DNA from: a virus
Lineage: Duplodnaviria > Caudoviricetes
DNA: 31,666 nucleotides
Virus record (IMG/VR): IMGVR_UViG_3300032322_003129
Coordinates: 1 to 31,666 of that record
Reading direction: 5' to 3' (one strand)
This document shows, in pieces, positions 1 through 31,666 of the stretch; positions within the stretch are counted from its first letter, which is position 1; every line of letters starts with the position of its first letter. Position numbers and translations under genes: made by a program. The notes beneath the pieces were generated by a model, which was not told the DNA's origin, did not search any database, and worked only from the letters and a program-made list of their open reading frames with translations.

Positions 1-2
1 AA

Positions 3-299
3 CAAGTCTATAAAGAAATTAGTGATAAAGAAGATAATGGGGAATTGAAAAGAGGTGATATTTTTCTAACAAAAGAAGGAACCATAATTACTTTCATCAA
101 TAATAATCATGTCTGGTTTCATGTTCCAAAGAAATTATATGATTTACTAATTTCATTGAAAGGAAAAGAGGTAACAATAGTTGGTGGTGCTGATTCAGAG
201 TGTCTTGAAGATATAGTGACAACAGCCGAATCTTTGGGTGTTAAAATAAAGAGAGATTATAAATTCATTTATTCGGCTAATCATTGTCCGATAAAATAA
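3..299 (+). CDS. hypothetical protein, 5'-truncated (possibly cysteine hydrolase/isochorismatase-like C-terminus)
   Basis: The frame is open from the window edge (caa gtc tat aaa...) through the TTG at 45 to TAA at 299. VTIVGGADSECL loosely recalls isochorismatase-family motifs. Confidence 0.5.
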   Translation, partial: QVYKEISDKEDNGELKRGDIFLTKEGTIITFINNNHVWFHVPKKLYDLLISLKGKEVTIVGGADSECLEDIVTTAESLGVKIKRDYKFIYSANHCPIK

Positions 300-300
300 A

Positions 301-678
301 CTACCTAACTACGGCGTCTACTTCATAGCCATTAACTGTAAAGTTAATAACCATGTATTCTTGATATCTTTCTGGATCTTCAAAAAACTCAACTAATAGT
401 TCATACTCTACATTATCTAATTCAGGAATATAGTCAGAAATTTGAGCTCTCAATTCAGCTTCAACTCCTTCCGCTGAAATTCTAGTCTCATTTAATAATG
501 CCGTCAAATTTCCACCAAAATTAGGATCACCTAACAACTCACCCTTATTAGTAAATATAATCATTTCGTACTTTTGGATGATAACTCTAATGACCTCATC
601 TTCAATAATTTCAGTACTTCTGAATCTTGGGTGACCAGGGTATCCTATATAAAAGTCGATGAAGTTGAAATTACTCAT
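301..678 (-). CDS. baseplate wedge subunit, T4 gp25-like
   Basis: 125 aa with TNKGELLGDPNFG, resembling the gp25 T-x-x-GE-R...P-x-FG motif. ATATATA motif 5 nt upstream. Confidence 0.7.
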   Translation of the reverse strand: MSNFNFIDFYIGYPGHPRFRSTEIIEDEVIRVIIQKYEMIIFTNKGELLGDPNFGGNLTALLNETRISAEGVEAELRAQISDYIPELDNVEYELLVEFFEDPERYQEYMVINFTVNGYEVDAVVR

Positions 679-689
679 GACTCTATATA

Positions 690-1655
690 TTAATTAATCA
701 ATATGTCTCTAAGTTTTCCAATTATAGTCATTCCTAATATTATAGGATCTGTGTTATTAAGTAATTTATCTTTATAATCCGTAACAATATAGTTACATTC
801 AAAAAGTAAATCTACTTTATTGGATTTTTCTTTAATTATAAATTCAACAAAAGGTTTTTCTAAAAAAGATATCATTACGTCGATTTTTTCAGGTCCGAAA
901 TTAGTCATTAAATAATGATAAATCTCTTCATAATTTCTACTCTTATCGAACAACAGCTCATAAAGACTATTTTTATTTGCTTCAGATACAACAATTGATG
1001 AATCTGACATCCCAGTTTGTAGATAGTTCTGAACAGAAACTAAAGTACTCCTAAAGTCTGGAAAATTCTTTTTTACAATATTTACTAACTCTGTCTTAGG
1101 AATATCTTTATTTTCTTCAGGTAGTATTACGTTTGAAATCTTCTTGAAAATCTCTTGTTTTAAGTATTTTTCTTCTTCTAAATTTTCACAATCGAAATTT
1201 ATCTGTGGAATTCTTGATTTTATTCCATCAGAAATTTTATTTATGTGATTAGTCGTTATGATAAATCTGACATTTCTATGATATTTTTCAATAAATGCCT
1301 TGAACGCGTCTTGAAATTCTGCAGAAGTTCTCTCAAACTCATCCAAAAAAACATATTTTAAGTCAGAATCAGTCGACATCATCGGAGTAAATTTACAAAA
1401 ATCCTCTATCTCACTTCTTAGCACATTGATAGATGTAGCCATAGAACTATTAATCTCTAAAAAAGGTTTTTCTTTGGAATATTTACCAATTAAGATACGG
1501 GCGAGTGAAGTTTTACCGGTACCAAAGTGTCCATAAAATATGTAACTCTGATTTACTCCATTTTCGAAATGTTTTCTAATTCTTGGAACTAAAATTAAAT
1601 CATCTAATTTTTTTGGCCTCCACTTTTCCCAAAGAAGTAAATTTGATACACTCAT
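690..1655 (-). CDS. sliding clamp loader ATPase subunit (T4 gp44 / RFC small subunit-like)
   Basis: N-terminal LWEKWRPKKLDD, Walker A GHFGTGKTS, Walker B FLDEFE, FIITTN sensor and SRI (SRC-like) motif. Confidence 0.9.
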   Translation of the reverse strand: MSVSNLLLWEKWRPKKLDDLILVPRIRKHFENGVNQSYIFYGHFGTGKTSLARILIGKYSKEKPFLEINSSMATSINVLRSEIEDFCKFTPMMSTDSDLKYVFLDEFERTSAEFQDAFKAFIEKYHRNVRFIITTNHINKISDGIKSRIPQINFDCENLEEEKYLKQEIFKKISNVILPEENKDIPKTELVNIVKKNFPDFRSTLVSVQNYLQTGMSDSSIVVSEANKNSLYELLFDKSRNYEEIYHYLMTNFGPEKIDVMISFLEKPFVEFIIKEKSNKVDLLFECNYIVTDYKDKLLNNTDPIILGMTIIGKLRDILIN

Positions 1656-1738
1656 AATACAAAATGTTTGATTATTACTTTTATGATATGAAAACTAAAA
1701 GTTTTTATATATACCTATATAATTACTATTTGATATAA

Positions 1739-2848
1739 ATGATTGGTGAAAGGTTTAATTTTGAGGACGTTTTTTTCAGAGATTTGACAGTCTGTGTTTT
1801 AGATACATTAGAAGGTCAGGTCAATTGGATTAACAGATTTTCTTCGGGTGATGTCTATGTACAAGTACCATTTTACTATTCACTTACTGGTGATGAAAGA
1901 TTCTTATTAGATACATTTTCTGATGACGTTGTTTCAGAAAATAGATTTGTCGAGTTAAATACCGATATCATACCGAGAGGTCATTTAACAATGACCGGAT
2001 TTAATATTAAGTCAGATGAGTTTGCTAATCCAAATGTTTGGCTAAGAATGGTTGTTGAAAATGAGGTAGAAATAAGAAAGGTTTTAGCTAAAGTTAGGGC
2101 AATTCCAATTACTGTAAATTATGAACTGACTATTTTATTATCAAGTGAAATAGACACTTTTAAATGTAGTCAGGCACTTATGGACACAATGTGGATTTAC
2201 AAGTTTATGTATTTTGAACATAACTTTATGAACATAGATGCTGTAATAATTATGCCAGATACTAATCAAATCGAAATGAGTAGAGAAAAAAACCTTACTT
2301 CTGATAATAACATTAGACTGAAAGCCTCTTTCGAAGTTTCAACTTACTATCCAGCATTCAGAAAAGATAGAGTAAGCTCAACTGGATATCCGAGATTTTA
2401 TGGTACGGGTATGACAGACTTAAACGGTTTTTCCTTATCTGGTGGCGTGTCAGACTTTTTTGCTCAACCAGGAAGAGAAAACAATCCTTATGATTACATA
2501 GGAGGTCAGAACTCTACAATTGCGTCTCAATTTGGATCAGTTGGAGGAACTGAAAATGCTTCTGGTTCAGGAGCACCAAACGGAGGTTTTGGTTCAACTG
2601 GTAGTTTCTATAGCTCTCAAACTGCTGGTGGAAATCCATTAGGTAGTGGAGCAGCGAGAAATATTTCTGGTGGTAGATTTGTCAATGATCCAGATTATTA
2701 CATAGTAGCACCAAAAAGAACAAGATGGTTTAATAATATACTTAAAGCAAGAGAAAGAACTTCGACACCAATTAACAACCCAAATGCTGGTCCTCCGAGT
2801 AGTTCTAACGATGGTGCTTCAGGTGATTATATAGATCCGAATAGATAG
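1739..2848 (+). CDS. putative tail sheath stabilizer/completion protein (T4 gp15-like) with Gly/Ser-rich C-terminal extension
   Basis: VQVPFYYS...ERFL, IPRGHL, IPITVNYEL pattern resembles gp15-like proteins. Virion context and late motif at 1707-1713. Confidence 0.55.
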   Translation: MIGERFNFEDVFFRDLTVCVLDTLEGQVNWINRFSSGDVYVQVPFYYSLTGDERFLLDTFSDDVVSENRFVELNTDIIPRGHLTMTGFNIKSDEFANPNVWLRMVVENEVEIRKVLAKVRAIPITVNYELTILLSSEIDTFKCSQALMDTMWIYKFMYFEHNFMNIDAVIIMPDTNQIEMSREKNLTSDNNIRLKASFEVSTYYPAFRKDRVSSTGYPRFYGTGMTDLNGFSLSGGVSDFFAQPGRENNPYDYIGGQNSTIASQFGSVGGTENASGSGAPNGGFGSTGSFYSSQTAGGNPLGSGAARNISGGRFVNDPDYYIVAPKRTRWFNNILKARERTSTPINNPNAGPPSSSNDGASGDYIDPNR

Positions 2849-2917
2849 TTTAAAAATGACAAAAAATCATTTTTTATACATAATATATAGAATAAATAAA
2901 AAAAAATATTTTAAAGT

Positions 2918-4201
2918 ATGAAGAATCTTAAACTCGAATTGTTTAACTTCAAAAGGGAACTTTCACTTGAGCAAGATGAGATTTCTGTTATAATAGAAGG
3001 ACATATGAACGCTTGTAATGAGCACTCTGAAAAATCAATTATTTTATCTCTTAACGAGAGACTAAAAGCGTACACTTATGACAAACAAGTTAAATCTCTT
3101 CTTGAAGGTCTTAATGATGATATGAAAAACCATGAGTTAATTTATGAATTGAAAAATTTATACAATGTACTTAACTCAAAAAATCAAGGAGAATTATATA
3201 GACAACCTATTAATGTTCTTTTACAAACAATTAATTTAGATTCTGATCAAGACAGAATGTCTAAAGTATTGAATGAATTAGCAGTTTATGACTGGGTTCC
3301 AGAAATTAAACTTTTCGTTCATAACTTAACTTCATCACCAGAAAAAAGAAATAATCTATTGAGTGGTGGTAAAGGTGAATCTATATTCACGATCGTTGAA
3401 CAAGTTGAAGATGGTCATATTGCGTTAATCAGAGATTCTTGGTTCCTTCTAACTGAAAATTCAATTGAAAAAACTCTTCTTGAAAACAATGTGAAAGATG
3501 AAGAAAGTTTAATGACTCTAAGAACTTTAGAAACAGCTATGAAGTATGCTTCTGTAGATGAAGATAGAGTTAACTTTAGAATATCTGAGTATTTAACATT
3601 GGGTCTATCAGTTACTAAAAAAGGATTATTATTTATTAATGACGATGAAATGAATGAAGAAACTACGTTAGAAAGTTTATTTAACTCACCAATCGTTCCG
3701 ATTGTAAATAAAAACTTTTATCCAATCATTCTTGAGGTTTCTCAGAATTTAGACAAGTTTGTTGAATTAGATGTTGTTAAGAAAGTTCAAAACTTAGTAA
3801 ATCCTTATTTAGAGTGTTTTGCATTCAACTACAAGAACAATACTTATCTTTATAGAGTTGATGAAAGATATGGTAACTCATTCTTCAAATACGAATCAGC
3901 AATTGAATTAGTAAATGAAGTTAGAAATGAATTAAATTATGACTTAACATATTTCTATGAGAACAAATTAAGTAAAGAAATCGTAGTTAAAAGAAAATTA
4001 GAAGATAAAGAAAGAGAAATTTCACTGAAACTTGAAGATGTTCAATTCAATATCGAAAAAGTAAAAAATTCAATGCAATTAATTGGTGAATCTGAAGTAC
4101 TTTCAACTGCACTTAATAACCTAGAAAAAAGAAAATCAAACTTAGAAACTGAGTTACAAGGTGTTAAAGAACTTCAATACAACGAAAGAATCAAACTTTA
4201 A
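2918..4201 (+). CDS. hypothetical protein with C-terminal coiled coil (probably late/virion)
   Basis: 427 aa clean ORF with a late motif at 2883-2889 and a terminator immediately downstream. Confidence 0.75.
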   Translation: MKNLKLELFNFKRELSLEQDEISVIIEGHMNACNEHSEKSIILSLNERLKAYTYDKQVKSLLEGLNDDMKNHELIYELKNLYNVLNSKNQGELYRQPINVLLQTINLDSDQDRMSKVLNELAVYDWVPEIKLFVHNLTSSPEKRNNLLSGGKGESIFTIVEQVEDGHIALIRDSWFLLTENSIEKTLLENNVKDEESLMTLRTLETAMKYASVDEDRVNFRISEYLTLGLSVTKKGLLFINDDEMNEETTLESLFNSPIVPIVNKNFYPIILEVSQNLDKFVELDVVKKVQNLVNPYLECFAFNYKNNTYLYRVDERYGNSFFKYESAIELVNEVRNELNYDLTYFYENKLSKEIVVKRKLEDKEREISLKLEDVQFNIEKVKNSMQLIGESEVLSTALNNLEKRKSNLETELQGVKELQYNERIKL

Positions 4202-4215
4202 TTATTAAAATTAAT

Positions 4216-4247
4216 AAAAAAAACCCTCGAATTTCGGGGGTTTTTTT
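4216..4247 (+). terminator. intrinsic terminator (possibly bidirectional)
   Basis: A-tract, ccctcga/tcggggg hairpin, T-tract. Confidence 0.75.
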
Positions 4248-4333
4248 AGTTTTAAACTTTTGTAGTGAATTAATATATAAAACAAAGTAAAAGCTTTGAA
4301 GGTAAATAACCTTATAAAAAATAGCTTAAATGA

Positions 4334-4699
4334 ATGTACTTAAATAACAAAGATCTCTACGTCGAAATAATCGTATCAAAAGCACAAGGAAAATTAACAA
4401 GAAATGCTGAAAAAATGCTAGAACTACTAGCAAAGAAAACAATCAAAAAAATGAGATACTGGTCTAATGATGACAAACTTGATTGTTATCAATCCGGACT
4501 ATTAGATATGTTTCAAAACTGGTATAATTTTAATGAAGACAAATCAGTAAATGCTTTTGCTTATTTTACTGAAGTTTTTAAAAGAGGCATAGCTAAAGGT
4601 TACAACGAATTATATAAAAAGAAAGGTGACAACGAACATCTAATCAAATTAATATCAATAGAAGGATCAAATGATGGTCAAGGATTACACTCAATCTAA
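4334..4699 (+). CDS. late transcription sigma factor, T4 gp55-like
   Basis: MYLNNKDL and NFNEDKSVNAFAYFTE match the conserved gp55 segments (YVNNKEL...NF..K..N..AY.T). Confidence 0.7.
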   Translation: MYLNNKDLYVEIIVSKAQGKLTRNAEKMLELLAKKTIKKMRYWSNDDKLDCYQSGLLDMFQNWYNFNEDKSVNAFAYFTEVFKRGIAKGYNELYKKKGDNEHLIKLISIEGSNDGQGLHSI

Positions 4700-4793
4700 T
4701 GAAAAGAATAATTCTTAAAATACTTCTTTATTTCACTTTTAAGATTAAGAAATCAAGATCTAAGTCAATTTGGGAATTATAAAAACTTAAAGA

Positions 4794-5630
4794 TTAGTTT
4801 AATTTAATTTTCCAAACAACTGGATTTATCTTACTTAGGCAGTAGTAAGACATTCTTCTATTACCTCCGACTAAATACCATTTACCATTTATTTCAATAA
4901 TAGAACTAAGTGGCATTTTTTCACCTCTTTCAATAGCTTTATCAAAGTGGTCGAAAGAACCACTTGCGTAGTTTTTATACATCGATGCTAATTGATAAGC
5001 TTCTTTATCTATATCTGGAAAATATTTAAATACTCCCGAAGTATTAAAACGGTCTTCAGCGCCCTTTTCTTTTAAGAAGTCCATAATTTTTTCATATGAA
5101 AACTTCATTTTAGTATAATTATCACTATCTTTTCTATATTCGTCAAATCCAGCTCTTCCGATTTCATTTGAATCATTTGCCAATTTCTCAACATCATCCT
5201 CTGTCATTTGATAAGGGGTACCTGTCCAGAATAATTTTCTAGCAAATTTGATGAAATCATAGTATTTAGTTGCATCAACTTCTTTACCACCTTTCTTTAG
5301 ATGAAATTTTTTCATCTTTAGTAAGTCATTAGAGGTCACTGGTTCATTACTCGGATTAGTTGGCTTTCCAGATTGGTCTTCACATTGTGGTTCAAACTCT
5401 TCTGGTTCAAAGTCCATTGCCTTTCCTACTTCACCAAATATTGATTTATCTATAGAAAATTTTTCACCTCCGATAATAAATTCTTCTGGAAGTTCATTTC
5501 TTAAGTCGTTGAATATTCTGAATAATTCTTTAACCTCAAATTCCCCAACTCCCCAGTTTATTTTCTGTGTTGGTGACACTAATTCTTCTTTGATTAGTTT
5601 GAATTTAGAATATGATTTCAAAAATTTCAT
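4794..5630 (-). CDS. hypothetical protein with C-terminal ParB/Srx-like motif
   Basis: MPLSSIIEINGKWYLVGGNRR resembles the ParB/Srx core. N-terminal leader MKFLKSYSKFKLIKEE. Confidence 0.55.
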   Translation of the reverse strand: MKFLKSYSKFKLIKEELVSPTQKINWGVGEFEVKELFRIFNDLRNELPEEFIIGGEKFSIDKSIFGEVGKAMDFEPEEFEPQCEDQSGKPTNPSNEPVTSNDLLKMKKFHLKKGGKEVDATKYYDFIKFARKLFWTGTPYQMTEDDVEKLANDSNEIGRAGFDEYRKDSDNYTKMKFSYEKIMDFLKEKGAEDRFNTSGVFKYFPDIDKEAYQLASMYKNYASGSFDHFDKAIERGEKMPLSSIIEINGKWYLVGGNRRMSYYCLSKINPVVWKIKLN

Positions 5631-5682
5631 AAACTATATATTAATAGTTTAATCTATTTTTTGTTAAAATTCTATTTTTATA

Positions 5683-6762
5683 TTAATTAGCAACTTCTAT
5701 TTCGGTAAATATAGTCTGTAACATTCTTTCAGAAACCAAATAAGGATCACAATTTGAAGCAGGTCTTCTGTCTTCAAAATAACCTCTACCTTCTACAATT
5801 GCCTGAGCTGGTATTCTAATTGATGTGTCTCTGGTGCTGTAGCCAAAGCTAAATTCATTGATTCCGGAAGTTTCGTGTTTTCCGGTTAATCTTTTTTCAT
5901 TGTGAAGCCCATATACTTTTATGTGACTCATATGATTTTTTTCTAACTTTTGCATCGATTCTTTTATAACTTCGATTCCACCTTCTTCTCTCATTTCTTT
6001 TGTTGAGAAATTAACGTGACATCCTGTTCCATTCCAGTCACCATCAAGTGGTTTTGGGTGAAGTGAAACATTTACGTTATGTTTTTCAGCAACTCTATCT
6101 AAAATGTATCTAGATATCCAAAGTTGGTCTGAGCCATTTAATGATGTAACTGGACCAATTTGATATTCCCATTGGCCTAATAAAACTTCAGCGTTTATAC
6201 CAGAGATATTAAGTCCAATTTCCATACATAGGTTCATATGTTCTTCTGCAATCTCACGACCAATAACGGTATCAGCTCCAATACCACAATAGTAATCACC
6301 CTGAGCTCGCGGAGTTTTACCAGTTTCAAATCCTAATGGTAATCCAATTCCCTCACCAAATGGCATATGTGGTTTATGTGTCAAAGTATATTCTTGTTCC
6401 CATCCAAACCAAGGAAGTTTATCAAAATCCTGATTTTCTGAGAATTTTAGTTCGTTAAGTCTTTCAGACAATTGTCTTCTGTGATTTGTCACATGAGTGG
6501 TTCCATCTGGATTTAACACCTCACAAAAGACTAATTTGTTTGGCGAACCTCTAAAAGGATCAGTAACAACAAAAACTGGTTTCAATAAACAATCTGTATT
6601 TTCTCCCCTTCCGGCTTTTGCTTGTAAAGTTGAACTTCCATCAAAAGACCAAACTGGGAAATCAGATGGGTTCATTGAATTGATTTCAGTAGTAATTTTT
6701 GTTTTACTTCTAAGTCTCTGAGGTTCAGAACCATCAAGCCATATATACTCTAATTTTTGCAT
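5683..6762 (-). CDS. glnII: glutamine synthetase, type II
   Basis: LEYIWLDG, WSFDGSST, PWFGWEQEY, GINAEVLLGQWEYQIGP, HPKP..GDWNGTGCH, RLTGKHET and GYFEDRRPASNCDPY. The 359 aa length is typical of GSII. Confidence 0.95.
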   Translation of the reverse strand: MQKLEYIWLDGSEPQRLRSKTKITTEINSMNPSDFPVWSFDGSSTLQAKAGRGENTDCLLKPVFVVTDPFRGSPNKLVFCEVLNPDGTTHVTNHRRQLSERLNELKFSENQDFDKLPWFGWEQEYTLTHKPHMPFGEGIGLPLGFETGKTPRAQGDYYCGIGADTVIGREIAEEHMNLCMEIGLNISGINAEVLLGQWEYQIGPVTSLNGSDQLWISRYILDRVAEKHNVNVSLHPKPLDGDWNGTGCHVNFSTKEMREEGGIEVIKESMQKLEKNHMSHIKVYGLHNEKRLTGKHETSGINEFSFGYSTRDTSIRIPAQAIVEGRGYFEDRRPASNCDPYLVSERMLQTIFTEIEVAN

Positions 6763-6833
6763 AAATAAATATTTTTTTATTTTATTAAACTTAAAAGAAA
6801 TTGTTTATAAAATCTTATGAATAAATTCATCTT

Positions 6834-7115
6834 ATGAACAAAGTTTTCTTACAAATTTGGGAACAATCACATCCAAACAATGATATTACACCAGATGGTG
6901 CGAGTCTTCACTTAGAAATGGAAGATAGAAATTTGTGTTTGATAAATTTTCAAAATAAAAAGGTATTAAAAAATCAGTCATATACAAGACCAGTAGGTGA
7001 TTATAGTGAGGTAACCATATCTGATTCTATCTTTGAAAAATTAAAAATCCAAAGAACAATAGTACTAAAAGAAAATGAATTCAATAATTTAATAAAATTT
7101 GAAGATATAAAATGA
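6834..7115 (+). CDS. hypothetical protein
   Basis: 93 aa ORF with ATGA overlap to the next gene. Confidence 0.65.
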   Translation: MNKVFLQIWEQSHPNNDITPDGASLHLEMEDRNLCLINFQNKKVLKNQSYTRPVGDYSEVTISDSIFEKLKIQRTIVLKENEFNNLIKFEDIK

Positions 7116-7429
7116 TTTATTTTTCACTTATTTTTATAGTAATGTATATTTACTATATCTTAAATTACAGAAATCTTGACAAACCTTTTATTCAAAGAGA
7201 TAGAAACTCAAAATTAGATTTAATTTACTACATATTAAAAGTATGTTCATGGGTTTGGATTATCACTGGTGTTTTTTTTACTAATAATATTTTTTTTATC
7301 ATTCTACTTTCAACACTCGTATTAAAAATTCCTCTGTATCACTTAAATAGTTCTTTAGGTTCAGTATGGCACAGATTAATTCCACCAATTCATATAATAA
7401 CTCTATTTTTAATGTTACTCACACATTAA
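7112..7429 (+). CDS. hypothetical membrane protein
   Basis: 105 aa with three to four hydrophobic segments. Confidence 0.65.
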   Translation: MIYFSLIFIVMYIYYILNYRNLDKPFIQRDRNSKLDLIYYILKVCSWVWIITGVFFTNNIFFIILLSTLVLKIPLYHLNSSLGSVWHRLIPPIHIITLFLMLLTH

Positions 7430-7946
7430 ATTTCTTTAGGTGTTCTTCTGTGATAATAATAAAATCATAACCTTTTTTGTTACACCAAGCTATCATAGTT
7501 TCCCACTTGTTTTTATTCTTATAAGCCATTTTTAAGTCGTATTCAAAATTTTTGAGTTTCTTAAGACCTTTTGCTGGAATAGCTAATCTACCTTCATTCA
7601 AGTCCTGTACCATTTTATATTCTTTCATAGGTTTTACTTCTACAACAACTTGTTTTAACGTACCACCATCTAATCTCATTTCATAATAAAAATCTGGGTA
7701 ATAACAATGTTCTTTTATTTTCAAATCACCGCCATCAAAATGTGTCATTTGATATGGTATTCTTAAACACTCTGCTCCCCATTTTGTGATTTTAGTATTA
7801 TGATCCAACCAGGTCATTATTTTCTTTTCCCAAGAACTTCTAAAATAAACACCACCGTGTGTGTTTAATTTGATTATTTTGTCTTTATTCTTTGGTATAT
7901 AATTTCCCTGATTGTAATTAGAATTATTAGGTTTTGAATTTAACAT
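7419..7946 (-). CDS. head completion nuclease, T4 gp4-like (TnsA N-terminal-like endonuclease)
   Basis: YIPKNKDK, FRSSWEKKIMTWLD, YYPDF, VEVKP, NKNKWE...WC...FIIITE. Confidence 0.85.
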   Translation of the reverse strand: MLNSKPNNSNYNQGNYIPKNKDKIIKLNTHGGVYFRSSWEKKIMTWLDHNTKITKWGAECLRIPYQMTHFDGGDLKIKEHCYYPDFYYEMRLDGGTLKQVVVEVKPMKEYKMVQDLNEGRLAIPAKGLKKLKNFEYDLKMAYKNKNKWETMIAWCNKKGYDFIIITEEHLKKFNV

Positions 7947-7993
7947 AACCTTTGAATTGTTTTATTTTTATATATAAAAGAAAAAATGTCTCT

Positions 7994-8686
7994 ATGGCAG
8001 AGTTGATGGAGAGAGTAAAATTGAATCTTTTGGTAAATGGTAATGGAGTTGTAGATAATTTCAAAAACAATTCAATATTTTTTGTTGAAAAGTATTCTAA
8101 AAGTGATAAGTTGGTGACTAACGTTCCTGTAAAAAATATTTTCCCAGGAGGTTTTTACTTTTTTCAATATCATGATAGTTCAAATTGGATGAAATATGCT
8201 CCTGTTTTTGTAGCATCGTATAAGAAGTTTGGTAACAAAATCGTTCTTTTTTGTGTTAATTTTAACTTTATCCCATTAGAGGTAAGAGTTTTAATATTTG
8301 ATAAATTTATTACAGAAGAAGACTTCAGTGAGGACAATTTTCTAAAAGTAGATTATGAAAAAATGTATGATGTGTTAAACTCATTGGGTTTTGCATATGC
8401 CTTAATGGAATTCAATTCTATTCAAATAGCGGCTTGTCATAAAATAAATTTAGAACTTTTACCTCGTTTTCTATACTCTCAACATCCTAAAGCAACATAT
8501 GACCCAAAAAAGTTGATGCAGATTTGGGAAACGAAAATTGAAACTAGAGATGAAAGGCATAAAGAAATGATGTTATCTACAATCTCTGAATTCTATGATA
8601 TTAATAAAGAAATCAGTGATAAATACGATGTTCTTAAAAATCATATATCTAGAATAAGAAGTAGTATAAAAAGATTCGGTTCTTAG
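7994..8686 (+). CDS. DNA end protector protein, T4 gp2-like
   Basis: PGGFYFFQY...APVF...VNFNFIP..R resembles the gp2 core and the gene is adjacent to the gp4-like gene. ATG at 7994 is preferred over TTG at 7952 because the promoter motif lies at 7970-7976. Confidence 0.55.
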   Translation: MAELMERVKLNLLVNGNGVVDNFKNNSIFFVEKYSKSDKLVTNVPVKNIFPGGFYFFQYHDSSNWMKYAPVFVASYKKFGNKIVLFCVNFNFIPLEVRVLIFDKFITEEDFSEDNFLKVDYEKMYDVLNSLGFAYALMEFNSIQIAACHKINLELLPRFLYSQHPKATYDPKKLMQIWETKIETRDERHKEMMLSTISEFYDINKEISDKYDVLKNHISRIRSSIKRFGS

Positions 8687-8756
8687 TAAAACAAGGTGAT
8701 TGGAGAGAGTTTAATTTTTTAATATATAAACCTAAATTATATAATTTTCAAAATCT

Positions 8757-10466
8757 ATGGCAACATATAATAATTTCGGAGGAAGCTCTGTTGCAAACCA
8801 AAACCTTACTATGAACTCTGCTATAGAGAATAGAGGTCTCTTCAGTAGAATATTAAGAAATCTTTCTAATTATGGAATGAACTATGATGATATGATTATT
8901 CGTAATCAAGTCGGTATTGGTATTAATGAAGATCCTTATGCTTCTAAAGGAAACTCAATGTATGACTTCTTCTCACAAAGAGCAGTTGCTTCAATACTAA
9001 CAAGAAAATCGATACCTTATCTAGATAAGGCTTATGCCGATAAAAGAAGAATTCTAAGAGAGTATTCTATTAAAGATGAAATTAGAGACTTCGTCAGTAC
9101 AATCACGGATGAGGCAATTGTTTATAATGATGAAAGAGACTTCTGTGGACCTAAATCTCTATCAACAGATTACTCACAAGAAATTAAAGATAAGTATCAA
9201 GAGTATTTTGAAAAAATCTATACAAAGTATGGGTTTTCTGATAATATTACTGCCTGGTCTATGATGAGAGACTTTCTAATTGATGGATATTTAGCAATTG
9301 AAATTATTTATGATGACAAAAAGAAGAATATTATAGGATTCAATAGACTTAGACCAGAAACTTTAGTTCCTGCCTATGAACCAGCAATTGGTCATTTGTG
9401 GATTCAATTCCCAGAAGACCCACAACTCAGAAGAATATTTTTAGATTCTCAAATCGTTTATATTTCATATTCAACTCAGAATGATTATTCAGAGACTTCA
9501 TATGTTGAGGGTCTAATTAAGCCATATAATCAGTTGAAAATTTTAGAGCAAACAAGAATTATGTTTAACGTATTAAATGCTCAAATCTACCAAAAATTCA
9601 CAATACCAATTAAAGGTCTATCTCGTCAAAGAGCAGAAGAACAAATTGGTCAATTAATTCACGACTATTCAGAAGAAATTGAATTTGATGATACTTTAGG
9701 TACCCTTTCAATTAACGGCACAAAACATCTTCATTACAACAAACAAATATGGTTTCCAGAGGGTGATGCTGGAACACCTAACTTTGAGTTAGTAAAAAAT
9801 GATGGTCATGATTTAAATGATGAAACAATGTTATCTTGGTTTTACAAAGCACTTAAAAGAGCTTCTAAAATACCACTAAGTAGATTTGAGGCCGAAAGTG
9901 GTGGTGGGAACCTAATAACAGATTCAGCTGAGATGACAAGAGATGAAATTAAGTTTCATAACTTTATTATGAGGTTAAGAGCTAACTTTAAGGAAATTAT
10001 CGTAAAACCACTTAAATTACAATTACTCATTGAATTTCCTGAGTTGAAGGATGATGAGATTCTATTAAATCAAATTGACATAGACTTTTATACTAATCAA
10101 GTATTCGAAGAGTGGAAGAAACTTAATAACTTAACTAAAAAATCTGAAATAGTTGGAACACTACTAGGTGTAATGAATGGTGAAAAACCATACTTCCATA
10201 TAGAGTGGATTATGGATAAAATATTCAAACTAAGTCCAGAAGATAAAGCCGAAAATATGAAGTATTGGGCTAAAGATGCAGCAACAGCAGCCGCAGCCGC
10301 TGGAGCAGCACCAGCAGAAGGATCAGAGGCAGCACCAGCAGAAGGGGGAGCAGAGGCAGCACCAGCAGAAGGGGGAGGAGAAGCACCAGCGGAAGCCCCA
10401 GCAGAAACCCCACCAGCAGAGGGTGGAGGTGAAGCAGAAGGTGGAGGTGGAGAATTCGAATTCTAA
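8757..10466 (+). CDS. portal (vertex) protein, T4 gp20-like
   Basis: DEAIVY, FLIDG, SYVEGLIKPYNQLKILE, WFPEG, LKRASKIPLSRF and EMTRDEIKFHNFIMRLR match gp20 motifs. Confidence 0.92.
   Translation: MATYNNFGGSSVANQNLTMNSAIENRGLFSRILRNLSNYGMNYDDMIIRNQVGIGINEDPYASKGNSMYDFFSQRAVASILTRKSIPYLDKAYADKRRILREYSIKDEIRDFVSTITDEAIVYNDERDFCGPKSLSTDYSQEIKDKYQEYFEKIYTKYGFSDNITAWSMMRDFLIDGYLAIEIIYDDKKKNIIGFNRLRPETLVPAYEPAIGHLWIQFPEDPQLRRIFLDSQIVYISYSTQNDYSETSYVEGLIKPYNQLKILEQTRIMFNVLNAQIYQKFTIPIKGLSRQRAEEQIGQLIHDYSEEIEFDDTLGTLSINGTKHLHYNKQIWFPEGDAGTPNFELVKNDGHDLNDETMLSWFYKALKRASKIPLSRFEAESGGGNLITDSAEMTRDEIKFHNFIMRLRANFKEIIVKPLKLQLLIEFPELKDDEILLNQIDIDFYTNQVFEEWKKLNNLTKKSEIVGTLLGVMNGEKPYFHIEWIMDKIFKLSPEDKAENMKYWAKDAATAAAAAGAAPAEGSEAAPAEGGAEAAPAEGGGEAPAEAPAETPPAEGGGEAEGGGGEFEF
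10278..10453 (+). repeat. low-complexity AAPAEGG-type coding repeats in the portal C-terminal tail
   Basis: Repeated gcaccagcagaaggg-like units, GC-rich relative to the flanks. Confidence 0.8.
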
Positions 10467-10900
10467 ACTTTCTGAAGAACTGACAAGTCAAATTTAGTAA
10501 GACTATCAACACCTTTTTCTAAAATTTTATCTAGAACAATATCAGGAGTGGTGTAATCGTTTTTAAATGTTTTCATCAACTTTTGAATTTTATCTTTTGC
10601 TGAAAATCCATATTGATTTTTATATGTTGTCTTAAATCTAACATCAAAAAAAACTTCTTTTGTTAAATCCTCAAATTGGTAAGTTATATTAAATTTTTCA
10701 TAACATTCCTTAAGTTTAGATAAACTATAATCATCAATAACACAAAACATACACTCTTTTTTATCATCATTAGTATATTCAACAAAATCAAACATTGAAT
10801 AGACATATTCAATATATGAAACTTCTTCTAATGTCATATTGAAGAGAATTTCATCAATATGTGACTGAGTGTGTTTAGTTATTACATTTACAAATTTCAT
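10463..10900 (-). CDS. hypothetical protein
   Basis: 145 aa. The C-terminal DIVLDKILEKGVDSLT resembles a short helical module recalled from Bacteroidota proteins (DUF6576-like). Confidence 0.7.
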   Translation of the reverse strand: MKFVNVITKHTQSHIDEILFNMTLEEVSYIEYVYSMFDFVEYTNDDKKECMFCVIDDYSLSKLKECYEKFNITYQFEDLTKEVFFDVRFKTTYKNQYGFSAKDKIQKLMKTFKNDYTTPDIVLDKILEKGVDSLTKFDLSVLQKV

Positions 10901-11331
10901 GATGCTAATTTATTTTCAAAAAAGTAAAAGTTCGTGATTTGTCCTTTTTCATTTTTATATTGACAAAGTTCAGGATAAATTTCCGATTTCAAAAGTTCTT
11001 TTAGTATTTTTCCGTAATTTGTATTTAAGAACTTTATTACAACCTTTAATGATATTAGTGATTTTTTTGAAATAATAAAAGTAAATTTTTGAATTACACC
11101 ACAAGCACTCTTCAAACTTGAAACATCAAAATCTTTATCTAAAAGAGATACATATTTTACACTTTGTGAATTATCAATTTCTACGTCAAATTGAATTTTA
11201 GTTTCTTCACTTAAAACCAGATTTAGATTTATGTCTCTTTTATTCTCTAACCAACCAGGGAATTTTGATAAATACTCTTCATAATTATCAATTTGGAGTC
11301 CTGTGACATCTATGTCAAAAGTATGTTCCAT
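10897..11331 (-). CDS. hypothetical protein
   Basis: 144 aa, overlapping its neighbours at start and stop codons. Confidence 0.7.
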   Translation of the reverse strand: MEHTFDIDVTGLQIDNYEEYLSKFPGWLENKRDINLNLVLSEETKIQFDVEIDNSQSVKYVSLLDKDFDVSSLKSACGVIQKFTFIISKKSLISLKVVIKFLNTNYGKILKELLKSEIYPELCQYKNEKGQITNFYFFENKLAS

Positions 11332-13211
11332 TAAAAAAGAGCAAAGTCTATTTGTTTTTTTTCTAGATCAACTGAAGATACAACTACTTTTAGTGGATCT
11401 CCGAGTCTTATTTTATTCCCGAATTCATCAGTAACAGTGAAATTATCAACATCTACTTTGATATTTTTTAATGATTGAAATCTAATTAAACCTTCACACT
11501 TACTATCTACAAGTTCAACAAACATTCCCCAGTCAGTAACACCAGATACAATTCCATCAAAGACTTGCCCCACTTTATCTTGTAAATACTCAGCCTGTTT
11601 GTATTTAATCGAATCTCTTTGAGCCTTTGATGCTACTAACTCTCTTTGAGAGCACCACTTTGCTTGTTCTTCAATTGGTGTAGGATTGCCTTGTTTTCTT
11701 TTTTGTAAAAAATCAAAAAGAATTCTATGTGTTATTAAATCTGGATATCTTCTTATTGGAGAGGTAAAATGTGAATAATGTGTAAATCCTAATCCATAGT
11801 GACCAATATTCTTAATTGTATATGTTGCTTTCGACATACAACGAGTCACTAATGTTTCTATCATATTTTCCTCAGGAGTTCCTTTAATATCCTTTAGGAG
11901 TTGATTAATTGATTTTTTCAACTCCGAGGATTCATCTTCCAATTTAAGTTCATGTCCGAAATTATTACAAACACTAACTAACTGTTGTAACTTCTCAATA
12001 TTTGGCGTATCGTGCACTCTATAAACATTAAATAAGTTAGAGTCAGATAGTAATTTTGCTACATATTTATTTGCAAGTAGCATAAACTCTTCAATTAACT
12101 TATTGGACTCTTTTTGATGTTTGAAATAAACTCCTATTGGTTTTTTATTATCTTCGGCTAATTGAAATCTTACTTCTATACCACCCATTTCAATAGAACC
12201 ATCTTTAATTCTTTTTTTCCTAATTTTTTGTGCTATTGAATCTAATATTTTAATTTCTTTAAAATAATCTCCGACTTTTCCCTCAATGATTTCTTGAGCT
12301 TCTTCGTATGTAAATCTTTTATTAGAGTGAATAATAGTTTTTCCAAACCACGTATCTAATACTTTACCTTCTAAGTCTAGAGTGAAAATAACTGAGAATG
12401 CTAATCTATCTTCATTTGGTTTCAATGAACATATACCATTACTAAGTCTTTCGGGCAACATTGGAACACATCTATCAACAAGATAAACAGATGTGGCTCT
12501 TTTGAAAGCTTCTTTATCTAATTGCGTATCAGGTTTTACATAATGACTAACATCTGCAATATGAACACCAACTTCTATTTTATTTTCATTGATAAACTCT
12601 ACAGATAGTGCGTCATCGAAATCTCTCGCATCAACTGGATCAATAGTGAATGTGTTAATGTTTCTGATATCTTTTCGACTCTTAATTTCTTTTTCAAAAA
12701 TTACTTCTGATATCAACTCTGATTCATTAATAACATCTTGTGGAAAATCTATCGGAAGACCATACTCTAACATTATAGAATTCATTTCTGCGTTATTGTC
12801 ACCAGAGTCACCTAAAATTTTAACTATTTTACCTTGTGGTGACTTTGAGTCTTCCCATTTTGTTAGTTCGACGACTACTTTTTGTCCATTTTCAGCTTTT
12901 AGTCCTCCTTTAATGTAAAAATCAACATTTATTTTAGAATTATCTGGTATAACAAATACTGATTTTTTTCCTATCTCTACCCTTCCAACAAATTCTGTCT
13001 TAAATCTTTCTACAACTTCGATGACTTTGGCTTCTAACCCCCTATCGGTTGTGAATGTTGTGACTCTAACTTTATCTAAATGTAGTGAGTTTAGAGTGTT
13101 TTTTTTATTAATAAATACTTCTTTATTGTTTATATTAATTGTGGAGTGTCTGTTTTTAGAAAATTCTATTTGGCCTGTAAAGAATTCATCTTCTATTTTG
13201 TTTTGTTTCAT
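11331..13211 (-). CDS. rnr: ribonuclease R (RNB family 3'-5' exoribonuclease)
   Basis: Cold-shock domains, catalytic TIDPVDARDFDDA, VHIADV, IEEFMLLAN, HFTSPIRRYPDL and a C-terminal S1 domain. Confidence 0.95.
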   Translation of the reverse strand: MKQNKIEDEFFTGQIEFSKNRHSTININNKEVFINKKNTLNSLHLDKVRVTTFTTDRGLEAKVIEVVERFKTEFVGRVEIGKKSVFVIPDNSKINVDFYIKGGLKAENGQKVVVELTKWEDSKSPQGKIVKILGDSGDNNAEMNSIMLEYGLPIDFPQDVINESELISEVIFEKEIKSRKDIRNINTFTIDPVDARDFDDALSVEFINENKIEVGVHIADVSHYVKPDTQLDKEAFKRATSVYLVDRCVPMLPERLSNGICSLKPNEDRLAFSVIFTLDLEGKVLDTWFGKTIIHSNKRFTYEEAQEIIEGKVGDYFKEIKILDSIAQKIRKKRIKDGSIEMGGIEVRFQLAEDNKKPIGVYFKHQKESNKLIEEFMLLANKYVAKLLSDSNLFNVYRVHDTPNIEKLQQLVSVCNNFGHELKLEDESSELKKSINQLLKDIKGTPEENMIETLVTRCMSKATYTIKNIGHYGLGFTHYSHFTSPIRRYPDLITHRILFDFLQKRKQGNPTPIEEQAKWCSQRELVASKAQRDSIKYKQAEYLQDKVGQVFDGIVSGVTDWGMFVELVDSKCEGLIRFQSLKNIKVDVDNFTVTDEFGNKIRLGDPLKVVVSSVDLEKKQIDFALF

Positions 13212-13224
13212 ATAAAATTCTTAT

Positions 13225-13620
13225 TTAAGAATTTCCGCTTTGTTTATTTTTCTTTGATATATTATCAACTCCATATTTAGAAATTAATGTTTTTTTCATT
13301 TTATTCATTAATTTTTTATTTTGAATCGGATAATCTACACCAAAATTAGTTCTTAGAGTTTGTTTTCGTTTTACCTCTGAACACTTTCTACAAAAGTAAT
13401 CTCCCCAATTATTGTCATATTTAACATAGTTTTTGAATATTACATCTTTCTCAATACCACAACTATCACATCTACATAAAATTTTGAAATGTGATCCCCT
13501 TGACATCAACTCGATTGGTATAGTAACAAATTCACCGATAACAACTTCATATCCTAAGTCTTCATAATATGATAAGTTTGCTTCAGTAATCTTAATGTTT
13601 ATATCTCTGGTAAGAATCAT
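13225..13620 (-). CDS. zinc-finger protein with (Y/F)GVD repeats
   Basis: CDSC and CRKC pairs, then FGVDYPIQ and YGVDNISK. Confidence 0.65.
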   Translation of the reverse strand: MILTRDINIKITEANLSYYEDLGYEVVIGEFVTIPIELMSRGSHFKILCRCDSCGIEKDVIFKNYVKYDNNWGDYFCRKCSEVKRKQTLRTNFGVDYPIQNKKLMNKMKKTLISKYGVDNISKKNKQSGNS

Positions 13621-13712
13621 AAAAAACCGCGAAAATTTTAAGTATTTATTATTTTAAGTCTTCTTCCTCTATGATTTGAAATTATCTTTTAATCTAAAAG
13701 AATTTCAACTCA

Positions 13713-13763
13713 CTATAAAAAATCCACCATTAAAAAAAGGTGGTTTTTCAAAGCGAATATATA
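13713..13763 (+). promoter_or_regulatory. putative late promoter: CTATAAAAAATCCAC element plus ATATATA core
   Basis: Identical 15-mer at identical spacing is found upstream of the major capsid gene. Confidence 0.6.
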
Positions 13764-13792
13764 ATCTGAACTTTAAAAAATAATAATTCTAA

Positions 13793-15889
13793 ATGAAACC
13801 GGTTTTAATTGTAGAAAATTCAACAAGTTCGTTGATCAGAGAAAGTGCTGATGCTAAGAATAAGTACGTTCTTGGTGGTATTTTTACTGAATTTGGTGTA
13901 AAAAACAGAAATGAGAGAATTTACACAGCTGACAAATTCGTACCTGCATTAAACGAATTAAACGAAAGAATGAACAGCTTAGGTGCTGTTTATGGTGAGT
14001 TTGACCATCCAGATGTTTTCGATACATCTTTGGCAAGAGCTTCTCACGTAATAACAAAAGCTAAATACATCTCAGAGAAAAATCTAGTAGAAGGTGAAAT
14101 AAGATTACTTAACACTTATTGGGGAAAAGAAGCTAAGGCATTAGTCGATGACGGGTGTCCTGTTTTTGTTTCTTCAAGAGCAGCAGGAATCACTGAATCT
14201 GATGGTTCAGTTTCATTGAAAAAACTTTTTACATATGACATCGTTGCAGACCCTGGATTTGCTTCGGCTAAAATGACAGTTAAGTCTATTAATGAGTCAC
14301 TAGGATTTAGTCCAAAATCTAACTTTAGGATATATGAAATGTCCGATGAGTCTAAAATAAATGAACTATTTAATATGAACAAAAACGAGTACGTTACCAA
14401 AAAACAATTGACTGATTATTCTCAGTATCTTGTTAAAGAGATAGCTTCTACGAAGAAAGAAGTTAAATCAGCGATTTCTAAAGGAAATATGGCTCCTAAG
14501 AAATTAGAACAACTATTAGAATACTATGATGAACTTAACAGCACTAATTCACAAGTTATCAAATATCTTGACTATTTAGCTGAAAAAATTCAAGTTGTAG
14601 TTAATGAGAACAAAAGTCTTAAAAACACAACTGAGAAATTAGTAAAACACAATGACTATTTAGCAGAGAATTTAGAGAAAGCTATTAACTATACTGAATA
14701 TGTTGCTGAAAGTCTTGACAAAAATATTGAGTATTCAGAATACTTAGCTGAAAATTTAGATAGAAATATTTCTTACTCTGAATATATCGCTGAGAACTTA
14801 GACAAAAATATCTCTTATTCAGAATATTTAGCAGAGAACTTAGACAAGAATATAGCTTACTCTGAGTACATCGCTGAAAACTTAGATAAGAATATCGCTT
14901 ACTCTGAGTACATCGCTGAAAATTTAGATAAGAATATCGCTTACTCTGAATACATCGCTGAACACGTTGATAATTCAATTGCGTACTCTGAATATTTAGC
15001 TGAGCATGTTGAAGGTAACATCGCTTACTCTGAATACATCGCTGAGCACTTAGATGACAATATCGCTTACTCTGAATACATCGCTGAAAATCTTGACAAA
15101 TCTATTTCTTACCAAGGGATGATTGTAGAAAGATTAAATGGTTCTAAATTAAATGAATCAGTTGGAGAAGAGGCTTTCCCATCGCTTTCAGCAGCAGGAT
15201 TTGAAAATGTTGAAGAGAAAGAAGAAGAGAAAGAAGAGGAAACTTACAATACTCACGAGAAAGAAGAAGAATACTCTGGTATCGCTGAAGTAAATCCATC
15301 TATGATTCATAACAAAGAAGAAGAAAAAGAAGAAGAAATGGTATCAAACTACGAGGTAACTGGTAAAGATGATACAGAACTTTCTGAATCTATTAATAAA
15401 TTAATTGAAGAAGCTAAAAAACGTAAAGTTTCTGAAACAACCGACTTGAATTTCTTGAAATTCTTAAATAAGTCACAAGTTGATAGTTTTTATGCATTAT
15501 CAGAAGACGAACAGGAAACTGTAAAACTTCACATAAACGAAAGAAGTTATTTTACTCAAAAAGAAGTATTATCTCTGATATCTGAAGCACTATCTACAAA
15601 AAATGAATCTCTTGAAGAAAGAGTAATCAGATTGATGCCTGAAAACGTTAAGCCAATCTGGGGTCAATTAAACGAATCTTCTAAAAAATCTATCCTTTCA
15701 CAGGCTAGACTTTACCCAGAAGAAGTTTTAATGACAGAAGGTCAAGTTGAACATTTTTGGACAACTAGAAACCTTAAGAAAAATGAATCTGTAACTAAGA
15801 AATTGGTTTCTCACGAAAGTTTAATTCAAGAAGATAAACTTTCTGATAAAGAAGCTCAAGCAATCTTAGAAAGATTCAAAAACATTTAA
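13793..15889 (+). CDS. prohead core protease (T4 gp21-like) fused to a scaffold-like coiled-coil region
   Basis: N-terminal NRNERIY, GEFDHP, VSSRAAG and YDIVADPGF protease motifs. The long acidic, repetitive C-terminal region precedes the capsid gene. Confidence 0.9.
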   Translation: MKPVLIVENSTSSLIRESADAKNKYVLGGIFTEFGVKNRNERIYTADKFVPALNELNERMNSLGAVYGEFDHPDVFDTSLARASHVITKAKYISEKNLVEGEIRLLNTYWGKEAKALVDDGCPVFVSSRAAGITESDGSVSLKKLFTYDIVADPGFASAKMTVKSINESLGFSPKSNFRIYEMSDESKINELFNMNKNEYVTKKQLTDYSQYLVKEIASTKKEVKSAISKGNMAPKKLEQLLEYYDELNSTNSQVIKYLDYLAEKIQVVVNENKSLKNTTEKLVKHNDYLAENLEKAINYTEYVAESLDKNIEYSEYLAENLDRNISYSEYIAENLDKNISYSEYLAENLDKNIAYSEYIAENLDKNIAYSEYIAENLDKNIAYSEYIAEHVDNSIAYSEYLAEHVEGNIAYSEYIAEHLDDNIAYSEYIAENLDKSISYQGMIVERLNGSKLNESVGEEAFPSLSAAGFENVEEKEEEKEEETYNTHEKEEEYSGIAEVNPSMIHNKEEEKEEEMVSNYEVTGKDDTELSESINKLIEEAKKRKVSETTDLNFLKFLNKSQVDSFYALSEDEQETVKLHINERSYFTQKEVLSLISEALSTKNESLEERVIRLMPENVKPIWGQLNESSKKSILSQARLYPEEVLMTEGQVEHFWTTRNLKKNESVTKKLVSHESLIQEDKLSDKEAQAILERFKNI
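14648..15109 (+). repeat. about 11 tandem 42-nt (14-aa) coding repeats, consensus YSEYIAENLDKNIA
   Basis: Visible in both protein and DNA (aatatcgcttactctgaatacatcgctgaa...). Confidence 0.9.
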
Positions 15890-15890
15890 T

Positions 15891-15941
15891 CTATAAAAAA
15901 TCCACACTTCTAAAATAAAGAGAAATAAAGGGTTATATATA
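15891..15941 (+). promoter_or_regulatory. putative late promoter of the major capsid gene: CTATAAAAAATCCAC plus ATATATA
   Basis: Matches 13713-13763 in sequence and spacing. Confidence 0.6.
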
Positions 15942-15969
15942 GATAACAAAAAAAAATAAAAATTAAATT

Positions 15970-17694
15970 ATGTCACACATTAGAATAGACAAATCAAAAG
16001 CTATGAAGAAGTGGTCTCCAGTTTTGGAAAACATGGGTGTAACAGGTGAAAGAGTAGAATGGATGGCAGAATATGCTGAGTATCACTCAATCAACGAAAA
16101 CGCTTATGCAAACGCTTCTAACGTATCAGGTATGGGTTCAGTTCTTGCACCTCAACCATCAGCATTAGCTGGTTCTACAATTGGAACTAACTGGTCATCA
16201 AACAGCGGAACTTTAGGTTCAGGTGATGTTGGTCAAAACCTTCTACCTGTAGCTATGAAAATCGCTGCTCAAACTATCGGTTTAGACCTTGTTGCTGTTA
16301 AACCATCTCCAGGTCCGAAAATCGACTTACTTTACATCGACTTCCGTTATGATGATAATCATTTAGGAGCATCAGATGAAAGACCACAAGTTTTCAAACT
16401 TAACGCAGGTGCTACTGCTTCAGCTTTAGCAACAGCTATGCAACAAGGAACTGGTGCTACAATCCTACAATCATCTGGTGGATTACAAAATGGTAGATAT
16501 TTCTACTCAATCAACTCTACAGGTGAAACTAACTTAGGTTCAGCAACTGTTTCAACTAATGAAGCTGCCGACAAAGAAGGTGTTGTTGAGTTCTTAGGAT
16601 TCTCTCGTATCGATGGATATCCAATGTTCAGAGCTTACAGACAATTCAACACAGCTCACACAGCAGTTGATCAAGCTAACATCGCATGGAGTTATGATGC
16701 AACAAGAAACACTTTTACAGCTACAGCTTCTATGATTTCTCAAATCACTGGTATCGCTAATATCGGACTTAATCCTGGTTTCGCATCTATCGAATTAGTA
16801 TCAGCTTTAGAAGACCACATCCCTGGTTTCTCTGCAAACTGGACTCAAGGTGGTTCTGGGTTCACTGGTAACTATCCAATGGATAGAGATGCTGATGATA
16901 AGAGATACTCTGGAATCATCGGACCAAAAATCTCTTCTAAATCAGTAGCAGTTGGTACTATCGAAGTATCTTCAGCTCTTAGAAGAACTGAAATCGAAGA
17001 TATCAAAGCTAACACAGGTATGGATATCGTTCAAAAAATGGAAAGCATTCTTGTTAATGAACTTTCTCAAACAATCTCTAAGCAAATTGTTGCTAAGATT
17101 TTTGAAATGGGTGATCTTAACAGAACATCAGCTCCATTGTTTGGTGGTTCTGTAACTATTACTGGTCAAACTATTTTTGACTTAGATACTGACTACGTAT
17201 CTATAGGTGGTGGTATCGGTGGTGAGACTACTCACGCTGTTCAAAGAAAGTTAATCACTAAAGTTGCTCACGCTTCAAACTACATCGCAACTGAAGGTCG
17301 TGTAGGTCCAGCTCAATACCTTATAACAAACGGGGGTCTTGCAGCAGCTCTACAAGATATCGCTGGTTACACAATTAACCCAGTTAAATCTAAATTAAAC
17401 GCATCTGGTCAGTTATACCCAGTTGGTTCAATCGGAGATATTTCTATCTACGTAGATCCATATATGAAGTATAACGATAACAGAATGGTATTGGGTAGAA
17501 AGAACAATCCTGATCAACCAGGTATCATCTTCGTACCTTACTTGATGGCTCAGTCTATCTCTGTTATCTCTGAAGCTACATTCGCTCCAAGAATGTTGTT
17601 AAGATCTAGATACGCTGTAACTGAAGTTGGTTGGTTCCCACAAAAGCAGTTTATGACTATCAAAGTTAAAGACACTAGAGGTTACCTTAACTAA
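15970..17694 (+). CDS. major capsid protein, T4 gp23-like
   Basis: KKWSPVLE, IGLDLVAVKP, ILVNELSQTISKQI, IYVDPY, GIIFVPY and TFAPRMLLRSRY. Follows the protease and has strongly biased codon usage. Confidence 0.93.
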   Translation: MSHIRIDKSKAMKKWSPVLENMGVTGERVEWMAEYAEYHSINENAYANASNVSGMGSVLAPQPSALAGSTIGTNWSSNSGTLGSGDVGQNLLPVAMKIAAQTIGLDLVAVKPSPGPKIDLLYIDFRYDDNHLGASDERPQVFKLNAGATASALATAMQQGTGATILQSSGGLQNGRYFYSINSTGETNLGSATVSTNEAADKEGVVEFLGFSRIDGYPMFRAYRQFNTAHTAVDQANIAWSYDATRNTFTATASMISQITGIANIGLNPGFASIELVSALEDHIPGFSANWTQGGSGFTGNYPMDRDADDKRYSGIIGPKISSKSVAVGTIEVSSALRRTEIEDIKANTGMDIVQKMESILVNELSQTISKQIVAKIFEMGDLNRTSAPLFGGSVTITGQTIFDLDTDYVSIGGGIGGETTHAVQRKLITKVAHASNYIATEGRVGPAQYLITNGGLAAALQDIAGYTINPVKSKLNASGQLYPVGSIGDISIYVDPYMKYNDNRMVLGRKNNPDQPGIIFVPYLMAQSISVISEATFAPRMLLRSRYAVTEVGWFPQKQFMTIKVKDTRGYLN

Positions 17695-17709
17695 TAGTAT
17701 CAATAAAAT

Positions 17710-17739
17710 AAAAAAGGACTCTCAGGAGTCCTTTTTTTT
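17710..17739 (+). terminator. intrinsic terminator after the capsid gene
   Basis: aaaaaaggactc-tcag-gagtcctttttttt hairpin. Confidence 0.85.
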
Positions 17740-17823
17740 GCTCTATACTTTATTAATATTAGAAAAAAAGAAAAAAATGATTTTTGAAATATAATATATA
17801 ATAAAAAAATAAAAAAGATTAAT

Positions 17824-18522
17824 ATGTCAAGACCCTACATTAACATCAACTCAGCAACTTATGACACTAATACAGATGTCTTTAGTTTCGATATTCTTGC
17901 TCTTAGATTAAGAGGTCAATCAGAAATAACATTTGGTGGATTTACTCAATCAAAAACTTTATCCATCACAAATGGATTCTATTCAACTGCTGAATCAGGA
18001 CAATCATTTACTTTCTCAGCAAATATTGATGGTTCTACAGCTTCAGGTAACTCAATTACTGCAGTATATACACCAGCAACATCACAATTCACATTGAGTG
18101 GTACAGCTACACCAGCAACAAACATCAAAATGACAATTTGGGGTATTAACCCGGCAAGTCCAGGAAGTACAGTAAACTTTGTAGTATTCGGAGCTGGAGG
18201 TTATACATACTCTTCAACTCAAAGTACTACAACGGCAGTTCAAACTTTGGCAAATCAAATAATCAACGCTGGATCGCTACCGTTGAACGTCACAGCAACT
18301 TCTTCTGGTACAACTATTACACTTACATCAACTCCTAATACAGGAGCATTCTACAATGGGAATGTTGCAAAGATTGAATCTACTTCATTAGGTGCTGCCG
18401 GATTCACGTTCTCTGGAACATACTATACTCAAACTTGGTCAGGTGGTGTAACTACTTTAACAGTTCCAGTAAGTACAACTAACTTTGGAAGTTTAGATGA
18501 TATTACAATAGAATGTATCTAA
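17824..18522 (+). CDS. Thr/Ser/Gly-rich beta-structured virion protein (possible capsid decoration)
   Basis: 232 aa directly after the capsid gene, with its own late motif and terminator. Confidence 0.55.
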   Translation: MSRPYININSATYDTNTDVFSFDILALRLRGQSEITFGGFTQSKTLSITNGFYSTAESGQSFTFSANIDGSTASGNSITAVYTPATSQFTLSGTATPATNIKMTIWGINPASPGSTVNFVVFGAGGYTYSSTQSTTTAVQTLANQIINAGSLPLNVTATSSGTTITLTSTPNTGAFYNGNVAKIESTSLGAAGFTFSGTYYTQTWSGGVTTLTVPVSTTNFGSLDDITIECI

Positions 18523-18541
18523 TAATATTTAATATTAAATT

Positions 18542-18566
18542 AAAACCCTCGTTAAGAGGGTTTTTT
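18542..18566 (+). terminator. intrinsic terminator
   Basis: aaaaccctc-gttaa-gagggtttttt. Confidence 0.8.
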
Positions 18567-18592
18567 ATTTTAAATAAATTAATATATACTTT

Positions 18593-18976
18593 ATGAATCA
18601 CTTAAAAAGATTTGAATCTAAAAAGGATAAATTTCCTGATATTCAAAAAAAAGAAATCGATGGGTTTACTATATTCATTGGTAGAGATGCTAAATCGAAT
18701 GATTATCTAACATTTAATGTTGCAGATAAAGAAGATATTTGGATGCATGTTAAAGGAAAACCAGGTTCTCATATAGTGATAAGAGTAAGAGAAAATCTAC
18801 CAACACCAGAAATAATTAAAATAGCTGCTAATTTATCCAAAAGAAACTCTAAAGCAAAGAATGATAATTCAACTACTATTGTTTATTGTCAAAGAAAATT
18901 TGTTAAAAAAGAACCTGGTATGAATGATGGTCAAGTAAAGGTAGATTACAAGAATGCAGAAGAAATTACAATTTAA
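18593..18976 (+). CDS. stand-alone NFACT RNA-binding (NFACT-R / DUF814) domain protein
   Basis: IFIGRDAKSNDYLT, DIWMHVKGKPGSHIVI, AANLS..NS and VYCQRKFVKK..G...GQV match the C-terminal domain of RqcH/FbpA/NEMF. Confidence 0.88.
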   Translation: MNHLKRFESKKDKFPDIQKKEIDGFTIFIGRDAKSNDYLTFNVADKEDIWMHVKGKPGSHIVIRVRENLPTPEIIKIAANLSKRNSKAKNDNSTTIVYCQRKFVKKEPGMNDGQVKVDYKNAEEITI

Positions 18977-19011
18977 TATTTAATATATAATCTAATAAAT
19001 TAAAAGTAATA

Positions 19012-20352
19012 ATGAGTGATATAAGAATAAAATTTTCTGACAAATTAAGGGATATATTAAAGAAATTAGAAGAATCTGATTCTTATTTAGCGTTCGAACT
19101 TCTATACATGAGCGAACCAGGTTCTAAATATTTTAATGGTCTTAGAATAACTAACATAGATATTTCAAAAAAAGATTATCATTTCGCTGTGAAAGTAGAT
19201 GGTAGAGAAAATGATATGAAAATTGGAAATTTTATAAGATATTACTTTAAGGGTATTTTTACAGGTGAAGAAATTTCTAAATTTGCAAACGACTATACTA
19301 GATTATCAAAAGGTCAGTCACCACTTATAACTACAGCAAAGAGAATAGATGTCCAAAGTTTTGTATTCGATCCAAAAGATGTCAGAAGAACATTTCTATC
19401 TTTGACAACAAAAACTTACCCATATGGACATGAAGAAGAAGTGCTTCAGTTTTTACCAAAACTAAACAAAGACGAATTCGGAAATTATTATAAGATAATT
19501 GGTGATAATTCAACAACTATGTTCACTTCTCATTTAGATACAGCTGATAGGTCACAGAAAAAAACAAATCTTTTCTCGAGACAACAGGATGGTGATGAAA
19601 TAATTTACACTGATGGTTCCAGTATTTTAGGAGCGGATGATAAGGCTGGAGTTACGGTTATGTTATATATGATGGCTCATAATATACCAGGACTTTATTA
19701 CTTTTTTATTGGAGAGGAAAGAGGAGGTATTGGTTCTAATCAACTTTCAGCCGGTTTTGATAGACAGGAACACGTAAAAAATATCAAAAGATGTGTTTCT
19801 TTTGATAGAAGGAAAACTATTTCAGTTATTACTCACCAATTAGGAAGACAATGTTGTTCTAATGAATTTGCAACAGCTTTATGTCAGGAATATAACAAAA
19901 GTGGTTTGTCTTTAGCAATTGATACAACAGGTGTTTATACAGATTCTGCTTCTTTGATGGAAGATATACCAGAATGTACTAATATTTCAGTAGGTTATGA
20001 AAATGAACATACGGGTAGAGAACTTCAAAATATTTCATATTTAGAAAGACTATGTAAAGCCTCATTAAAAGTAAATTGGAATGATTTACCTATAGTAAGA
20101 AAAGTTGGTGTAAATCAAGAACTTGTCAGAAAACATAAGAAATTAATTGATGAAGTTAAGTCATCTGTATGGCAATTAGAAACTAAAATGATAGGAGCTG
20201 ATGATAAAATTTATATTAGAATAGACTTAGAAGATGGTGATATTGGTAGTATTTATGATTGTTTAGATTCTTTACAATCACTTCTTTCAAGACACAAAGT
20301 AAATACAGAAGTATTAATATCTGATACTTATCTAAAAATAGAACTTACATAA
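19012..20352 (+). CDS. M28/M20-family zinc peptidase with N-terminal extension
   Basis: SHLDT, GADDKAG, GEERGG, SFDR, YTDS and YENEHT metal-ligand motifs. Confidence 0.8.
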   Translation: MSDIRIKFSDKLRDILKKLEESDSYLAFELLYMSEPGSKYFNGLRITNIDISKKDYHFAVKVDGRENDMKIGNFIRYYFKGIFTGEEISKFANDYTRLSKGQSPLITTAKRIDVQSFVFDPKDVRRTFLSLTTKTYPYGHEEEVLQFLPKLNKDEFGNYYKIIGDNSTTMFTSHLDTADRSQKKTNLFSRQQDGDEIIYTDGSSILGADDKAGVTVMLYMMAHNIPGLYYFFIGEERGGIGSNQLSAGFDRQEHVKNIKRCVSFDRRKTISVITHQLGRQCCSNEFATALCQEYNKSGLSLAIDTTGVYTDSASLMEDIPECTNISVGYENEHTGRELQNISYLERLCKASLKVNWNDLPIVRKVGVNQELVRKHKKLIDEVKSSVWQLETKMIGADDKIYIRIDLEDGDIGSIYDCLDSLQSLLSRHKVNTEVLISDTYLKIELT

Positions 20353-20353
20353 C

Positions 20354-20875
20354 ATGAAACTGAAAAAATACAATCAATTGTTGGAAGAAATCGATCCAAA
20401 AGACTGGGAAGACGATGATGATAATTTCTATAGAGAGGATGAGTATTCTTATCTTAATGATGCATTGGATAAGAGGTCTGCTTATGATGAAGAAGAAGAT
20501 GATTGGGAAGGACACAATAGATACGGACATGGTCCTTATGATGACGATGATTACGAATCTGGTGAAGAGCCCATCGAAGAAGATGATATGCAAAATTTAC
20601 TTTATCTTCTAAGAACAATGTTTAGAAATTCAGGTATAGAAGAGGTTTATGTTGAAAATAAAAAAATGGATATTACTATCACGGTTGCTGCAAGAAGAAG
20701 AGAAAGACTTAAAGATATAATAAACATCTTTGCGGTGGCTAATAAACTTAAAAAAGATATATTGGCTCAGTATGATTCTGAATTTGGAATGTGGGAAAGT
20801 AAAGAAGGTTCTCCGTTATTTGTTTTTAACTTCTACTATGATGAAGGGTTAGAAGATGATATGGCCCCTTTTTAA
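20354..20875 (+). CDS. hypothetical acidic protein
   Basis: 173 aa with an Asp/Glu-rich N-terminal half and the leader MKLKKYNQLLEE. Confidence 0.7.
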   Translation: MKLKKYNQLLEEIDPKDWEDDDDNFYREDEYSYLNDALDKRSAYDEEEDDWEGHNRYGHGPYDDDDYESGEEPIEEDDMQNLLYLLRTMFRNSGIEEVYVENKKMDITITVAARRRERLKDIINIFAVANKLKKDILAQYDSEFGMWESKEGSPLFVFNFYYDEGLEDDMAPF

Positions 20876-21240
20876 TCTAATAAGTCAGATAGATTAAGTT
20901 CTCTAGCAACTACCTTTGTAATATCACCCATGACAATATCTTCTAAATTTGTATAACTTTGGAAGTCAGCGATTGTATCTAATTCTTTTATTATGTGTAG
21001 ATTTTTATTATACCAACCATAGAAAATATCACAACAAACTTCTAACATATCTTCATAGGTGTAAAGATTTGAATACGATTCTTGAAAATTACACATCATT
21101 ATTTTAAGATCGACTGGATACTGGTTAAAATTGTAATTAATATTTTCAACTTCATAAGTAATCTGGAAAGAATTATTCCAATATAATACTGGCTGAAAGC
21201 CGAGTGATTGTATTTTATCTAAGTGTTCAGATATTTCCAT
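20872..21240 (-). CDS. hypothetical protein
   Basis: 122 aa ORF in a minus-strand operon. Confidence 0.65.
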   Translation of the reverse strand: MEISEHLDKIQSLGFQPVLYWNNSFQITYEVENINYNFNQYPVDLKIMMCNFQESYSNLYTYEDMLEVCCDIFYGWYNKNLHIIKELDTIADFQSYTNLEDIVMGDITKVVARELNLSDLLD

Positions 21241-21463
21241 CTAATATTTTTTTAATCTTTACTTCACGTTGGTCTATCAATTCTAAAGGTTCAATTATCA
21301 ACTCACCATCAGAAATCTTTAGTTGCCACTTTCTTCCAGTGACTTCATCTTTAAGTATTATTAGTTTTTCGATTGTGGTGTTTCCGATACAACCTACAGT
21401 AATCGCAGAAGCTGAGGAAGGTCCATTAACTGCGAATATGTTAGAATTAGATATAAATGACAT
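21227..21463 (-). CDS. hypothetical protein
   Basis: 78 aa ORF packed between the methylase and the next gene. Confidence 0.6.
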   Translation of the reverse strand: MSFISNSNIFAVNGPSSASAITVGCIGNTTIEKLIILKDEVTGRKWQLKISDGELIIEPLELIDQREVKIKKILDGNI

Positions 21464-21468
21464 AATGA

Positions 21469-22413
21469 TTATATTTTAATACCAGTGATTGGATTATAGT
21501 TCATAATTAACAACTCAACTCCTTTAGTTTGTTCTCCTTTTAGGTCAGAATTGTTACCACCCTGAGCTGAACTTCTGAATACTTCTTTTTCTGTCCAAAC
21601 ATATTGGTCTCTTGGTAAAAGTTCTTCTAAAAGTGGGAAATAATAATAAGATAGTGACCAACGACACTTAGTTTTCTTCAATAATTCTAATAGTCTTCTA
21701 TGAGAAGCGGGTCCAAATACACCATCAGCGTCTGCTCCATACCAGAAAAGTCTCTTAGCATCATCTTCACCTTTTTCCTCATTAAATCTTGCATAAGGTG
21801 GGTCTAAATAAAGATATGTATCTTCACTGTCGTATTTATTAATCAGTTCTTCAAAGTCAATATTATGAAATTCGGTGATAGACTGAAGTTTTTGAGTATA
21901 TTTATTTTTCTTTAACTTATCAATAAGAACATCTAATTTAAGTCTGTCTTTATCTTTTTTATAACCATTAAAACCTGCTCCTCTTGGATAAACAGAATTG
22001 TGAGCAGATGTGATTAAAAAAGCATAAATTGCAGCCTTCTTAAAATCACCTATTTCAAAATTCATATCATCTAAAAAAGTGTTTCTTTGGTATTTTTTAT
22101 AGATTCCTTTATAGAAGTCCCATTTTTTTAGAGGCTCAGTTTCTTCTGTTTTAAGTAATGTCTCCTTCATTCTTTCTAAATACTTTACAAATGTTTCAGG
22201 GTCTTGACAACACTTATATAAGTTCACCTGGTGACGATTTTTATCATTGTAAACAACTGTATCGAATTTAAGAGAATCGTCGTCCATATACGTTCCCATA
22301 GAACCTGAGAAAGGTTCTAAATATGTTTTGATTCCGGTCTTAGGAATCTTTGAGTTTATGAACTCTTGGAATACTGATGAACTCTTACCACCAAAATATG
22401 AAATACACGCCAT
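21469..22413 (-). CDS. DNA adenine methyltransferase (Dam/D12 class)
   Basis: SYFGGKS, YLEPFSGS, YND, YLDPPY and terminal ELLIMNY. Confidence 0.9.
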   Translation of the reverse strand: MACISYFGGKSSSVFQEFINSKIPKTGIKTYLEPFSGSMGTYMDDDSLKFDTVVYNDKNRHQVNLYKCCQDPETFVKYLERMKETLLKTEETEPLKKWDFYKGIYKKYQRNTFLDDMNFEIGDFKKAAIYAFLITSAHNSVYPRGAGFNGYKKDKDRLKLDVLIDKLKKNKYTQKLQSITEFHNIDFEELINKYDSEDTYLYLDPPYARFNEEKGEDDAKRLFWYGADADGVFGPASHRRLLELLKKTKCRWSLSYYYFPLLEELLPRDQYVWTEKEVFRSSAQGGNNSDLKGEQTKGVELLIMNYNPITGIKI

Positions 22414-22414
22414 A

Positions 22415-23236
22415 TTATTTTCTATATTTATTTTTATCTCTGGTTATAGATACTACTTTATCAAAAGTTTCTTTTTTTCTTTTAAGATAAAGTGTAGAGT
22501 TTTTGTATAAAAAGTCGTATATGTTTTCAACATCCGACAACCCTCCCCAATCTACTACATAATATGTTCCCTTAGGACATCTTATTTTATTTCTACCACT
22601 CAGATTACAATACTCTACCATCTTGTCATAATATTCTTTAATAAAGTCATAACTACCTGAACATATATTAACTTGACCTCTTTGTTTATTGTCTCTTTTA
22701 TCTGTTCTTAATGTTACACAACCATCACCGTCAAAAACACCTCTCATAAAATGATTTTGTAAATCGTTGGGAATAGTTGGATATTTAACAATCATTGTTT
22801 TATTTGAATGAATTCCCAAATTTTCAAGATCAATCTTGGTTTTATTAGACGATATACTAAAGCTTGAAATGTTTCTATTCTTAGATGTAAATACAACTCC
22901 ATCTGAATTAATATACTTTTTAAATTCATATAATATATATGTTTCCTTCTGTACTATCTTAATAGTATTTGTCTTATCAGAGACACAACCATCAGCAACA
23001 ATAAATCCTAAAAAGTAGGCTTTATCTTCAGTGTCTATAGTTTCAAAATAATCTTCATTGAATTTATATCTAACAACTTTAGATTTTTGTTCAATATTAT
23101 TTAACTTTAATAATTTATAATATTGTCTTAGAGAAATATCAAATTTTTTTGATATTTCTTTTTCTGTTATTCCTATTTTTCTTTGATTTATAATTTCTGA
23201 TTTTTCAGAATCAGAAAGGTCTTTTAATTTTCTCAT
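22415..23236 (-). CDS. free-standing LAGLIDADG homing endonuclease with N-terminal HTH
   Basis: AYFLGFIVADGCV and HFMRGVFDGDGCV dodecapeptide motifs, plus YLKRK. Confidence 0.85.
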   Translation of the reverse strand: MRKLKDLSDSEKSEIINQRKIGITEKEISKKFDISLRQYYKLLKLNNIEQKSKVVRYKFNEDYFETIDTEDKAYFLGFIVADGCVSDKTNTIKIVQKETYILYEFKKYINSDGVVFTSKNRNISSFSISSNKTKIDLENLGIHSNKTMIVKYPTIPNDLQNHFMRGVFDGDGCVTLRTDKRDNKQRGQVNICSGSYDFIKEYYDKMVEYCNLSGRNKIRCPKGTYYVVDWGGLSDVENIYDFLYKNSTLYLKRKKETFDKVVSITRDKNKYRK

Positions 23237-23294
23237 ATACTATATATAAAAATATATAGTTTTCCTCCGAAGTAATTACATAAACTATCGAAAA

Positions 23295-23807
23295 TTAAAA
23301 ACCATTTTTGTTTTTAATTATATCCTCTAATGATGGTCTTGTCTTTTGTTTTAAATTTAATCGAATATCCATAAGAATTTTTCCTAAATGATTATCACCT
23401 CTATCACCACACTTAGGACAAGAACAAGAACCCCAGAAATTGTCGTGCCAAAAATTACCTTCAATTAATTCTAAATCACCAGTAGATAGTAACATTTCTG
23501 ATAGTTTTTCATCATTGAACTTTTCTTTTACAGCAAAGTTCATTAATTCCAATTTTTTTTCTTCCCAGTCTTTTCTTACTTTGACTCTCTGTCCTATTTT
23601 TTTAACATCCGCAGGTAGTTTTACTTTAGTTATCATTTCTCTAAAATCACCAGCGGTGTAATAGTTACCATTTAAAAGTTGTATTTCAGTCACTTTCATA
23701 GCAACATAGTAGTGTTCAACAGATGGGTAGATTAATCCTTTATGTTGAATTTCACACGGATAAAAATTACTTAAAAATCCCCATCGACCTTCAAAACGTC
23801 TAATCAT
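23295..23807 (-). CDS. NADAR family protein (YbiA-like)
   Basis: FLSNFYP, YPSVEHYY, EKF, LLSTG..ELIEGN.WHDNFWG and NHLGKILMDIR. Confidence 0.9.
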   Translation of the reverse strand: MIRRFEGRWGFLSNFYPCEIQHKGLIYPSVEHYYVAMKVTEIQLLNGNYYTAGDFREMITKVKLPADVKKIGQRVKVRKDWEEKKLELMNFAVKEKFNDEKLSEMLLSTGDLELIEGNFWHDNFWGSCSCPKCGDRGDNHLGKILMDIRLNLKQKTRPSLEDIIKNKNGF

Positions 23808-23858
23808 ATGATTTATATGATTAAAAAGTCTTTAGTTTAACTTTTAATAAAAATGTGA

Positions 23859-24470
23859 TTATCCGAAATTTGAAGCTATCCAACCACTAAACTTTTTAAT
23901 CCAACTAGGATTTTGGTCGTCTTTTGCTTTCTCTTTAGCTAAATAAGATTCGGTTTCTTTATTATGTAGTATATAAGCTAGTTGCCATCCACCACCACCT
24001 TTAATAAGTAATCCTTTAGGATCCATACCATCAACTAAGGTCCAATTTGACTCAGATTTAATTCTTTGTTCGGCTTGTTCTTTTTTTATTTCTTCTGAAT
24101 TTAATTTTTCAATTATATCAAAAGGAACTTCCGCTCTCATCATCCATTCATGTCCTTCAAATTTATCCTTTGACCTTTTAACAATTGAATCATCAGTTGT
24201 CCAAAATTCATAAGTATAAGTAATAAATTTATCACCTGATTTATATGAACATCTAAAATCTTGAGCATTAACTTCTTTATCTTTAAGTTTTTCACCAGAA
24301 TCCACTGAAATATTAATCATATCCAAGAATAAATCTAAAACTAGTGACTTTTCTTTATTCTCTGTTGAAAACCAAAAAGTCTCTTCGTCTTTATCAGAAT
24401 CACCAGTAGCGGCAGGTAGTTTATAATTTTCATTTATAGAAAATTTATCAAAGTTTTTAATATTTTTCAT
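23859..24470 (-). CDS. hypothetical protein with capsid-targeting-like leader
   Basis: 203 aa starting MKNIKNFDKFSINE, with a late motif 4 nt upstream. Confidence 0.7.
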   Translation of the reverse strand: MKNIKNFDKFSINENYKLPAATGDSDKDEETFWFSTENKEKSLVLDLFLDMINISVDSGEKLKDKEVNAQDFRCSYKSGDKFITYTYEFWTTDDSIVKRSKDKFEGHEWMMRAEVPFDIIEKLNSEEIKKEQAEQRIKSESNWTLVDGMDPKGLLIKGGGGWQLAYILHNKETESYLAKEKAKDDQNPSWIKKFSGWIASNFG

Positions 24471-24546
24471 AACATATATATTAAATGAAAAAATAGAAAA
24501 AATGAGTTTTAAAACTAAATATATAAAAGAAAATTAAATTAGAATT

Positions 24547-25116
24547 ATGAAATATATTAAAACATTTGAAGGATTTTCTATTAATGAAGATGTTTCTAAT
24601 ATCGGTGGGATTTTTTCACTTATTAATGGAGAAATATCAAAATTATCAGAAGAGGAAATACAAAAACTTATGGACGATGCTAAAGCAATTTCAAATAAAT
24701 TAGGAGTTTCATTAGAACAACTACAAAATCCTGAAGTTGCAGTAAAAGCTATGATAGAAGAAACAGAAAATATCGAGACTTCTATTGAAGAAGGATGGTT
24801 ATCTGATAGCTGGGACTGGTTAAAAGGTAAAAGTGCTTCTTGGTACAGAACAGTAGCGAGAGTTGTTGGTTTTGGTGGAGCATTCACAAGTCTTGCTACA
24901 GCAATAGCAGCAGCTGCTATTGGTGGAGCGGAAAGAAATTCTTTCTCTCTTTACCTAAGAGATTTAACAGGTGTTGGTGAACTTGACAGAAATACACAAG
25001 CAGCGATATTTATGGCTGGATTAGCGGGTGTAGCAATTTCAGTAATAGCTGGCATAGCATTAGGTAACAAAGCAGATGATATTGAAAAAGCTGCTAAATA
25101 CGGAACAAAATTCTAA
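24547..25116 (+). CDS. hypothetical protein with capsid-targeting-like leader and two hydrophobic helices
   Basis: Starts MKYIKTFEGFSINE and has Ala/Gly-rich hydrophobic segments in the C-terminal half. Confidence 0.75.
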   Translation: MKYIKTFEGFSINEDVSNIGGIFSLINGEISKLSEEEIQKLMDDAKAISNKLGVSLEQLQNPEVAVKAMIEETENIETSIEEGWLSDSWDWLKGKSASWYRTVARVVGFGGAFTSLATAIAAAAIGGAERNSFSLYLRDLTGVGELDRNTQAAIFMAGLAGVAISVIAGIALGNKADDIEKAAKYGTKF

Positions 25117-25140
25117 TAATAATTTTTTATAAAAGATAAT

Positions 25141-25172
25141 AAAAAAACCGTCTCATTGAGACGGTTTTTTTT
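25141..25172. terminator. bidirectional intrinsic terminator between convergent genes
   Basis: aaaaaaaccgtctc-att-gagacggttttttt. Confidence 0.85.
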
Positions 25173-25503
25173 ATTTAGAGCTTTTGATTTCTTTCAAAGC
25201 TTTGATTACCATATCACATTCTTTACGAGTAGGTAACATATTTTTAGTATATTGACCTTTTACATAAGAAACATAGAAAATCAAATGTAAAACAAGGTAG
25301 AACAAGGAAACACCTGTTGAGAACCCATACATTGTTCCGGTGAATACAAATCCAATCAAAAAAGGAATTGTAGAAACCACAAACAAAAAAGCTTCTGTAA
25401 ATAATACTCTAACAATTGAGAAAAAAATAATACTGTTTCTCAAATCAGATAAAGAATAGTCTTTGTTTTGGTACTCTTGTTTAATTTCGTTAAATGTTTT
25501 CAT
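25171..25503 (-). CDS. hypothetical membrane protein
   Basis: Two hydrophobic segments. ATG at 25503 is preferred over 25560 because a promoter occupies 25547-25577. Confidence 0.65.
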   Translation of the reverse strand: MKTFNEIKQEYQNKDYSLSDLRNSIIFFSIVRVLFTEAFLFVVSTIPFLIGFVFTGTMYGFSTGVSLFYLVLHLIFYVSYVKGQYTKNMLPTRKECDMVIKALKEIKSSK

Positions 25504-25546
25504 AATGTAGTGGATTTTATATTTATTACTTACTCGTTTATAAATA

Positions 25547-25577
25547 CAAATATAAGACATTTATTTTAATAAACAAA
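25547..25577 (-). promoter_or_regulatory. Bacteroidota-type housekeeping promoter (TTTG-N19-TATATTTG)
   Basis: Exact match to the -33 TTTG / -7 TAnnTTTG consensus with a 19-nt spacer. Confidence 0.6.
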
Positions 25578-25607
25578 AAAATCTCACTAAAAAGTGAGAT
25601 TTTTTTT
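25575..25607 (-). terminator. intrinsic terminator downstream of the tmRNA
   Basis: aaaaaaatctcact-aaaa-agtgagattttttt, a few nt past the tmRNA 3' end. Confidence 0.85.
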
Positions 25608-25610
25608 CTT

Positions 25611-25993
25611 GTGGAGATGACGTTGTACTGCCCAACGTGTCTTTTTCAGTTGTTAATAATTATTCGTTTACAGGCTTAGTAAATTTTTATAAACTTACAA
25701 ACTTTTTACTTTTTTTGAGAAACTCTAATAAGTAACAAAAAACCATTTCACCCTTTTAGTCTTGTGTGAAACAAGTTGGAGAATTTTTGTTCAGCTTGTA
25801 ATCTATTAGACTAAAGCAGGCTCTTCTACCAAGAGCATGTTGTTTTGTAGAGCCGCTACTAAATCTTCACGGGTTGCTACTTCATTTGTGTTGCCATTTA
25901 CGACATCTGTCACCTAATTTATAAACCGGTCATTTGACCACCCGGTACCTGCATAATTACCACCAGACTACAAATCAATTCTATGACATCCCC
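25611..25993 (-). ncRNA. ssrA: tmRNA (transfer-messenger RNA), one-piece
   Basis: 5' GGGGATG pairs with 3' CATCTCC-A (G3:U70, A73 alanine identity). T-arm ACGTTG-GGCAGTA-CAACGT is preceded by GAC. Helix 2 (TAATTATGCAGG / CCTGTA...ATAATTA) is present. Internal tag frame TAAAT-GGC...TAA TAG. About 383 nt, with a downstream terminator. Confidence 0.92.
25806..25895 (-). other. tmRNA tag reading frame: (A)GNTNEVATREDLVAALQNNMLLVEEPALV*
   Basis: Resume context TAAAT|GGC follows the predicted first pseudoknot region. The frame ends in tandem TAA TAG. Confidence 0.75.
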
Positions 25994-26010
25994 AAAGTGT
26001 TAATTATTTA

Positions 26011-26041
26011 CAAATGTATATATAATATGGATTATAACAAA
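26011..26041 (-). promoter_or_regulatory. tmRNA promoter: Bacteroidota-type TTTG-N19-TACATTTG overlapping a phage ATATATA motif
   Basis: TTTG 26041-26038, TACATTTG 26018-26011, ATATATA 26023-26017. Confidence 0.6.
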
Positions 26042-26066
26042 AAAAGTTGACTGGATTTTTTACAGA

Positions 26067-26720
26067 TTATTTCTTCAACGTAATCGTAACAACGGCTGTT
26101 GTACTACCCCACTCAGATCTGGAAATTTCCTTTTCAACATTAAATTTAGAAAAATCTATCCCTCTGAACAGACCATTCCACTTTCTATCTGTATAAGAAC
26201 TACTATCATCAAATCCATTACAATTTACAACAATCTTTAATTCGCCCTTGTATATCCTTTTAGTCATGCAATTACTAAAATCACTTTTAGATGCGTTTGT
26301 TCTTTTCGACATTTCGTTATAAAGTTGTTGAATTAAAAATAAATCACCCTCTACTTTAGTCTTTTGTATAAAAGTTACAACTATATGATGTCTCCAATTT
26401 GTATTTATGGAAACTCTGCTAGATCCTAATCGATTTTTTAGAGATATCATCTCTTCTAAGAAGTCCCAAAATTTAGGATCAATAATTTGTTCAGTATAAC
26501 CACCAGCTTCTCCTAGTTGAAAAGAGTTTTTAAAATTTATATTCATTGATTTGAAACCAGAGTATTCACCAGATGTTATTGTTCTTGATTCAGTTATTGA
26601 ATATTCAATTCCTAAGTCTTTAACAGGTAAAAGTAGTTCATCTAATTCATCTTTCGATAAATCTACAACATCATCTTGTGATTCAGTTATATAATTAAAG
26701 AACTTTTGTAGATGTTTCAT
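26067..26720 (-). CDS. hypothetical protein with capsid-targeting-like leader
   Basis: 217 aa starting MKHLQKFFNYITES. Confidence 0.7.
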   Translation of the reverse strand: MKHLQKFFNYITESQDDVVDLSKDELDELLLPVKDLGIEYSITESRTITSGEYSGFKSMNINFKNSFQLGEAGGYTEQIIDPKFWDFLEEMISLKNRLGSSRVSINTNWRHHIVVTFIQKTKVEGDLFLIQQLYNEMSKRTNASKSDFSNCMTKRIYKGELKIVVNCNGFDDSSSYTDRKWNGLFRGIDFSKFNVEKEISRSEWGSTTAVVTITLKK

Positions 26721-27418
26721 TACTTATTCTTTAATTTTCTGTCTAATATCTTTGCTATATTACTTCCTATAAAAAAGTGAAAGTTCTTTAATGTGTCTGT
26801 TTCTATTGTTTCAATTTCATCCATAAATCTAAACTGAAATCTGAAAATATCTGGTTGTTCTTCATCTGAGTCTTTTTCTGATTCAACCTTTTGAATAGAT
26901 AATTCCATATCATAATTGTTATTAATATTTATTTTAAAATCAAAAGTAGTTTTATCACAGGATACTGTTTTGAATTTAGGTGAATACTCAACATCAAAAA
27001 TTGAGTAGTCTGTTATTTTTGCTCTACGCATATAGTAATTTAAAAACATTGAAGGTGCTTCTATAAAGTCTGAAAGTATCTGTAAGTCTTCACCAAAGTT
27101 GTTTGACTCTATTATATCCTCAATCTTAGTTTTCAAATCAACAATATTTTCGAATTCAATTTTATGATAAACACAATTTATGTCATATAAGTAGATAAAA
27201 GAGTTTTCAATTAGTTTTCTTTTATCGGTATCAACTTTGAATATAAATTTAGTGTGTATTATCGATATATCTTCAGCCGTCAGTCCTTGTATAGAAATGA
27301 TGAGTTTAAGAAAATCATCACCAGATTTCTCATAAACAGTATCAACTGAATTTACAAGACCCTCTTCTTCTGAGAATATCTCATTAAATACTGCTTCTAT
27401 TTCAGATATTTTTATCAT
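26720..27418 (-). CDS. hypothetical protein
   Basis: 232 aa, tightly packed in an operon. Confidence 0.75.
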   Translation of the reverse strand: MIKISEIEAVFNEIFSEEEGLVNSVDTVYEKSGDDFLKLIISIQGLTAEDISIIHTKFIFKVDTDKRKLIENSFIYLYDINCVYHKIEFENIVDLKTKIEDIIESNNFGEDLQILSDFIEAPSMFLNYYMRRAKITDYSIFDVEYSPKFKTVSCDKTTFDFKININNNYDMELSIQKVESEKDSDEEQPDIFRFQFRFMDEIETIETDTLKNFHFFIGSNIAKILDRKLKNK

Positions 27419-27419
27419 T

Positions 27420-28184
27420 TTACTTAAATTGTTTGTCGTAGTTATCTTTTTTCATTTTCATAACTTTACCAATATAACCATTTCTTCTTAAAAGTTTGAA
27501 AACTAAATTACCGACTGAAAATTCACCACTTTCACTTTCTAATCCACTTTTTCTATAATCTTTAATCTTTTTCCAGACTCTATCTATCTTCTCTATAAAA
27601 GATTCATATTTATCTTCATCTTTTTCTTCTTCTATGTCGTCTATTTTCACCATCAAAGACTTTGCTTTTTCTCTGATTAATTTCTCGTCCGGTTCGAATT
27701 CAACTTTTTCTGGTCTTTTTATCCACTTATTTTCCATAAGTGAAAAAACACCACCCATTCTACCACTTTTTATACCACTAGTCAAGTCATCACTATCTTG
27801 TATTGCTATCTCAACTTCATATCCTTTTATTTTGATATTATGTTGTTCATTCCAAACTTTTTTAGCATAATCCACTAACTTTTCAACAAGGTCATAATTT
27901 TCATCAACATCACTAAAATCTATAATTATATGTAAATCATAGTCAGAATATTTTTCTGACCAATTATAGTTACAAAGTGATCCACAAAGAGCTATATCTT
28001 TAACTTCAGCATTTAATTCTAATTTTTCATAAAAATCATCAGCTATCTTTAATAGAGACTCTCTTACTTCGCTATCAAGTTTATTATTTTTCCAGAGTTT
28101 CGGATTGAGTTCATCTTTAATATAAAAAGATTTGATTGGTTCAAAGTCTGCTTGTACAAATTCTAAGTATCTACTAAGTTTCAT
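27420..28184 (-). CDS. Pol-beta superfamily nucleotidyltransferase
   Basis: hGS motif (LCGSLCNYNW) followed by SDYDLH (DxD) and a third acidic residue in EVEI. Confidence 0.75.
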   Translation of the reverse strand: MKLSRYLEFVQADFEPIKSFYIKDELNPKLWKNNKLDSEVRESLLKIADDFYEKLELNAEVKDIALCGSLCNYNWSEKYSDYDLHIIIDFSDVDENYDLVEKLVDYAKKVWNEQHNIKIKGYEVEIAIQDSDDLTSGIKSGRMGGVFSLMENKWIKRPEKVEFEPDEKLIREKAKSLMVKIDDIEEEKDEDKYESFIEKIDRVWKKIKDYRKSGLESESGEFSVGNLVFKLLRRNGYIGKVMKMKKDNYDKQFK

Positions 28185-28208
28185 AAATGTATATATTAAA
28201 AACTCAAT

Positions 28209-28862
28209 TTAATTTATTGTGTCAAATTTTAAAACACATTTAGGTATCCAGCATTTTTTTCTATTAGGATTCCAATATTTTTCAGTTTTTGTTAAAATAT
28301 AGCTTTCTATATTTAAAATGATTTTTTCAGATGAGATATCAAATCTATCTCTCAACACCTCATACATTACCCTTGGCATGTTTTTTGTTCCTGGGTTAAA
28401 AAAACCAGTATGGAAAAAACATAAAATCCCTCCAGGTTTGAGTATTTTGTGAACATTTGTTAAAAAGTTCATATGTTCATCAGAGCTTTCAGCAGGAGAT
28501 GTGTCAAAATAAACACCATCAAATTTCGGAAGTTCATCAAAAAAACTTTGCCATCTACCCTCTAAAATATTTACTCTTTCTTGTTCAAACCAACCCTCAT
28601 TTTTCATTTTTTGAATAACGACTGGATGTGGTTCAATAATTGTATGTGATGATATATTATACTGCTCAATGAAACCATCTATTATACCCATACCGAATCC
28701 AACATTTAGTACGTCACCATCATTTTTGCAAATGATTTCTGCTGATTTTTTCATCATATCTGTTTCCCAATCCATCATAATTGGTGTCTCTCCGGTCTCA
28801 TCTAATAAACAATAATTATTATAGAAGATATTTTGATTAAGATAATTCTCCATATATCTCAA
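28209..28862 (-). CDS. class I SAM-dependent methyltransferase, RMT2 / guanidinoacetate N-methyltransferase-like
   Basis: MMDWET..M, VLNVGFGMGIID, HTIIEPHP, GRWQ, FDGVYFDT and LKPGG. Confidence 0.8.
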   Translation of the reverse strand: MRYMENYLNQNIFYNNYCLLDETGETPIMMDWETDMMKKSAEIICKNDGDVLNVGFGMGIIDGFIEQYNISSHTIIEPHPVVIQKMKNEGWFEQERVNILEGRWQSFFDELPKFDGVYFDTSPAESSDEHMNFLTNVHKILKPGGILCFFHTGFFNPGTKNMPRVMYEVLRDRFDISSEKIILNIESYILTKTEKYWNPNRKKCWIPKCVLKFDTIN

Positions 28863-29067
28863 ATATCATTTCTTCAACATCATTAAATGGACCTTTTCCG
28901 TCCACCGTTGTGTCGTCTGCTCTAAAAGAAACTATGGTCCCAGAGAATTCGATGTATAACTGCATTTCAGAAACAACTTCAAATCCTAACTCAAAATATT
29001 CATAAGAGAAGAATCTATCTTCTCCATTATAGTTCAAACCTCCTTCAATTTTTGTCATCTCTATCAT
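28837..29067 (-). CDS. hypothetical protein
   Basis: 76 aa acidic ORF in the operon. Confidence 0.6.
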   Translation of the reverse strand: MIEMTKIEGGLNYNGEDRFFSYEYFELGFEVVSEMQLYIEFSGTIVSFRADDTTVDGKGPFNDVEEMIFEIYGELS

Positions 29068-29068
29068 A

Positions 29069-29569
29069 TTACCATTCCCATATTTTTAAGTAATAACTTC
29101 TAACCGTAGAACCAGTGTTATTAAGTTGAGCAGTAACCATCAAAGTCCCGGTAACCGTCCAATTTATAGCAACATTTGATTTAGGAAAAGATCTAGTATC
29201 GGTGAATATATTATCTAGAGTAACTTCGGTGCCTTGTGCTAAACCAGTACCAGTTCCATTTGCTGTTCTGATGTAGATTCTTCTTTGATTACCAAAATAC
29301 GTAATTGATGACCCGCAAGTTCTACTAGATATTTGAATCGCTCCTGTTAAAGTAGGTGTTGTACCAGCAACCCAATAATATCTTACCGTAAAGTTGGCAG
29401 CGGTTCCAGTTCTATTAAGCATAGAATCTAAAAGTAACAAATCACCCGCTCTATATTTATTTGCTGGTATTGTAACAGAAGATAAAATTGTATTTACTGT
29501 AGTGCCGGTCACTGATTGAGTTCCAAAAGTGGTAATTTTATTTCTTCCTATGCTATTATAATCTATCAT
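29069..29569 (-). CDS. putative tail-fibre-associated beta protein, paralog 3
   Basis: Start reassigned to MIDYNS (ATGA overlap with the upstream gene). Shares motifs with the two upstream genes. Confidence 0.65.
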   Translation of the reverse strand: MIDYNSIGRNKITTFGTQSVTGTTVNTILSSVTIPANKYRAGDLLLLDSMLNRTGTAANFTVRYYWVAGTTPTLTGAIQISSRTCGSSITYFGNQRRIYIRTANGTGTGLAQGTEVTLDNIFTDTRSFPKSNVAINWTVTGTLMVTAQLNNTGSTVRSYYLKIWEW

Positions 29570-30072
29570 AATTCTAAACTTATATATAAACAATTTACTG
29601 AATCAACAAGGCTCAAGTTCTGAGTTGTCACAGTTGTAAAAAAATAACCATTAGTTGTAAGCCAATTTGTTACCGATAAGGTACTAAGAGTTAATGCCTG
29701 GTCACCATCAGATGAAGCAACTAGACTTAATGGATCTACAACTATCGCAGAACTCGGAGAAAGAAAACACATTCTTCTATTCCAAGAAACCATTCTGTTG
29801 GCGGCTGCTAGGGTATAAGTTCCTAAAAGAGTTGCTCCTGATGTCGAAAGAGAAGAATTCCAGTAAAATTTAAATGTTGCATCGTTGTTGGTTCCAGTTT
29901 TTGTCCAAGAAGTTCTTAGTCTAATCACATCACCGGTTTTTAATGTACCAGCTTTAACATAAATTTCATTTGCTATTACATCACCTGGGCTAACGGAAGC
30001 CAAACCTATACTCGCGCCAAGTGATGTTCTTGATGGAACTCTTAAATTTATGCCATTTATTCTTCTTATCAT
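29566..30072 (-). CDS. putative tail-fibre-associated beta protein, paralog 2
   Basis: 168 aa starting MIRRINGI, Thr/Ser-rich. Confidence 0.65.
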   Translation of the reverse strand: MIRRINGINLRVPSRTSLGASIGLASVSPGDVIANEIYVKAGTLKTGDVIRLRTSWTKTGTNNDATFKFYWNSSLSTSGATLLGTYTLAAANRMVSWNRRMCFLSPSSAIVVDPLSLVASSDGDQALTLSTLSVTNWLTTNGYFFTTVTTQNLSLVDSVNCLYISLEL

Positions 30073-30572
30073 AATGGTTCAATTATATCTAAATATACAT
30101 AAGGACAATTTATCACCTGGGCAGCGGAAGTAGTTTGACTAGTAATCACAATATACTGATTCTGGGTCCAATCAATTGACAAACTACTTATAGCAGTTGT
30201 ACCCGAAAGTTCACTATAATCTTGTGCTCTTGAGAGACTCACTGGAATCACTTGTGTATCATTAGTTAGACTTTGAATACTAAATCTTCTCTCAATCGGA
30301 GCTACAGTATGGGCGGTCATAGTAGATGTGTAAATACCAGCTAAAGTTCCAGATGTATTAACTGCTGTTCCTATCCTAATTCTTACTGAAAATGTTGCAG
30401 TGGTTGTTGTCTTTGTCAGTCTAGTTTGAACTCCGAAAAGGTCATATTGTTTAAATGTATTACCAGGAACAAAGACATGATTGACTACAGTTTCTGAAGT
30501 ACCACTATAGGTACTTCCAGTGCCATAAATATTTGGTGGATTGTATGATATACCATTAATTAGTCTTAACAT
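30069..30572 (-). CDS. putative tail-fibre-associated beta protein, paralog 1
   Basis: 167 aa starting MLRLINGI, with a late motif 4 nt upstream. Confidence 0.65.
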   Translation of the reverse strand: MLRLINGISYNPPNIYGTGSTYSGTSETVVNHVFVPGNTFKQYDLFGVQTRLTKTTTTATFSVRIRIGTAVNTSGTLAGIYTSTMTAHTVAPIERRFSIQSLTNDTQVIPVSLSRAQDYSELSGTTAISSLSIDWTQNQYIVITSQTTSAAQVINCPYVYLDIIEPL

Positions 30573-30590
30573 AGTTTATATATTCAAAAA

Positions 30591-31664
30591 TTATAGTTCT
30601 AACCATTCATTTGATGGATTAAAATATATTCTTGTATTTGTTGTTGTATCTACTACGTATCCTAAAAGTCTGACTACTTCTCCAGATGCAGTTGGGGCTG
30701 CTATAACTATATCACCATTTGTATCGGCAAGATAAATATTAGCACCAATGGCAACACCTGATGTTGGGAAAGATGAACTTCTAAAAAATCCTCTAATTAA
30801 CATACCATCTGTACCAGAATTAGAACCCATCGCTATTGCCAACATCCCAATTGACGATGTTGTTGCACTTGCATTTGACCAAGTCCAACCACCTGTACTT
30901 TGTAAGTAGTATAAATCACCAGCAATTGTAGTACTGCTTCCAATTCTAACGATGTCTCCATAACCAACACCTGATGCGTCTAGATCATTTCTCGGACTCG
31001 ACGAAAATCTATAATCACCAAAAATGTCTAAAGTTTTTGAAGGAAAAGTTGATGAGGAAAAAGTACCAATTCCGACGTTTCCTGAGTTATCTAAAATAAT
31101 TCTATCATTTGTGCCTAAAACTGCAGAAGAACCATAAGATATTTTGAACTTGTTGGAATCTATCTCATCTATACCCATAGCAATCGAGTTACCGGTTGTT
31201 TGTGCAATAAATCTAATAAATGGACTTTTTGATCCAGTATCTGTTAGTGTGATGTTAGGGGAACCGGAAGATACCTTGCGTAAAGCTAAAGTTGTACCAT
31301 CGAACTGCATATTTATCTCTCCATCGAGTGTGTTTGTAGTTCCAGTCATCGTGGCTACATAATTATCAACGTTGTTATTCAGTGTGACTGTGGCTGATGA
31401 GCCAGATGAACCAGAGGTTCCAGAAACACCACTCACTCCAGATGTTCCATTAATTCCAGATGAACCGGAGGTTCCACTTGTTCCAGAAGTTCCATTCGAT
31501 CCGGATGAACCGGATGAACCTGATATCCCACTACTTCCAGAATTACCGGATGATCCACTTGTTCCAGAAGTCCCAGAAGCACCACTAACACCTGATGAAC
31601 CAGATATACCAGAAGAACCGGACGTTCCAGAAGATCCACTTGTTCCAGACGACCCAGATGAACC
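30591..31664 (-). CDS. tail-fibre-like protein with Gly-X-Ser triplet repeat, 5'-truncated
   Basis: The frame stays open from the GTG at 31436 to the window edge. GNVGIGT fibre motif and a C-terminal beta domain. Confidence 0.75.
   Translation of the reverse strand, partial: GSSGSSGTSGSSGTSGSSGISGSSGVSGASGTSGTSGSSGNSGSSGISGSSGSSGSNGTSGTSGTSGSSGINGTSGVSGVSGTSGSSGSSATVTLNNNVDNYVATMTGTTNTLDGEINMQFDGTTLALRKVSSGSPNITLTDTGSKSPFIRFIAQTTGNSIAMGIDEIDSNKFKISYGSSAVLGTNDRIILDNSGNVGIGTFSSSTFPSKTLDIFGDYRFSSSPRNDLDASGVGYGDIVRIGSSTTIAGDLYYLQSTGGWTWSNASATTSSIGMLAIAMGSNSGTDGMLIRGFFRSSSFPTSGVAIGANIYLADTNGDIVIAAPTASGEVVRLLGYVVDTTTNTRIYFNPSNEWLEL
31395..31664 (-). repeat. at least 30 uninterrupted Gly-X-(Ser/Asn) triplets
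   Basis: GSSGSSGTSGSSGTSGSSGIS... read directly from the minus strand. Confidence 0.9.
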
Positions 31665-31666
31665 GC

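Follow-up and report, generated by a model that had tools for sequence, protein, structure and literature searches.

Does a gene-free gap in a phage genome fragment encode a transfer-messenger RNA (tmRNA), and if so, how did it come by a T-loop, GGCAGUA, that had been taken for the signature of the permuted two-piece tmRNAs of Alphaproteobacteria? The window, meaning the whole stretch of 31,666 nt that was analyzed, is a 31.7-kb virus record that is 8% complete, and from 25560 to 26067 it holds no ORF of at least 60 aa. A first-pass annotation had placed in this gap a one-piece, non-permuted tmRNA with G3·U70 and A73, a GGCAGUA T-loop, a 6-bp T-stem and an incompletely encoded CCA. The locus is a real phage tmRNA, probably a working one. 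We are fairly confident that it is a one-piece tmRNA and predicted ribosome rescuer whose loop derives from a canonical loop within its own family, and whose elbow is kept by the replacement of G18 by A and of U55 by G.

A one-piece tmRNA gene and its surroundings

The features of the locus are the following:
25611..25993, minus strand: one-piece tmRNA gene, G1 to C74 (direct reading, RF00023 match, covariation)
25987..25993, minus strand: 5' strand of the acceptor stem, holding G3 of the alanine identity pair G3·U70 (98.5% of cells paired, 3/7 pairs change on both sides)
25981..25982, minus strand: D-loop dinucleotide AG (tRNA positions 18-19), which is GG in canonical-loop tmRNAs; putative partner of T-loop G55 and C56
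25947..25974, minus strand: 5' strand of helix P2, partner 25642-25675 (three sub-helices, in which 5/6, 8/9 and 3/5 pairs change on both sides)
25909..25946, minus strand: pseudoknot PK1 (two helices, in which 2/5 and 3/3 pairs change on both sides)
25806..25895, minus strand: tag reading frame, 29 codons and UAA, containing two short covarying hairpins (frame reading, pN/pS)
25642..25675, minus strand: 3' strand of helix P2 (covariation)
25620..25638, minus strand: T-arm, read as a 6-bp stem and a GGCAGUA loop at 25632-25626 (direct reading, covariation)
25611..25619, minus strand: 3' strand of the acceptor, discriminator A73 and C74; C75-A76 not encoded (direct reading)
25575..25606, minus strand: intrinsic terminator-like hairpin of 14 pairs, U-rich on both sides (hairpin scan)
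26011..26041, minus strand: Bacteroidota-type promoter pattern (TTTG, 19 nt, TAnnTTTG), stopping 17 nt before G1 (motif match)

Read directly from the sequence, G1 lies at 25993 and the 7-bp acceptor is GGGGAUG/CAUCUCC with G3·U70. A73 is at 25612 and C74 at 25611, and the next letters are A-A, so that CCA is not encoded and the mature RNA would measure 385 nt after CCA completion. The T-stem ACGUUG/CAACGU (25638-25620) closes GGCAGUA. The 5' acceptor strand lies 381 nt upstream, with none downstream, which is the one-piece order. RF00023, the one-piece model, aligns over its full length (27.1 bits against a cut-off of 47; E 5.8e-9), and permuted-tmRNA models are absent from the 22 Rfam matches. 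The one-piece call with its alanine identity elements, the loop, the partial CCA and the non-permuted order that had been proposed are all confirmed by these readings, as is the suspicion that finders may miss the gene: ARAGORN returns 0 genes in the window, and Rfam at its gathering cut-off returns 0 matches.

The locus combines features present in standard tmRNAs (7-bp acceptor with G3·U70 and A73, T stem-loop, P2, PK1 and tag frame) with the absence of two others, a canonical UUCRANY T-loop and an Rfam score above the gathering cut-off. The UUCRANY loop is not defining for one-piece tmRNA, because 115 bacterial one-piece genes described below lack it as well. In the PK2-PK4 region, two 3-bp covarying helices are recovered 3' of the tag and nothing longer. 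Folded as a single sequence, the gene does no better than its shuffles (z -0.69; 24/100 shuffles as good), and the structural support therefore rests on comparison with relatives.

The window encodes a T4-like portal, prohead protease and capsid, along with RNase R, an NFACT-R protein, NADAR and a DNA adenine methylase. Its capsid is 75.0% and 74.4% identical to the capsids of LR756502 (642 kb) and LR745206 (634 kb), and these genomes carry tmRNA copies that are 72% and 82% identical, respectively, with shared flanking genes. Judged by its capsid and neighbors, which stand close to those of the 634 and 642 kb genomes, the window is a fragment of a Mahaphage-like giant phage. Genomes of these lengths belong to the Mahaphage clade, with predicted Bacteroidetes hosts, in the study of Al-Shayeb et al. 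2020 (PMC7162821), which reported huge-phage tmRNA and SmpB and assigned tmRNAs with ARAGORN; the term "tmRNA" has 0 occurrences in the covered parts of its supplements. ARAGORN misses the tmRNA copies in both the 634 and 642 kb genomes, and an RF00023 search of LR745206 misses that genome's own tmRNA. SmpB is found above cut-off in 4/4 large relatives and is absent from the 31.7-kb, 8%-complete window; CCA-enzyme-like matches also occur in 4/4 large relatives, all below the family cut-off.

The neighborhood differs in arrangement among these phages. Compared with LR745206 and LR756502, the block 20872-25993 (tmRNA, NADAR, methylase) has the inverted orientation; in those two genomes the tmRNA lies on the capsid strand directly 3' of a homolog of ORF 20354-20875. 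RNase R (window 11331-13211) and a stand-alone NFACT-R RNA-binding protein (18593-18976), members of families linked to ribosome rescue or non-stop mRNA decay, are encoded in the same fragment, and the NFACT-R gene adjoins the capsid gene in both large relatives. The prohead protease gene (window 13793-15889) contains a long tandem peptide repeat of ~14 residues.

The pattern matched at 26041-26011 is one that we take to be the Bacteroidota-type promoter consensus. It occurs 3 times in the window against 1.25 expected, a count reached by 11/100 shuffles, and is thus not enriched window-wide; its support comes from its placement and from the upstream regions of family members, where TAnnTTTG is present in 41/70 and the full pattern in 33/70. 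A sigma-70 scan finds no site on the tmRNA strand. A second Bacteroidota-type pattern (25547-25577, minus strand) overlaps the tmRNA terminator and would drive a 129-aa ORF at 25560-25171.

In 7 metatranscriptome runs the gene is covered by contigs from relatives, and the flanks receive no more than scattered, short matches of low depth. These contigs, which come from relatives, cannot show ends, strand or level, and their uncovered stretches are no evidence; they are weak support for expression, the thin flank cover possibly arising from divergence. No CCA-bearing end is found among them. One contig ends at 25610 with loose letters, which resemble what is presumably sequencing adapter; it is the one weak indication that the RNA ends near C74, and it shows no CCA; in run X17, which is possibly DNA, a contig continues past the tmRNA 3' end.

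The phage tmRNA family and its long tag

A tag-motif scan, blind to the T-arm, uncovered at least 119 loci. Once earlier loci were added, parsing gave 72 distinct full-length genes, of which 71 were retained, L402 being excluded from all family counts for its mis-parsed ends; a further 14 partial matches were also dropped, as were 20 classed as non-family, two of which, L397 and L411, are canonical-loop members. Across 59 relatives the helices proposed for this gene do covary: 96.3% of cells pair and 43/55 pairs change on both sides, against 82.9% paired with 28 two-sided pairs in shuffles and 33-46% paired in slid controls, in a test that favors its helices since most were picked from the same alignment. 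The acceptor, P2, PK1, two tag hairpins and the T-stem covary well above both controls. All 71 parsed members have G3·U70 and A73, as called by a parser that preferred G3·U70. CCA is encoded in 5/71 members; as 45/106 canonical viral tmRNAs likewise do not encode it, its omission from the family is an ordinary feature.

The tag, which together with the D-loop covariation discussed below was absent from the first-pass annotation, resumes at a Gly codon after GUAAAU, begins Gly-Asn, ends Ala-Leu-Val and stops at UAA, and its length is 27-30 codons in 71/71 members. For the 31 distinct tags that have 29 codons, pN/pS comes to 0.39 in frame versus 1.34 and 2.23 in the other frames; internal stops occur in 0/31 in the tag frame versus 31/31 and 30/31 in the others, and all 31 end in UAA. 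The tag frame is under purifying selection. Decay into a non-functional tmRNA, as could be read from the low Rfam score, the missing ARAGORN call and the unencoded CCA, is scarcely credible in view of this open and selected frame, the compensatory changes, the conserved promoter and terminator and the presence in RNA libraries, all the more so as a missing CCA is shared by so many canonical viral genes.

At 29 codons, the tag is about three times the usual length, which is 10 residues (PMC11915505). Only 4/71 tags end Leu-Ala and none Ala-Ala. Both properties would suit a decoy or regulator that titrates host SmpB or competes with host tmRNA, its long tag going unread by host proteases and so sparing or marking phage products, and a phage gene consisting of the tRNA domain only is known to inhibit tmRNA in E. 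coli (PMC4131195, PMC11915505). We nonetheless regard such a role as unlikely. An SmpB encoded by the relatives themselves fits use better than titration; the last residue is small or hydrophobic in 71/71 tags (Ala, Val, one Ser); and long tags are not peculiar to this family, tags of 8-35 residues being on record (PMC3968760) and 20/113 canonical-loop viral tags among the matches listed reaching 18 residues or more.

In one subclade (L390, L392, L403, L435, L446, L453, L462, L471, L492 and L497), the junction at the top of P2, where GAU...AGAC is otherwise conserved, reads GCC...GUAC, which is another compensated change close to the SmpB site. A 735 kb phage (LR756501; L525:1272-1844, minus strand) carries a tmRNA with a 33-codon tag whose T-loop is split by a group I intron (RF00028, 96 bits), and group I introns of this kind are described in tmRNAs of bacterial phyla (PMC11915505). 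In a 636 kb genome (LR756504; L520), the T-arm has five pairs and an 8-nt loop, with a 24-codon tag, and Lak-C1 (L521) has a canonical T-loop and a 10-codon tag and is also missed by ARAGORN.

Distribution and origin of the GGCAGUA loop

For the permuted tmRNAs that contain GGCAGUA in the curated collection, the label "alphaproteobacterial" is one that we assume. GGCAGUA is present in curated permuted tmRNAs (PMC11915505 supplement, 30/38 places covered), once with a 6-bp stem (LMMU01000003.1). As a signature of two-piece alphaproteobacterial genes, which is how it had first been described, the loop fails. A two-ended GGCRGUR pattern run over 185,579 bacterial genomes, reaching genes of ~351-381 nt with 5-bp T-stems and thus leaving 6-bp stems and longer Bacteroidota genes outside, gave at least 120 loci, or an estimated ~260 stretches as a lower bound. 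Among the matches listed, 115/119 parsed loci have the one-piece order with perfect acceptor and T-stems; L230 is unparsed, the 4 imperfect matches were left out, and L142 (Alphaproteobacteria), which is counted among the 115, may in fact be permuted and have acquired its 5' partner by chance. The 115 span at least 8 named phyla among the matches listed (Thermoleophilia 50, Saccharimonadota 13, Gemmatimonadota 9, Myxococcota 7, Omnitrophota 4 and Elusimicrobiota 3 among them), with 17 unlabeled and none labeled Bacteroidota. Many Saccharimonadota GGC-loop tags are long, at ~19-24 residues.

The GGCRGUR loop is rare but recurrent in one-piece tmRNAs. The earlier supposition that it is not common there survives as to rarity (~260 stretches among 185,579 genomes, a lower bound) and falls as to recurrence, and since one-piece genes with the loop are widespread, the headline of the first-pass annotation is weakened. 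Among viruses, GGC loops with five pairs number 24 loci against ~1300 stretches with a canonical loop, two counts whose patterns differ by one letter and of which the larger may include many host genes at prophage ends. A description of GGCAGUA in one-piece tmRNAs, or of covariation between positions 18 and 55, was not found in the open-access literature, and older subscription papers or supplements may hold one.

Gene finders are affected unevenly. Among the matches listed, ARAGORN recovers 113/120 canonical-loop viral loci, 1/120 bacterial GGC-loop loci and 0/24 viral GGC-loop loci, and within the family it recovers 4/60 genes. Bacterial GGC-loop genes pass Rfam in 7/7 cases tested; the family members that pass its cut-off are 2/13, both with canonical loops. 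Permuted phage tmRNAs with GGCRGUR are many, and ARAGORN finds 6/39 of them; six-pair T-stems are present in two (L012, L032), and several carry long tags.

Within the phage family, the 71 members display 23 T-loop sequences, from GGCAGUA (28 members) to the canonical UUCGAAU and UUCGAGU, on T-arms of 6+7 (stem and loop; 50 members), 5+7 (9), 5+8 (5) and other geometries. A family tree that leaves out the acceptor, D-loop and T-arm requires 6 changes at position 55, at least 4 of them on well-supported branches, with returns to U55 inside the six-pair GGC clade, and 2 changes in stem length. Within the tRNA-like domain no other part is as labile as the T-arm, and the 6-bp stem is a clade-specific elaboration. 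All six outgroups carry U55. The tree is not resolved at its base, and the outgroups, picked for long tags and canonical loops, sit on long branches, so that gain rather than loss of the loop is something that we infer. A family-core profile (E<0.001) matches 11/120 canonical-loop viral loci and 0/120 bacterial and 0/24 viral GGC-loop loci; the nearest outsiders to the family are canonical-loop viral tmRNAs. GGCAGUA likely arose within the phage family from a canonical loop.

This variety of loops, canonical ones included, and the repeated changes at position 55 favor convergence over a deep lineage. Of the three origins that the first-pass annotation had offered, convergence is the best; the deep-branching lineage is contradicted by close members with canonical loops and by the canonical-loop nearest outsiders. 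A related possibility is that the gene or its tRNA-like domain is a re-permuted tmRNA of alphaproteobacterial type, or a relic of a deep GGCAGUA lineage. The loop is identical to that of the curated permuted tmRNAs, including the one with the 6-bp stem, permuted phage tmRNAs with GGCAGUA are abundant and two have six-pair stems, and there is a precedent for re-permutation in Jakoba libera mitochondria (PMC3590771). We judge this origin very improbable: canonical loops occur in members that share the tag and core, neither permuted phage loci nor bacterial GGC-loop loci are among the top 70 family-profile matches, the body of the gene is that of a complete one-piece tmRNA, matched end to end by RF00023 and by none of the permuted models, and its resume codon is Gly versus Ala or Val in permuted phage genes with readable tags. 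Re-permuted and deep-relic origins are largely refuted, which leaves some room for the final 30 nt by themselves to be recombinant.

The probable emergence of GGCAGUA from a canonical loop is accompanied by a change in the D-loop (positions in tRNA numbering). Among the 71 members, D-loop AG occurs with G55 in 50 and GG with U55 in 9, the combinations AG with U55 and GG with G55 are at 0, UG occurs with U55 in 7 and with G55 in 2, and 3 went unparsed by the script; by eye, two of these are AG with G55 and one has D-loop AA with U56. C56 is present in 70/71 members, the exception being the one with AA and U56. Outside the family, among the matches listed, D-loop AG accompanies 113/115 bacterial GGC-loop genes, 21/21 viral five-pair genes and 31/31 permuted phage genes, and GG accompanies 106/106 canonical-loop viral genes. 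Independent contrasts within the family are only 3, all in the same direction (p 0.25), and the strength of the 18-55 rule therefore comes from its recurrence across lineages. The nine UG members, with either U55 or G55, indicate that the 18-55 contact is not always needed. This pattern suggests that an A18·G55 contact replaces G18·U55 beside a kept G19-C56 pair. One-piece tmRNA depends on contacts between its D- and T-loops to bind SmpB and to function, and the E. coli T-loop bears m5U and pseudouridine (PMC3968760); GGCAGUA, which has neither U54 nor U55, cannot carry them.

In the T-stem, the sixth (outer) pair is A-U in 50/50 six-pair members and never covaries, whereas inner pairs 2-5 do. 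The 6-bp stem of the first-pass annotation is accordingly upheld as to its two extra bases, which are real, and their pairing is likely; if paired, they would extend the acceptor-T arm to 13 bp.

An arms race could also drive such changes, if escape variants are selected by host nucleases or modifying toxins recognizing the canonical T-loop or the 12-bp arm, with the D-loop change as the price of the fold. The 23 loop variants with their repeated switches would fit, GGC-type loops recur in several unrelated phage tmRNA groups, and CdiA-CT E479 is a tRNase whose cleavage site in the T-loop falls between the conserved T and the pseudouridine (PMC9086364). That toxin, however, serves competition in Burkholderia and is not an anti-phage defense, and our literature search found no Bacteroidota defense of the T-loop-cutting kind. 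In many bacterial phyla, chromosomal tmRNAs are fixed for the same loop, canonical loops prevail among viruses (~1300 stretches against 24 five-pair GGC loci), and reversions to U55 occur inside the GGC clade. Defense evasion, the third option of the first-pass annotation, has no positive evidence, and we consider it quite unlikely.

Comparison with known tmRNAs and proposed function

The phage gene resembles the one-piece SsrA tmRNA (RF00023), which acts with SmpB, in gene order, 7-bp acceptor, G3·U70, A73, stemless D-loop, P2, PK1, resume motif, tag frame with stop, and C56. It differs in having GGCAGUA for UUCRANY, D-loop AG for GG, a T-stem of 6 bp for 5, U-A for the usual C-G at the top of P2, a 29-codon tag ending Ala-Leu-Val and an AU-rich body scoring below the Rfam cut-off. 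With bacterial one-piece GGCRGUR tmRNAs it shares the one-piece order, the loop type, D-loop AG and invisibility to ARAGORN (1/120 found among those listed), but these have a 5-bp T-stem, as set by the search pattern, mostly short tags ending in Ala, Rfam scores that pass, and no detectable core similarity to the phage family. Permuted two-piece tmRNAs (RF01849/RF04321) and their phage versions, of which that of Methylophilales phage Melnitz is an example (PMC9004378), have GGCAGUA, D-loop AG (31/31 in phages) and in a few cases a 6-bp T-stem; they differ in circular permutation, which the phage gene here does not have, a short coding piece and an Ala or Val resume codon. The huge-phage tmRNA and SmpB of PMC7162821 are likewise phage-borne trans-translation genes in the Mahaphage clade, with T-arm and tag not described in the parts covered, and a curated database holds 79 phage tmRNAs (PMC11915505). 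The gene varies on a system that is well known, and nothing so far points to a new function; what is distinctive is its probable 13-bp arm, a natural series of elbow variants, a long selected tag and a blind spot of gene finders.

In the proposed mechanism, transcription would run from the Bacteroidota-type promoter to the terminator, as the motifs and the relatives' RNA in metatranscriptome contigs suggest. The transcript would be cut at G1, trimmed at its 3' end and completed with CCA, possibly by the phage CCA-enzyme-like protein. Its identity elements G3·U70 and A73 are present, and alanine charging is predicted from them. At the elbow, G19-C56 would be kept and G18·U55 exchanged for A18·G55, a geometry suggested by the covariation observed. 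With SmpB, which relatives encode themselves, the tmRNA is predicted to enter stalled ribosomes and resume at the Gly codon, and the product would gain Ala and 29 residues, given that the frame is under selection and is predicted to be translated. The hydrophobic end of the tag would likely direct the product to a protease. At best a doubtful possibility is that Mahaphage-type phages run a private circuit from these parts, in which a tmRNA with a 13-bp arm and modification-free elbow, a phage CCA enzyme and SmpB, a 29-residue tag and a phage or re-aimed host protease let the phage control the fate of stalled proteins, with its tmRNA escaping attackers of the host's.

Since ARAGORN misses most GGC-loop genes and most members of this family, tmRNA counts are too low in giant phages and in several bacterial phyla. 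GGCAGUA is unusable as a marker of alphaproteobacterial descent. The 23 T-loops with their matching D-loop states form a natural mutant series for the elbow (A18·G55 versus G18·U55), and the family is a series for the tolerance of RNase P, CCA enzyme, EF-Tu and SmpB toward a 13-bp arm. A long tag under selection makes testable the old question of why phages carry tmRNA.
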